From NCBI GenBank assembly GCA_023267475.1, contig JAHFND010000001.1, positions 1-38,577 on the forward strand: a stretch of 38,577 nt of DNA. The letters run 5' to 3'. The notes below the pieces were generated by a model. The model searched no databases. It saw only the letters and a list, made by a program, of their open reading frames with translations, and was not told the DNA's origin. This document shows, piece after piece, positions 1-38,577 of the stretch. This stretch comes from a bacterium (GTDB lineage: Bacteria > Patescibacteriota > Minisyncoccia > Phycocordibacterales > UBA5272). Numbering within the stretch: position 1 is the stretch's first letter; the number at the start of each line of letters is the position of its first letter. The position numbers were made by a program, and so were the translations under genes.

Positions 1-300
1 TATAAAGAGAAAGATATTAAACGTCTTATGAATGATGAAAAAATTATTCGTAATTCTCTTAAGATTAATTCTGCGATTTATAATGCAAAAGAAATTTTAA
101 AAATTCAAAAAGAATTTGGAAATTTTAGGAAATGGTTAGATATGAATGGTAAAGATATAAAACATGATAAAGAAAAATGGGTTAAATTATTTAAAAAACA
201 TTTTAAGTTTGTAGGAGGGGAGATAGTTGGAGAGTTTTTAATGAGTATAGATATGTTACCAAATTCACATGATAAGAATTGTTATGTTTATAAGAAATAG
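1..300 (+). CDS. tag: DNA-3-methyladenine glycosylase I (Tag), C-terminal part; 5' end lies outside the window
   Basis: Frame 1 is open from base 1 (YKEKDIKRLMNDEKIIRNSLKINSAIYNAKE...HFKFVGGEIVGEFLMSIDMLPNSHDKNC). It is collinear with the C-terminal half of E. coli Tag (..GIIRHRGKIQAIIGNARAYL..GFKFVGTTICYSFMQACGLVNDHVVGC). TAG stop at 298-300. Confidence 0.8.
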   Translation, partial: YKEKDIKRLMNDEKIIRNSLKINSAIYNAKEILKIQKEFGNFRKWLDMNGKDIKHDKEKWVKLFKKHFKFVGGEIVGEFLMSIDMLPNSHDKNCYVYKK

Positions 301-332
301 CTTGTTATTTTATTAAATGTTATATTTGTAAT

Positions 333-520
333 TGACCAGATAATCGGTCGAATCCTACAACCAAGAGAGATCGGAGGTGCACCATGAAAAAGTCCCCCTT
401 CATCAACCTCAGGCCTGGTTCGGGCTAGATGCCCTGGTGGCAAAGAAGAAAGCCGCAAAGAAGTAGGCAGTAATAAAGTCCTCCGCACGCAAATAATCGC
501 GTGACGGGGGACAAGCTATT
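333..520 (+). ncRNA. Candidate structured non-coding RNA, family unassigned
   Basis: By hand count 84 of 160 nt (361-520) are G/C, in an AT-rich genome. Extended -10 TGtTATATT at 318-326. Two 5-bp hairpins share near-identical 8-nt loops (333-350 loop AGAUAAUC; 486-503 loop AAAUAAUC). Hairpins at 407-431 and 436-456. Long-range complements gtccccc 392-398 / gggggac 506-512 and cggagg 372-377 / cctccg 480-485. All wobble pairs are G-U on the + strand and would be A/C mismatches on the - strand. The ORFs here (288..488, 409..702) look spurious. Confidence 0.35.
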
Positions 521-541
521 TTATGGTAGAATACTCCTACT

Positions 542-2542
542 ATGAAGACGAAAACATTGGCACTATCACAAAAGGATTTCGCCTGGGTAAAGATGACCAG
601 AGCGTATATGGAAAAGACTGCAAAGGCATATATTGAACACAAGAAAAAAGTGTATGCAGAGATAAAAAGTATTCCAAAAAATGAGCGTACATTTTTAAAC
701 ACTCTTTATGCTCTAGAGAGATGTGATGATAAGTTTGATAATTTTTTAGGTAAGATGCACTTACTTTCTGAAGTGTCTACAAATAAAGAAATAAGAGAAG
801 CTGGGAATAAAGTTGCCACAGAATCATCAGAGAAACTCATTGATGTGGAATACGATAAGGGAATGTTTTTGGCTGTAAAAGAATATTACGAAGACAATTT
901 AAAAAAAGAAAAGAAATCATTGCGAAAAGAGGATATTAAACTTCTAGAAGAGACATATCGTGAATATAAAAGAATGGGCTTTGATCTTCCAGATAAAACT
1001 CAGAAGAGATTAAAGACTCTGATGAAAAAATTATCGAAGCTTTCTATTTCTTTTCGTAAGAATATAAATGATTATCAGGATTATATTCTTTGCACGGAGG
1101 AAGATTTGGGCGGTTTGTCAGAAAGGTTTATATCATCTCTACCAAGACATACAGATGGTAGATATATAGTCTCACTACAGTATCCTCATATGTTACCTTT
1201 TATGTCAGAGTCTAGTAATAGAGAAAAAAGAAAGGAGTTAGCTTTAAAAAATCTAAAGAAAGGTGGCATAAAAAATCTAAAAATAATTGAAGAGATAGTA
1301 AAATTGCGTCACGAAGTATCTGAGATATTAGGGTACAAACATCATGCAGATTTTAGAACGGAGAATCGCATGGCAAAGAAAGGTGAGATAGTCGAAAAGT
1401 TTCAGGAAGAGTTATTGAAGAGCATAAGTCCTCTCGTTAAGAAAGATATGGCACTACTTCGTGAACATGCAAAAGCTATTGGTATAAAAAAATTGGAACA
1501 TTATGATGTAGCTTATATTTCTAATCTTCTCAAGAAAAAATTGTATGATGTAAATCAAGAAGAAGAGCGTCAATATTTTGAATATGAACATGTTCGTGAT
1601 GAAATGTTTAAAATGTTCGGCACTCTGTTTGGTATTTCTATAAATAAGACTAATATAAAACTTTGGCACAAAGATGTAAATCTATATCAGGTGAATGATA
1701 AAGATAGAACATTAATTGGATATTTTGCTATGGATATGTTTCCTCGTGAAGGTAAATTTGGACATGCAATGTTATCTGATTTTGTCACTTCTCATGAGAG
1801 TGGTTATAGAAAAGAAGAATATATAGCACCAGTATCTTGTATTGTTTGTAATTTTCCAAGTCCAACAAAGAAAGCACCGACACTTTTGTCTATAGCTGAA
1901 ATAGAGACATTATTTCATGAATTCGGTCACTGCATGCATGCGACATTATCAAGAGTTAGAATTGAATCTCAATCTGGTACTAATGTGGCCTGGGACTTCG
2001 TGGAGACTCCTTCACAGATAATGGAAAACTGGATATGGGATAAACAAGTTATATCAAGTTTTTCTAAGCATTATATTACAGGTAAGAAGATGCCAAGTAT
2101 TTTGATTGATAAGATTATACATGCTAAAAAGTTTTTAGGTGCTTATCATTACACTAGACAGTTAATGTTTAGTAAATTAGATATGGATTTACATACAGGC
2201 AAAGTAAGTGATGCTAAAGGTGCTTGGAGAAAGTTAAATAAGATTTACTTTGATTTAGATTTACCAGAAAAGGAGACTCTTTTTCCCGCAGGATTTGGTC
2301 ACTTAGTTGGTTATGATGCAGGGTACTATTCATATCTTTGGGCTCTTGTGTATGCATGTGATGCGTTCGAAGAATTTAAAACAAAAGGAAATAAAAATGT
2401 AATGAAGAATACTGAGATCGGCATGAAGTGGCGTCGTGAAGTATTAGAGAAGGGAAGTAGTGAAAATGAAATAGATTTAGTTAAGAATTTCTTAGGACGT
2501 AAGCCAAGTAATAAAGCATTCTTGAAAGAAATTGGGATATAG
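542..2542 (+). CDS. M3-family zinc metallopeptidase (oligoendopeptidase / thimet-Dcp-PrlC type)
   Basis: 666-aa ORF with the HEXXH zinc motif in LFHEFGHCMHA. The length and C-terminal catalytic domain layout are typical of peptidase family M3. Confidence 0.85.
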   Translation: MKTKTLALSQKDFAWVKMTRAYMEKTAKAYIEHKKKVYAEIKSIPKNERTFLNTLYALERCDDKFDNFLGKMHLLSEVSTNKEIREAGNKVATESSEKLIDVEYDKGMFLAVKEYYEDNLKKEKKSLRKEDIKLLEETYREYKRMGFDLPDKTQKRLKTLMKKLSKLSISFRKNINDYQDYILCTEEDLGGLSERFISSLPRHTDGRYIVSLQYPHMLPFMSESSNREKRKELALKNLKKGGIKNLKIIEEIVKLRHEVSEILGYKHHADFRTENRMAKKGEIVEKFQEELLKSISPLVKKDMALLREHAKAIGIKKLEHYDVAYISNLLKKKLYDVNQEEERQYFEYEHVRDEMFKMFGTLFGISINKTNIKLWHKDVNLYQVNDKDRTLIGYFAMDMFPREGKFGHAMLSDFVTSHESGYRKEEYIAPVSCIVCNFPSPTKKAPTLLSIAEIETLFHEFGHCMHATLSRVRIESQSGTNVAWDFVETPSQIMENWIWDKQVISSFSKHYITGKKMPSILIDKIIHAKKFLGAYHYTRQLMFSKLDMDLHTGKVSDAKGAWRKLNKIYFDLDLPEKETLFPAGFGHLVGYDAGYYSYLWALVYACDAFEEFKTKGNKNVMKNTEIGMKWRREVLEKGSSENEIDLVKNFLGRKPSNKAFLKEIGI

Positions 2543-2648
2543 CCCAATCTACTTTGTTGTGAAGTATTTTTGTTCCCGCAATGTACTACTTGTACATTTT
2601 AGTCACAAAAATACTTCACGCCTCGTATCTTAGGCTATCTACCAATTT
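2529..2648 (+). repeat. Nested-palindrome intergenic repeat, copy A
   Basis: Outer arms aaattgggatatagcc / ggctatctaccaattt (14/16 bp). 5' box caatctactttgttg. Inner stem gaagtatttttgt / acaaaaatacttc. Central hairpin aatgtac-tact-tgtacatt. 3' box cgcctcgtatct. The 5' arm contains the last codons and the TAG stop of the M3 peptidase gene. Confidence 0.8.
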
Positions 2649-2675
2649 CTTTGTCTTGGTTAGCATTTGACTAGA

Positions 2676-2704
2676 TTGATTTTTATAGGTATTTATGGTA
2701 GTAT
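2676..2704 (+). promoter_or_regulatory. Sigma70-like promoter (TTGATT-N17-TAGTAT, with TG extension)
   Basis: ttgatt 2676-2681, a 17-nt spacer ending in tgg, tagtat 2699-2704. It lies upstream of the typA leader. Confidence 0.45.
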
Positions 2705-2726
2705 TTACCTATCTTAAATTAAAAGG

Positions 2727-2766
2727 AAAACCGGCGCGAGCCGATTCTCGTAGCCGGTTTTTCTTT
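2727..2766 (+). terminator. Intrinsic-terminator-like hairpin in the typA leader
   Basis: aaaaccggc 2727-2735 pairs with gccggtttt 2753-2761. There is an inner cgag/ctcg helix, and the hairpin is followed by ttttctttc. It ends only 11 nt before the typA ATG. Confidence 0.6.
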
Positions 2767-2777
2767 CATTAAATATT

Positions 2778-4562
2778 ATGCAACAAGAAATTCGCAACAT
2801 CGCAATAATTGCTCACGTGGACCACGGCAAGACCACTCTTACTGATGCTCTTATGCAACAGTGTGGAACAGGGGAAAAGGGTCAGACTATGGACTCTAAC
2901 CCAATGGAAAAAGAGCGTGGTATTACTATTACAGCGAAGAACACTTCTGTATTGTATAAAGGAACAAAAATAAATATTCTAGATACCCCAGGTCACGCGG
3001 ATTTTGGTTCTGAAGTAGAGCGAGTATTACGTTCTATTGATTGTGTGCTTTTAGTTGTAGATGCACAAGAAGGTCCTATGCCTCAGACTCGTTTCGTATT
3101 GAAGAAGTCTCTTGAACTTGGTCTTAAGCCTATTGTAGTTATAAATAAGATAGACAAACCTGCAGCAGATTGCAGTCGTACACATGACGAAGTTTTTGAA
3201 CTTTTCTTAGAGCTTGGAGCAAATGATGAACAGCTTGATTTCACTACAGTGTATGCAATTGGTCGTGAAGGAGTAGCTATGATGAATGTAGATGATGAAA
3301 GAAAAGATCTTACACCACTACTAGATACAATACTTGCAAAAGTTCCAAAAGCAACAGGAGATAATAATAATCCGTTTGTAGCACAAGTGTTTAATCTTGC
3401 ATACGATAACTTTTTAGGACGTATGGCTATATGTCGTGTTTATGATGGAACTGCAAAAGTAGGAGAAGAAATTATTGTAAAAAAGCCAACAGGGGAGATG
3501 AGAAAAGGACGCATCACAAAGATGTATACATTTCGTGGTATAGAAAGAATTGAAGAAGAAATGGCAGAAGCAGGGGATATTATAATGGTTGCCGGATTTT
3601 CTGATATTTATATTGGAGAAACATTCGTTAAAAATGCAGATCAGAATCCAATGCCTGCAATTGCAATAGACGAACCTACAATCTCTCTTGATTTCTTAGT
3701 GAATGATTCTCCTTTTGCTGGCAAGGAAGGAAAATTTGTGACAGGTCGTCAGATTCGTGATCGTCTTGAAAAAGAAATAGAAATAAACGTTGGACTTCAC
3801 GTTGATTTTAATGCTGATAAATATTTAGTATATGGTCGTGGAGAACTCCACATTGCTGTACTTCTTGAAACAATGCGTCGTGAAGGGTATGAACTTCAAG
3901 TGTCACAACCACAAGTTATTTTTCATGAAAAAGATGGAGTAAAAGAAGAACCATACGAAGAACTTGTTATTGATGTACCTACAGAATTCTCAGGTGCAGT
4001 TATGGAAAAGCTTGGTCGTCGTAAAGCTCAAATTACTGACATGCAGGAAAAGCAAGGTATTACTCGTATAAAAGCAGATATTCCTACTCGTGGTCTTCTA
4101 GGATATAGAGGAGAGTTTGTTATAGACACAAAAGGTCTTGGTATTTTGTCATCACGATTTTCAAAGTTTGGTCCGTATGCAGGAGTTATACAGCGACGTC
4201 TTGTAGGTTCAATGACATCTATGGCTACAGGAAAAGCTTTAGCCTTTTCTCTTTGGAATCTTCAAGAGCGTGGAGTTATTTACATTCTTCCAAATACAGA
4301 AGTGTATGAAGGTATGATTATTGGAAACACATCAAAGGGTGAAGAGATGATGGTAAACCCAACAAAAGGAAAGCAACTTTCTAACATGAGATCTTCTGGT
4401 GCTGATGAGGCAATCACTCTTGTGCCAGCGTGGGAAATAACAATCGAGCGTGGTCTTGAAATAATGAATGCTGATGAATATCTAGAAGTTACACCAAAAT
4501 CAGTGAGACTACGTAAGCAACTTTTAACTGAAAGTGATCGCGCTAAAGCAGGCCGAAAATAA
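2778..4562 (+). CDS. typA: Translational GTPase TypA/BipA
   Basis: 594 aa. G motifs AHVDHGKTT, DTPGHADF, NKIDK. BipA-type domain order and C-terminal domain. Confidence 0.93.
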   Translation: MQQEIRNIAIIAHVDHGKTTLTDALMQQCGTGEKGQTMDSNPMEKERGITITAKNTSVLYKGTKINILDTPGHADFGSEVERVLRSIDCVLLVVDAQEGPMPQTRFVLKKSLELGLKPIVVINKIDKPAADCSRTHDEVFELFLELGANDEQLDFTTVYAIGREGVAMMNVDDERKDLTPLLDTILAKVPKATGDNNNPFVAQVFNLAYDNFLGRMAICRVYDGTAKVGEEIIVKKPTGEMRKGRITKMYTFRGIERIEEEMAEAGDIIMVAGFSDIYIGETFVKNADQNPMPAIAIDEPTISLDFLVNDSPFAGKEGKFVTGRQIRDRLEKEIEINVGLHVDFNADKYLVYGRGELHIAVLLETMRREGYELQVSQPQVIFHEKDGVKEEPYEELVIDVPTEFSGAVMEKLGRRKAQITDMQEKQGITRIKADIPTRGLLGYRGEFVIDTKGLGILSSRFSKFGPYAGVIQRRLVGSMTSMATGKALAFSLWNLQERGVIYILPNTEVYEGMIIGNTSKGEEMMVNPTKGKQLSNMRSSGADEAITLVPAWEITIERGLEIMNADEYLEVTPKSVRLRKQLLTESDRAKAGRK

Positions 4563-4564
4563 TA

Positions 4565-4689
4565 AGAAAATCATAAATCATTTTATCTGCGTTGTTAAAA
4601 GAAATTTTTTCTCCACGCGACGTACTATGTGTACGTCTTGGTCGCAAAAATTTCTTTCGCCTAGCATCTAAAACAATTTCTGCTTTTCT
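4565..4689 (+). repeat. Nested-palindrome intergenic repeat, copy B
   Basis: Starts 3 nt after the typA stop. Outer arms agaaaatcataaatcatttta / taaaacaatttctgcttttct (17/21). 5' box tatctgcgttgtt. Inner stem aaagaaatttttt / aaaaatttcttt. Centre gacgtac-tatgt-gtacgtc. 3' box cgcctagcatct. Confidence 0.8.
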
Positions 4690-4710
4690 TCATGCGTGTA
4701 TACTATATTT

Positions 4711-5214
4711 ATGAAGAAGTTTAATCTGAGTATTAAAGAAAAGAAAATAGTGTATGCAGTCGCGGTGCTATTTCTTATTGTGATTGGTTATTACACCTAC
4801 ACTTGTTTAACTACAAAAGTTTGCGAAGTCGATATTATAAACAAGCTCGTTCGTCATGATGTGACAATAACAGCACCATTTGGTGCAGTGGTTGCAGAAG
4901 TCGCAGACACAAGATCTTCTCGTGAACTCGGCCTTTCAGGACGTACTGGTCTTCATATAAATGAAGGTATGCTTTTTATATTTGATGTTCCTGGTAAATA
5001 TGGATTCTGGATGAAGGATATGTTATTTCCAATTGATATTGTTTGGATAAATCAAAATGGAATTATTGTGAAAGGGGAAGAAAATTTAAGTCCAAGCTCT
5101 TATCCAAGTACTTTTATAAATGATTCTGATGCTTCCTATGTTTTAGAACTTGCTGCTGGCTCTATTGAAAGATACGGACTGTACCTTGGTTCGAAAGTTA
5201 AAATAAGTCAGTAA
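4711..5214 (+). CDS. DUF192 domain protein with N-terminal membrane anchor
   Basis: The C-terminal part (GLSGR..MLFIFD..FWMKDMLFPIDIVWI..YVLELAAG) matches the DUF192/COG1430 pattern. I prefer ATG 4711 over the track's GTG 4696, because the -10 box tatact (4699-4704) lies 6 nt upstream of 4711. Confidence 0.75.
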   Translation: MKKFNLSIKEKKIVYAVAVLFLIVIGYYTYTCLTTKVCEVDIINKLVRHDVTITAPFGAVVAEVADTRSSRELGLSGRTGLHINEGMLFIFDVPGKYGFWMKDMLFPIDIVWINQNGIIVKGEENLSPSSYPSTFINDSDASYVLELAAGSIERYGLYLGSKVKISQ

Positions 5215-5220
5215 AAGAAA

Positions 5221-5246
5221 AACAACTCCTTTCGGAGTTGTTTTTC
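5221..5246. terminator. Bidirectional intrinsic terminator
   Basis: aacaactcc-tttc-ggagttgtt has T runs on both strands. It lies between the convergent DUF192 gene (+) and the RNase P RNA (-). Confidence 0.7.
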
Positions 5247-5253
5247 ATATTTT

Positions 5254-5580
5254 TTGTTCTATCTATAAGCCGAATTCTGTCCATGCATTTCTGCACTGTG
5301 TAATCATTTATCTGGGATGTTTGTTACCAAACACCTCAAGCGACACTCCCACTTTCGTGGGCACGGTCTTGCACATACGTAAGGATTTAGCCGTTTCATT
5401 TTTATTTTTCAATAAAACTATTCCAAAATGGAACCCTAGTCTTTCGACATTGGCGTTTCTGCTCGCACCTCTATAATTACTTATGATGGGGGTTACCCAC
5501 TACGCTTGTTAATCAAATAACTATGTGTTCGGACTTTCCTCTCTTTACCAAAGTGAAGAGTAATTACCCAAGTAGAACAA
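5254..5580 (-). ncRNA. rnpB: RNase P RNA (bacterial type)
   Basis: The minus strand reads ..ggtaaagaGAGGAAAGTCCGAACacatag.. (universal P4 5' strand) near the 5' end. It reads ..ggACAGAATTCGGCTTATag.. (P4 3' strand) near the 3' end. P1 is formed by ttgttcta (5' end, complement of plus 5573-5580) pairing with tagaacaa (3' end, complement of plus 5254-5261). GC-enriched, with no convincing ORF. Confidence 0.88.
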
Positions 5581-5682
5581 TAATATTATACAACAAAATT
5601 TATAAAAAAGCAAGGTTCTATTTATTAGATTTATAAATTAATTCGTGCAATTACAAGGTTTTTTTGATAGTATGATAAGACA

Positions 5683-6966
5683 ATGCTTTTCAGGAACTCT
5701 GCAATTTTAGCCATTTTTTCCGCCATTTCATTGCTTTTGGGTATTGTAAGAGATAGACTGCTTGCTCACTATGTAGGTGTCGGATCTGTGCTTGATGTAT
5801 ACAATGCGTCTTTTAGAATTCCTGATTTAATTTATGGTATTTTGTTTTCTTTTGTATCTGCAGTAACAGTAGTGCCTTTTATTACGAAAGCAGTACATGA
5901 CAATGATGATAAAGAACTAGAAGTACGTTTTAATTCACTGCTGTTTTTCTTCAGTGGAGTACTCGTTTTATTTTCTTTGGTAGTCGTTATTACACTTCCT
6001 TTGTTTGCACATTATGTAGTACCTGGATTTAGTTTGGAACAGTTAAGTCTATTTATATTAAGCTCAAGAATACTTATGATACAGCCTTTCTTTTTAGGGT
6101 TGTCAGCTTTAATCTCTTGTCTTGCACAAGTACGTCATCGTTTTATTTTATATGCAACAGCACCTTTGTTTTATACATTAATTATTATTTTATCAATAAT
6201 TTACTTGTATGAACCATACGGATTACTCGGTATTATCTCTGGTGTAGTATTCGGATCATTTGTATCTCTCGTAATCCAATCTTATGTTATGTACAAAGAA
6301 AAGATTTCGATATCTTATTCGATGTTTGATTGGAATGTTCTAAAAGAACATCTATCAAATGCAATTCCTCGCTCTGGATCTCTGATAATATCTCGATTTA
6401 GAGATGTTATATTCGCTGCAATAGCTACATCTATCGGTGCAGGAGTACTTTCAGTTTATGTTTTTGCTCAGCGTGTTATGGATTCTTTTATCCAAGTAGT
6501 GGTTCAAAGCGCTTCAACCGCATCTTTGCCTCATCTTGCTAAACATCACTCTGACGGGGAAGTAAAAGAGTATAAAAACTTACTTACTAAAAATATATTG
6601 ATTATATTTTCTTTATCTTGTATAGCTTCAATTGTTTGTCTGACTATGCCACATTTGATTGTAAGTATTTTGTATGGAACAGGAAAAGGGACTGAAGAAA
6701 TTGTTTCTTTAATTATTTTACTTGCATATAGTTTGCCGTCTTATGCAATAAATATTTATTTTGTGAGTGCATTTAATGCTTCTAAGAATGGTAATGGGTT
6801 ATTCTTGGCAAATTTATTTGCTAGTACTTCAGGAGTAATTGTCTTGTATACGTCTTATTTAAAGGGCTATGGAATTAATTCCCTGGCTTATGCTACATGG
6901 GCAGTAAGTATTTTTTATTTACTTGGCCTGGTCTATTTTTATAATAATAGACGTAAAACAATATAG
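5683..6966 (+). CDS. murJ: Lipid II flippase MurJ/MviN (MOP superfamily)
   Basis: 427-aa polytopic protein. The N-terminus ..SAISLLLGIVRDRLLAHYVGVGSVLDVYNASFRIPDLIY.. is the characteristic MurJ signature region. Confidence 0.85.
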   Translation: MLFRNSAILAIFSAISLLLGIVRDRLLAHYVGVGSVLDVYNASFRIPDLIYGILFSFVSAVTVVPFITKAVHDNDDKELEVRFNSLLFFFSGVLVLFSLVVVITLPLFAHYVVPGFSLEQLSLFILSSRILMIQPFFLGLSALISCLAQVRHRFILYATAPLFYTLIIILSIIYLYEPYGLLGIISGVVFGSFVSLVIQSYVMYKEKISISYSMFDWNVLKEHLSNAIPRSGSLIISRFRDVIFAAIATSIGAGVLSVYVFAQRVMDSFIQVVVQSASTASLPHLAKHHSDGEVKEYKNLLTKNILIIFSLSCIASIVCLTMPHLIVSILYGTGKGTEEIVSLIILLAYSLPSYAINIYFVSAFNASKNGNGLFLANLFASTSGVIVLYTSYLKGYGINSLAYATWAVSIFYLLGLVYFYNNRRKTI

Positions 6967-6968
6967 CT

Positions 6969-8762
6969 ATGGAAATTCGAAACTTTTCAATCATCGCGCA
7001 TATTGATCACGGTAAATCTACTCTTGCAGATAGATTACTTGAAGTTACTGCGACTATAGATAAACGTCACATGAAGGAACAAGTATTAGACAATATGGAA
7101 CTTGAACGTGAGCGCGGTATTACTATAAAAATGACACCAGTGCGCATGGAATATAAATCAAATGACGGGAAAGTTTATAATCTAAACTTGATAGATACTC
7201 CAGGGCACATAGATTTCTCTTATGAAGTATCACGATCACTTCGCGCAGTGGAGGGGACACTTTTACTTGTTGATTCTACTCAAGGTGTGCAGGCGCAGAC
7301 ACTTACTACTCTTGAAATGGCTAAAGAGACAGGCCTCACAATTATTCCAGTTATTACAAAGATAGATAGTCCGCTCGCACACGTAGAAGATGTACAAGAT
7401 GAAATTATAGAAATGCTTCATTGTAAACGTGAAGATATCATTGCTGTGTCTGGTAAGACTGGTGAAGGTGTAAAAGAATTGATTGAAGAAATAATAAAAA
7501 GAGTACCTGCTCCAAAGAGTGAATATGTAGAAGATACAGGCAAGCAAACACGCGCACTTATTTTCGATTTTGAATATAGTAATCATATGGGAGTTATTTT
7601 GTATGTGAGAGTTCTTGATGGAAATGTGAAAGCAGGGGACACATTACTTTTTACACAATCAGAACATAAGTTTATTATTCGAGAAGTAGGTACATTTTCG
7701 CCAGAAAAGAAAGAAAAAGATTCTGTTAAAGCAGGAGAGATTGGATATATAGTTACAGGCATTAAAGAACCAGGTATTGCACGTGTGGGAGATACTGTGA
7801 CTACTTTTTCTAATCCACTCCCAGCTTTTCCTGGATATGCTGAACCTGTACCGATTGTGTTTGCGTCTATCTACCCTGAATCACAAGATGAGTTTGATGA
7901 TTTAAGAAGTTCACTTTCAAAATTGAAGTTATCAGACTCTTCTCTTACTTTTGAAGAAGAATCATCCGGTGCATTAGGACGAGGATTTAGATGTGGTTTT
8001 CTTGGAATGCTTCACTTAGAAATTGTAACTGAGAGATTGAGACGCGAGTTTGATCAAGAGTTAGTGGTAACTACTCCATCTATAACTTACGAGGTTACAT
8101 TAAAGAATGGAGAGGTGGAAATGGTATATACCCCGATACATTTTCCAGATCATGGTCAGTATATATCAGTAAAAGAGCCGTGGATTATTTTAACTCTTAT
8201 CACACCACATGATTATGTAAGTCCACTTATGCAATTATTCCCACCTCATGAAGCAGAAGTTCTTGAACTTAAAGATTGGGGGCACGACAGAGTGCGTATC
8301 ACACTTAATATGCCACTTAGAGAGCTAATGCGTAATTTCTTTAATGAAGTAAAGTCTGCATCGAGCGGGTATGCTTCTATTGTTTATGAAAAAGGTGATA
8401 TGAGACCAGCAGATGTAACACGACTTGATGTATATGTCGCAGAAGAGAGAGTGACTGCATTTTCTCGTGTTATTCCAGAATACCGCACACGTGAGGAGTC
8501 AGAAGAGGTGGTTGAAAAATTGGAGAAAATCTTACCAAGAGAGATGTTTCGCGTAAAGATACAAGCTTATGTAAGAGGACGCATAATAGCATCACGTTCT
8601 ATTGCTCCGATGAAAAAGGATGTGACAGGTTATATGTACGGAGGGGATATTACTCGAAAGATGAAGTTACGTGAAAAGCAAAAGCGCGGAAAAGACAGAA
8701 TGGAAAGAGAGGGAAAGGTTCATATATCACACGATACATTCCTCAATATGATGAAACCATAA
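6969..8762 (+). CDS. lepA: Elongation factor 4 (LepA)
   Basis: 597 aa. AHIDHGKST, DTPGHIDF, TKID motifs. LepA-specific C-terminal domain (..YGGDITRKMKLREKQKRGKDRM..). Confidence 0.95.
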   Translation: MEIRNFSIIAHIDHGKSTLADRLLEVTATIDKRHMKEQVLDNMELERERGITIKMTPVRMEYKSNDGKVYNLNLIDTPGHIDFSYEVSRSLRAVEGTLLLVDSTQGVQAQTLTTLEMAKETGLTIIPVITKIDSPLAHVEDVQDEIIEMLHCKREDIIAVSGKTGEGVKELIEEIIKRVPAPKSEYVEDTGKQTRALIFDFEYSNHMGVILYVRVLDGNVKAGDTLLFTQSEHKFIIREVGTFSPEKKEKDSVKAGEIGYIVTGIKEPGIARVGDTVTTFSNPLPAFPGYAEPVPIVFASIYPESQDEFDDLRSSLSKLKLSDSSLTFEEESSGALGRGFRCGFLGMLHLEIVTERLRREFDQELVVTTPSITYEVTLKNGEVEMVYTPIHFPDHGQYISVKEPWIILTLITPHDYVSPLMQLFPPHEAEVLELKDWGHDRVRITLNMPLRELMRNFFNEVKSASSGYASIVYEKGDMRPADVTRLDVYVAEERVTAFSRVIPEYRTREESEEVVEKLEKILPREMFRVKIQAYVRGRIIASRSIAPMKKDVTGYMYGGDITRKMKLREKQKRGKDRMEREGKVHISHDTFLNMMKP

Positions 8763-8878
8763 GCCAAAAATTAGTTCAGATGCTAGGCGCGAAAGAAATT
8801 TCGATAGAAATGTACACTTAGTACATTGACCGAGAAAATTCGCATCGCAACAACGCAAATGAAGTAATTTTTGGCTTA
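8760..8878 (-). repeat. Nested-palindrome intergenic repeat, copy C (inverted orientation)
   Basis: Perfect 14-bp outer arms taagccaaaaatta / taatttttggctta; the first arm includes the lepA TAA stop. Read on the minus strand it has the 5' box catttgcgttgttg, the centre aatgtac-taagt-gtacatt and the 3' box cgcctagcatct. Confidence 0.8.
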
Positions 8879-9041
8879 TGGTAGATGATCTGGGTTTACT
8901 TAAGTAACGGTATGAGTAAGAATCCAACCATTCCTATTATTGCAACTAAAGAAATAGCTGCCCAGACGCGATTCAATGTCTTACGGTTTTTTGAAGTGAA
9001 TATCATACTGTATATGTGATAAGCTAGATAATAACAAGAAA

Positions 9042-9431
9042 ATGCGAGAATATCAACAAAAACATATTGTACGAACCCTTCTTTACTCCAGGATAAGTAT
9101 CATTGTGCTTTTCTTATTATGTATGTTACTTTTGCGTTCTATAATGCAATTAAATGACAAAAGAATAGATGTCTCTAAATTAAGAGATGATTCAGCAGTT
9201 GAGCGAGCTAATTTAGAAAATAAGGTAAGACAGGCACAACTTAAAAATGAGGAGATAGTTACTCCTCGTGGTTTTGAAAATTATGTGCGTACTACTTTCC
9301 CTGTAGTAAAAGAGGGTGAGGGGGTGATAGTTATTTATGACGATGAGAAATCCCCAGTTAGTCAGGTTAGAGCTTCAGTAAATATTTGGGAACAGTTACT
9401 TATATTGTGGAATAGAGTATTTAAGCATTAA
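9042..9431 (+). CDS. Bitopic membrane protein with coiled coil, possibly FtsB/DivIC-like septation protein
   Basis: 129 aa. One N-terminal TM segment (ISIIVLFLLCMLLL), then a heptad-like charged region. -10-like gataat lies 9 nt before the ATG. The family call is weak. Confidence 0.4.
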   Translation: MREYQQKHIVRTLLYSRISIIVLFLLCMLLLRSIMQLNDKRIDVSKLRDDSAVERANLENKVRQAQLKNEEIVTPRGFENYVRTTFPVVKEGEGVIVIYDDEKSPVSQVRASVNIWEQLLILWNRVFKH

Positions 9432-9469
9432 TTTGTGATTAATTTATAACTTTTGTATACTAAAAACCT

Positions 9470-9712
9470 ATGGATACAAAAACAGTAGAAATTTACAGTA
9501 CATCATCTTGTCACTTTTGCCATATGGCGAAAGAGTGGATGACAGAAAAAAATATACCTTTTATTGATTATAATGTTGGAGAAGATCTTGAAAAGAGAAA
9601 AGAGATGGTAGAGATGACAGGGCAGATGGGTGTGCCAGTTATTAAGATAGGGAATGAGGTGATGATTGGATTCAATCAAGACAAGATGTCTCAGTTGTTG
9701 GGGGTGCAATAA
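9470..9712 (+). CDS. Glutaredoxin-like small redox protein (NrdH/YruB type)
   Basis: 80 aa. CHFC active site at residues 14-17. ..GVPVIKIG..IGFN.. thioredoxin-fold pattern. Confidence 0.8.
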   Translation: MDTKTVEIYSTSSCHFCHMAKEWMTEKNIPFIDYNVGEDLEKRKEMVEMTGQMGVPVIKIGNEVMIGFNQDKMSQLLGVQ

Positions 9713-9718
9713 TTATTT

Positions 9719-9879
9719 GGCAGGCTCGGTCACAAAATCAGTTTTTCGCTTCACTCAAAACAAAAGATTTCGCGACCCCCATTCGAGTCTGCACGTACGA
9801 CACGCAGGTGTCGTACTCTCCCAGCACAAAATACAAAAAGTGATATCAAACGATATCACTTTTTGTATTTTGTGCTGGG
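9719..9879 (-). repeat. tRNA-Phe-linked composite structure (copy G of the repeat family plus tRNA-derived segments)
   Basis: Perfect 28-bp inverted repeat at 9820-9847 / 9852-9879; its distal arm is the tRNA-Phe 3' end. 9-bp hairpin at 9795-9816. The T-arm-like strands ggcag (9719-9723) and ctgca (9789-9793) are separated by 65 nt. That gap contains the hairpin ggtcacaaaatc (9728-9739) / gatttcgcgacc (9766-9777). Confidence 0.6.
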
Positions 9880-9945
9880 AGGCAGGCTCGAACTGCCGAC
9901 CCTTTGCTCTTCAGGCAAATGCTCTACCAACTGAGCTATCCCAGC
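9873..9945 (-). tRNA. tRNA-Phe (anticodon GAA)
   Basis: The minus strand gctgggatagctcagttggtagagcatttgcctGAAgagcaaagggtcggcagttcgagcctgcctcccagca folds as a canonical cloverleaf. CCA is not encoded. Confidence 0.95.
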
Positions 9946-10022
9946 TTATTTCCTCTAGTTCCAAGCTTTTAGCTTCTATCTAGTCCATATATCCTATCAT
10001 AAAATAGACTTACTTGGAAGAT

Positions 10023-10340
10023 TTATTTTATGCCAGAAGAAGCCTTTAAACCATCTAAAACTTGTTGTAGTACCTTTGTTTCTGGAAGCTGTGCGCGTAG
10101 TTCATTAAATTGCCCTAAGGCAGAATCAATATCTTTTTTATTTTTTGAAAAAGTATCAATTGCAGGACGAACATAAAGATATGCCCCTCCAAGAGCTCCT
10201 AGTATTACTACCCAATAGAAAAACCGAAAGGCATTAGCGATATGTTGTTGGCGTCGCATACTGCGAAGTATTTCATTATTTTCCATGGTCATATGGTAGA
10301 CCTCTTCTAGCTTTTGTTGATTATTTAAGTTTTCAGACAT
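10023..10340 (-). CDS. Hypothetical small membrane protein
   Basis: 105-aa ORF with one central hydrophobic span (FRFFYWVVILGALGGAYLYV). I recognise no family. Confidence 0.55.
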   Translation of the reverse strand: MSENLNNQQKLEEVYHMTMENNEILRSMRRQQHIANAFRFFYWVVILGALGGAYLYVRPAIDTFSKNKKDIDSALGQFNELRAQLPETKVLQQVLDGLKASSGIK

Positions 10341-10404
10341 GTATAAAGTATATAGTAAATTTACATGCTACCAAGTGTACAAATATGATAGAATCGATGC
10401 ACTA

Positions 10405-10476
10405 GCTCTCGTAGTTCAACGGATAGAACAGTCCCGTCCTAAGGGATTAATGTGGGTTCAATTCCTGCCGAGGGCA
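10405..10476 (+). tRNA. tRNA-Arg (anticodon CCU)
   Basis: gctctcg ta gttc aacggata gaac a gtccc gtCCTaa gggat taat gtggg ttcaatt cctgc cgagggc a. It is preceded by the extended -10 TGaTAGAAT. CCA is not encoded. Confidence 0.9.
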
Positions 10477-10486
10477 CATTTAAGTA

Positions 10487-10515
10487 TTGACATTTAGGCT
10501 TTTTTATGCTACAAT
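10487..10515 (+). promoter_or_regulatory. Near-consensus sigma70 promoter TTGACA-N17-TACAAT
   Basis: ttgaca 10487-10492, a 17-nt spacer ending in tgc, tacaat 10510-10515. It drives the ORF at 10563, which also has a GGAG Shine-Dalgarno 7 nt before the ATG. Confidence 0.6.
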
Positions 10516-10562
10516 ATAAGTCGATTGTTTTTTGTAGTTAAACTCAATTAAATGGAGTCTAT

Positions 10563-11021
10563 ATGCGCTCAATAATCGCATTAATCGGACTCCTAATCTT
10601 GAGTCCAAATGCTTTTGCTAGTGAGAAATCGTTCGTCTCTTCAATTTCGTATTCGGATAGCAATGTGTACGAAATTTCAAGCAAGAAACCAGTCTTGGTA
10701 GACTTGCTTGAAGAAATGAAAATAAAGCGTGATGCTCACAGCATCAGGACAAGAGATGAAAACCAAGAAGAAACGTACATCTTCTCTTGTCTGATTCATG
10801 CCGGCAGTAAGATCCGATTCCTTAAGAAAATAGTCCGCAAAGGCAAAGAATATATCCTTGCGGAAGTTCTCATGTCATCAGCTTGGGAAGATGATAATTT
10901 TCAAGGAGGGTCTGCTCAAGGTGCTTGCAATAGAGAAAAAGGACAGAGAAGTGTTATCTTTCCTCCAGAGATATTGGAGGTCTTCTTTCGAGATAGAATC
11001 ATTCGATTCGTCGAAAGATAA
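10563..11021 (+). CDS. Hypothetical secreted protein (signal peptide)
   Basis: 152 aa. N-terminal MRSIIALIGLLILSPNAFA|SE is signal-peptide-like. An SD is present. No family recognised. Confidence 0.6.
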   Translation: MRSIIALIGLLILSPNAFASEKSFVSSISYSDSNVYEISSKKPVLVDLLEEMKIKRDAHSIRTRDENQEETYIFSCLIHAGSKIRFLKKIVRKGKEYILAEVLMSSAWEDDNFQGGSAQGACNREKGQRSVIFPPEILEVFFRDRIIRFVER

Positions 11022-11053
11022 AAATCCCCGCAGGGCTTGCGGGGATTTTTTGT
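11021..11053. terminator. Bidirectional intrinsic terminator
   Basis: aaaaatccccgca-gggct-tgcggggattttt, flanked by A and T runs. It lies between convergent genes. Confidence 0.75.
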
Positions 11054-11054
11054 T

Positions 11055-11597
11055 TTATATACTTTTAACTTTGAGTTTTGCTTGTCTTGCCTTATCTACC
11101 TTTGGAAGTCTAATGATAAGTAGTCCGTGCTTTTCTACAGCTTCTGCTTCTTCAATTTCTACTTCGTGAGGTAGAAGTATTGTACGAGTGAATGTTCCCC
11201 AGTAAAGCTCCTTATAGAAATAGTCATCATGGGTTACCTGTGTATTTCCATCTCTTCGTCCCTTTATAGTTACCATATCACGTGTGATTGATAGGTGTAG
11301 GTCTTCTGGTTTTACTCCAGCCACCATGGCTTCTATTATTATTTCTGTAGGAGTTTGGTACACATCTACTGAGAGTTCTCCTTCTTCCATGTCTACGTCT
11401 ACTTCTTCCATATTGTCATCAAGTACAGCATGACGCGCTTTTGATTTTGGTGCAGGCATATCTTTCTTACCGACATGCTTTATTGGCACTTCCTCCATTT
11501 CTTCATCTTGTTCGACTACATCTAGTATTTCATCTTCATCATCGACACTTATAGATCCAGCGAGTCGTTCAAAAAATGATTTTTTTTCTTTAAGCAT
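11055..11597 (-). CDS. Small heat-shock protein, Hsp20/alpha-crystallin family
   Basis: 180 aa. C-terminal alpha-crystallin domain (..VDVYQT..EIIIEAMVAGVKPEDLHLSI....FTRTILLPHEVEIEEAEAVEKHGLLIIRLPK). Acidic N-terminal extension. Confidence 0.85.
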   Translation of the reverse strand: MLKEKKSFFERLAGSISVDDEDEILDVVEQDEEMEEVPIKHVGKKDMPAPKSKARHAVLDDNMEEVDVDMEEGELSVDVYQTPTEIIIEAMVAGVKPEDLHLSITRDMVTIKGRRDGNTQVTHDDYFYKELYWGTFTRTILLPHEVEIEEAEAVEKHGLLIIRLPKVDKARQAKLKVKSI

Positions 11598-11688
11598 AAT
11601 AAATAGACAGTTATTTGTGTATGAATACAGTATACAACTACAAATACAATTAAATGTTAATAGTTATACACATATTTGAGAGTATTTA

Positions 11689-13830
11689 CTACCAACTAGT
11701 CACCATCAAGATATCGTCACTGTCACGCTTAATATATTTCCAAATTTCTTCTGTGATAAATGGCATGAATGGATGAATTGTAATTATTTGTTCGCGAAGA
11801 AGTTTAAGTAAAAGTGTCTGTGCGCTTTCTTTTTCCTTGTTTTCTAGAATACGTGCTTTCCTTGTTTCAATAATGTCATCACAAAACACTTTCCAGAAAT
11901 AGTCGTAGACTTTTTCAGAAGCCAAATGTAGACGATAATTTTCGATATCACTTGTAATATCTAGACGTTTTTCAATCCATGCATCGTACACTGCTTGATC
12001 TTCATTGTTTAGTTCCACATCTGTTTCATGGTCTGTTGTGCGTTCCAGCACGAAACGCGTAGCGTTCCATATTTTGTTAGCAAAATTTTTATATGCTTTG
12101 ATTTTGTCTTCGCCTAGTTTTAAGTCATTTCCCGGTCCGTTTCCTACTAGAAGTGACATGCGCAGTGCATCCGTTCCATATTTTTTAGTTAATTCTCTAG
12201 GATCTAGTATGTTATCTAGTGACTTACTCATTTTGCGACCTTTTGCATCACGGACAAGACCATGAAGGTATATTTGTTTGAATGGTGTTTCATTTAATGC
12301 ATAAGTAGAAAATAAAATCATGCGAGCAATCCAGAAAAATAAAATGTCATGTCCTGTTTCAATGAGTGATGTCGGATGGAAAGTCTCCATATCTTTTGTT
12401 TTATTTGGCCATCCTAATGTCGAGAATGTCCAAAGGCCAGATGAGAACCAAGTATCAAGAGTATCTTCATCTTGTGTCCATCCATCACCAGTTGGCGCTT
12501 CTGTATCACAATAGATTTCCCCACCTTTATACCAAACAGGAATACGATGCCCATACCAGATCTGGCGAGAAATACACCAGTCACGAAGATTATCTATCCA
12601 ATGGAAATATACTTTTTCAAATCTATCTGGAAGAATAGAAGTTTCTTTATTATCTACGACTTTACGCATTAGTTCTTTTAGAGTCGTTTCTTTTCCAAAA
12701 TGATTGAAAGTTTTATTTACACCTATAAACCACTGAAGTTTTGGTAATGGTTCTATCACCGCACCAGTGCGTTGTGCGATTGGGACATTCTGAACCACTT
12801 CTTCTTCTTTAATAATCAAATTATTTTCTTTTAACCAATTTACTATATATTCACGTGCATCAGTTACTTTCTTTCCATTTAGTTCTTCATTTGCGAGTCC
12901 GTACATCTTCGCGTACTCATTTATTACTTGTTTTGATGGGAGGTTATGACGTTCTTTTATTTCCCAGTCTATTTGACTGTGGGCTGGGGTTACACCGAGT
13001 GCGCCAGTACCAAAATCTTTTTCTACAGCATTATCAGCAATTATTTTTATTTTTATAGGACATCCTGCAAATTCTACTGTGTATTCTTTCCCTATATATT
13101 CTTTATATCTTTCGTCATCTGGATGTACCGCAACCGCCGTATCTCCAACTTTTGTTTCGGGGCGAGTAGAAGAAATTGCTATTGGAAAATCATGAGAGTA
13201 TTTAAACGTGTACATTACACCCTTTCTTTCTTCAGATTCTGTTTCATCATCTGAAATAGTCGTCTGACCTTTTGGGTCCCAGTTTACAATACGCTGCCCT
13301 CTATATATTAGTCCATCATCATACATCTTATTAAACATTGTGCGGACCGCGAGATTTCTTTCATCGTCCAATGTGAAAGCAAGGCGAGACCAGTCTAATG
13401 ATGCCCCCATAGATCGCATTTGTGTAAGAATGGTGGCTTGACTTTCAAGAGCAAAAGCATTTATTCTTTTTAGCATTTCTTCACGTCCAATGTCGTGACG
13501 AGTTTTACCTTCTTTTTTATATATATCTTTTTCTACTTTTGATTGTGTGGCTATAGCTGCGTGGTCAGTACCTGGAAGCCAAAGAGTTTTATAACCCTTC
13601 ATTCTTTTGAATCTTACTATAGTATCTTGTATAGCAAGCATGATGGCACTTCCCGTGTGTAGTGTTCCAGTTACGTTTGGCGGAGGCAGTACTATTGAAA
13701 ATGCGTTTGGACGTTCTCCTTTTAAATTGTCTGGATTAAAATAACCACTTTTCTCCCACATTTCATAAAGTTCTTTTTCTACAGAAGATGCGTCAAAGGG
13801 TTTTGTAAGTTGTTCTGGCAATTGCTTCAT
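11689..13830 (-). CDS. valS: Valine--tRNA ligase (short form)
   Basis: 713 aa. Class I motifs PPPNVTGTLHTGS and KMSKS (GRKMSKSLDN). CP1 editing-domain region present. It ends right after the anticodon-binding domain, without the long C-terminal coiled coil of ~880-950-aa ValRS enzymes. Confidence 0.9.
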   Translation of the reverse strand: MKQLPEQLTKPFDASSVEKELYEMWEKSGYFNPDNLKGERPNAFSIVLPPPNVTGTLHTGSAIMLAIQDTIVRFKRMKGYKTLWLPGTDHAAIATQSKVEKDIYKKEGKTRHDIGREEMLKRINAFALESQATILTQMRSMGASLDWSRLAFTLDDERNLAVRTMFNKMYDDGLIYRGQRIVNWDPKGQTTISDDETESEERKGVMYTFKYSHDFPIAISSTRPETKVGDTAVAVHPDDERYKEYIGKEYTVEFAGCPIKIKIIADNAVEKDFGTGALGVTPAHSQIDWEIKERHNLPSKQVINEYAKMYGLANEELNGKKVTDAREYIVNWLKENNLIIKEEEVVQNVPIAQRTGAVIEPLPKLQWFIGVNKTFNHFGKETTLKELMRKVVDNKETSILPDRFEKVYFHWIDNLRDWCISRQIWYGHRIPVWYKGGEIYCDTEAPTGDGWTQDEDTLDTWFSSGLWTFSTLGWPNKTKDMETFHPTSLIETGHDILFFWIARMILFSTYALNETPFKQIYLHGLVRDAKGRKMSKSLDNILDPRELTKKYGTDALRMSLLVGNGPGNDLKLGEDKIKAYKNFANKIWNATRFVLERTTDHETDVELNNEDQAVYDAWIEKRLDITSDIENYRLHLASEKVYDYFWKVFCDDIIETRKARILENKEKESAQTLLLKLLREQIITIHPFMPFITEEIWKYIKRDSDDILMVTSW

Positions 13831-13893
13831 AAGGAGATTGTGTGATACGCTATATGCTACTTTGTCTTATACATTTAATACTATCACAAAAAC

Positions 13894-14451
13894 ATGCAAA
13901 AAACAGGAAGCAAAACAAAGAAAGCTAAGCAGTCTAAAATTCTAAAAGAAGGTTCAAAAAAAGTAAGCAAGAAAGTTTCTCCTAATACAAAGAATCTTCC
14001 AGATCATCAATTTAAAAAAGTAAAAGTAAAACGCGGAATGGCGGGATTGGGTCTTTTCGCTGGAGAAGCGATAAAGAAAGGTGAGACTATAATAGAATAT
14101 GTAGGAAATATTTTGACTGCAGAAGAAGCAGATGAAAAGTCTTCTAATATGTATCTTTTTGAAATTAGTAAGAATAAGACAATAGATGGATATCCAAGAT
14201 GGAATCTAGCCCGTTATATAAATCATGCATGTCGTGAGGCTACAAATGCAGAAAGCGATGTGAAGAAAGGTAGAGTATTTATAATTGCGACTAAGGGGAT
14301 AAAGAAAGGAGATGAAATACTTTATGATTATGGGGAAGAGTTTGCATTAGAACATATAGCACCATTTGGTTGTAATTGTAAGGCAAAGAAGCATGAATAT
14401 AAGATGAAGGGGCAGGCGGAAGTGGAAGCAGAGAAAAAAGCTAAAAAATAG
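13894..14451 (+). CDS. SET-domain protein lysine methyltransferase with lysine-rich tails
   Basis: 185 aa. SET core GLGLFAGEAIKKGETIIEYVG..., NHAC (YINHACREATNAE), ELLYDYG-type motif (DEILYDYGEEF). Cys-containing post-SET-like end (FGCNCKAKKH). K-rich N- and C-termini. Confidence 0.8.
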   Translation: MQKTGSKTKKAKQSKILKEGSKKVSKKVSPNTKNLPDHQFKKVKVKRGMAGLGLFAGEAIKKGETIIEYVGNILTAEEADEKSSNMYLFEISKNKTIDGYPRWNLARYINHACREATNAESDVKKGRVFIIATKGIKKGDEILYDYGEEFALEHIAPFGCNCKAKKHEYKMKGQAEVEAEKKAKK

Positions 14452-14472
14452 GAGTTATAAATTAGGCTACAA

Positions 14473-14514
14473 AATAATAAAGCGGCACCGTAGGTGTCGC
14501 TTTATTATTTTCTT
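14473..14514 (+). terminator. Intrinsic terminator after the SET gene
   Basis: aataataaagcggcac-cgtag-gtgtcgctttattatt, followed by a T-rich run. Confidence 0.6.
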
Positions 14515-14588
14515 TAAAATCTATGTCTAATCTTTTATACTTATGCAATTGCTTCGCATATGCGATATGTAAAAATTATAAAAATAAA

Positions 14589-14619
14589 TATAAAAAATAA
14601 AAATATAAAAAATAAAAAA
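14589..14619. repeat. AT-only 15-bp tandem repeat (tataaaaaataaaaa x2)
   Basis: Units at 14589-14603 and 14604-14618, inside a longer all-A/T stretch (about 14570-14619). Confidence 0.7.
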
Positions 14620-14620
14620 G

Positions 14621-14629
14621 TTATCCACA
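14621..14629 (+). promoter_or_regulatory. Perfect DnaA-box 9-mer TTATCCACA
   Basis: Exact match to the E. coli consensus, directly abutting the AT-only tandem repeat. It is the only perfect box I found; 14719-14727 ttataaaca has 2 mismatches. Confidence 0.35.
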
Positions 14630-14687
14630 TATTTTTATATAAAACTATTGTGCGTAGTTGTATGCGTGACATACTTATTTATAGAGA

Positions 14688-14711
14688 GTCGTGATCATGG
14701 TCGTGATCATA
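14688..14711 (+). repeat. 12-bp tandem direct repeat gtcgtgatcat(g/a) x2
   Basis: Units at 14688-14699 and 14700-14711. Each contains the palindrome tgatca (GATC). Confidence 0.7.
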
Positions 14712-14754
14712 AAACAATTTATAAACACTCTCAAAATTTTGAGTACTAAAATTT

Positions 14755-14835
14755 ATGGCAAAGAAGAAGAAAGCTGCTAAGAAGTCACATAAGAAGAAGG
14801 CTACTAAGAAGCGAAAGTCAGCAAAGCGATCATAA
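14755..14835 (+). CDS. 26-aa lysine-rich micro-protein MAKKKKAAKKSHKKKATKKRKSAKRS
   Basis: ATG at 14755, TAA at 14833-14835. It is followed at once by a strong terminator (14846-14886) and preceded by the 14-bp palindrome ctcaaaattttgag (14729-14742). Too short for the ORF track, so coding status is unproven. Confidence 0.4.
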   Translation: MAKKKKAAKKSHKKKATKKRKSAKRS

Positions 14836-14845
14836 TCGCCTAGCA

Positions 14846-14886
14846 AAAGAAAGCAACCGCTCCCACGGTTGCTTTCTTTTTGTTTT
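14846..14886 (+). terminator. Strong intrinsic terminator
   Basis: aaagaaagcaaccg-ctccca-cggttgctttcttt (14-bp stem) followed by ttgttttt. Confidence 0.8.
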
Positions 14887-15007
14887 TGCCAAAAATTGTC
14901 TCATCTACTTTGTCGCTAAGAAATTTTTATCATCAACGTACTAGTGTGTACGTTTATTTCAAAAAATTTCTATGCTTCGCGTATCTAAGACAATTTTTGG
15001 CAAAAAC
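14882..15007 (+). repeat. Nested-palindrome intergenic repeat, copy D
   Basis: Perfect 20-bp outer arms gtttttgccaaaaattgtct / agacaatttttggcaaaaac. 5' box catctactttgtcg. Inner stem agaaattttt / aaaaatttct. Centre aacgtac-tagtgt-gtacgtt. 3' box ttcgcgtatct. Confidence 0.85.
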
Positions 15008-15075
15008 AATACACTGATATCTGACATGTTTTAATACTTAAAAAAGACCCCTATTTATGATATAATAGTCCGACA

Positions 15076-17616
15076 ATGTCAATCATTTCAAAGCTTTTCC
15101 CAGACGAGTCAAAAAAGACCATTAAAGCGCTTGCTCCTATAGCAGATGCGGTTTTTTCGCATGAGGAAGAATTAAAATCTCTATCTGACTCAGAATTAAA
15201 ACACAAAGGTCTTGCTCTTAAAGAAAAGGTAAAAAAAGATTTGGAAGGTTTAACTGGAGAGAAATTAAAACAAACAGAAAAAGAAGTTCTTGAAGCAGTT
15301 CTTCCACTTGCTTTTGCACTTGTTCGTGAAGCTTCTCGTCGCACACTTAAGATGATGCATTATCGAGTACAAGTAATAGGTGGAATACTTCTCCATCGTG
15401 GACATATTGCAGAAATGCGTACAGGTGAAGGAAAGACACTCGTTGCCACACTTCCAGCATATTTAAATGCTCTGACTGGTCGAGGAGTACATATTGTTAC
15501 TGTGAATGATTATCTTTCACGTCGTGACGCTGTTTGGATGGGTCAAGTATATGATGCACTTGGGCTTAGTGTGTCTGTAATAAATCATCAATCATCTTTT
15601 ATATACGATAGTGAACATTTAAATAAAGAAGAAGAAAAGAAAGACGATGCAGTTCGTGATGAAGTGGGATCTTATAAAGTTATTTATGATTTTCTTAAAC
15701 CTTGTGGACGTCAGGATGCATATAAAGCAGACATTACTTATGGTACAAATAATGAATTCGGATTTGATTATTTGAAAGATAATATTGGTTACAGTAAAGA
15801 AGCTATAAATCAAGTACAGCATCATTATGCAATTGTGGATGAAATAGATTCTATACTTATAGATGAAGCTCGTACCCCTCTTATTATTTCTGCTCCAGCT
15901 GAAGAGTCTAGTGATATGTATACCAAGTTTGCTCGAGTAGCAGATTCTTTAATAGAAGGAGAAGATTATACAGTGGACGAAAAACAACGTGCCATATCTC
16001 TTTCTGAGTCGGGAATAAACAAAGCAGAAAGCGCACTTAATATAACAAACATGTATTCAATAGAAGGCATGAAGTATGTGCATCATTTAGAAACTGCAGT
16101 GCGTGCAAAGGCGCTTTTCTTACGTGAGCGTGAATATGTGGTGCGTGATAATGCCGTAGTTATTGTGGATGAATTCACAGGTCGTATGCAACCTGGACGC
16201 CGTTGGTCAGATGGGCTTCATCAAGCGGTTGAAGCAAAGGAAGGAGTAAAGATTGAACAAGAGTCACGTACTTTAGCATCCATTACATTTCAAAACTATT
16301 TCCGTTTTTATGAGAAGTTAAGTGGAATGACAGGAACAGCTGAGACTTCAAAAGAAGAATTTTATAAAGTTTACGGTCTTGTAGTTACTCCAGTTCCGAC
16401 ACATAATCCGATAAATCGTAAAGATCACGAAGATTTGATTTTCCAAACAGAAAAAGGAAAGTGGCAAGCATTAACTCGTAAGATAAAAGAATTACATGAA
16501 AAAGGCCAACCAGTCCTTATCGGTACTATCTCTATTGAAAAAAATGAAGAGATTTCAAAGTATCTAGAACGTGAAGGAGTACCACACACAATACTTAATG
16601 CGAAGAATCATGAGAAAGAAGGAGAGATAGTTGCAGGTGCAGGTAAAAAGGGCGCAGTAACTATTGCGACAAATATGGCAGGTCGTGGAGTGGACATTAA
16701 GTTAGGTGGTCCGCTTGCTACTGATGCAGAACGTGAAGTAGTGCTTTCACTTGGTGGATTATTCGTGATCGGAACAGAACGCCACGAAGCGCGTCGTATA
16801 GATAATCAGTTACGTGGACGTTCAGGACGACAAGGAGATGTGGGAGAAACACAATTCTTTGTATCACTTGAAGATGATTTGATGCGCGTGTTTGGTTCAA
16901 CTAATATTAAAAGTATGATGGGTCGTTTTGGTATTCCAGAAGATGAGCCTATAGCAAGTAAGATGGTATCTCGCGCACTTGAAAAAGCTCAAGAGAAGAT
17001 TGAAGGTTTTCATTTTGACACTCGTAAGCATACACTTCAATATGACGACGTGCTAAATCATCAACGTACAAGTATTTATGAGAAGCGTCGCAAGATATTA
17101 TTTAACGATGAAGCTTTCATAGATGAAGTCATCGCTGAACTCGTAGCTGAAAAACCAGAACTAGAAAAGATACTCGCACAAAAAGAAGAGAAATATACAC
17201 GCGAAGCCGTACGTCACATTCTTCGAGTTATGATGCTACAGATTATAGACACTCTTTGGATGGAGCATCTTGATTCTATGGAACACTTGAGGAATAGTGT
17301 GAATCTTCGTGCATATGGTCAGCGTGATCCACTTGTTGAGTATAAGAAAGAAGGACTTCGTGCATTACGTGGACTAGAATCTTCACTTCGTAATGAGCTT
17401 ATATTATTTATTGAAAATTTGGATGGATTTTTTGCAACACAACAAGCAGCACAGAATCAGCAGTTTGTACCTGTTATTAAGAGTGGTGAATCAAATGGAG
17501 ATAATAAAGAAAAAATTGGAAGAAATGATGCCTGTCCTTGTGGTAGTGGAAAGAAGTGGAAGAAGTGTGGCGAGTTAAATACAGAAGAGCATAAGGAATT
17601 GATGGGAAAGAAGTAA
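15076..17616 (+). CDS. secA: Preprotein translocase ATPase SecA
   Basis: 846 aa. DEAD-like motor motifs (MRTGEGKTLV, VDEIDSILIDEARTPLIIS, TNMAGRGVDI). C-terminal zinc finger CPCGSGKKWKKCG. Confidence 0.96.
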   Translation: MSIISKLFPDESKKTIKALAPIADAVFSHEEELKSLSDSELKHKGLALKEKVKKDLEGLTGEKLKQTEKEVLEAVLPLAFALVREASRRTLKMMHYRVQVIGGILLHRGHIAEMRTGEGKTLVATLPAYLNALTGRGVHIVTVNDYLSRRDAVWMGQVYDALGLSVSVINHQSSFIYDSEHLNKEEEKKDDAVRDEVGSYKVIYDFLKPCGRQDAYKADITYGTNNEFGFDYLKDNIGYSKEAINQVQHHYAIVDEIDSILIDEARTPLIISAPAEESSDMYTKFARVADSLIEGEDYTVDEKQRAISLSESGINKAESALNITNMYSIEGMKYVHHLETAVRAKALFLREREYVVRDNAVVIVDEFTGRMQPGRRWSDGLHQAVEAKEGVKIEQESRTLASITFQNYFRFYEKLSGMTGTAETSKEEFYKVYGLVVTPVPTHNPINRKDHEDLIFQTEKGKWQALTRKIKELHEKGQPVLIGTISIEKNEEISKYLEREGVPHTILNAKNHEKEGEIVAGAGKKGAVTIATNMAGRGVDIKLGGPLATDAEREVVLSLGGLFVIGTERHEARRIDNQLRGRSGRQGDVGETQFFVSLEDDLMRVFGSTNIKSMMGRFGIPEDEPIASKMVSRALEKAQEKIEGFHFDTRKHTLQYDDVLNHQRTSIYEKRRKILFNDEAFIDEVIAELVAEKPELEKILAQKEEKYTREAVRHILRVMMLQIIDTLWMEHLDSMEHLRNSVNLRAYGQRDPLVEYKKEGLRALRGLESSLRNELILFIENLDGFFATQQAAQNQQFVPVIKSGESNGDNKEKIGRNDACPCGSGKKWKKCGELNTEEHKELMGKK

Positions 17617-17652
17617 GTTATCCAGGTTTTCATATGGTAGAATAGTTTATAT

Positions 17653-18933
17653 ATGAAGGATCTCATTAAGCCACTTATTGTCGCTATTCTTACTTGGGAA
17701 GCAAAGATGGTGCTCGCGCGACATAAGCCATTTATTATTGGAATCACAGGGAATCTAGGTAAGACTTCTACAAAAGATGCCATATATGCAGTGATGAGAC
17801 AACATTTCTATGTCCGTCGTAGTGAGAAGAGTATGAATAGTGAGTTTGGAGTACCTCTTACTATTTTAGGTGAAAGATCTGGTTGGAATAATCCTGTAAG
17901 ATGGATGTTTATAATAATTCGTGGTTTTTTTGTTTTATTTAAGAAAAATTATCCTACACATTTAGTTTTAGAGATTGGGGCAGATAGACCAGGAGATATA
18001 AAAAAGATATCAGAATGGATACATCCAGATATTTGTGTAGTAACACAATTTGGTGAAGTACCAGTACACGTAGAATTTTTTGAAAATAGAGACGCTGTTA
18101 TAAATGAAAAAGGTTACTTGGTAGAAGCTTTGAAAAGTGATGGACTATTTATTTATAATGCTGATGATCATGATGCACAGAAGTTATTGACAAAGACAGA
18201 AGCAAAAAGAATAAGTATTGGAATAAATGAAGGTGCGGATATAAAGGCAAACAATGTGAAAGTATACGGTACTCCTATCGAAGGTACTGAAGCAGATATA
18301 GTGATTAATGGTGCAACACATCATTTAGTATTACCTGAAGTCTTGGGTAAATCTCCTGTATATTGTGTTCTTCCTGCTCTTGCCATCTCTAAAGAACTAT
18401 CTATCTCACCTGAAGTCGCATGTGCTTCACTTCGTGAGTCTGATAAACCAAAGGGGAGAATGAGATTACTTTCTGGAATAAATGGTTCTGTTATAATCGA
18501 TGACACATATAATGCTTCTCCTAAAGCTACAGAACATGGTTTAAAAACTCTTGCTTCAATAGAAACCACAGGAAGAAAAATTGCAGTACTAGGGGACATG
18601 CTTGAGCTTGGTGAATTCACACATGACGAACATTATAAAATTGGAAAAGAAGCAGCTAAATCTTGTCATAAACTTTATACAGTGGGAATACGTGCACGCG
18701 TAATAGCAGAAGGTGCACTTGATGGGAAGATGGATGATTTAAATATTATGGAATGTGACTCTTCAATAGAAGCCGGTAAGGAGTTGGTAAAAGTAATTGG
18801 TCCAAATGATATTATTTATATAAAAGGTTCACAAGGTGTGCGTATGGAACGTGCTGTAAAAATGATTCTTTCAGAAAAACATGAACCTAAAAAAGTTTTA
18901 GTTAGACAAGAAAGGGAGTGGGAGAGAAGATAA
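17653..18933 (+). CDS. murF: Mur ligase, UDP-MurNAc-tripeptide--D-Ala-D-Ala ligase (MurF)-like
   Basis: 426 aa. P-loop ITGNLGKTSTKD. DDTYNASP motif typical of the MurF C-terminal domain. Confidence 0.8.
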   Translation: MKDLIKPLIVAILTWEAKMVLARHKPFIIGITGNLGKTSTKDAIYAVMRQHFYVRRSEKSMNSEFGVPLTILGERSGWNNPVRWMFIIIRGFFVLFKKNYPTHLVLEIGADRPGDIKKISEWIHPDICVVTQFGEVPVHVEFFENRDAVINEKGYLVEALKSDGLFIYNADDHDAQKLLTKTEAKRISIGINEGADIKANNVKVYGTPIEGTEADIVINGATHHLVLPEVLGKSPVYCVLPALAISKELSISPEVACASLRESDKPKGRMRLLSGINGSVIIDDTYNASPKATEHGLKTLASIETTGRKIAVLGDMLELGEFTHDEHYKIGKEAAKSCHKLYTVGIRARVIAEGALDGKMDDLNIMECDSSIEAGKELVKVIGPNDIIYIKGSQGVRMERAVKMILSEKHEPKKVLVRQEREWERR

Positions 18934-18943
18934 AAGAAAACCA

Positions 18944-18971
18944 GCGCGACATCTCTGTCGCGCCGTTTTTT
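18944..18971. terminator. Bidirectional intrinsic terminator
   Basis: gcgcgac-atctct-gtcgcgc with cgtttttt downstream and an A-rich run upstream. It lies between the convergent murF and GGDEF genes. Confidence 0.75.
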
Positions 18972-18978
18972 GAATGCC

Positions 18979-19611
18979 TCATCTGACAACCTTAAGATTC
19001 GGCTTTTTCTCCTGCGCAAAAATCGCATACGTATTTCTGCCAGACCTCTTGGCGTCATACAGAGCGTTATCCGCAGCTGATTTCACTTCTTCGGGGTCAG
19101 CGCCATCGCGAGGGAAGCTTGCGATACCGATACTGATTCCGACACTTATTTCATGCCCGTCGATAACTATTGGGGCGCTCATAAGTCTCAGAATTTTGCC
19201 GGCAAGCTTTTCGTACGTCTTTATGTCTTTCACATCTGAGAGGATTATCGTGAATTCATCTCCTCCGATGCGTGCGACTGTATCTGTTGCACGATAAACG
19301 CATGAACGCAGTCTTGCCGACATCATTTTCAGCACTTTATCCGCGGCCGGATGTCCGTACGTGTCGTTTATTGATTTGAAATGATCGACATCTATAGCAA
19401 GGATACCCATGCTAGAGTTGTTCCTTCTAGCTATAGCGTACGCTTGTTCCAGCCTGTCATGGAACATCCACCGATTGGGCAAGCCAGTCAAATGGTCGCA
19501 GTAGGCGTGCTCTCGAGCCATCATGTTCTTCTTGTAAAGATGGATAATCACGAAGGTCTCAATGACCACCGCGATAACCAGAGTTATTAAAGCGATTATT
19601 TGAAAGTCCAT
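18979..19611 (-). CDS. Diguanylate cyclase (single TM helix + GGDEF domain)
   Basis: Start taken at MDFQIIALITLV.. (ATG 19611), with GGGAG 8 nt upstream. The track's longer ORF runs through tRNA-Glu. Active site RIGGDEF and the typical DHLTGLPNR linker. TGA stop. Confidence 0.88.
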   Translation of the reverse strand: MDFQIIALITLVIAVVIETFVIIHLYKKNMMAREHAYCDHLTGLPNRWMFHDRLEQAYAIARRNNSSMGILAIDVDHFKSINDTYGHPAADKVLKMMSARLRSCVYRATDTVARIGGDEFTIILSDVKDIKTYEKLAGKILRLMSAPIVIDGHEISVGISIGIASFPRDGADPEEVKSAADNALYDAKRSGRNTYAIFAQEKKPNLKVVR

Positions 19612-19657
19612 TTCTTCAATCTCCCATTGTGTAGAATTATTTGAAAAACCTTCAAAT

Positions 19658-19686
19658 ATAGTACAAGATAGTAGTACTTTTGTCAA
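19658..19686 (-). promoter_or_regulatory. Sigma70 promoter TTGACA-N17-TACTAT for the GGDEF gene
   Basis: Minus strand: ttgaca (19686-19681), 17-nt spacer, tactat (19663-19658). It lies just downstream of tRNA-Glu. Confidence 0.6.
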
Positions 19687-19698
19687 ATTGTGACCCTT

Positions 19699-19773
19699 TG
19701 GTGACCCTACGCGGAATCGAACCGCGCTTTTATCCTTGAGAAGGATACGTCCTAACCGATAGACGATAGGGCC
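19699..19773 (-). tRNA. tRNA-Glu (anticodon CUC), CCA encoded
   Basis: Minus strand: ggcccta tc gtc tatcggttag gac g tatcc ttCTCaa ggata aaag cgcgg ttcgatt ccgcg tagggtc a cca. Confidence 0.92.
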
Positions 19774-19876
19774 CTTATAGAAACTAAAGATAACACCTTT
19801 TAGGAAAAAGAGCAAATAACCCTTATTTTACAAGCATTTTTAGACGCCTCTAGGAGGTCATTTTAGCTTAAAAGGC

Positions 19877-19905
19877 TTGACAAATGGATTCAAATCTGCT
19901 ATAAT
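19877..19905 (+). promoter_or_regulatory. Perfect consensus sigma70 promoter TTGACA-N17-TATAAT
   Basis: ttgaca 19877-19882, a 17-nt spacer ending in tgc, tataat 19900-19905. It is about 120 nt upstream of the ATG at 20035. Confidence 0.7.
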
Positions 19906-20034
19906 GACCACATAATAGTGGACGTGTAAATACCATAGAGTATCCGAGTTAAAAACAAAGATTTCCCTGGTATTTTAATTTTCACTCACTATTTTCCAGC
20001 TCACAGACCGTTAATGGAGCGTAACCATTAAACT

Positions 20035-20571
20035 ATGATCAAAAAAATTTATAAGGCTAGCCAGATACTTGCGTTTGTTCCATTTATGGCCATCCCAAGT
20101 TTCTCACTTGTCTCACATATTGGTTCACTTAATACTAATTCTGTAACAAAGGAGGAAGTTTCAGTGGACGATCTTCGTCAGGAAAAAGCGGATGCCATCG
20201 ATTCTTACTTTAAGGATCGTTCAATGCCACTATATGGTACAGGTATGACATTCGTACGTGTTGCTGAAAAATATGGTCTTGATTGGCGTTTACTTCCTGC
20301 GATTGCTATTCGTGAATCATCCGGTGGAAAGAATGCTTGTGGGAATAATCCATTCGGTTGGGGATCTTGTAAGCTTCACAACTTCGGAAGTTATGAACAA
20401 GCGATTGAGTCTCTAGGTAAGAACTTAGGAGGAGCTAATCCAAATACAGCTCGTTACTACGCTGGAAAATCTACTCAAGAAAAACTATATCACTATAACG
20501 GAACAGTACTTGCTACATATCCAAGTGAAGTGTCAGACATTATGAAGATGATCGAGACCGATAATGGATAA
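20035..20571 (+). CDS. Secreted/anchored protein with peptidoglycan-hydrolase-like motif (glucosaminidase/transglycosylase-like, uncertain)
   Basis: 178 aa with a hydrophobic N-terminus. ..LLPAIAIRESSGGKNACGNNPFGWG.. resembles the catalytic-Glu region of muramidase/glucosaminidase folds. The family assignment is tentative. Confidence 0.55.
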   Translation: MIKKIYKASQILAFVPFMAIPSFSLVSHIGSLNTNSVTKEEVSVDDLRQEKADAIDSYFKDRSMPLYGTGMTFVRVAEKYGLDWRLLPAIAIRESSGGKNACGNNPFGWGSCKLHNFGSYEQAIESLGKNLGGANPNTARYYAGKSTQEKLYHYNGTVLATYPSEVSDIMKMIETDNG

Positions 20572-20603
20572 AAACATTTCGATCTCGTACGGAGTACCAG
20601 AAT

Positions 20604-20650
20604 AAAACAAAAGAGCGACCCATACGGGTCGCTCTTTTGTTTTATTTTTA
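20604..20650 (+). terminator. Strong intrinsic terminator
   Basis: aaaacaaaagagcgaccc-atac-gggtcgctcttttgtttt followed by a T-rich run. Confidence 0.8.
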
Positions 20651-20703
20651 CAATGATAAACTTTATTTTGAGCTGCACAAACATATTCTCTAAGGAGGTG
20701 TCT

Positions 20704-20841
20704 ATGCACATGATCATGTGGAATCCAGAATTCTGGATTCGTTTCTGGCAGGAAGTCTTCAATCCAGAGTTCTACATTCCAAAGAACTGGGGATGGGAAC
20801 AGCCAAATTTCGTGTCTGAAGTGGAAAATCCTGATGAATAG
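20704..20841 (+). CDS. 45-aa Trp/Phe-rich acidic peptide MHMIMWNPEFWIRFWQEVFNPEFYIPKNWGWEQPNFVSEVENPDE
   Basis: Best Shine-Dalgarno in the window (AAGGAGGTG, 20691-20699), 4 nt before ATG 20704. The track's start at 20653 lies inside the upstream terminator tail. The ORF is bracketed by terminators on both sides. Confidence 0.5.
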   Translation: MHMIMWNPEFWIRFWQEVFNPEFYIPKNWGWEQPNFVSEVENPDE

Positions 20842-20853
20842 AGAAGGTGTGAT

Positions 20854-20879
20854 GGACCGGAAGCGCAAGCTTTCGGTCC
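20854..20879. terminator. Hairpin terminator between convergent genes
   Basis: ggaccggaagc-gcaa-gctttcggtcc (one mismatch). Confidence 0.6.
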
Positions 20880-20887
20880 GGGTTGTT

Positions 20888-21187
20888 TTAATCTTTTTTA
20901 TCTAGTTTTACTAGTCCTAATTTATGTATTCCAAAATATACAACTCCAGCGACTACGCAGAAATTTATTAAGTCATTTATAAGCAGGCCGTAGTTTATAG
21001 AAGCTCCCATGAATGTGAAAGTTGCTTCTGTTAGACCGTGTGTTTTATTGAGTAGTATCCCAAGTAGAGGGTTTATAATATTATCGATTATTGATTTTAC
21101 TAAGTCCCCAACTGCTCCTCCTAAGATAAATCCAACAGCAAGTCCGATAGCTCCTTGTGAACGAATAAATTCTAAAAATCCTTTCAT
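20888..21187 (-). CDS. mscL: Large-conductance mechanosensitive channel MscL
   Basis: 99 aa. The N-terminus FLEFIRSQGAIGLAVGFILGGAVGDLVKSIIDNIINPLLG is the canonical MscL TM1 region. Confidence 0.9.
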   Translation of the reverse strand: MKGFLEFIRSQGAIGLAVGFILGGAVGDLVKSIIDNIINPLLGILLNKTHGLTEATFTFMGASINYGLLINDLINFCVVAGVVYFGIHKLGLVKLDKKD

Positions 21188-21276
21188 ATTTTTTAATTAA
21201 ATATTAATTTATATAGTATATCGTATTTATGCTATAGTATCTCTAATAAATACCTAAGTCATAGCTCGGAAAGAAC

Positions 21277-22716
21277 ATGCTATTTAACTCCTTTGCCTTC
21301 CTAATATTTTTTACTGTTTTTTACACAGTTTTTTATTATTCTAGAGGAACAATAAGACAGCTGGTACTTTTTTTAGCTAGTTGTATTTTTTATGCATGGT
21401 TTATTCCAAAGTACTTACTTATTCTTTTTTTAGCTATCGCGATTGATTATTATGCAGCGATAAAGATAGAAGAGGCAGATTCTGATAAAAAAAAGAAGAT
21501 AGCGCTTATCTTAGGTGTCGTAAATACTTCTTTAATATTATTTGTCTTTAAGTATCATAATTTTTTTATAGATAATATCAATTTTATAAGCGGTCTTAAA
21601 TTATCACATTGGAGTTTGATATTACCTATCGGTCTTTCATTTCACACATTTCAAAGTCTAAGTTATGTGATAGATGTTTATTGGGGGAAAGTTAAAGCAG
21701 AAAGAAATATTCTTATATATGCAAATTATGTGATGATGTTTCCTCAATTAGTCGCAGGACCGATAGAAAGAGCAGGACATCTGATTCCCCAGATAAGAAA
21801 TTCTTTTTATAGTAAGTTAAGCGATTCGGATTTTGTAATTGGGTCTTCACTTTTCTTTTATGGACTATTCAAGAAAGTGGTAGTCGCTGATAATATTGGC
21901 CCTTATGTGAGTGCTGTGTTTGATAATTATACTCATCATAATGGAGCTACGATGTTTGTTGGAACAATGTTTTTCGCGATACAAATATATGCTGATTTTT
22001 CAGGGTATTCAGATATGGCAATTGGCGTCGCTAGAACTCTTGGTTTTAAGTTCAATGATAATTTCCAAACTCCCTACTTCTCCCGTTCCGTCACAGAATT
22101 CTGGAGAAGATGGCATATATCTCTATCATCATGGCTTAGAGACTATCTATACTATCCTCTAGTACTAAGTACAGGAAAGATAACTAAAACAAAGATGAAT
22201 CTAAGCATACTAGCCACATTTGCCATAATAGGCCTCTGGCATGGTGCAGCTTGGACTTTTGTTATCTTTGGTACTCTACACGGTATATATCTAGTGGTAG
22301 AGTCTTTAACTGACAAATACAGAAAGAATCTAGTATCTTTCATTCATCTAGATAAACTACCCTTTCTTCACCATATACTAGACTCTCTACTTACATTTAT
22401 CCTTGTCTCTCTTTCTTTTGTTTTCTTTAGGGCGAAGAGTTTAGATCAATCTTTTTACATGTTAAAGAAAATATTTTCTGATTATAAGATAAGTGATGTA
22501 AGCCTACTTGATACGAATAGTTTTGCGATAATACTTTTCTCTATAGCTATATTGTTCTCGACAGAGTATTTAGTATTTAGAAAGTATTCTATAGATGATA
22601 TTTATAATAAGGCAAAGGGGAATATTTTCTTGTATTCGATCGCTGTGATTTCTATCTTGTTTGTATTTTCATTTGGTTCTTGGGGAGAGACAAGCTTTAT
22701 TTATTTCCAATTCTAG
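21277..22716 (+). CDS. MBOAT-family membrane O-acyltransferase (AlgI/DltB/PatA type)
   Basis: 479-aa polytopic protein. Signature EFWRRWHISLSSWLRDYLYYP with the catalytic His. Confidence 0.88.
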   Translation: MLFNSFAFLIFFTVFYTVFYYSRGTIRQLVLFLASCIFYAWFIPKYLLILFLAIAIDYYAAIKIEEADSDKKKKIALILGVVNTSLILFVFKYHNFFIDNINFISGLKLSHWSLILPIGLSFHTFQSLSYVIDVYWGKVKAERNILIYANYVMMFPQLVAGPIERAGHLIPQIRNSFYSKLSDSDFVIGSSLFFYGLFKKVVVADNIGPYVSAVFDNYTHHNGATMFVGTMFFAIQIYADFSGYSDMAIGVARTLGFKFNDNFQTPYFSRSVTEFWRRWHISLSSWLRDYLYYPLVLSTGKITKTKMNLSILATFAIIGLWHGAAWTFVIFGTLHGIYLVVESLTDKYRKNLVSFIHLDKLPFLHHILDSLLTFILVSLSFVFFRAKSLDQSFYMLKKIFSDYKISDVSLLDTNSFAIILFSIAILFSTEYLVFRKYSIDDIYNKAKGNIFLYSIAVISILFVFSFGSWGETSFIYFQF

Positions 22717-22717
22717 T

Positions 22718-23650
22718 ATGATACAAATTCTCAAAAGGATAATAATTATCATTATCGTCGTCATAATAATCGATAGGGCATTTTCGTATTTGTTCATGAA
22801 TTTTATTTTTAAGAAAACCATATCAGGGGAGAGTGGTGGAACGATAAATAATGTGATTAATAGACATAATAATTTAGATTTTCTAATTCTTGGTGCATCG
22901 CGTGCGAAGCATGGAATAGACCCGAAGTATCTTACAGCACTCGGAAATGATGGTTTTAATTTAGGAATAAATGGTACGAGTATTTTAAATAGTCTACTTG
23001 TACTGGATATTCTTATACAGAATAATGCGAAGCCTAAGACTGTAGTAGTGCAGGCAGATTTATTTGAATTCGTTAAAGGATTCGATCCTTATGTTTCTGA
23101 GCAGGCGAAAAAGGTTTATCCATACGACACAGAACTTATAAGAGAATATGTGCGTAATGCAGGTAAAGTAGAACAAGTTAAATATTTTTTTGAGACATAT
23201 CGTCTTAACAGAAAGATATTGAATGTGGCAGTTAATTTCTTTAAAAGAAATACTATAAATATTGGAAATGGGTATGTCGGATTAACTAATACTACTGCAG
23301 TACCTGATGATATATCAGTGTCAGGGGATTATGTATATGACAGTGGTGGGGTGCACGCGGAGTCTGTAAAAAAGATTAAAAAATTAGCCGATGAAAACAA
23401 TATAAAGTTGATAATTGTATTTCCTCCTTTTTATAAAAACGTTTCTTATAATAAATTAGAGCAAAAGCGAATAGATGATGATTTCACAAATAGCGGTATT
23501 ACAGTTATAGATATGTCTGATGTGGAAAAGTATAAAGAATTAGAGGGAATAGAAAATTGGAGGGATTCATTTCATTTTAATTCTGTTGGAGCAGAAAAGT
23601 TCTCTATTCTTTTGAATGAGGAGATAAAGAAGAGGAATACTGGGAGGTAG
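22718..23650 (+). CDS. Membrane-anchored extracytoplasmic partner of the MBOAT protein (AlgJ/DltD/SGNH-like, tentative)
   Basis: ATG 22718 is 1 nt after the MBOAT stop; the track start 22661 overlaps the MBOAT gene. N-terminal TM helix, then LILGASRAKHGIDP. Gene order matches known MBOAT two-gene modules. Confidence 0.6.
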   Translation: MIQILKRIIIIIIVVIIIDRAFSYLFMNFIFKKTISGESGGTINNVINRHNNLDFLILGASRAKHGIDPKYLTALGNDGFNLGINGTSILNSLLVLDILIQNNAKPKTVVVQADLFEFVKGFDPYVSEQAKKVYPYDTELIREYVRNAGKVEQVKYFFETYRLNRKILNVAVNFFKRNTINIGNGYVGLTNTTAVPDDISVSGDYVYDSGGVHAESVKKIKKLADENNIKLIIVFPPFYKNVSYNKLEQKRIDDDFTNSGITVIDMSDVEKYKELEGIENWRDSFHFNSVGAEKFSILLNEEIKKRNTGR

Positions 23651-23651
23651 C

Positions 23652-23791
23652 TGATGGAGAGAGTGGGATGTTCGGTCACAAAACTACCTCACTTCGTTCG
23701 AAGTAGTTTCGCGACCCCGTATTCGAATCCCACCGAAAAGTGATGCAGATCACTTTTCTTCTCTACGCAGTTTTTCACTACGTTCAAAACT
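23652..23791 (-). repeat. tRNA-Ser-linked composite structure (copy H of the repeat family plus duplicated tRNA 3' segment)
   Basis: ggagagagtgggat (23656-23669) duplicates 14 nt of the adjacent tRNA 3' end. The T-stem strands gtgggat (23663-23669) and atcccac (23727-23733) are separated by 57 nt. That gap contains the hairpin ggtcacaaaactac (23674-23687) / gtagtttcgcgacc (23703-23716). Further hairpins at 23735-23758 and 23765-23783. Confidence 0.6.
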
Positions 23792-23881
23792 TGGCGGAGA
23801 GAGTGGGATTCGAACCCACGGACCTAATAAAAGGTCGACGGTTTAGTAAACCGTTGATTTAAACCACTCATCCATCTCTCC
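23792..23881 (-). tRNA. Type II (long variable arm) tRNA, Ser-like, anticodon ACU; CCA encoded
   Basis: Minus strand: ggagaga tg gat gagtggtttaa atc a acggt ttACTaa accgt cgaccttttattaggtcc gtggg ttcgaat cccac tctctcc g cca. The layout is collinear with E. coli tRNA-Ser. Confidence 0.8.
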
Positions 23882-23905
23882 ATGGTTTGTCTTTGGAAAC
23901 GTCTT

Positions 23906-23995
23906 TGGCGGAGACGATGGGATTTGAACCCATGAGGGGCGTGAACCCCTGCCTCGTTAGCAGTGAGGTGCCTTCGACCACTCAGCCACGTCTCC
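23906..23995 (-). tRNA. tRNA-Ser (anticodon GCU), CCA encoded
   Basis: Minus strand: ggagacg tg gct gagtggtcgaa ggc a cctca ctGCTaa cgagg caggggttcacgcccctc atggg ttcaaat cccat cgtctcc g cca. Extended -10 TGtTAGAAT lies about 11 nt upstream. Confidence 0.92.
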
Positions 23996-24038
23996 GAATG
24001 CGTTCTATTCTAACATAATTTATTTATATTGGTATTTC

Positions 24039-24599
24039 TTATTTTCTCTTAAAAAATTCTTCAATATCTATCTCATACCATTCTTTTGGAATTTTTTCTT
24101 TAAACCAAATACTGCGTTCATAATCATCAAGTTCTGTTGCGATAACCCATGTAAGTACAACAACAAATACTATAGAAAATATTGCCACTGCACCTATAAG
24201 AAGATTTTCATAATTGAACACCATAGAAAGTGCAATTAAAATAAACGAAGGAGCACCTACTAAAATGTGCATCATTATAGGTAGCTGCTCGTCTCTGTAC
24301 AAAAGAAATGTTTCAAGATCTTTTTGTAGTACACATTTAGAAATTATCTTATATTCTTTAAAGACGGATTCTACAGCTATTGAGGCAAATATCACATATA
24401 TAAAAGCCACTAAAGGCATTATCATAAACAAAATTGGATTCTCTGATTGCTTACTAAAAATTATTCCGTGATCATATAGGCCATATTTCCAAATGAGGAC
24501 CATTATAAATCCAGAGACAAGAGGTTTGAACACTATAGGTAAATGTCGGTTCACTGTATTCCAATTTCTGTTCCAGGGTATAAAGTTTCTTTTTTTCAT
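24039..24599 (-). CDS. Hypothetical polytopic membrane protein
   Basis: 186-aa ORF with about four hydrophobic spans. No family recognised. Confidence 0.55.
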   Translation of the reverse strand: MKKRNFIPWNRNWNTVNRHLPIVFKPLVSGFIMVLIWKYGLYDHGIIFSKQSENPILFMIMPLVAFIYVIFASIAVESVFKEYKIISKCVLQKDLETFLLYRDEQLPIMMHILVGAPSFILIALSMVFNYENLLIGAVAIFSIVFVVVLTWVIATELDDYERSIWFKEKIPKEWYEIDIEEFFKRK

Positions 24600-24757
24600 G
24601 TGTTAATAAAATACTATGTTTTTATAATCGTTTAGTCAATCTTTATTAAGATGTGAAGTGATATTTCCTATCCCCACTTTACTTCTTGTAACTTGCTATA
24701 CTAATAATAAGAACTTCTTTGTTCTTGGATATTAGTATTTTAATCTTCTAAATAAAT

Positions 24758-25321
24758 ATGAATAAATTATATATGGGTACAGTGATTGCGCTTGCTACAA
24801 TTTCATTTGTAAGTGCGCAGGATACTCCAAAGCCAGTTCCTCCACAAGTAGCGCCTATGATGACTACTGGGGATGCGACAATTGATGCACAGATCAAAGC
24901 GCTTAACATGGAGATGGAAACTAAGATAAAAGCAATCCGTGATGATTACTTATCTAGAATTAAGACAATTGTAGGTGATAAGAAGCCGATGATGGCCTCA
25001 ACTACACCTCGTGGAATGATGGAGGGAAAGAAAAAGGGATTTGATGATGGTAAGAAAATGGGGCGACCATTTGCTTCTTCAACAGACGGCACAATGAGAC
25101 CACCTATGATGCGAAGAGAAGATGGCCAAGGTGAACAAGGAGACAGGGGTGACAATAGAGGAGAAGGTCAGAGGCCTCTTCCTCCACAAGGACAAATGGG
25201 AGATAGTGTAGGTCCACGTATCCAGAATTTCTTTAGAGGATTCTTTGGTGGACAAGGACAATCAAATGATAATAGAGGATCATCAAATGGTAATGATTTA
25301 GGACCTAAACCAAATAACTAA
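24758..25321 (+). CDS. Hypothetical secreted low-complexity (Gly/Met/Pro/Gln-rich) protein
   Basis: 187 aa. Signal peptide MNKLYMGTVIALATISFVSA|QD, then a repetitive M/P/G/Q/R-rich sequence. Confidence 0.55.
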   Translation: MNKLYMGTVIALATISFVSAQDTPKPVPPQVAPMMTTGDATIDAQIKALNMEMETKIKAIRDDYLSRIKTIVGDKKPMMASTTPRGMMEGKKKGFDDGKKMGRPFASSTDGTMRPPMMRREDGQGEQGDRGDNRGEGQRPLPPQGQMGDSVGPRIQNFFRGFFGGQGQSNDNRGSSNGNDLGPKPNN

Positions 25322-25331
25322 TTTTGGTTTT

Positions 25332-25371
25332 AAAATAAATAAGCGCGCCTTACGGCGCGCTTATTTATTTT
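25332..25371. terminator. Bidirectional intrinsic terminator
   Basis: aaaataaataagcgcgcc-ttac-ggcgcgcttatttatttt, a perfect 18-bp stem between convergent genes. Confidence 0.8.
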
Positions 25372-25966
25372 AATGAGCTAAAGTTATTGCATTCACGCTT
25401 CTTGCACCATTTTTCAATAAAACTTTTCTTGCCTCATCTAGTGTCGCGCCAGTTGTAGTAACATCATCTATTAAAATTATATTCATATCAGCAACTGAAG
25501 ATTTTAAATCAAAGCTATTTTTTTGATTTTTTATTCTTTCACCACGAGTTTTAGTAGTCACTTGGCGCTTTTTATTTTTAAAACGTATAAGAATATCACT
25601 TCTTGTCGATACGTTCTTTTCTTTAGAAATTTCTTTTGCTATGAGTTCTGCTTGATTATACCCACGCATATATTTTCTTAGTGTTGGCATTGGGATAGGT
25701 ATCAATATTGAGTCAGGTGGTATAGAAAATTTATACCCTCTGATAAGCGGGAGAATTAAATCGCGTCTATGATGATATTTTATTGCGTGGATTATATCTT
25801 TTACTCTTTTATCTTTAAAACTATAAAGACTGTGAATGTATAAGTATGGAGAGTCTACAGGTTTTTTGAAAGAAGGAAGACAATCATCACATAAATTTTT
25901 ACCTTCTTTCTTACATATAAAACAAGAAGGTGGAAATATTATGTTTATTAGCTTTATAGTCCACAT
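25370..25966 (-). CDS. comFC: ComF-family competence protein (ComFC, phosphoribosyltransferase fold)
   Basis: 198 aa. N-terminal Cys cluster (PPSCFICKKEGKNLCDDC). PRTase motif ILIDDVTTTGATL. Confidence 0.85.
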   Translation of the reverse strand: MWTIKLINIIFPPSCFICKKEGKNLCDDCLPSFKKPVDSPYLYIHSLYSFKDKRVKDIIHAIKYHHRRDLILPLIRGYKFSIPPDSILIPIPMPTLRKYMRGYNQAELIAKEISKEKNVSTRSDILIRFKNKKRQVTTKTRGERIKNQKNSFDLKSSVADMNIILIDDVTTTGATLDEARKVLLKNGARSVNAITLAH

Positions 25967-26020
25967 GTAAGTAGTTTATACATGAAATGACAAGAGGTTA
26001 CAGTGTATACTTAAGTATAT

Positions 26021-27088
26021 ATGTTTCCTTTCTTTAAAAAAGAAGAATTAGGTCAGGCTATTGGACTTGATATAGGATCTTCATCTATTAAGGTTGTTCA
26101 ACTTCGTCGCGAGAAAGAAAAAATAATTTTGGAAACCTACGGTGAAATAGCTCTTGGTCCATATGGTGGTATGCAAGTAGGGCAGGCTGTTCATTTAGGA
26201 GAGGAAAAAACTATTGAGGCAATAAATGATGTGTTGAAGGAGGCAAAGATTACTGCGCGTGATGCAGTAGTTGCTATCGACCCTTCATCTGCTTATGTGT
26301 CTTTGGTTAAAGTACCTAAAGTAGACGACAATGAATTAAAGACAATGATGCCACTTGAGGCACGTAAGTATATTCCTGTTCCTTTGTCTGAAGTTCAGAT
26401 GGATTGGTGGCATATTCCTATGACTGTAAATATCGGGAAAGAAGAGAGAATGGTAAATGTGGTGCTAGCAGCTGTGAGTAATGAAACAATGACTGCGTAT
26501 GACAGAATAGTTCAAAAAATTGGTCTTAAAAATGTCGAATATGAAATACATGGGTATAGTATTGTTCGTAGTTGTTCACCGAAGACGCAAGGGATGATTC
26601 TTTATGTAGATATCGGAGCGCAATACACTACTTTATCACTTGTTTTTCAAAATACAGTGCTTGATATGCATGTTATATCACGAGGTTCACAAGACAGTAC
26701 CATTCAACTTTCTAAAGCACTTTCGATTCCGATAGAAACTGCTGAAGATACAAAACGTACATTTGGATATCTTGGTGATTCATCTAATCTTTATATTAAA
26801 GATGTCATGCAACTTTCTAGTTATCCACTGTTTGGTGAGGTTGCACGTCTATCACTAATGTTCGAAAGAAAGTATAATCAGAATATAGAAGGAATAATTT
26901 TATCAGGTGGTGGAGCAAGAGTTCCTGGTGTTATTGATGTTTACAATCAAACTGTACACATAGCAGGAAGAGTAGCTACACCATTTGAGCAGATTGATGT
27001 TCCGCCATTTCTTCATGAGATGATAGAACGTATCGGTCCGACTTATGCAGTAGCAGTCGGATGTGCTCTGAAAAAATTAGTTCCATAA
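26021..27088 (+). CDS. pilM: Type IV pilus assembly protein PilM (actin-like ATPase fold)
   Basis: 355 aa. GLDIGSSSIKVVQL phosphate-1 motif and DIGAQYTTL, SGGGARVPG motifs. Confidence 0.88.
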   Translation: MFPFFKKEELGQAIGLDIGSSSIKVVQLRREKEKIILETYGEIALGPYGGMQVGQAVHLGEEKTIEAINDVLKEAKITARDAVVAIDPSSAYVSLVKVPKVDDNELKTMMPLEARKYIPVPLSEVQMDWWHIPMTVNIGKEERMVNVVLAAVSNETMTAYDRIVQKIGLKNVEYEIHGYSIVRSCSPKTQGMILYVDIGAQYTTLSLVFQNTVLDMHVISRGSQDSTIQLSKALSIPIETAEDTKRTFGYLGDSSNLYIKDVMQLSSYPLFGEVARLSLMFERKYNQNIEGIILSGGGARVPGVIDVYNQTVHIAGRVATPFEQIDVPPFLHEMIERIGPTYAVAVGCALKKLVP

Positions 27089-27095
27089 AATATTC

Positions 27096-27872
27096 ATGCC
27101 GTTTTCATTTAAACCAACAGAAGCAAATACTGGAGAGCAAGCTCAAGTACCAAATGTAGAAGGAGTCATCCCTCCATCTAACATTTCTTCTTCGTCATCT
27201 AAAGATACTTTTTCTACAAGATTTTCTGCAGAAGGTAGGGGTATAGTACAGACAGTATTAATGGCTGTCTTTGGTTTTTCTATTCTAGTGACGATTGTAC
27301 TATTTGGATATAATTTTTATTTAAATTCTCAAATCGATAATAAAAAAGCAGAACTCGATAACTACGAAAAACAATTCGGGTCACTACAGTTACAAGATAT
27401 GCAAGCTTTATCAAGTAGAATGAAAATGGTATCGACTTTAGTGAAAGAACACCCTTCTGTTCGTGTAGCGTTTCGTCTTTTAGAAGACAGTGTGGAGAAT
27501 CCAGTTATATATAAGAGTTTTGATTTACATTTTTCAGAAAGTTCTCATGCTTATGAGTTATCTCTTGCAGCGAATGCACCTGACTATCATTCAGTGGTTA
27601 ATCAGATGGACACATTTAAAAGAAAGCCATTCTCTGATTATGTTAAAAATGTTGTTATTAGTGGCCTCAAGCCAGACACTTCAGGTAAAGTTACATTTAA
27701 TTTAAAAATGCCTATAACTATCACAGGTGTATTACCAGAAGGTCTAACTTCAAAAGATGTACCACAAGCGACATCTTCTATCTCTGTCGCAACTTCTACA
27801 ATTAATTCTATAAAGGTAAGCACAAGCACTACCTCTACAAGTACATCTAATGTGACAACTAAGAAACCATAA
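27096..27872 (+). CDS. Bitopic membrane protein in the PilN position (PilN-like, tentative) with Ser/Thr-rich tail
   Basis: 258 aa. A single TM segment (VLMAVFGFSILVTIVLFGY) followed by a coiled coil. No INLLP motif. The call rests on position after pilM. Confidence 0.4.
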   Translation: MPFSFKPTEANTGEQAQVPNVEGVIPPSNISSSSSKDTFSTRFSAEGRGIVQTVLMAVFGFSILVTIVLFGYNFYLNSQIDNKKAELDNYEKQFGSLQLQDMQALSSRMKMVSTLVKEHPSVRVAFRLLEDSVENPVIYKSFDLHFSESSHAYELSLAANAPDYHSVVNQMDTFKRKPFSDYVKNVVISGLKPDTSGKVTFNLKMPITITGVLPEGLTSKDVPQATSSISVATSTINSIKVSTSTTSTSTSNVTTKKP

Positions 27873-27876
27873 CATT

Positions 27877-28431
27877 ATGTCAAAAAATCTCTTAAACTTA
27901 CTTCTTTTAGTTTCAACTGTAGTGATTTTTTATGTGGTTGTGAGTCCTTTATATACAGGGTCAGGTACAATATGGCAACCAGAACAGGGAATAGTATCAC
28001 TTAGAAATACAAATACACAATACGATGAAGCTTTAAATAAGGCTCAGACTTTAATACAAGATGCGAAAAGCCTTCGCTCAAAGTATGACGGTGTCCCACA
28101 AGATACAAAAACTAAATTAAAGGTGATGGTTCCAGACAGAAAAGATATTGATCCAGTTAGAATGGTGAGTGAGGTAAATACAATAGCTAACATGTCAGGA
28201 GTTTCTCTTTCAGATTTATCTTACACAGAAGGCATAGGCGTAGGCAATAAGGGTTCTTATACTATTTCTTTTTCAGTAAAAACAACTTACAATAAATTTA
28301 AGGAAATTATGCGTAATTATGAAACAAGTCTTAGATTATATTCAATACAAAGCGTAGTGTTTGCTATACCAGAAACAGATAGTAGTATAATTCCTTTCCA
28401 AGTTAAAATGGATACCTACTATATAAAATAA
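27877..28431 (+). CDS. Bitopic membrane protein in the PilO position (PilO-like, tentative)
   Basis: 184 aa with an N-terminal TM segment and a coiled-coil region. The assignment is positional. Confidence 0.4.
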   Translation: MSKNLLNLLLLVSTVVIFYVVVSPLYTGSGTIWQPEQGIVSLRNTNTQYDEALNKAQTLIQDAKSLRSKYDGVPQDTKTKLKVMVPDRKDIDPVRMVSEVNTIANMSGVSLSDLSYTEGIGVGNKGSYTISFSVKTTYNKFKEIMRNYETSLRLYSIQSVVFAIPETDSSIIPFQVKMDTYYIK

Positions 28432-28432
28432 T

Positions 28433-28768
28433 ATGCAACTTCCATCATTTTTTGTACAAAAGAAAACCTTAGTAGTAGAGACTATAGTTTTAGTTATATT
28501 TCTTGTTGGAGTTTATTATCTGTACACAATATTTAGTGAACAAACTCCAGTAGCTACAAGTTCACAAAATAACCAACTATTAGGCCAAAATCTTACACTT
28601 TTTTTGAAAGCAGAAAGTCAGGATAAATTGTCATTCGATACTTCTTCATTCATGAGTCAGCCTCTTATTTCGCAACTACAAGATTTTACTGAGACAATAT
28701 TGCCAGCATCTTCTCGTGGAAGAGACGATCCATTTGCACCTTATGCTTTTACTAGATCTATTCGTTAG
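28433..28768 (+). CDS. Small bitopic protein with C-terminal RGRDDPFAPY motif (PilP-like position)
   Basis: 111 aa with an N-terminal TM segment. It overlaps the pilB start by 26 nt, which suggests translational coupling. Confidence 0.4.
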   Translation: MQLPSFFVQKKTLVVETIVLVIFLVGVYYLYTIFSEQTPVATSSQNNQLLGQNLTLFLKAESQDKLSFDTSSFMSQPLISQLQDFTETILPASSRGRDDPFAPYAFTRSIR

Positions 28769-30503
28769 TCAAAATAAATTAACTGAACTTGAAGCAAAAG
28801 ATATTGAATCTGATCTTTCGCTTCGTGATGACATGCTTGTGGATACTGCTTTGCTTCAGAAGGGTATTAAGTCAGACGAAGTTACTGAAGTGAGAAGTGT
28901 CTTATATGGACTACCTATTTATAAAAATGAAATACCAGAGGATAAGGAACTTACAAAATATATAAGTGTCACTCAGTCTAAGCAGTTACTCGCAGTACCT
29001 ATAGAATTAAAAGATGGAGTATTGTCTGTGGGGGTAGTGGATCCAGAGCATGCAAATGTGTTAGATAGTTTACAATTTTTATTTGGTACAGATCATCAGG
29101 CTTATAAAGTTTATTTAATAACTTATGATGCATACAAGAAACATTTTGGAATAGTAGAGTCTGATAATAATACTTCAGACATTAAAGCGTCTCTTACAGG
29201 AAAAGTAGATGAAGGGAAAGAGATATCTTATATATCAAAAGATGATACACAAGAAAAAGAGAAAGAGGGTCTAAATGAAAATATGGATTTGTCAGATGTC
29301 TCAGGGTTACTTGATGAAGGGTTAGCGAAACTACCCATACCAGATATTTTTAGTGCGATACTTCGTTATGCTATAGACAATGGTGCCAGTGATATTCACA
29401 TAGAGCATATAGGTACTGCAGTTAGAGCACGTGTTCGAATGGATGGACAACTAGAAACAATTACAACTCTCCCAGTAAAAATGCATCCTATGCTTGTGGC
29501 ACGTATAAAGATTCTTTGTTCTATAAAACTCGATGAAAAGAGAAAGCCACAAGACGGAAGATTCAGTACTAAATTTGGTGATCATACAATAGATTATCGT
29601 GTGTCTACTTTTCCTGGATATTATGGTGAGAAAGTAGTGCTTCGTATTTTGGATAGCTATAAAGGAGTCCGTCCTATTGATACTCTAGGTTTTAGAGATC
29701 AACAAATGAAAGAAATTCGTGAAGCCCTTGCTCGTCCATATGGAATGATACTAATCTGTGGACCTACAGGATCTGGAAAGACAACTACTCTTTATTCGAT
29801 GTTGAATGAAATCGATCGAGAACACAGAAATGTGGTTTCTCTTGAAGATCCAATAGAATATAATGTGCCCTCAATGAATCAATCTCAAGTTTTTCCAGAG
29901 ATTGGATATACATTCGCTTCTGGTCTTCGTTCTATTTTACGTCAAGATCCTGACGTAATCATGGTGGGAGAAATTCGTGATGCTGAAACTGCACAGCTTG
30001 CCATTCAAGCAGCTCTAACTGGTCACTTAGTGTTCTCTACTATTCACACTAATACTGCAATCGGTGTAGTAACTCGTTTGTTAGATATGGGTATAGAACC
30101 ATATCTTATTGCTCCAACTATTATTGCAACAATTGGACAGAGACTTTCAAGACAAATTGCTGAAGGATGTGCAGTTCCTATGCAGATGACAGCAGGACTT
30201 ACAGAGATGGTGAATGAATCATTTAAAGATTTGCCAGACGAATTTAAAAAGAATTTTCCACTAGATAAACCACTAAATGAAGCAAAACCAAATGTTAAAT
30301 TTGCGAATGGTATGAAGGGAAGAGTGCCAGTGTTTGAAGTTTTGACATTCACTCAAGACATAGAAGAAGCTGTACTACATAGTAAAGGAGAAGAAGAGAT
30401 ATGGAAATTGGCGCGTGCAAATGGAATGATAACTATGAAAGAAGATGCGATTATAAAGTGTATTGAGGGTGTTATACCGTTTGTCGAAATAAACGAACTA
30501 TAA
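28743..30503 (+). CDS. pilB: Type IV pilus extension ATPase PilB (GspE family)
   Basis: Walker A GPTGSGKTTT, Asp box, Walker B DVIMVGEIRD, His box. N-terminal GSPII-type domain. The start is uncertain: ATG 28743 or GTG 28716. Confidence 0.92.
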   Translation: MLLLDLFVSQNKLTELEAKDIESDLSLRDDMLVDTALLQKGIKSDEVTEVRSVLYGLPIYKNEIPEDKELTKYISVTQSKQLLAVPIELKDGVLSVGVVDPEHANVLDSLQFLFGTDHQAYKVYLITYDAYKKHFGIVESDNNTSDIKASLTGKVDEGKEISYISKDDTQEKEKEGLNENMDLSDVSGLLDEGLAKLPIPDIFSAILRYAIDNGASDIHIEHIGTAVRARVRMDGQLETITTLPVKMHPMLVARIKILCSIKLDEKRKPQDGRFSTKFGDHTIDYRVSTFPGYYGEKVVLRILDSYKGVRPIDTLGFRDQQMKEIREALARPYGMILICGPTGSGKTTTLYSMLNEIDREHRNVVSLEDPIEYNVPSMNQSQVFPEIGYTFASGLRSILRQDPDVIMVGEIRDAETAQLAIQAALTGHLVFSTIHTNTAIGVVTRLLDMGIEPYLIAPTIIATIGQRLSRQIAEGCAVPMQMTAGLTEMVNESFKDLPDEFKKNFPLDKPLNEAKPNVKFANGMKGRVPVFEVLTFTQDIEEAVLHSKGEEEIWKLARANGMITMKEDAIIKCIEGVIPFVEINEL

Positions 30504-30506
30504 GTT

Positions 30507-30621
30507 GTCTATAAAATAAGCAATTATTTCGTTGGAAGAATTTTTTGTTCCCACAATGTACTATGTGTACATTTTAGTCACAAAAAATTCTTCCGCCTCG
30601 TACTAATCTTATTTTCTAAAC
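30507..30621 (+). repeat. Nested-palindrome intergenic repeat, copy E
   Basis: Starts 4 nt after the pilB stop. Outer arms gtctataaaataag / cttattttctaaac (12/14). 5' box ttatttcgttgg. Inner stem gaagaattttttgt / acaaaaaattcttc. Centre aatgtac-tatgt-gtacatt. 3' box cgcctcgtacta. Confidence 0.8.
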
Positions 30622-30707
30622 AAATGAATTCTATAAAATATTGACTATCAACTGCCCTATGTTAGTTATGCAATTGTTTTTCATAACTCGCTTGTTATAC
30701 TAAAAAT

Positions 30708-31766
30708 ATGAACTACGATACAGAGCTCGATGATTTGATTATGACTCTTGTAAAAGAAGCAGGATCAGACCTTCACTTAACAGCTGGGTCTTTTCCAACT
30801 CTTAGAGTTTCTCGTGACCTTATTCCTCTTACTAGAAAAAAAGAATTAACAGCTGAAGACACTTTAGGATTTTTGCGCTCTATGGTTGGAGAGAAGACTT
30901 TGACTAATTTTGTTGTTAGCCAAGAATTAGATTTTTCTTATGAACACAAGAAAGAATATCGTCTGCGTGGTAATGCGTCATTCCAAAGAGGGGTGATATC
31001 TATAGCACTTCGTCTTATTCCTAAGGTTAAATCTATCGCTGAGTTAAATCTTCCTGATCAAATAATAGCTATAGCCCGTGAAAGACAAGGGTTCTTTCTA
31101 GTTGTCGGTCCAGTAGGACAAGGAAAGTCCACCACTCTTGCTTCTATGATTGGTTTGATAAATTCTGAAGCTAAGCGTCACATAGTTACTATCGAAGATC
31201 CAATAGAATTTCGTTTTGATCAAGATAAATCTCTTATTGAACAACGTGAAGTAGGAGTGGATACAAAAGATTTTAATACAGCATTAAATCATGTGTTTAG
31301 ACAGGACGCAGATGTGATCATGATAGGAGAAATGCGTGATAAAGAGACAATCGCAGCAGCAGTTACAGCAGCTGAGACAGGACACTTAGTATTTTCTACT
31401 ATTCATGCGAACTCAGCTGCTCAGACTGTAGATAGAATAATAGATAGTTTTCCTTCAGATCAGCAGGATCAGATTAGACTACAGTTAGCTTCTTCATTGA
31501 TTGGAATCTTATCGCAGAGATTAGTGCCTCGTGTATCTGGTGGTCTAATTCCTGCTTTTGAACTTCTACTTAATACTCCTGCAGTATCGAATCTTATTCG
31601 TGAACGTCGCACACATGAAATAGATGTGATTATTGAAACTGGATCACAAGATGGGATGATAGATCTCGATAGAAATCTCGCAGAATTAGTAAGAAAAGGA
31701 GAAGTTACAAAAGATGATGCAAGAAGTTTTGCACGACGTCAGAATATTTTCGATAGACTTATTTAA
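30708..31766 (+). CDS. pilT: Type IV pilus retraction ATPase PilT
   Basis: 352 aa. Walker A GPVGQGKSTT, DVIMIGEMRD, and the AIRNLIRE-like motif AVSNLIRERR. Confidence 0.92.
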   Translation: MNYDTELDDLIMTLVKEAGSDLHLTAGSFPTLRVSRDLIPLTRKKELTAEDTLGFLRSMVGEKTLTNFVVSQELDFSYEHKKEYRLRGNASFQRGVISIALRLIPKVKSIAELNLPDQIIAIARERQGFFLVVGPVGQGKSTTLASMIGLINSEAKRHIVTIEDPIEFRFDQDKSLIEQREVGVDTKDFNTALNHVFRQDADVIMIGEMRDKETIAAAVTAAETGHLVFSTIHANSAAQTVDRIIDSFPSDQQDQIRLQLASSLIGILSQRLVPRVSGGLIPAFELLLNTPAVSNLIRERRTHEIDVIIETGSQDGMIDLDRNLAELVRKGEVTKDDARSFARRQNIFDRLI

Positions 31767-31774
31767 TAAAAGGT

Positions 31775-32992
31775 ATGCTTTTTCACTATACAGCGATACA
31801 AGGAGATGGAACAAAAGTAGAAGCAGAAGTAGATAGCTATTCTCTTGATACTGCGATAGATCTTTTACAAAAGCGTGGGCTTAGTATTGTGGATATAAAA
31901 GAAAAAGCAGATGTAACAAAGTTACAAATACTTACAGGATTTTCATTCTTTAAGCCAAAAGTACAACCAAAAGATATTGTTATTTTTTCTCGTCAGATTG
32001 CTACACTTTTTCAGGCAGGTGTCTCTGCTCTTAAAGCATTTAGATTGCTTGCATCAGAAAATGAAAGTAAAGCTCTACAAATAGAACTTACTCATGTAGC
32101 TGATGATATTGAGGCTGGAGTTTCTTTATCTGATGCGTTGGGTCGCCGTCCAGAATTATTTTCTACTTTTTATATAAATATGGTCAAAGCTGGGGAGGAA
32201 AGTGGAAAATTAAATGAGACCTTCTTATTCCTGGCTGATTATTTAGATCGCGATTATGAACTACACCAGAAAGTAAAAAAGGCTCTTACGTATCCCGCTT
32301 TCGTTATAGGTACGTTTATAGTTATTATGGTTGGAATGTTTAGTTTCGTTATCCCTAAGATGGCCGCTTTATTTGCTGATAATGACGCCACACTTCCTTT
32401 GGTTACTAGAATAGTTTTGTCTATATCAGATATATTTGTTAAGTACGGTCCTATTACATTCCCTGTGATCATAGTCGCAGGATGGTTCTTTTATAGATGG
32501 ACACAGACAGAAGATGGTATTCGTAAAGTTGATGAGTTTAAGATGAAAGTACCACTACTTAAAACTTTGTATCAAAGAATATTTTTAACACGTTTAGCAG
32601 ATAATATGAATACAATGCTTACAAGTGGCGTACCGATTGTTAAATCTATAGATATTACAGCAGCAGTCGTTGATAATTTAGTTTTCAGAGATTTGTTACT
32701 TAGAGTATCTAAAAAGGTTCAAGGAGGTACTGCTTTTTCTAAGGCTCTCTATGAAGAACCTCTTGTTCCTAATATTCTTATACAAATGGTTCATATAGGA
32801 GAAGAGACGGGGGAAATTGGTTATATTCTAAAAAATCTTGCTACGTTCTATAAACGTGAATTAGATACTAGTATAGATAGTATGATTGGTCTTATCGAGC
32901 CTGCCATGATTGTAGGGCTTGGAGTAGGAGTGGGAGTCCTTGTTTCTTCAGTGCTTTTGCCAATGTATACTCTGTCTTCTTCTATCAATTAG
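31775..32992 (+). CDS. pilC: Type IV pilus platform protein PilC (GspF family)
   Basis: 405 aa with two GspF repeats and three TM segments. Confidence 0.9.
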   Translation: MLFHYTAIQGDGTKVEAEVDSYSLDTAIDLLQKRGLSIVDIKEKADVTKLQILTGFSFFKPKVQPKDIVIFSRQIATLFQAGVSALKAFRLLASENESKALQIELTHVADDIEAGVSLSDALGRRPELFSTFYINMVKAGEESGKLNETFLFLADYLDRDYELHQKVKKALTYPAFVIGTFIVIMVGMFSFVIPKMAALFADNDATLPLVTRIVLSISDIFVKYGPITFPVIIVAGWFFYRWTQTEDGIRKVDEFKMKVPLLKTLYQRIFLTRLADNMNTMLTSGVPIVKSIDITAAVVDNLVFRDLLLRVSKKVQGGTAFSKALYEEPLVPNILIQMVHIGEETGEIGYILKNLATFYKRELDTSIDSMIGLIEPAMIVGLGVGVGVLVSSVLLPMYTLSSSIN

Positions 32993-33070
32993 TTTCTTAT
33001 CCCCATATTATCTTGTTATGTGTTAGTTCCGGGATTATACTTATATACATCTACTAAAAGATAGAAAATT

Positions 33071-33712
33071 ATGTCAAACACAATTATGAAAAAAGGATTA
33101 CGTGGTTTTACGCTTATTGAGCTCTTGGTGGTTATTGCTATTATTGGGCTTCTTTCCACTGTGATTGCAGCGCCAATTACCCAAGCTAGAAAAAAGGGAC
33201 GAGATGGTAAGAAAGTAGCTGACATGCGAGAAATAAACTCAGCACTTCAGCAATTCGCTGATGACAATGCTGGGACTTATCCTGATGACTTAACAGGTCT
33301 TGTTCCAAGATATTTGTCTACACTTCCTACAAATGCCGCAGCAGCAGCACTTGCTAAAGATAAGTATATGTATGTACCTTATATAGATTCTTTGGGTAGA
33401 AATGTAGGTTATCACCTAGGTGTTAAACTCGAAGCTACAAACTTAGCTCTTGGTGATGATAGAGATTGTACTGGAGCTGGTACAATATCTGCAAACGCAA
33501 AATGGTGTATCGATACGTCTGTAAGTCAAGGTGGTACAGTAACTGCTGGTGTTGGAAATGTCGGATCTACAGGTTTTGCAAATGGCGATTTACCAACAGG
33601 TACTTCTGCTTTGACTAATGACTTTTTAGGAGGAATGGATACTGCTACAACTAATTGTGGAGCAGCTATATCAGGTTCAGCAGCTGTTTGTGTATACGAT
33701 CTAACTAACTAG
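33071..33712 (+). CDS. Type IV (major) pilin with class III signal peptide
   Basis: KKGLRG|FTLIELLVVIAIIGLLS prepilin cleavage/methylation motif with Glu+5. 213 aa, with Cys residues in the C-terminal half. Confidence 0.88.
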   Translation: MSNTIMKKGLRGFTLIELLVVIAIIGLLSTVIAAPITQARKKGRDGKKVADMREINSALQQFADDNAGTYPDDLTGLVPRYLSTLPTNAAAAALAKDKYMYVPYIDSLGRNVGYHLGVKLEATNLALGDDRDCTGAGTISANAKWCIDTSVSQGGTVTAGVGNVGSTGFANGDLPTGTSALTNDFLGGMDTATTNCGAAISGSAAVCVYDLTN

Positions 33713-33721
33713 TTTCTCTTC

Positions 33722-34495
33722 GTGTTTTACGTTCTATTCTTTATCTTTGGTGCGTCTATTGGAAGTTTTGTTCAAGTAGTTGTGACACGACTTAACGTCG
33801 CTCCTATAATAAATGGACGAAGTAAGTGCCTCTCGTGCGGAGAGGCACTTCGTGCATTTGATTTAGTTCCATTGTTTTCTTATCTTTTTTTAAAGGGTAA
33901 GTGTCGTTATTGTAATACTGCATTCGGATCATCATCGCTTTATATAGAGTTATTTTACGGGAGTATATATGTACTATTGTATAACTTTATTCTACTTGGG
34001 CAGCAGTCACTACTTGTTTCTTCTTTATGGCTTGTATATTACACATTTCTTTTTATAGTTATGGGTGTTATCGCACTTTATGATTTAAAGCATACTTATA
34101 TTCCAGTTTTTTATTTGATGGGGTATTTGGCGTTATCACTTATAATGCTTTGTTTGAGATACTTACAAGATGGAACAAGTGTTACTCTTATAGCACCACT
34201 AGTTGTTTCTATGCCATTTATGATTCTTTGGGTAGTATCACGTGGTAAGTGGCTTGGTTTTGGCGATGTGATTTTATTTTTAGGAGCGGGAGCATTTTTT
34301 GGTATAGAGCAGGGGTTAGCTGTGTTACTTATTTCGATATGGATGGGAGCTATAGTAGGAGTGGTCAGATATTTATATTTAGGTGAAGGAATAAGAAATA
34401 AATCATTACCTTTCGTACCTTTTATAATGATTGCATTTCTTCTCGTATTGTTCACAGACTTAGATATTTTTTCCCTTCTTTCATTGTTTGCTTAG
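33722..34495 (+). CDS. pilD: Prepilin peptidase PilD (A24 family)
   Basis: 257 aa from a GTG start. Cys pairs CLSCGE..CRYC. Polytopic, with the GFGDV aspartyl-protease motif. Confidence 0.88.
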   Translation: MFYVLFFIFGASIGSFVQVVVTRLNVAPIINGRSKCLSCGEALRAFDLVPLFSYLFLKGKCRYCNTAFGSSSLYIELFYGSIYVLLYNFILLGQQSLLVSSLWLVYYTFLFIVMGVIALYDLKHTYIPVFYLMGYLALSLIMLCLRYLQDGTSVTLIAPLVVSMPFMILWVVSRGKWLGFGDVILFLGAGAFFGIEQGLAVLLISIWMGAIVGVVRYLYLGEGIRNKSLPFVPFIMIAFLLVLFTDLDIFSLLSLFA

Positions 34496-34510
34496 TGATA
34501 CTATTACCTC

Positions 34511-35170
34511 ATGGCTTCCCCCTTATTTAGTCGTGTATCAGTACGAGGTTTTACTCTAGTAGAATTGTCTATATGTCTTGCGATAATGGGGTTTATGATG
34601 GCTATTTTACTTTATAAATATCCAGAGACAGCAACACGTCTTTCTCTGGCAAATGCTACACATACTACAGCATTACTTGTTCGTGAAGCACAAGTAAGAG
34701 GGAGCGCAGTTGACTCAGTAAATAGTTCTTTGGGTGGATATGGAGTTTACATAGATCTCTCATTGCCCAATCAATTAAAATTATTTGGCGATACTGTAGA
34801 CTCTAATATAGCTAAACCTTACGGAGTCTTCGTCGGTGATGGTTTGTATCAGACTTCTCCTGTTGATGAGACGAAAGTAACAACTACATTTCCAAATGGA
34901 TATGTAGTCGCTAAAGCCTGTATCAAACCTCAAGGTCAAAATAATTTTGTTTGTAATAGTGATTATTCTCCAGTTATACAAACTTTAACTATTTCTTTCA
35001 CTCGTCCGAATCCACAGCCTACGATATACATAAATGGTTCTAAGAGTACAAATTTTTCTGCAGCATGTATAGAGCTTCATTCGCCTAGTTATCCTTTGGT
35101 TGGTCACTATCGTTCAGTTCTTGTTTATAATTCTGGTGTTATACGCACTCAAGTGATACCTTGTAATTAA
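34511..35170 (+). CDS. Minor pilin / pseudopilin
   Basis: VRG|FTLVELSICLAIMGFMM prepilin N-terminus. 219 aa. Confidence 0.8.
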   Translation: MASPLFSRVSVRGFTLVELSICLAIMGFMMAILLYKYPETATRLSLANATHTTALLVREAQVRGSAVDSVNSSLGGYGVYIDLSLPNQLKLFGDTVDSNIAKPYGVFVGDGLYQTSPVDETKVTTTFPNGYVVAKACIKPQGQNNFVCNSDYSPVIQTLTISFTRPNPQPTIYINGSKSTNFSAACIELHSPSYPLVGHYRSVLVYNSGVIRTQVIPCN

Positions 35171-35172
35171 TT

Positions 35173-35811
35173 ATGAAAAGTTTTACTTATTTTAAAATAA
35201 AAAATGGATTAAGAGGATTTACTCTAGTTGAATTATTGATTAGCATGGCTATATTTACTTCTGTTATAACTATTGCAACAGGTGCTCTATTTTCAGCTCA
35301 GGCAATCAATGCAAGATTAGAACAGACACAATTAATTTTAGATGGGGTTAATCAAGCGGTTGAAGTCATGGCGCGTGATATTCGTTATGGATCGGATTTT
35401 CATTGTGATACAGTGATTCCTTCATCGTCTGTACCTTCTAACAGTGTGAGTTGTCCATATTCAAATGGTGGAAGTGTTATTGTGTTCAAGCCAGCGGTTC
35501 CACTTAGTGGTTCTACTCTTCCAGACAGCGATAGGATATCTTATTATTTATCAAATGGTGTTATATATAAAGATGAGTATAAAGAGGGGAATATATCAAA
35601 TAAGATAACTTATCAAATCACACCAAGTGATGTAAATATTTCAAACTTAAGTCTTTATGTGAATGGGGCTGAGGATACAACTAGTGGTAATCTATCTCAA
35701 CCTTTAGTTACATTAGTAGTTTATGGTCTCACAACTCCTGCTCGTAAGAATGTTCAACCAGTACAATTCACAGTGCAGACGAGTATATCAGCTCGAGCTC
35801 TTGATATTTAA
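35173..35811 (+). CDS. Minor pilin / pseudopilin
   Basis: LRG|FTLVELLISMAIFTSV prepilin N-terminus. 212 aa. Confidence 0.8.
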   Translation: MKSFTYFKIKNGLRGFTLVELLISMAIFTSVITIATGALFSAQAINARLEQTQLILDGVNQAVEVMARDIRYGSDFHCDTVIPSSSVPSNSVSCPYSNGGSVIVFKPAVPLSGSTLPDSDRISYYLSNGVIYKDEYKEGNISNKITYQITPSDVNISNLSLYVNGAEDTTSGNLSQPLVTLVVYGLTTPARKNVQPVQFTVQTSISARALDI

Positions 35812-35816
35812 AATAT

Positions 35817-36491
35817 ATGAAAAATAATTTCTTTAAAAAATATAAAAGCGTAAGAGGATTTACTCTGATAGAAACACTTGTTTCAGTTCTTATTATTACT
35901 ACAGTGGTGCTTGGCCCACTTACTGTTGCTTCAAATGCTTCGGCATATGCAAGACAGACAAAAGATACAATGACTGCTGTATACCTTGCACAAGAGGCAC
36001 TAGAACTTTTACATCATCAGCAGGATTCTGTATATCTTGATTGTCAGTCTCAGACTAGTGTGAACTGTGTTCCTCTAAATGGTGAGACTCCTTCTCAAGC
36101 GGCATGGAGAATATTTAGAGATAGATTAGGGTACAATTCTAGGGGGGTATCATGTTATGTTAGTGATAGTCCATCTGGATGTGCTTATGATTTTATAGAT
36201 TTTGGGACTGATGAAACAATAAGTCCTACAAAATATTCAATCTACAGTTCATCATGTTCAACTCTCTCAATAAGTCCGAATCATACATACGTATGCTTAG
36301 GTGCTCATGGCAATGGCTTTAAATTAACTTCATTTTCTAGAAAAGTTTTAGTTAATTCTATAAAAACATTTTCTGGTGGAGATGAAGATTATAACGATGA
36401 TTTAAGAGCGACAGTAACTGTTTCTTTCAAGAGACCAAATGGTTTTACGAAAAATATAAAAGTCGTAGACTTCTTACACGCTAGAGCATAA
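35817..36491 (+). CDS. Minor pilin / pseudopilin
   Basis: VRG|FTLIETLVSVLIITTV prepilin N-terminus. 224 aa. Confidence 0.8.
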   Translation: MKNNFFKKYKSVRGFTLIETLVSVLIITTVVLGPLTVASNASAYARQTKDTMTAVYLAQEALELLHHQQDSVYLDCQSQTSVNCVPLNGETPSQAAWRIFRDRLGYNSRGVSCYVSDSPSGCAYDFIDFGTDETISPTKYSIYSSSCSTLSISPNHTYVCLGAHGNGFKLTSFSRKVLVNSIKTFSGGDEDYNDDLRATVTVSFKRPNGFTKNIKVVDFLHARA

Positions 36492-36492
36492 T

Positions 36493-37122
36493 ATGAAATT
36501 ATTAAAATATCTAAAACAAAAGAAAAATGAAAGAGGATTTATTTTACCCCTTACACTTCTTGTCTGTTCAATAATTTTAACTGTCGCGACAGGAATTTCT
36601 GTAATTCTTATAAAAGAATTGTATTTTTCAAAAGTCTCTCGTGATAGTCAGCTCGCTTATTATTCAGCAGATACTGCCATGATGTGTGCTGTTATGATAG
36701 ATGGAACTTACATTGATCCGTCGACGGGTTTAGGTATTTTCCCATACGGCGCTGCCACAGATCCACAGTCTGAAATGTCTGCAGTGTTGGATAAAGTAAA
36801 CTTACAGCGTCAAGAACGTAATCTCTCTAATATCTTTTTATCAGATATAAAATGCGCAACTTCTGCAATTTTTGATCAAACAATCTCTGGATTTAGTTCT
36901 GTTGCTTTTTCAAGAACTAACTCAGCAGGTCAAGTAGAGATGGGAAAGACTTCTACTTTTAATATGCGAATGGATTTAGGTGATGGTACCGTGCGTTGTG
37001 CCACAGTTCTTATATCTAAAACAGATAAATATAGACAAATTATTGCTAGAGGGTTTGCTGGATGTGATGGTCAAGCTCGTAATATTGAAAGAGCTATTAT
37101 CAATACTACAGAAGTAAAATAA
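36493..37122 (+). CDS. PilX/GspK-like minor pilin lacking Glu+5
   Basis: ERG|FILPLTLLVCSIILTV. A hydrophobic N-terminus without the conserved Glu, as in PilX-type tip pilins. 209 aa. Confidence 0.65.
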   Translation: MKLLKYLKQKKNERGFILPLTLLVCSIILTVATGISVILIKELYFSKVSRDSQLAYYSADTAMMCAVMIDGTYIDPSTGLGIFPYGAATDPQSEMSAVLDKVNLQRQERNLSNIFLSDIKCATSAIFDQTISGFSSVAFSRTNSAGQVEMGKTSTFNMRMDLGDGTVRCATVLISKTDKYRQIIARGFAGCDGQARNIERAIINTTEVK

Positions 37123-37124
37123 AT

Positions 37125-37245
37125 AAATTAATAAAACTTTTTATCTACTTTGTCGTCACGAAATTTTTCTCATTCAATGTAGGATTATTACATTTTCTTC
37201 AAAAAATTCCTATGCTTCGCGTATATAAAGCAGTTTTATTAATTT
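37125..37245 (+). repeat. Nested-palindrome intergenic repeat, copy F
   Basis: Starts 3 nt after the stop at 37122. Perfect 14-bp outer arms aaattaataaaact / agttttattaattt. 5' box tatctactttgtcg. Centre aatgtag-gatta-ttacatt. 3' box ttcgcgtatat. Confidence 0.8.
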
Positions 37246-37300
37246 ACAATGAATTCTGTTTTAGCCCTTATTTACAAGTGTTTTATGGTATAATGTGTAA

Positions 37301-38577
<1,277 letters not shown>

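What the first reader, a model, noticed from the sequence alone, without database searches (positions are those of the whole stretch)
9719..9879. tRNA-Phe is followed by a decayed tRNA-like module whose T loop carries a repeat-family hairpin
Read on the tRNA (minus) strand, the order is as follows:
1. tRNA-Phe ends in ...ggcag ttcgagc ctgcc tcccagc a.
2. A perfect 21-bp palindromic spacer follows.
3. Then gctggga, identical to tRNA-Phe positions 1-7. The palindrome therefore extends to 28 bp and can sequester the mature 3' acceptor strand.
4. Then a 9-bp hairpin, gtacgacac-ctgc-gtgtcgtac.
5. Then tgcag-actcgaat-[hairpin ggtcgcgaaatc...gattttgtgacc]-gagc-ctgcc. This is the tRNA-Phe T arm with about 55 extra nt in its loop.

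No acceptor 3' strand follows. The inserted hairpin is homologous to the one in the tRNA-Ser-linked structure at 23652-23791. It also resembles the 3' half of repeat copies A and E (tagtcacaaaaatacttcacgcctcgtatc).

Possible readings are a remnant of site-specific integration into a tRNA T loop, a hairpin-loop-targeting mobile element caught in a tRNA pseudogene, or a functional tRNA-like trailer.
Basis: partly seen in the sequence, partly recalled or inferred. Interest (0 to 1): 0.6.

Follow-up and report, generated by a model that had tools for sequence, protein, structure and literature searches.

The report
Structured mini-insert behind tRNA-Phe gene
The 160 bases after this phenylalanine tRNA gene are not a rotted tRNA copy but one worn copy of a widespread, gene-less, tightly folded insert that sits behind about a third of this tiny bacterium's tRNA genes, wrapped in a backward and a forward copy of the tRNA's tail; it behaves like a very small mobile element and is not in the RNA catalogues searched.

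Summary
Its reading as a decayed tRNA with a hairpin in the T loop does not hold.

The "T-arm 5' strand" is the reverse complement of tRNA nt 57-64. It closes an 8-bp helix (P1) under the conserved hairpin GGUCGCGAAA...UUUGUGACC (P3).

The same layout recurs throughout the family: X, CUGC-loop hairpin, inverted X', core, X.
- A covariance model built only from other genomes finds 12 copies in this 461-kb genome. Eleven lie directly 3' of a tRNA on its strand and one is at a contig edge.
- It finds copies in 51 of 53 genomes of the genus, but in only 6 of 150 sampled genomes of the phylum.
- P1, P2 and P3 covary.
- tRNA-Phe genes 99-100% identical to this one are followed by empty sites, short forms, long forms or another insert.
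- Identical hairpins sit behind different tRNAs.
- Sibling copies split the 3' end of topA and carry a diverged replacement end.

My best reading is a non-autonomous integrative mini-element, here a short form lacking P2 and partly decayed. The enzyme is unknown.

No Rfam family or paper found covers it. The E. coli RtT repeats share the layout.

Earlier agents of this scan reported the same family on other genomes.

The parts
9873..9945 (-). tRNA-Phe(GAA), intact
   Evidence: ARAGORN. Rfam RF00005, 71 bits.
9872..9889 (-). X1: tRNA nt 57-74 (GAGCCTGCCTCCCAGCAC). This is the segment that the module repeats forward and backward.
   Evidence: Coordinates. Comparison with the module.
9818..9881 (-). 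Perfect 30+30-nt palindrome with a GTTT loop. It has an A-tract, a stem and a T-tract, so it looks like a terminator. It pairs the tRNA's last 10 nt with GTGCTGGGAG.
   Evidence: the repeat finder I2, 100% complementary. The minimum-free-energy fold of the whole transcript uses it.
9818..9827 (-). X'a: GTGCTGGGAG, the inverted copy of tRNA nt 65-74. It contains a copy of acceptor nt 1-7.
9795..9816 (-). H1: a 9-bp hairpin with a CUGC loop. It is a conserved family part. The identical 22 nt sit behind tRNA-Arg(CCU) in another genome (L022).
9785..9792 (-). X'b, the P1 5' strand: GCAGACTC, the reverse complement of tRNA nt 57-64 with one G-to-A change.
   Evidence: Relatives L160 and L161 have GCAGGCTC.
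9778..9784 (-). Junction GAATGGG. This is the short-form remnant of the GAAAG..P2..CGG junction of long forms.
   Evidence: Comparison with L160 and L161 and alignment A1.
9728..9777 (-). P3: a conserved hairpin. Its base is GGUCGCGAAA/UUUGUGACC with fixed G.U, C-G, G.U pairs. The upper stem is variable.
9719..9727 (-). X2, the P1 3' strand: GAGCCTGCC, a direct repeat of tRNA nt 57-65. The acceptor part is lost here.
23656..23757 (-). Sibling copy behind tRNA-Ser(ACU). It comprises H1 (23736-23757), X'b (23725-23733), P3 (23674-23716) and X2 (23656-23673, which includes the acceptor strand).

Best explanation
The stretch 9719-9871 is one copy of a family of small (about 80-170 nt), protein-less, highly structured inserts. 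They lodge in the 3' end of conserved genes, mostly tRNA and tmRNA genes.

Unit layout:
X (tail of the target gene) - hairpin with a CUGC loop that can act as a terminator - X' (inverted copy of X) - junction GAAAG - P2 - GG - P3 - X again.

How I think it works (inferred):
- The element enters at T-loop position 56/57. A second class enters at the very 3' end of the tRNA.
- It brings its own copy of the gene's tail plus a terminator, so the gene stays intact.
- The old tail is pushed downstream, where it pairs with X' to close helix P1 under the conserved core.
- The folded X'-core-X structure probably forms on the tRNA-sense strand as single-stranded DNA or RNA. I infer that this is the part the recombination machinery needs.
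- The enzyme acts in trans and is not identified.

The tRNA-Phe copy is a reduced short form. It has no P2, one mismatch in P1, and X2 is cut back to 9 nt. It is probably no longer mobile.

Shown: family membership, tRNA linkage, covariation, patchy and variable occupancy, mosaic parts, and replacement of a gene end in topA siblings.
Inferred: the order of events and the enzyme.
For: 1. Copies in this genome. R1 was built from 40 sequences of other genomes. It finds 12 copies here. Eleven lie directly 3' of a tRNA on the same strand, behind 10 of the 36 tRNA genes found, with two in tandem behind tRNA-Gln(UUG). One is at a contig start.

2. Distribution. R1 hits 51 of 53 genomes of the genus, with 0-20 copies each. 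Two genomes 98-100% complete have none. Only 6 of 150 evenly drawn genomes of the phylum have hits. This is patchy and dispensable.

3. The tRNA-Phe site varies. tRNA-Phe genes 99-100% identical to this one are followed by:
- a plain terminator (G016, G018);
- the palindrome only (G063);
- this short form;
- long forms with other P3 variants (G065, G035, G014, G029);
- a third kind of insert (G034, G069).

4. Direct repeats. Repeats of at least 12 of 13 nt of the gene tail lie 81-171 nt apart in 34 copies. Some are 18/18, for example Gln(CUG) here. Tandem arrays contain identical units (L032) or different units (L013, L006).

5. Mosaicism. The identical 43-47-nt P3 sits with 5 different X'b arms, and the identical 22-nt H1 with up to 5 different X'b arms. 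These occur in species whose flanking DNA around the tRNA-Phe locus aligns at about 66-84% identity.

6. topA siblings. In L135, L113 and L038 the unit sits inside the 3' end of topA (Pfam Zn_ribbon_Top1). In L135 the gene now ends in ...TKTIPERCSDKKCPNHRPDKVAK*. A displaced reading frame PKTIPERCSDKTCPMHNPHKLDQETKPKKK* follows P3. It is a diverged second copy of the gene end, not a local duplicate.

7. Structure. 90% of cells are paired, against 77% when shuffled and 39-52% when slid. P2 pair 20-75 reads GC15 CG9 AU7 UA4 UG3. P1 pair 12-126 reads UA17 CG11 AU7 GC2. Non-Watson-Crick cells in P1 favour G.U over A.C, 38 to 21. In P3 the count is G.U 81 against A.C 1, of which 80 are the two G.U pairs fixed by the search pattern.
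Against: - No recombinase travels with the units. Each genome of the genus has one Xer-like tyrosine recombinase, including the two genomes without units.
- Large serine recombinases do not track the units. G063 has 19 units and no such enzyme.
- This genome has no HUH transposase and no reverse transcriptase hit. It is 80% complete.
- Among roughly 150 loci only one has a recombinase near a real unit (L097). A second tblastn hit, L138, lies near a chance motif match.
- No free or circular form, and no empty/filled pair within one strain, could be shown. Same-strain contigs are identical. The empty-site search was uninformative.
- A pre-adapted element does not explain why X' always matches the local target while H1 and P3 are shared between targets. 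Recombination among units or templated correction within the hairpin has to be assumed.
- Covariation and strand-specific G.U pairs fit a functional RNA just as well.
Confidence: 0.58

Rival explanations
1. A functional, co-transcribed trailer RNA, like E. coli RtT RNA. The tRNA transcript reads on into a stable structured RNA: H1, then P1 closing a junction with P2 and P3. Its P1 is built from a sense and an antisense copy of the tRNA tail. It mimics the acceptor/T-arm stack, so it could be cut out by tRNA-processing enzymes or could hold or regulate a tRNA-binding factor. On this view the units are inherited and co-evolve with their tRNA.
For: - P1, P2 and P3 covary, and the junction bases GAAAG, CGSAG and GAG-N-CGG are conserved.
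- The G.U, C-G, G.U pairs are fixed and G.U exceeds A.C on the tRNA-sense strand.
- The unit is always on the tRNA strand.
- E. coli RtT units have the same layout: X' GGGGAAGGAT, then GAGAAG, a core, then X AATCCTTCCCCCACCACCA. RtT is annotated as a small RNA, rttR. One preprint describes it as involved in processing of the tyrT transcript, probably modulating the stringent response, and up-regulated under stress (bioRxiv 10.1101/2024.07.17.603846).
Against: - The core lies downstream of a terminator-like hairpin: the palindrome here, H1 in other classes.
- Occupancy is patchy and dispensable. Two complete genomes of the genus have none, and 144 of 150 sampled genomes of the phylum have none.
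- The same tRNA-Phe carries none, or very different, units.
- Units also sit in topA, with a displaced gene end.
- The acceptor-like helix X'a:X2a is often decayed on one side.
- Identical P3 or H1 sequences behind different tRNAs in different species point to recent transfer, not long co-evolution.
- No expression data could be obtained.
Confidence: 0.22
2. Home-grown structure without mobility. Strong hairpins next to tRNA genes grow by replication template-switching (quasi-palindrome correction and extension) and by unequal crossing-over between tRNA-tail repeats. This would produce X, X' and X around a hairpin at each locus independently.
For: - The arms are perfect (30/30 here). X'a is present in G063 without the core.
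- The unrelated 125-nt repeats of this genome also have outer stems of up to 29 nt (82-90% complementary). I did not check this.
- X' always matches the local target although H1 and P3 are shared.
- Tandem identical units occur (L032).
Against: - It cannot create the conserved core. GAAAG, P2 and P3 are near-identical across classes of Patescibacteria.
- It cannot explain identical 47-nt P3 sequences at different tRNAs in different species.
- It cannot explain the diverged replacement end of topA.
- It may still explain how the arms are kept matched after insertion.
Confidence: 0.12
3. One reading: a decayed duplicate of tRNA-Phe whose T loop was hit by a hairpin-loop-targeting mobile hairpin related to the 125-nt repeats.
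For: - TCGAAT resembles a T loop.
- GAGC-CTGCC is the T-loop and T-stem 3' half.
- A copy of nt 1-7 lies upstream.
- There is weak local similarity to repeats A and B.
Against: - The left arm is the complement of nt 57-65, not a copy of nt 49-56.
- No D or anticodon arm remnant is present.
- The same non-tRNA parts (H1, junction, P3) recur at 12 loci here and at hundreds in the genus.
- No unit was found with the arms but an empty loop.
- Similarity to the 125-nt family is not significant (E>=0.1).
Confidence: 0.04

Closest known systems
Genomic islands and prophages integrated in tRNA/tmRNA genes (T-loop and 3'-end sublocations), and their integrase-less derivatives (CIMEs, cis-mobilizable elements). 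Recalled from my own knowledge: Williams 2002; Pavlovic et al. 2004.
   Same: - A direct repeat of the gene's 3' part flanks the insert, and the gene stays intact.
- The same two sublocations are used, as are tmRNA and the 3' end of a protein gene.
- Units accrete in tandem.
- The displaced old gene end diverges from the new one (topA siblings).
   Different: - The insert is only 80-170 nt, with no gene and no integrase anywhere nearby.
- It carries an inverted copy of the target next to a conserved, covarying three-helix core.
- Up to 20 copies per 0.5-1 Mb genome.
E. coli RtT repeats / rttR (Rfam RF00391) in the tyrT-tyrV operon
   Same: - Units of 178 nt lie behind a tRNA gene, each ending in the last 19 nt of tRNA-Tyr.
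- An inverted copy (GGGGAAGGAT), followed by GAGAAG, opens a structured core.
- The helix-to-helix length is about 107 nt, as in the long form.
- Units are in tandem.
   Different: - No detectable sequence or model homology of the core. R1 gives 6 bits, E about 1, from P1 only. No RF00391 match appeared in the E<=1 Rfam scan of 7 loci, including those holding the two window copies.
- There is no GGUCGCG hairpin and no CUGC hairpin.
- Found at one locus in E. coli, against many tRNAs here.
Folded single-strand recombination sites: integron attC and the CTX-phage attP(+). Recalled from my own knowledge.
   Same: - An inverted repeat folds on one strand to rebuild a duplex like the target.
- The stem base is conserved and the top variable.
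- Bulged bases are fixed and one strand is preferred.
- In L066 two units flank a single gene.
   Different: - No integron integrase or attI is present.
- The arms carry the target's own sequence rather than a universal R box.
- The target is a tRNA gene, not attI or dif.
- No strand-exchange evidence exists.
Prokaryotic MITE/REP-type palindromic repeats, including the 125-nt family of this genome (earlier finding e1-3771755)
   Same: Small, non-coding, hairpin-rich, multi-copy, sited at gene 3' ends. The outer stem is made of local sequence.
   Different: - No terminal inverted repeats of its own and no short fixed target duplication.
- Strict gene-tail target, with 9-18-nt direct plus inverted copies.
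- Not homologous to the 125-nt family.

Membership tests
tRNA gene or recognisable tRNA pseudogene | Cloverleaf detected by tRNA finders | tested here: not met
   ARAGORN and Rfam RF00005 find only the five real tRNAs of the window and nothing at 9719-9871.
tRNA gene or recognisable tRNA pseudogene | The T-arm 5' strand is a copy of nt 49-56 | tested here: not met
   The left arm is the reverse complement of nt 57-65. Val and Thr siblings decide this.
tRNA-linked structured mini-insert family (this scan; model R1) | Matches a covariance model built from other members | tested here: met
   31.5 bits, E=1e-5. The model was built without this sequence.
tRNA-linked structured mini-insert family (this scan; model R1) | Layout X - CUGC hairpin - X' - core - X, directly 3' of a tRNA on its strand | tested here: met
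   In this copy P2 is missing and X2 is cut back to 9 nt.
Integrative elements in tRNA genes (attL/attR) | A direct repeat of the tRNA 3' part flanks the insert, and the tRNA is intact | tested here: met
   9 nt here. At least 12/13 nt in 34 siblings, and 18/18 in some.
Integrative elements in tRNA genes (attL/attR) | Empty site in relatives | tested here: met
   G016 and G018 have an identical tRNA-Phe followed by a plain terminator. This holds only at species distance, about 66-84% nucleotide identity in the alignable flanks of the locus.
Integrative elements in tRNA genes (attL/attR) | The element encodes, or lies next to, its recombinase | tested here: not met
   No ORF lies in the unit. 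There is one Xer-like gene per genome, elsewhere. Serine recombinases do not track the units.
Integrative elements in tRNA genes (attL/attR) | Excision or a circular form | not testable with these tools
Collection scans were uninformative.
RtT RNA (RF00391) | Match to the Rfam model | tested here: not met
   No RF00391 hit at E<=1 on loci holding the two window copies and five others. R1 hits RtT units only through P1.
RtT RNA (RF00391) | The unit ends in the tRNA 3' end and contains its inverted copy | tested here: met
   for E. coli; here.
Integron attC | Conserved R''/R' boxes (RYYYAAC / GTTRRRY) and an integron integrase | tested here: not met
   The arms carry tRNA sequence. The only tyrosine recombinase is one conserved gene of about 320 aa per genome that I read as Xer-like. 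Its subtype was not checked.
125-nt palindromic repeat family of this genome | Significant match to a profile of the family | tested here: not met
   nhmmer E=0.8-10 on modules, and E=0.1-0.4 in the reverse test.

The most novel reading that the evidence does not exclude
The units are a new class of ORF-less, site-specific mobile elements. Their active form would be a folded single strand, entering for example by natural transformation. Its X'-core-X fold rebuilds a duplex copy of the target, so that a host enzyme (the lone Xer-like recombinase) or plain homology can insert it into the most conserved sequences of the genome. X' would be rewritten to each new target by templated copying within the hairpin. 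The E. coli RtT repeats would be a relic of the same principle.
Probability: 0.25. Interest if true: 0.85.

Novelty: new variant of a known kind. Interest (0 to 1): 0.62.

Why it matters
If these units are mobile, they are among the smallest site-specific inserts known. They are about 100 nt with no gene, and they fill up to 40% of the tRNA loci of genomes that are otherwise stripped to essentials. That raises three questions:
- which enzyme moves them;
- whether single-stranded, folded DNA is the substrate;
- how the target-matching arm is rewritten.

They also give a comparative handle on the unexplained RtT repeats of E. coli.

There is a practical side too. They create tRNA-tail duplicates and long palindromes that break assemblies: one public contig of this strain ends inside the palindrome. 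These can also be misread as scars of lost islands or as tRNA pseudogenes.

Tried and rejected
- Known RNA families. Rfam 15 gave nothing at gathering threshold on the window, nor at E<=1 on 7 loci. I compared hammerhead, twister, pistol, hatchet and K-turn consensus from memory only, and none fits.
- Viral contigs. No copy of the strict motif.
- Literature. Five searches and three papers read gave no description of the family. They yielded only a note that the E. coli rttR region shows raised coverage in "mobilome" DNA after stress.
- Enzyme partner. Tyrosine recombinase, serine recombinase, HUH transposase and reverse transcriptase show no association.
- Strain-level empty site. Exact-protein look-ups returned identical or too-short contigs. 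A scan for the empty Gln(CUG) site found nothing, but neither did a scan for the filled allele, so it was uninformative.
- Sequencing reads.
- Kissing pair between the H1 loop (CUGC) and P2 (GCAG/GGAG). Rejected by eye, because loop and P2 variants do not covary.
- Copy of the mature tRNA by reverse transcription. Rejected, because X' continues into the genomic trailer, not CCA.
- Insertion into a T loop with a GAAT duplication. Rejected by the Val and Thr arms.
Full report
**Observation**

Read on the minus strand, tRNA-Phe(GAA) occupies 9945-9873 (ARAGORN; Rfam tRNA 71 bits). The features that follow are:

- **Palindrome.** The tRNA's last 10 nt (CTCCCAGCAC) begin a perfect 30-nt arm (9881-9852). 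Its partner (9847-9818) ends in GTGCTGGGAG (repeat I2, 100% complementary, 4-nt loop).
- **H1.** The 9-bp hairpin GTACGACAC-CUGC-GTGTCGTAC lies at 9816-9795.
- **Arm, junction, hairpin, arm.** GCAGACTC (9792-9785), GAATGGG (9784-9778), the hairpin GGTCGCGAAA...TTTGTGACC (9777-9728), and GAGCCTGCC (9727-9719). The last is identical to tRNA nt 57-65.

No acceptor strand follows. The next feature is the stop codon of a convergent glutaredoxin gene (9470-9712; Pfam PF00462).

**It is a family, not a one-off**

The strict hairpin motif occurs five times in this 461-kb, 36% G+C, 80%-complete genome (reversed control: none). Each visible case lies just 3' of a tRNA on its strand: Gln, Leu, Phe, Ser, and one at a contig start.

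I built a covariance model (R1) from 40 long-form copies taken only from other genomes. In this genome it finds 12 copies:

- 11 lie directly behind tRNA genes: Thr-UGU, Gln-UUG (two in tandem), Ala, Ile-UAU, Gln-CUG, Arg-GCG, Gly-GCC, Leu-CAA, Phe and Ser-ACU;
- 1 lies at a contig edge.

So 10 of the 36 tRNA genes found carry at least one copy. The Phe copy scores 31.5 bits (E=1e-5).

R1 hits 51 of 53 genomes of the genus, with 0 to 20 copies each. Two genomes of 98-100% completeness have none. Only 6 of 150 evenly drawn genomes of the phylum at 85% completeness or more have hits (stricter filters, so a lower bound).

The strict motif also occurs in at least 120 stretches of species-representative genomes. 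Most are MAGs labelled Paceibacterota, Nomurabacteria, Saccharibacteria, Moraniibacteriota, Adlerbacteria and the like. A few are Elusimicrobia or Atribacteria bins. G+C-rich hits in other phyla sit inside reading frames and lack the flanking parts, so I take them as chance. None occurs in viral contigs.

Of 132 module-like hits, 96 have a tRNA or tmRNA within 500 nt upstream on the same strand. Another 12 have too little sequence upstream to tell.

**Anatomy**

Comparing copies shows one layout:

X - hairpin with a CUGC (or CUUC) loop - X' - GAAAG - P2 - GG - P3 - X

- **X** is 9-18 nt of the target's tail. **X'** is its inverted copy.
- In the T-loop class X starts at nt 57. The left arm is the reverse complement of nt 57-65, not a copy of the T-stem 5' strand. 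This is decided by tRNAs with unusual loops. Val (loop ...GACC) has GGGGGGTC, Thr (...AATC) has CAGGATT, and Leu (...AAGT) has GGACTT.
- X' and the second X form helix P1 under a three-way junction.
- P2 carries a conserved GA/GA internal loop (GNC-GSA-G...C-GA-GN'C).
- P3 has an invariant base with G.U, C-G, G.U pairs and a bulged A or U, and a free upper stem.
- On alignment A1, 90.4% of cells pair. The figure is 77% when partners are shuffled and 39-52% when slid. 187 cells change on both sides, against 69 expected.
  - P2 pair 20-75 reads GC15 CG9 AU7 UA4 UG3.
  - P1 pair 12-126 reads UA17 CG11 AU7 GC2.
  - The P3 base is invariant by construction of the search and says nothing.
- Non-Watson-Crick cells in P1 favour G.U (38) over A.C (21). 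In P3 the count is G.U 81 against A.C 1, but 80 of the 81 are the two G.U pairs fixed by the search pattern. So the fold belongs to the tRNA-sense strand, as RNA or as single-stranded DNA.
- A second class uses the very 3' end of the tRNA plus its trailer as X (for example CCACAAAATACACAA in L044). There the CUGC hairpin is itself the terminator-like hairpin.

This genus mostly has a short form in which GAAAG-P2-CGG is reduced to GAAUA(C)GG. At the tRNA-Phe locus, relatives G035 and G014 keep a near-identical H1 (two substitutions) and X'b, but have P2 and other P3 variants. So the copy here looks like a P2-less derivative. It also has a G-to-A change that puts an A.C into P1, and its X2 stops after nt 65.

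**Signs of insertion and movement**

(a) *The tRNA-Phe site varies.* tRNA-Phe genes 99-100% identical to this one in ten genomes are followed by:
- a plain terminator (G016, G018);
- the palindrome with the GTGCTGGG extension only (G063);
- the short form (here);
- long forms with P3 bases GGTTACGAAT, GGCCGGCGAG or GGGCTGCGAG (G065, G035, G014, G029);
- a different insert (G034, G069).

These genomes are only about 66-84% identical over the alignable DNA flanking the locus. This is therefore species-level, not strain-level, polymorphism.

(b) *Repeat spacing and arrays.* Well-kept direct repeats lie 81-171 nt apart in 34 copies. Arrays contain identical units (L032) or different units (L013, L006, and tRNA-Gln-UUG here). 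In L013 the tRNA-proximal unit has the perfect repeat and the distal one is decayed.

(c) *Mosaic parts.* The same 43-nt or 47-nt P3 occurs with five different X'b arms and 4-5 different H1 hairpins in different genomes. The same 22-nt H1 occurs with up to five different arms. The H1 of this Phe copy is identical to one behind tRNA-Arg-CCU in G026. Other P3 variants have wholly different upper stems, so identity cannot be due to constraint on every base. It points to recent copying between loci and species.

(d) *topA siblings.* In three MAGs the unit lies inside the 3' end of topA (Pfam Zn_ribbon_Top1).
- In L135 the gene now ends ...MMEGTKTIPERCSDKKCPNHRPDKVAK*.
- A CUGC hairpin, X' (GGTTTTTGTG, complementary to CACAAAAACC in the gene) and the core follow.
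- Right after P3 an open frame reads PKTIPERCSDKTCPMHNPHKLDQETKPKKK*. It is a second version of the same gene end with different codons and residues.

A local duplication would give identical copies. A diverged replacement end is what integrative elements that carry a spare gene end produce. The target there (GGCAC|AAAAAC) resembles the tRNA 3' end plus trailer used by the 3'-end class.

(e) *Two copies around a gene.* In L066 two copies 1.4 kb apart flank a secreted trypsin-like protease gene.

**What is missing**

- No unit contains an ORF.
- Every genome of the genus has exactly one conserved tyrosine recombinase of about 320 aa, which I read as Xer-like. A few genomes carry one or two further, weaker hits. 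The two unit-free genomes have it too.
- Large serine recombinases number 0-6 per genome and do not track unit number. G063 has 19 units and none; G017 has no units and one.
- This genome has no Y1 HUH transposase and no reverse transcriptase hit.
- tblastn with the recombinases of this genome against about 150 loci found two hits. One lies near a real unit (L097) and one near a chance motif match (L138).
- Public contigs of the same strain are identical.
- Scans for an empty Gln-CUG site were uninformative, because the filled allele is not in that collection either.

The enzyme, and direct proof of movement, are therefore lacking.

**Mechanism I commit to (58%)**

I read this as a non-autonomous integrative mini-element. 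The steps below are inferred.

1. It enters at T-loop position 56/57, or at the tRNA 3' end.
2. It supplies a new gene tail plus terminator.
3. It displaces the old tail, which then pairs with X'.
4. The folded X'-core-X is the recognised part. This resembles integron attC or the CTX-phage attP, which rebuild a duplex site from one strand (recalled knowledge).
5. The match of X' to each target, despite shared H1 and P3, needs either recombination between units or templated correction within the hairpin (quasi-palindrome template switching).

The same process could have produced the perfect 30-nt palindrome here.

**Rivals**

- **A functional trailer RNA of the RtT kind (22%).**
- *For:* covariation; the sense-strand fold; and the E. 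coli RtT parallel. Each 178-nt RtT unit has GGGGAAGGAT (the complement of tRNA-Tyr nt 59-68), then GAGAAG and a structured core, and ends in AATCCTTCCCCCACCACCA.
  - *Limits of the parallel:* R1 aligns the units in register but at about 6 bits. Rfam's RtT model does not hit the units. So this is a likeness of layout, not shown homology.
  - *Against:* the position behind a terminator-like hairpin, patchiness, the topA copies, and the mosaic parts.
- **Purely local growth of palindromes (12%).** It cannot make the conserved core.
- **The literal "tRNA pseudogene with a hairpin in its T loop" (4%).** The arm analysis contradicts it.

The minimum-free-energy fold of the whole transcript does exactly that. 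Whether this happens in the cell is unknown.

**Relation to the 125-nt repeats**

A profile of the six window copies finds at least 18 copies in the genome. It hits the tRNA-linked units only at E=0.8-10. The reverse test gives E=0.1-0.4. One of the six has GGTCGCAAAA.

I did not check that. Homology between them is not shown.

**Novelty**

- No Rfam 15 family covers the unit.
- Five literature searches and three papers gave no description.
- Earlier agents of this scan reported the same family on other genomes. Their conclusions were leads that I re-tested here, not evidence.
  - the short form and its derivation at the Phe locus;
  - the census in this genome, the genus and the phylum;
  - the mosaic H1/X'b/P3 pattern;
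  - the 3'-end class;
  - the topA replacement-end case;
  - the lack of any recombinase correlation.
- I class it as a new variant of a known kind: integrative elements at tRNA genes, and RtT-like repeats.

Noticed in passing
window 23792-23881 (-) and 23906-23995 (-): Two tRNA-Ser genes lie in tandem. The second has anticodon ACU, which is unusual for bacteria. It is a G34-to-A relative of the neighbouring GCU gene, and it is the one that carries the mini-insert.
   Followed up: no
G000:C25:2366-2439: A tRNA-Ile with anticodon UAU, a rare way to read AUA without lysidine. It also carries a long-form unit with a perfect 18-nt tail repeat interrupted by 2 extra nt.
   Followed up: no
L135 about 820-1240 (minus strand of the locus); also L113 and L038: The same unit splits the 3' end of topA (C4 zinc-ribbon region). 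In L135 a displaced, still open 30-codon alternative C-terminus lies right after P3.
   Followed up: partly
L066 1-1560: Two near-identical units 1.4 kb apart flank a 250-aa secreted trypsin-like peptidase gene (Pfam Trypsin_2). The arrangement is cassette-like, with no tRNA in view.
   Followed up: partly
window 2525-2652, 4563-4690, 8756-8882, 14880-15009, 30505-30625, 37123-37250: The 125-nt nested-palindrome repeats have at least 18 copies genome-wide by nhmmer. The middle stem covaries, and the top hairpin ATGTAC-N5-GTACAT is conserved.
   Followed up: partly
G000:C14:1-1560 (-): The open frame around a large serine recombinase gene (Resolvase + Recombinase domains) runs on to ...GIEPLTSGVQNRRSTI near the contig edge. 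I guess from experience, without testing, that this tail is a frame running over a tRNA gene, which would suggest a tRNA-integrated element. Such recombinases number 0-6 per genome in the genus.
   Followed up: partly
many units, e.g. window 23656-23673, L017, L026, L031: In a subset of units the second copy of the tRNA tail has 2 extra nt (AC or AT) right after G57-A58. This puts a fixed bulge at the top of P1. It is unexplained and may mark the joint.
   Followed up: no
L184 (public contig of the same strain): The contig ends inside the 30-nt palindrome after tRNA-Phe, so these structures break short-read assemblies.
   Followed up: no
window 9666-9983 (+): A 105-aa open frame runs antisense across the unit and the tRNA. 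It is almost certainly spurious.
   Followed up: no

Follow-up and report, generated by a model that had tools for sequence, protein, structure and literature searches.

The palindromic repeats described here probably represent a widespread and apparently uncatalogued family of non-autonomous mobile elements similar to MITEs and REPs. The family ranges from bacteria of the candidate phyla radiation to sulfate reducers. The elements are 119-131 nt long, below the 300-bp limit of MITEs, and have no coding capacity, and six copies are present in the 38.6 kb of the window, that is, the whole stretch of 38,577 nucleotides that was analysed. Patescibacteria have tiny, streamlined genomes that are thought to be poor in mobile elements, and a palindromic element that occurs about once per 6 kb and is common to unrelated phyla would help to trace horizontal exchange, besides supplying 3'-end RNA structure in organisms that cannot be cultured.

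All six copies (A to F) that the earlier note had located are present in the window, and their palindromes, when delimited by arm complementarity, are slightly longer than was first given. Copy A (2525-2652, plus strand) is a 128-nt palindrome that scores 114 bits with the family covariance model; its left arm consists of the last 15 coding nucleotides and the TAG stop codon of an M3 peptidase gene (542-2542), and its right arm is an inverted copy of the left one. Copy B (4564-4690, plus strand; 127 nt, 97 bits) starts 2 nt past the stop codon of the BipA/TypA gene (2778-4562) and ends 21 nt before a DUF192 gene. Copy C (8756-8882; 127 nt, 99 bits) has its core in the opposite orientation, on the minus strand, and its LepA-side arm includes the CCA TAA of the LepA gene (6969-8762). 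Copy D (14880-15009, plus strand; 130 nt, 88 bits) begins within the T tract of a canonical terminator, a GC hairpin with a T run at 14845-14880, and ends 66 nt before secA (15076). Copy E (30505-30623, plus strand; 119 nt, 93 bits), with degenerate boxes (AATTATTTCGTTG / CGCCTCGTACTAATCT), starts 2 nt past the stop codon of PilB (28716-30503), and pilT (30708) follows 84 nt further on. Copy F (37124-37246, plus strand; 123 nt, 67 bits), the most diverged of the six, starts 1 nt past the stop codon of the last pilin-like gene (36493-37122) and has the central hairpin AATGTA-GGATTAT-TACATT. Each copy folds into a single long hairpin, with minimum free energies of -20 to -51 kcal/mol and z-scores against dinucleotide shuffles from -3.7 (F) to -10.6 (D). 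The family profile recovered exactly these six copies from the window (E 4.7e-14 to 3.6e-24; next match E 2.6), their covariance model scores span 67-114 bits, and the central-hairpin pattern matched four times in the window, against 0.01 matches expected.

The core of the element has two boxes, YCTRCKTYGTTG on the 5' side and CGCCTYGYA on the 3' side, and between them a covarying inner stem with the hairpin CAAYGTAC-loop-GTACRTT. The two boxes, the inner stem and the apical hairpin (CAAYGTAC-N5-GTACRTT) form, together with an 11-nt terminal inverted repeat AAAATTRCTTC, a conserved unit of ~105 nt. The inner stem varies in sequence and keeps its complementarity; in copies A, D and E it is as the earlier note described it, and so are the central hairpins with their AT/GC exchanges. 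The boxes, ATCT-RC-KTYGTTG and CGCCTYGYA-TCT, are mutually non-complementary and give the element a polarity. ATCT stands as a direct repeat at both core boundaries, and the tetranucleotide within the 5' box is CTAC in about half of the copies and CTGC in the rest. Some parts of the original description have to be revised. The 3' box CGCCTMGYATCT, previously assigned to all copies, applies to A, B and C; copy E has a 4-nt difference, and D and F carry the subfamily variant GCTTCGCGTATCT/GCTTCGCGTATAT. The boxes, previously described as unpaired, are not fully so, with T[A/G]C of the 5' box pairing and covarying with G[T/C]A of the 3' box (AU 19, GC 19 and UA 9 among 51 family members). The outer arms were regarded as unrelated, but the 11 nt beside the ATCT box share the consensus AAAATTRCTTC, which occupies left-arm positions -11 to -1, and only the distal 8-11 nt, which are not conserved in the Patescibacteria-type copies, are locus-specific and mirror the gene end including its coding bases. 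The outer arm is 19-23 nt long in 31/31 measured copies, whether it is derived from the element or from native coding sequence.

Copy D, with all its parts on the plus strand, illustrates this architecture. Its left outer arm (14880-14902; TTGTTTTTGCC + AAAAATTGTCTC), whose proximal 12 nt fit the consensus AAAATTRYTTC, is followed by the 5' box (14903-14915; ATCTACTTTGTCG), in which TAC pairs with GTA of the 3' box, and TTT and the remaining positions form internal loops. The inner stem (14919-14971; AGAAATTTTT/AAAAATTTCT) encloses the central hairpin, composed of AACGTAC (14935-14941), a 6-nt loop and GTACGTT (14948-14954). The 3' box (14974-14986) is of the D/F subtype, GCTTCGCGTATCT, and the right outer arm (14987-15009; AAGACAATTTTT + GGCAAAAACAA) is the inverted left arm except for its first 1-2 nt, which are unpaired in the fold; the distal 11 nt match perfectly. 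With the structure specified by hand, 79.3% of the cells were paired across the family; shuffles gave 59.7% and slid partners 34-49%. There were 453 double-sided changes against 171, the observed value being reached by 0/500 shuffles. RNAalifold on the raw MAFFT alignment recovered the apical hairpin only. The initial view that this is a true repeat family is borne out: its boxes are conserved, its stems covary, and its placement is strongly biased towards the 3' ends of genes.

The exact central-hairpin pattern was found at 89 loci, against ~4 expected by our own estimate from the size of the collection rather than by tool output, and most of these loci carry the same boxes and stems. Their hosts belong to Saccharibacteria, Nomurabacteria, Paceibacterota, Gracilibacteria, Desulfobacterales, Geobacterales, Syntrophomonas and other MAGs. 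The covariance model detected additional members with other apical hairpins and unchanged boxes, and the boxes are conserved across phyla. The ~1.4 Mb of fetched loci contain >110 family matches. One sense-oriented copy lies within an insertion in the 23S rRNA gene (two MAGs), and the element is thus tolerated in abundant transcripts. The repeats had not been recognised as a described family, and this still holds after comparison with Rfam 15, PLSDB, the 2024 prokaryotic MITE review and full-text literature searches, none of which gave a match. Applied at the gathering threshold to the window and to 15 loci that carry other subfamilies, Rfam 15 identified nothing but RNase P, tRNAs and rRNA; in E-value mode, copies A and B gave only sub-threshold matches to miRNA-type hairpins. 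Searches of PLSDB by blastn with two subfamilies gave no match, a scan of IMG/VR for the central pattern gave 0 matches, and the literature on MITEs and palindromic repeats in Patescibacteria, Saccharibacteria, CPR and Geobacter returned no description of the element. Chunjie (178-235 bp) and TIGR arrays, which were encountered in this literature, are different things.

In Desulfobacterales, the element is a classical MITE. Near-identical copies are present at many loci and at contig ends, their terminal inverted repeats (TIRs) of 19-23 nt are conserved (GAYGGYYTCGTAAAAAGTC), and they are flanked by 6-bp direct target duplications (AAAAAT, AGTTTT, AATCTT, AACATT, AATATT, AAGCTT). TIRs of 19-23 nt are also conserved in the Geobacterales and 'Enterobacteriaceae'-MAG subfamilies, and the association with stop codons is weaker in Desulfobacterales (9/34). 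The earlier argument that unrelated outer arms speak against a classical MITE is contradicted by these TIRs and target duplications, by the arm consensus and by the filled, empty and remnant states of sites A, B and C in BipA-syntenic relatives (BipA identity 85-90%). At site B, the window and the related loci L092, L093, L094 and L100 carry the element, L101 has a degenerate copy and L095 a remnant; the site is empty in L091, L096-L099, L103 and L105-L107. At site A, the element is present in the window and in L107, L095 retains a remnant (ATCTACTTTTTGTATCT), and nine further relatives have an empty site. Site C is occupied in the window and in L107, with six further relatives empty; the L107 copy has the arms of the window copy around a plus-oriented core of another subtype. 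The boundary of the element is sharp: from AAAAT inward the copies at L023:5634 and L107:12484 agree at 49/50 positions, and beyond this point they are unrelated. Tandem pairs of copies are found in L023, L028 and L036. The element has moved or been lost among close relatives, and between phyla.

Flanking direct repeats were not above control among the Patescibacteria-type copies (n=50, window included), and since the Desulfobacterales copies do have direct duplications, the two types may move differently. No transposase or other mobilising gene was found in the window, and no full-length element bounded by both halves was seen in the ~1.4 Mb of sampled loci. The search for a parent element used solo TIRs and pairs of 5' and 3' boxes 0.4-3.5 kb apart, and the sampled loci yielded only further MITE variants, including other MITE types that share the Desulfobacterales TIR. 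Insertion into a pre-existing palindromic target, namely a terminator loop, was rejected, as the empty orthologous sites have no such palindrome and the joined arms would leave each gene end with a perfect 20-bp palindrome that has no loop. A palindromic target that was duplicated directly was likewise rejected, the flanks being reverse complements rather than identical.

The elements share many properties with known MITEs such as Correia/NEMIS of Neisseria, ERIC/IRU of enterobacteria and Chunjie of Geobacter: a size of ~100-200 bp without an ORF, many copies, terminal inverted repeats that turn the whole element into a hairpin, an intergenic and co-transcribed location, polymorphism between filled and empty sites, clustered or nested copies (here tandem pairs) and, in the Desulfobacterales subfamily, TIRs with 6-bp target duplications. 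However, known MITEs are confined to a genus or species, and the core described here is conserved in different phyla, most strongly in its internal non-complementary boxes and not at the termini. In addition, the Patescibacteria-type copies have inverted flank copies instead of direct target duplications, their placement at stop codons is extremely tight, and no parent IS is known. To our knowledge, the Correia, ERIC and Chunjie consensus sequences have no recognisable similarity to the element.

With respect to gene position, the palindrome starts between -41 and +7 nt from the end of a same-strand ORF in 38/40 Patescibacteria-type copies (median -5), and the distance to the next gene is 3-341 nt. 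The element is co-oriented with its upstream gene in 49 cases, opposite in 5 and ambiguous in 3, and most copies include the stop codon in their basal stem. Given its location right after stop codons in this Patescibacteria-like genome, nearly always in the sense orientation, the element must be co-transcribed, as a 3'-UTR or an intercistronic hairpin. Survival only directly behind stops would reflect the tiny permissive zone that compact intergenic spacers offer.

The compensatory stems had been taken as evidence of selection on structure. However, G·T mismatches are about as common as A·C mismatches (109 vs 98), with no G·U excess on either strand, which fits fold-back copying at the DNA level (template switching) rather than selection on RNA structure. 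The right arms of copy A and of the copies in L092 and L100 are reverse complements of conserved coding ends (M3 peptidase, BipA), and the empty orthologues do not have these reverse-complement arms. The site C copies of the window and L107 have common arms and differ in the orientation and subtype of the core. Polymerase template switching between inverted-repeat arms is documented to homogenise the arms, to lengthen them (from 5 to 16 bp in a single event) and to invert the spacer (PMC8604942, PMC5941160). As equal mismatches, inverted coding copies and a core inverted between unchanged arms are known products of this process, selection on structure is not required, and selection is needed only for the conserved non-complementary boxes. 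We infer that the perfect, locus-specific distal arms, the seemingly compensatory changes and the inverted core of C arose mainly by fold-back copying of DNA. Either the polymerase would have switched templates or insertion would have included a self-primed step, with the gene-side arm as template for the far arm. Selection would act on the asymmetric boxes and the apical hairpin alone, which presumably form the recognition surface for a putative mobilising enzyme or host protein; conservation of the asymmetric boxes points to such a putative partner protein. More generally, 'compensatory' stems in repeats can originate from fold-back copying of DNA and need not mean selection on RNA structure.

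Two observations stand against this reading. The 19-23-nt arm ruler (31/31) is not predicted by random template switching; such a fixed arm length would be expected if a helix of two turns were selected for, or if insertion included a defined step. The constant 19-23-bp basal stem made from the last codons of the neighbouring gene is a notable feature. In the orthologous copies downstream of ssb in L067 and L054, two mismatches are kept and three positions are changed on both arms (by eye), a pattern that looks more like selection than like blanket homogenisation. The effects of template switching on short inverted repeats (PMC8604942, PMC5941160) match the perfect distal arms, the coding-derived arms and the flipped core of C, but the repeats in those cases are anonymous and short, whereas the element here is mobile, with asymmetric boxes and fixed 19-23-nt arms.

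A host cis-regulatory RNA under direct selection, in which the stems are kept by compensatory substitution and mobility is incidental, is a possible but rather unlikely explanation, even with its variants taken jointly: an RNase III site, a 3'-exonuclease barrier, or a stop-proximal structure that modulates termination or ribosome release. The excess of sense over antisense copies and the stop codons within basal stems would suit such an RNA, as would the conservation of the boxes across phyla, the persistence of orthologous copies where BipA is only 90% identical, and the L067/L054 pair with its three two-sided changes and retained mismatches. The constant outer stem of 19-23 bp corresponds to approximately two helical turns, the minimal substrate of RNase III, and the copy within a 23S rRNA insertion belongs to the same argument, as 23S rRNA intervening sequences are removed by RNase III. 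On the other hand, the sense strand has no G·U excess over A·C, many close relatives lack the element at the same genes, a single site can be served by different core subtypes, even in opposite orientation, and in Desulfobacterales the element is simply a MITE in many copies, with a weaker association with stop codons.

With respect to the host, a processing, stability or protein-binding role of the mobile element is possible. The TIRs of Correia elements are substrates cleaved by RNase III, and ERIC at gene 3' ends changes mRNA decay and stability (PMC10969869), precedents that also suit a host cis-regulatory RNA. By analogy with REP, Correia and ERIC, we tentatively suggest that the ~22-bp double-stranded RNA stem at the mRNA 3' end may act as an RNase III-type processing site or as an exonuclease barrier.

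The mode of movement of the Patescibacteria-type copies may be considered in the light of single-strand transposition. It is unlikely that the family consists of ssDNA hairpin elements moved by an HUH/Y1 enzyme (RAYT or IS200/IS605-like) or another structure-reading enzyme, with insertion beside a short target without direct duplication, polarity set by the replication fork, and a flank copy made by self-primed fold-back. Such elements would account for stems conserved as structure and not as sequence, for the conservation of mismatched boxes, for pairing that is equally good on both strands and for the strong orientation bias. They would also account for the lack of direct target duplications in Patescibacteria-type copies, for the perfect inverted copies of 8-11 bp of flank, seen even where the core is young (98% identical), for the ATCT directly at both core borders, and for the 5' boxes, half of which contain CTAC, complementary to the GTAG of REP-type elements. 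However, no Y1/HUH gene was found in the window or the sampled loci, the Desulfobacterales subfamily has ordinary TIRs with 6-bp direct duplications, and L007 and L063 each contain two copies in opposite absolute orientations. Moreover, the element is one long palindrome, and neither the two subterminal hairpins of PATEs nor two inverted REPs. PATEs have two different subterminal hairpins, insert 3' of a fixed tetra- or pentanucleotide without target site duplication (TSD), and coexist with TnpA(Y1) in the genome. An IS200/IS605-derived PATE would fit the absence of TSDs in the Patescibacteria-type copies and the ATCT at both core borders, but does not fit the single long palindrome or the TSDs of Desulfobacterales. 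A more specific scheme, in which a structure-reading enzyme would recognise the core, insert it behind stop codons and complete the insertion by self-primed fold-back, leaving an inverted 8-11-nt flank duplication and a stem of fixed length, ~22 bp, appears improbable as well. The core in this scheme is made up of the asymmetric boxes and the GTAC-N5-GTAC hairpin, which Patescibacteria have in common with Desulfobacterota and Firmicutes. If true, the scheme would also account for the three arms of the Desulfobacterales MITE, in which a core would have inserted within a minimal pair of TIRs. We know of no description of inverted flank duplication as a transposition outcome of bacterial elements.

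The resemblance to REP/BIME and REPIN-RAYT systems includes transcribed extragenic palindromes at gene 3' ends and inside operons, structure conserved over sequence, and a CTAC/GTAG-like tetranucleotide beside the stem. REPs are GC-rich, species-specific sequences of 20-40 nt with an invariant GTAG/CTAC that act as stabilisers of mRNA 3' ends, and a REPIN consists of two inverted REPs and a spacer. Liang, Rudd and Deutscher (2015) are reported to have shown that a REP disturbs translation termination when it lies within ~15 nt of a stop codon. In contrast, the element described here is one A/T-rich palindrome of ~125 nt, its tetranucleotide is CTAC or CTGC, and no RAYT/Y1 transposase gene is present in the window. 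Integron attC sites are imperfect palindromes of 57-141 nt that directly follow a co-oriented ORF and are read as folded ssDNA, with a conserved structure, little sequence conservation and unpaired bases that give polarity. The element shares with them the palindrome right after a co-oriented ORF, the primacy of structure over sequence and the conserved polarity-giving bases. However, the R''/R' boxes (RYYYAAC/GTTRRRY) are not evident in the aligned copies (by eye only), the neighbours are syntenic housekeeping genes (BipA, LepA, SecA, PilB, ssb) rather than cassettes, the gene is retained at empty orthologous sites, and the window contains no integrase or cassette array. An attC site, a retron, a CRISPR/TIGR array and a small-RNA gene were all rejected, as the context does not fit or defining features are missing.

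Finally, an alternative transcription terminator module that works without a T run, as proposed in the earlier note, is very improbable. Every copy indeed lacks a T run after the stem, the copies form very stable hairpins directly past stop codons, and the scan shows no canonical terminator near C and F. The window does contain canonical GC-hairpin + T-run terminators, as was noted previously, and two of them adjoin copies A and D: the one directly before D, and a second one between copy A and the next gene (~2715-2765, read by eye; the scan has only a minus-strand site there, 2749-2726). As these two copies have canonical terminators of their own beside them, serving the same gene, the element is probably not a terminator. 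An intrinsic terminator has a GC-rich stem of 5-15 bp with a T run right behind it, and the terminator scan of the window found no such site formed by a whole element, the only site within a copy being a 6-bp stem at 2531-2548. Transcription termination is also less likely than a processing or exonuclease-barrier role. The stems are A/T-rich, and copies B and E are located inside operon-like pairs of co-directional, functionally linked genes (BipA-DUF192 and PilB-PilT), 21 and 84 nt from the next start, respectively, while the copy inside the 23S rRNA gene lies where termination would be lethal.

The repeat family observed in the earlier note is confirmed as a real and well-defined family of palindromic, mobile elements of the MITE/REP kind, and it appears to be uncatalogued. 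It is unusual in a core that is conserved across phyla, in a tight and sense-oriented placement at stop codons, and in outer arms that are rebuilt, at a fixed length, from the neighbouring gene end. All six copies were found at the positions reported for them, and their extents, as defined by arm complementarity, are 2525-2652 (copy A), 4564-4690 (B), 8756-8882 on the minus strand (C), 14880-15009 (D), 30505-30623 (E) and 37124-37246 (F). Each of the six folds into a single long hairpin (MFE -20 to -51 kcal/mol; z = -3.7 to -10.6 against dinucleotide shuffles), and the central pattern has four matches in the window against 0.01 expected. A profile of 51 family members detected exactly these six copies in the window (E 5e-14 to 4e-24; next match E 2.6), and with a covariance model, a check that the note had proposed, they score 67-114 bits. 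The stems and apical hairpins had been described correctly. The 3' box of copies D and F is a different one, GCTTCGCGTAT. The boxes, described as unpaired, are instead partly paired, T[A/G]C...G[T/C]A being covariant, and the supposedly unrelated outer arms have a common consensus.

A single scan for the exact pattern across 185,579 species genomes yielded 89 loci, most of which follow the same plan: a 5' box YCTRCKTYGTTG, an inner stem that is free in sequence with complementarity kept, the hairpin CAAYGTAC-N5-GTACRTYT and a 3' box CGCCTYGYA. The hosts include Saccharibacteria, Nomurabacteria, Paceibacterota, Gracilibacteria and groundwater MAGs, as well as Desulfobacterales/Thermodesulfobacteriota, Geobacterales (Oryzomonas), Syntrophomonas and MAGs labelled Enterobacteriaceae and Pseudomonadota. 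In more distant BipA-syntenic contigs the covariance model picked up members whose apical hairpins differ and whose boxes are the same, which makes the boxes the best-conserved part. The element had no match in Rfam 15, PLSDB or IMG/VR, and no published description of the family was found in the literature searched. The window, which is nearly all of a 39-kb metagenome contig, carries a cluster of type IV pilus genes besides housekeeping genes; genes for a transposase, an integrase or a reverse transcriptase are absent.

When metagenomes were scanned with the BipA of the window, 80 syntenic loci came up, and individual sites were compared among relatives with 85-90% identical BipA. The site after BipA is filled in the window and in L092, L093, L094 and L100, degenerate in L101, reduced to a right-arm remnant in L095, and empty in L091, L096-L099, L103 and L105-L107; at the empty sites the stop codon lies 0-40 nt before the next gene (about 130 nt in L091). 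The site after the M3 peptidase is filled in the window and L107 and empty in nine others, with a footprint, ATCTACTTTTTGTATCT, in L095. The site after LepA is likewise filled in the window and L107 and empty in six others, with no degenerate or remnant copies, and LepA is longer by three codons in five of these six empty relatives. Three core subtypes occur after BipA, one in the window and L092, another in L100 and a third in L093 and L094, while at the LepA site the window and L107 have common arms, CCATAAG[CA]CAAAAATT, around cores of different subtype and opposite orientation. Two copies on unrelated contigs (L023:5634 and L107:12484) are identical at 49 of 50 positions from AAAAT inward and unrelated outside, so the element boundary is sharp. 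The L095 remnants, at 2907-3000 and at the M3 peptidase end, consist of a solitary right arm, AAAACAATTTCTGACTTTC, and of the first part of the 5' box fused to the last part of the 3' box, respectively, which suggests that the core was lost by deletion across the hairpin base. Direct tandem pairs 15-100 nt apart (L023:885-1113, L028:2726-2964, L036:4157-4446), and the presence in L093 and L094 of a new element between the stop of BipA and what is left of an older element's right arm, suggest repeated insertion at the same spot. The family is, or was, mobile.

For the Desulfobacterales subfamily, near-identical copies occur at many loci, also at contig ends, with conserved termini GAYGGYYTCGTAAAAAGTC and flanking 6-bp direct repeats (AAAAAT, AGTTTT, AATCTT, AACATT, AATATT, AAGCTT). 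Its 6-bp target duplications are of AANNTT type. This subfamily is a textbook MITE; with the common arm consensus, it defeats the argument that the arms rule out a MITE. Its element is three-armed, comprising a left TIR, the core, an inverted copy of the left TIR, AAATCT and a right TIR (L004-L085, e.g. L025:4241-4400), and the same TIR bounds other MITE types with unrelated interiors (L025:1635, L084:4178).

Covariation is strong even with a structure-naive alignment: the paired share of cells is 79.3%, compared with 59.7% after shuffling and 34-49% when the partners are slid, two-sided changes number 453 versus 171, and the observed score was reached by none of 500 shuffles. The compensatory stems had been read as indicating selection on structure, an argument that does not hold; a cause at the DNA level, and not selection on RNA structure, is what four findings point to. 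Oppositions of G·T (109) and of A·C (98) occur equally often; each locus has its own perfect or near-perfect inverted repeat in the distal 8-11 nt of the arms; in copy A, L092 and L100 the arm on the gene side is conserved coding sequence, found in empty orthologues too, so the far arm must have been copied from it; and in copy C the core is flipped with the arms unchanged. Polymerase template switching between inverted-repeat arms is documented to homogenise the arms, to invert spacers and, in a single event, to lengthen a 5-bp arm to 16 bp (PMC8604942; PMC5941160). Such switching would wipe out the non-complementary boxes unless selection shielded them. These boxes are kept across phyla, and they and the apical hairpin are regarded as the probable functional recognition surface.

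The outer arm is 19-23 nt long in every one of the 31 copies measured, both where it follows the element consensus and where it is made of codons of the adjacent gene. Perfect inverted flank copies surround even young cores, and direct target duplication in the Patescibacteria-type copies was not above control. It is possible that the constant length reflects a need for a helix of about two turns, as an RNase III-type enzyme would require; a self-primed fold-back step of fixed reach at insertion is also possible and, if true, would also account for the three-armed Desulfobacterales element, as a core that came to lie inside a minimal TIR pair. A second hairpin formed from an inverted copy of an upstream gene 3' end adjoins tRNA-Phe (9872-9945) in the window: a perfect 64-nt palindrome at 9818-9881 (minus-strand sense), with 30-bp arms and a 4-nt loop, whose first arm opens with the last approximately 10 nt of the tRNA (CTCCCAGCAC) and which lacks the family core.

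Where a Patescibacteria-type copy has an upstream ORF on its own strand (40 cases), it starts between -41 (inside) and +7 nt from the ORF end in 38 (median -5); the basal stem usually includes the stop codon, and the next gene is 3-341 nt away. Relative to the adjacent gene end, 49 copies are co-oriented, 5 opposite (window copy C is among the exceptions) and 3 ambiguous. Compact spacers that are free of promoter and RBS only just after the stop codon can account for where the copies sit but not for their polarity. A role as transcription terminator is unlikely, as a canonical terminator (14845-14880) already precedes copy D and another follows copy A at about 2715-2765, copies B and E are internal to BipA-DUF192 and PilB-PilT (21 and 84 nt before the next start), and termination by a sense-oriented copy in a 23S rRNA gene would be lethal. 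The reported lack of a T run after the stem, which is borne out for every copy, also speaks against termination, and the claim that canonical terminators serve the other genes and not the copies holds only in part, such terminators adjoining copies A and D. Judging from Correia, ERIC and REP elements (PMC10969869), the likeliest consequence would be a double-stranded stem at the mRNA 3' end, either processed or protective.

The 23S rRNA copies (L080:7580-7790 and L083:5250-5450, in MAGs labelled Gracilibacteria and Paceibacterota) lie in an insertion of some 550 nt within the helix-63 region, with the palindrome lengthened to 168 nt. Long stems in 23S rRNA insertions are classically excised by RNase III.

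Just upstream of copy D, a lysine-rich 26-codon ORF (14757-14837; MAKKKKAAKKSHKKKATKKRKSAKRS) has its own canonical terminator, and before it comes a low-complexity A/T stretch (14560-14620); the AAGAAGAAAGC motif is found at 443-464 as well. A 185-aa SET-domain protein (13894-14451; PF00856, E 5e-23) is encoded in bacterial housekeeping surroundings. An adjacent tRNA-Ser pair on the minus strand (23792-23881 and 23906-23995) has, according to ARAGORN, one ACT anticodon, which is unusual in bacteria, and one GCT. The class A RNase P RNA (5250-5580, minus strand) scores 108 bits, barely above the Rfam gathering threshold of 100, which fits a divergent, reduced lineage.

What the first reader, a model, noticed from the sequence alone, without database searches (positions are those of the whole stretch)
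23652..23791. Duplicated T arm + acceptor strand of the tRNA-Ser-like gene, split by a 57-nt insertion, plus three hairpins
On the tRNA (minus) strand, three hairpins follow the CCA end at 23792:
1. acgtag-tgaaaaa-ctgcgt. Its G-U pair exists only on this strand.
2. gaaaagtgat-ctgc-atcacttttc. It shares the aaaagtgat...atcactttt arms with the palindrome next to tRNA-Phe.
3. gtggg-attcgaat-[ggtcgcgaaactac ... gtagttttgtgacc]-gaacat-cccac-tctctcc-a.

The third repeats the tRNA's own gtggg-ttcgaat-cccac-tctctcc-g, but with 57 nt between the T-stem strands instead of 7.

The inserted 14-bp stem has two A/C mismatches on the + strand that become G-U on the tRNA strand. Its tip covaries with the tRNA-Phe-linked copy (ctac/gtag versus tc/ga).

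Two independent tRNA loci with the same arrangement suggest a mechanism rather than chance. Options are integration or targeting at T loops, or a functional tRNA-like trailer.
Basis: partly seen in the sequence, partly recalled or inferred. Interest (0 to 1): 0.6.

Follow-up and report, generated by a model that had tools for sequence, protein, structure and literature searches.

The report
Tiny structured insert behind tRNA-Ser
The stretch behind tRNA-Ser is one copy of a gene-less, strongly folded module of about 130 bases that sits behind many tRNA genes in these ultra-small bacteria, carries sense and antisense copies of its own tRNA's tail, and most likely entered by site-specific integration.

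Summary
23652-23791 (minus strand) is one unit of a repeat family. This 461-kb genome has 11 units. The cassette occurs in 22 of 36 genomes of the genus and in at least 100 metagenome contigs.

Each unit has this order: a 5' acceptor-like strand, a 9-bp hairpin with a CTGC loop, an arm antisense to tRNA positions 56-65, AAT, a conserved hairpin cassette (GGGGTCGCGAAA...TTTTGTGACC), then a sense copy of tRNA 56-73. The left half of the "duplicated T arm" is therefore the complement of the 3' half, not a copy of the T loop.

The structure covaries (17 of 29 pairs) and is strand-specific.

Units also follow tmRNA genes and the 3' end of topA. At topA the downstream copy keeps the protein sequence through 8-10 synonymous changes. 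That marks it as a displaced native 3' end and marks the unit as an integrated, horizontally moving element.

No recombinase was found. The E. coli tyrT RtT repeats (RF00391) share the architecture, but the covariance models do not cross-detect.

Earlier agents of this scan found the same family on other genomes.

The parts
23792..23881 (-). tRNA-Ser with anticodon ACU and an encoded CCA. This is the gene the unit is attached to. Under the integration model its positions 56-76 are the element-borne copy.
   Evidence: ARAGORN. Rfam tRNA match at 58.2 bits.
23765..23783 (-). Hairpin 1 (acgtag-tgaaaaa-ctgcgt), weak. It holds the place where most units have a long terminator-like palindrome. It is not conserved in the family.
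   Evidence: Sequence. MFE fold. Comparison with other units. No terminator or promoter match in 23500-24150.
23760..23766 (-). 5' acceptor-like strand GTAGAGA. It matches 6 of 7 bases of the complement of tRNA 66-72 (TCTCTCC). It closes the three-way junction with 23656-23662.
   Evidence: In relative G024 (locus L003) the same unit has a perfect GGAGAGA/TCTCTCC pairing.
23735..23758 (-). Hairpin H: 10-bp stem with a conserved CTGC tetraloop (gaaaagtgat-ctgc-atcacttttc).
   Evidence: 7 of 9 stem pairs show compensatory changes across 25 units. All 11 such hairpins in the genome lie inside units.
23724..23733 (-). Left arm gtgggattcg. It is the exact reverse complement of tRNA-Ser positions 56-65 (cgaatcccac).
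   Evidence: Across 19 units, 8.6 of 9 bases match the unit's own tRNA against 5.6 of 9 for other tRNAs.
23719..23723 (-). Conserved unpaired AAT plus 2 nt (aatac) between the left arm and the cassette.
   Evidence: Alignment A1.
23674..23718 (-). Type-A cassette: a 14-bp hairpin ggggtcgcgaaactac / gtagttttgtgacc with two conserved G.U pairs. The apical loop ttcgaacgaagtgag holds a CGARC-N3-GYGAG mini-hairpin.
   Evidence: Model R1 hit at 23662-23760, 87.3 bits, E 9e-19.
23663..23673 (-). Right arm gaacatcccac: a sense copy of tRNA 57-65 with a 2-nt insertion (ac). It is read as part of the displaced original T-loop/T-stem strand.
23655..23662 (-). Sense copy of the acceptor 3' strand tctctcc (7 of 7), followed by A where the tRNA has G73. 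It ends 5 nt before the stop codon of the convergent ORF 22661-23650.
9716..9871 (-). Second unit of the same family in the window, behind tRNA-Phe. It has a 29-bp palindrome that includes the tRNA acceptor 3' strand and GCTGGGA, then hairpin H (gtacgacac-ctgc-gtgtcgtac), the left arm, a type-A cassette and the right arm cgagcctgcc.
   Evidence: Model R1 hit at 9716-9819, 76.6 bits.

Best explanation
The 140 nt behind tRNA-Ser(ACU) is one copy of a miniature, gene-less integrative element. The family is specialised on the 3' parts of tRNA and tmRNA genes and of at least one protein gene, topA.

Proposed course of events, with what is shown and what is inferred:

1. Shown: the element integrates at the T loop, near position 55/56-58.

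2. Shown for topA, inferred for tRNAs: the element brings its own copy of the target's 3' end, so the gene stays intact. The original 3' end is pushed downstream. There it remains as the 'duplicate' right after the conserved cassette (here 23655-23673).

3. Shown: the element also carries antisense copies of that same tail, namely the left arm and the 5' acceptor-like strand. On the tRNA-sense strand the whole unit therefore folds into a three-way junction. That junction rebuilds the target sequence as a duplex, capped by hairpin H and the cassette hairpin.

4. Inferred, low confidence: this folded single strand is the form recognised by a recombinase supplied in trans. It could be DNA, as with integron attC or CTX-phage attP, or RNA. 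The host's single Xer-like tyrosine recombinase is one candidate.

Once inserted, the unit is probably co-transcribed with the two tRNA-Ser genes at this locus, because no terminator separates them.
For: - Family and placement. There are 11 units behind 36 tRNA genes in this genome. The strict cassette pattern occurs in 22 of 36 congeneric genomes, and the reversed control gives 0. Of 122 metagenome hits, 74 have a same-strand tRNA within 400 nt upstream, covering 33 anticodon classes.
- Specificity. The left arm matches its own tRNA at 8.6 of 9 bases against 5.6 of 9 for other tRNAs. The 5' acceptor-like strand matches at 6 of 7 or better in 10 of 19 units against 3.4% for other tRNAs. The right copy aligns at score 10 against 3.
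- Mobility. The same tRNAs (Tyr, Lys-ctt, Arg-tct, Arg-cct, Leu-taa, Thr-ggt, Val-tac) carry a unit in one species and none in this genome. Orthologous Arg-gcg and Phe loci carry units with different H and cassette variants. Tandem units occur in L001, L009 and L024. L002 has one full unit followed by three 5'-truncated remnants, each still ending in cassette 3' end plus GAGTCCTCTC.
- Displaced native end. Behind topA the unit follows the stop codon. After the cassette lies a second copy of the last 20 or so codons (KTIPERCSNKLCPNHNPHKL). In the two closer loci (L250, L257) it differs from the active copy by 9-10 synonymous changes, with 0-1 non-synonymous changes in the conserved core. It has its own stop codon and terminator. 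Two copies that both evolved as coding sequence cannot be a fresh target-site duplication.
- Which parts travel together. Where the two tRNA-tail copies differ, the left arm agrees with the tRNA-embedded copy at 28 positions and with the downstream copy at 3. In L006 the downstream copy carries the allele (A59) of the unit-free paralogue on contig C19.
- Structure. 17 of 29 pairs show compensatory changes. 95.8% of cells are paired against 82% in shuffles and about 40% when partners are slid. G.T outnumbers A.C by 86 to 14 in the cassette and 8 to 1 in H. The fold z-score is -6.45 on the tRNA-sense strand and -3.05 on the other.
- tmRNA genes are targets too.
Against: - No recombinase, transposase or reverse transcriptase was tied to the element. 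A motif grep found nothing beyond one Xer-like gene in this incomplete genome. No recurrent neighbour gene was found.
- No excised or circular form was seen. No sequence-identical filled/empty pair of sites was seen either.
- Classical attachment sites do not need an antisense copy of the target. They do not show this much covariation or conserved G.U pairs. Those features fit a functional RNA at least as well.
- The E. coli look-alike, RtT, is a processed RNA.
- In G024 the unit is intact while its tRNA-Ser(ACU) has decayed. That could mean the unit itself is under selection.
- One enzyme serving more than 30 different targets would need an unknown way of re-matching three segments of the element to each new target.
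Confidence: 0.6

Rival explanations
1. The unit is a functional structured RNA in the tRNA's 3' trailer, an RtT-like ncRNA. It would be cut from the precursor by RNase P and RNase Z because it mimics the acceptor/T-arm half of a tRNA. Alternatively, its antisense arms could pair with the tRNA's 3' part in the precursor to control folding or processing. On this view the match to the neighbouring tRNA is a functional requirement.
For: - Strong covariation and strand-specific G.U pairs.
- The tRNA-sense strand folds much better than the other strand.
- No terminator lies between tRNA-Ser and the unit.
- The unit is intact in G024 where the tRNA has decayed.
- The E. coli RtT units have the same antisense-core-sense layout and are annotated as a small RNA, rttR. 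A preprint cites rtT RNA as involved in tyrT transcript processing (10.1101/2024.07.17.603846).
Against: - Most units are separated from their tRNA by a long terminator-like palindrome.
- Presence and variant type are not conserved at orthologous tRNAs.
- The same cassette sits behind topA with a displaced coding 3' end. A tRNA-processing role does not explain this.
- Truncated remnants and tandem copies pile up.
- About half of the units have lost either the 5' acceptor-like strand or the acceptor copy.
Confidence: 0.2
2. The unit spreads through an RNA intermediate, as a retro-element. Its tRNA-like 3' end would be the start site for a reverse transcriptase. Incomplete copying would give 5'-truncated inserts.
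For: - Three 5'-truncated remnants with intact 3' ends in L002.
- The structure is specific to the transcribed strand.
- The 3' end is like the top half of a tRNA.
Against: - No reverse-transcriptase-like ORF by motif search in this genome, and none near 101 units.
- The downstream copies do not end in CCA. The antisense strand matches the genomic flank, not a mature CCA end.
- The topA case needs a carried replacement 3' end, which fits DNA integration.
Confidence: 0.1
3. The units are scars left at tRNA genes by large prophages or islands that were later deleted. Only the two ends of the attachment region would remain.
For: - Direct repeats of the tRNA tail flank the insert, as with attL/attR.
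- The T-loop and 3'-end sublocations are those used by integrases (established knowledge: Williams 2002, from memory).
Against: - There are 11 scars in a 0.46-Mb genome, all with the same 130-250-nt layout.
- One conserved cassette is shared by units at more than 30 different targets.
- The covariation shows structure being kept.
- No longer form with genes between the ends appeared in 140 or more loci.
Confidence: 0.07

Closest known systems
E. coli tyrT/tyrV distal repeats = RtT RNA (Rfam RF00391; the 'tRNA-linked repeats' of Rudd, name from memory)
   Same: - They sit directly behind a tRNA gene on the same strand and are often in tandem.
- Each unit runs antisense arm (GGGGAAGGAT = complement of tRNA-Tyr 59-68), then GAGAAG, then a structured core, then a sense copy of tRNA 58-76.
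- The outer helix of the Rfam model is this antisense/sense pairing.
- The core holds CGAGCG-N3/4-GCGAG, which is also in the loop of the CPR type-A cassette.
- The CPR type-B cassette also starts with GAGAAAG after the left arm.
- The function is unsettled.
   Different: - RF00391 does not hit any CPR unit, even at E 10.
- The CPR model R1 does not hit the E. coli repeats.
- E. coli units lack hairpin H and the GGGGTCGCGAAA/TTTTGTGACC helix.
- E. coli units occur in a single species group behind one tRNA type, whereas the CPR family follows more than 30 tRNA types, tmRNA and topA.
Integrase-borne islands and prophages in tRNA/tmRNA genes, and e14/phage 21 in icd
   Same: - Insertion in the T loop or at the 3' end of the gene.
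- The gene's 3' end is replaced by an element-borne copy and the native end is displaced downstream.
- In a protein gene the two copies differ at synonymous sites (the icd parallel is from memory).
   Different: - The whole insert is 130-250 nt with no gene and no integrase.
- It carries antisense copies of the target.
- One conserved scaffold serves dozens of targets.
Integron attC sites and CTX-phage attP (folded single-stranded recombination sites)
   Same: - An imperfect palindrome of about 60-140 nt with conserved ends and a variable middle.
- Strand-specific features.
- Tandem arrays.
- Dependence on a recombinase encoded elsewhere. This last point is inferred here.
   Different: - No GTTRRRY core boxes are seen.
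- The targets are gene 3' ends, not attI or dif.
- There is no cargo ORF.
- The single-stranded DNA form is hypothetical here.
Prokaryotic MITE/REP-type repeats, including the palindromic repeat family after stop codons in this same genome (earlier finding e1-3771755)
   Same: - Short, gene-less, multi-copy, hairpin-forming and intergenic.
- In both, an inverted copy of the upstream gene's end forms part of the stem.
   Different: - There are no conserved terminal inverted repeats and no short target duplication.
- The flanking repeat is 19 nt or longer and can be a diverged orthologous copy.
- Orientation is strict relative to the target gene.

Membership tests
RtT RNA (RF00391) / E. coli tRNA-linked repeats | Lies directly 3' of a tRNA gene on the same strand | tested here: met
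   The E. coli layout was checked.
RtT RNA (RF00391) / E. coli tRNA-linked repeats | The unit ends in a sense copy of about 19 nt of the tRNA 3' end, and this pairs with an upstream antisense arm to form the outer helix | tested here: met
   Window: 23724-23733 pairs with 23663-23673. E. coli: GGGGAAGGAT pairs with ATCCTTCCCC, which is the outer helix of the Rfam consensus.
RtT RNA (RF00391) / E. coli tRNA-linked repeats | Scores above the Rfam gathering threshold (45 bits) with the RF00391 covariance model | tested here: not met
   RF00391 gave no hit at gathering score in the window. It gave no hit at E up to 10 on the unit, on L004 or on 20 metagenome loci. The E. coli control scores 133-138 bits. 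In the other direction, model R1 does not hit the E. coli locus.
RtT RNA (RF00391) / E. coli tRNA-linked repeats | Transcribed with the tRNA and processed to a stable RNA | not testable with these tools
Integrative element at a tRNA gene (attL/attR) | A direct repeat of the target's 3' part flanks the insert, and the gene is left intact | tested here: met
Integrative element at a tRNA gene (attL/attR) | One of the two copies is foreign, so the copies differ as orthologues do | tested here: met
   topA: in L250 and L257, 9-10 synonymous against 0-1 non-synonymous differences in the conserved 20 codons. tRNAs: partial support (the L006 allele).
Integrative element at a tRNA gene (attL/attR) | Encodes its own integrase | tested here: not met
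   The unit has no ORF. No recurrent recombinase lies within 4 kb of 101 units.
MITE (transposase-derived) | Conserved terminal inverted repeats and a short target-site duplication of 2-10 bp | tested here: not met
   The ends are target-derived and differ between units. The repeat is 19 to about 75 nt and can be diverged.
IS200/IS605-derived palindromic element (PATE) | A Y1 (HUH) transposase in the genome and insertion 3' of a fixed tetra- or pentanucleotide without duplication | tested here: inconclusive
   A motif grep found only HIT-family proteins with H-x-H. The genome is 80% complete. A long flanking repeat is present, which this family does not make.
Integron attC | R''/L''...L'/R' boxes with a GTTRRRY core, and an integron integrase | tested here: not met
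   No GTTRRRY-type core is visible at the unit ends in alignment A1. The integrase could not be searched genome-wide.

The most novel reading that the evidence does not exclude
The antisense arms may be guides. On this reading, a conserved scaffold (hairpin H plus the cassette) presents two segments complementary to the target, and these direct a trans-acting host enzyme to integrate the element at any tRNA-like or gene 3' end.

That would make it a programmable, nucleic-acid-guided integration system carried by a 130-nt element with no gene of its own. It would be related to the 45-year-old unexplained E. coli tyrT repeats.
Probability: 0.12. Interest if true: 0.9.

Novelty: new variant of a known kind. 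Interest (0 to 1): 0.65.

Why it matters
- If these units are integrative, they are the smallest site-specific integrating elements known. They rewrite the 3' ends of essential genes (tRNA, tmRNA, topA) in bacteria thought to have very few mobile elements.
- Behind nearly a third of this genome's tRNA genes they shape the 3' trailers and possibly transcription termination, and they may contribute to breaks in metagenome assemblies.
- They can mislead island finders that use tRNA-tail repeats as a signal.
- The shared layout with E. coli RtT offers a laboratory model for a family that otherwise lives only in uncultured bacteria. It may also explain what the tyrT repeats are.
- If the arms act as guides, the system would be of interest for targeted DNA insertion.

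Tried and rejected
- **Rfam.** No family other than tRNA covers the unit.
- **Viral contigs.** The strict cassette pattern gave 0 hits.
- **Genome-contig scan.** My 15-base pattern was too short, so most of the 120 loci were chance hits. Only about 7 were real: L024, L029, L044, L068, L085, L113 and one more.
- **Hammerhead ribozyme idea** (from CAGATGAG and GAAA). Rejected, because those bases are part of the target-derived arm.
- **Retron-like ncRNA idea** (a1/a2 stem, G before the hairpin). Rejected, because there is no reverse transcriptase and there are many copies.
- **Primer-binding-site idea.** Rejected, because the antisense strand matches the genomic flank after position 73, not CCA.
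- **Target-site duplication.** Rejected, because the topA copies differ at synonymous sites.
- **Trade-off between the 5' acceptor-like strand and the downstream acceptor copy.** The counts (7 with only the first, 5 with only the second, about 5 with both, 3 with neither) fit independence.
- **Search for a long, gene-carrying form or a recurrent neighbouring gene.** Nothing was found.
- **Motif grep for reverse transcriptase, Y1, serine and tyrosine recombinases.** It found only a Xer-like protein on contig C20.

Full report
**What is there**

On the minus strand, tRNA-Ser(GCU) (23906-23995) and tRNA-Ser(ACU) (23792-23881) are followed by 140 nt that end 1 nt before the stop codon of the convergent ORF 22661-23650. 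Reading 5' to 3', the parts are:
- a weak hairpin (23765-23783);
- GTAGAGA (23760-23766);
- a 10-bp hairpin with a CTGC loop (23735-23758);
- gtgggattcg (23724-23733);
- aatac;
- a 45-nt hairpin ggggtcgcgaaactac-ttcgaacgaagtgag-gtagttttgtgacc (23674-23718);
- gaacatcccac (23663-23673);
- tctctcc (23656-23662).

The RNA fold of this strand is a three-way junction at -57.9 kcal/mol (z -6.45). The opposite strand folds to -41.6 kcal/mol (z -3.05).

**It is a family**

The whole genome is 461 kb in 44 contigs, about 80% complete, with roughly 36% G+C. It holds 11 such units.
- Ten lie 60-190 nt behind a same-strand tRNA gene: Gly-gcc, Gln-ttg, Ala-tgc, Thr-tgt, Leu-caa, Ile-tat, Arg-gcg, Gln-ctg, Ser-act and Phe-gaa.
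- One lies at a contig start.

Two cassette types occur. Type A is the 45-55-nt hairpin seen here. Type B is about 100 nt, and its 3' half is the type-A helix. That helix covaries between units: GGTCGC/GTGACC, GGCTGC/GTAGCC, GACTGC/GTAGTC and CCGGC/GTCGG.

Distribution beyond this genome:
- The strict type-A pattern occurs in 22 of 36 genomes of the same genus and in 1 of 24 other families of the order. A reversed-pattern control gave 0 hits.
- A metagenome scan hit its 120-locus limit. Of 122 hits, 74 have a same-strand tRNA within 400 nt upstream, covering 33 anticodon classes. Another 20 lie at contig starts. About 7 are chance hits in GC-rich DNA.
- Named hits include a Candidatus Paceibacterota MAG (L068), so this is a candidate-phyla-radiation (Patescibacteria) lineage.
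- A covariance model built from 25 units finds exactly two copies in the window: 23662-23760 at 87 bits, and 9716-9819 behind tRNA-Phe at 77 bits.

**Anatomy of a unit**

Each unit runs in this order:
1. usually a long terminator-like palindrome;
2. a strand complementary to tRNA 66-72(75);
3. hairpin H, with a CTGC loop (rarely CTTC or CTGT);
4. CG(T);
5. an arm complementary to tRNA 56-64;
6. AAT plus 2 nt;
7. the cassette;
8. a sense copy of tRNA 56-73/74.

Every unit matches its own tRNA:

| Segment | Own tRNA | Other tRNAs |
|---|---|---|
| Left arm, bases matching of 9 | 8.6 | 5.6 |
| 5' acceptor-like strand at 6 of 7 or better | 10 of 19 units | 3.4% |
| Downstream copy, alignment score | 10 | 3 |

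The left arm is the complement of the 3' strand. It is not a copy of the T stem and T loop.
- For T loops TTCAAGT, TTCAATC and TTCAAAT it reads ACTTG, GATTG and ATTTG.
- Where a tRNA has G50.T64, the arm has A.
- The resemblance to TTCGAAT in this unit comes from the TCGA palindrome.

So the "duplicated T arm split by an insertion" is really a hairpin built on one sense copy of the tRNA tail.

**Structure is selected and strand-specific**

On the 25-unit alignment, RNAalifold predicts H, the arm helix and the cassette helix.
- 17 of 29 pairs show changes on both sides.
- 95.8% of cells are paired, against 82% in column shuffles and 36-46% when partners are slid.
- Two G.U pairs in the cassette are kept in 25 of 25 and 22 of 25 units.
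- G.T outnumbers A.C by 86 to 14 in the cassette and 8 to 1 in H.

This shows a single-stranded form of the tRNA-sense strand matters. It does not say whether that form is RNA or DNA.

**Evidence that units are inserted and mobile**

- *Presence varies.* tRNAs for Tyr, Lys-ctt, Arg-tct, Arg-cct, Leu-taa, Thr-ggt and Val-tac have no unit in this genome but carry one in congeners.
- *Variants differ at the same site.* The orthologous Arg-gcg and Phe loci of two species hold units with different H stems and cassette loops.
- *Tandem units* occur in L001, L009 and L024.
- *Truncated remnants.* L002 has a full unit followed by three remnants. Each has lost its 5' part but keeps the cassette 3' end plus GAGTCCTCTC.
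- *Other targets.* Units follow tmRNA genes (L150, L240, L243) and the very 3' end (CAC|A) of tRNA-Ala and others.
- *The topA case is the most telling.* In L158, L250 and L257 a type-B unit follows the stop codon of topA.
  - Its left arm is complementary to CAC(C/A)AAAAC inside the gene.
  - After the cassette comes a second copy of the last 20 or so codons. It encodes the same peptide (KTIPERCSNKLCPNHNPHKL).
  - In L250 and L257 it has 9-10 synonymous changes and 0-1 non-synonymous changes in the conserved core. L158 is more diverged (8 synonymous, 8 non-synonymous over all compared codons).
  - It is followed by its own stop codon and terminator.
  - Both copies therefore evolved as coding sequence. 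The downstream one is the displaced native end, and the active one came in with the element from another lineage. This is the pattern known for prophages in icd (from memory). It rules out a simple target-site duplication.
- *For tRNAs the same reading is supported, more weakly.*
  - Where the two tail copies differ, the left arm sides with the tRNA-embedded copy at 28 positions and with the downstream copy at 3.
  - In L006 the downstream copy has the allele of the unit-free tRNA-Gln paralogue.
  - In the unit studied here, the left arm is a perfect complement of the tRNA's 56-65, while the downstream copy has a 2-nt insertion.

**What is missing**

- The unit has no ORF.
- I found no recombinase linked to it. 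A motif grep over 625 ORFs gave one Xer-like tyrosine recombinase (contig C20, 319 aa) and no reverse transcriptase, Y1 or serine recombinase.
- Clustering 363 proteins encoded within 4 kb of 101 metagenome units gave only housekeeping families.
- No longer, gene-bearing form was seen.

**Most likely mechanism**

I read the unit as a miniature, non-autonomous integrative element.
- Shown: the placement, the target-matched sense and antisense segments, the displaced native end at topA, the turnover, and the strand-specific fold.
- Inferred: integration happens by site-specific recombination near T-loop positions 55/56-58. There the cassette end (GTGAC|CGA) and the target (GGTT|CGA; in topA GGCAC|CAAA) share a short core.
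- Speculative: the folded single strand rebuilds the target as a duplex. That fold would be the substrate of a trans-acting, perhaps host Xer-like, enzyme, in the manner of integron attC or CTX-phage attP.

I put 0.6 on "integrated mobile element" and much less on the details.

The main rival is a functional RtT-like trailer RNA, at 0.2. It is not exclusive, since an element's RNA could serve its own spread or have been co-opted.

An RNA-mediated route (0.1) and scars of large islands (0.07) fit less well.

**Comparison with what is known**

An earlier agent of this scan pointed to the E. coli tyrT repeats, and I checked this lead. Behind tyrT and tyrV of K-12 there are four RtT units (RF00391, 133-138 bits). 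Each reads:
- GGGGAAGGAT, antisense to tRNA-Tyr 59-68;
- GAGAAG;
- a core containing CGAGCG-N3/4-GCGAG;
- AATCCTTCCCCCACCACCA, a sense copy of 58-76.

The outer helix of the Rfam model is this antisense/sense pairing. The layout is therefore the same. Type B shares the GAGAA(A)G that follows the arm, and type A shares the CGAGCGAAGCGAG loop motif.

Membership is not shown. RF00391 misses all CPR units even at E 10, and the CPR model misses E. coli.

I found no paper describing the CPR family. One preprint notes that the mode of action of rtT RNA is still unknown.

Earlier agents of this scan reported the same family on other genomes: e1-833798, e1-1133646, e1-997789 and e1-4549652. The tRNA-Phe copy of this window is finding e1-3771750.

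**Verdict**

Interest 0.65.

Noticed in passing
window 23792-23881 (-); L003 1630-1700 (-): tRNA-Ser with anticodon ACU (A34) sits next to a normal tRNA-Ser(GCU). In relative G024 the matching gene has decayed (GTGGG-CACTTAA-CCCA-TATTCACC-GCCA, not called by ARAGORN), while its trailing unit is intact with a perfect GGAGAGA/TCTCTCC pairing.
   Followed up: partly
L158, L250, L257 (metagenome loci): Type-B units sit behind topA. The gene's last 20 or so codons are present twice, and the copies differ mainly at synonymous sites. The downstream copy keeps its own stop codon and terminator.
   Followed up: yes
L150 9056-9620; L240 858-1470; L243 about 12075-12675: Units of the same family lie directly behind tmRNA (ssrA) genes. 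They carry copies of the tmRNA 3' end (GGGGGTTCAATTCCCCCCATCTCCAC).
   Followed up: partly
L207, L219, L238 (about 400-560), L245 (about 3040-3200): This is a mirrored arrangement upstream of tRNA-Asn. A sense copy of the tRNA 5' end (TTCCGTGGTAG) is followed by a hairpin, a type-B cassette and a 22-nt antisense copy of tRNA positions 4-25, with ACATTCCGTGGTA repeated on both sides. It does not fit the 3'-end model and remains unexplained.
   Followed up: no
window 2529-2648, 14882-15007; also tRNA terminators on contigs C42, C27 and C16 of the genome: Gene ends here are followed by very long perfect palindromes (20-29 bp). In the separate stop-codon repeat family, and in several tRNA units, the palindrome extends into the upstream gene's last bases. 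This would fit outward growth of palindromes by template switching. A possible kinship with the type-B cassette (shared CGAGG and ATTTTTGTGAC) was not tested.
   Followed up: no
window 18979-19698 compared with L068 3200-5440: The stretch behind tRNA-Glu is a variable spot. This genome has a GGDEF gene there. The syntenic Paceibacterota MAG has a unit plus a membrane protein, msrA and msrB.
   Followed up: no
L261 (E. coli K-12 1286700-1287540): The spacer between tyrT and tyrV holds one RtT unit, and three more follow tyrV. The tandem tRNA-Tyr genes may therefore owe their duplication to recombination between units.
   Followed up: no
genome contig C26 1-140: One contig starts inside a unit (its tRNA is cut off), and 20 of 122 metagenome hits lie within 250 nt of a contig start. 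The repeats may contribute to breaks in short-read assemblies.
   Followed up: no
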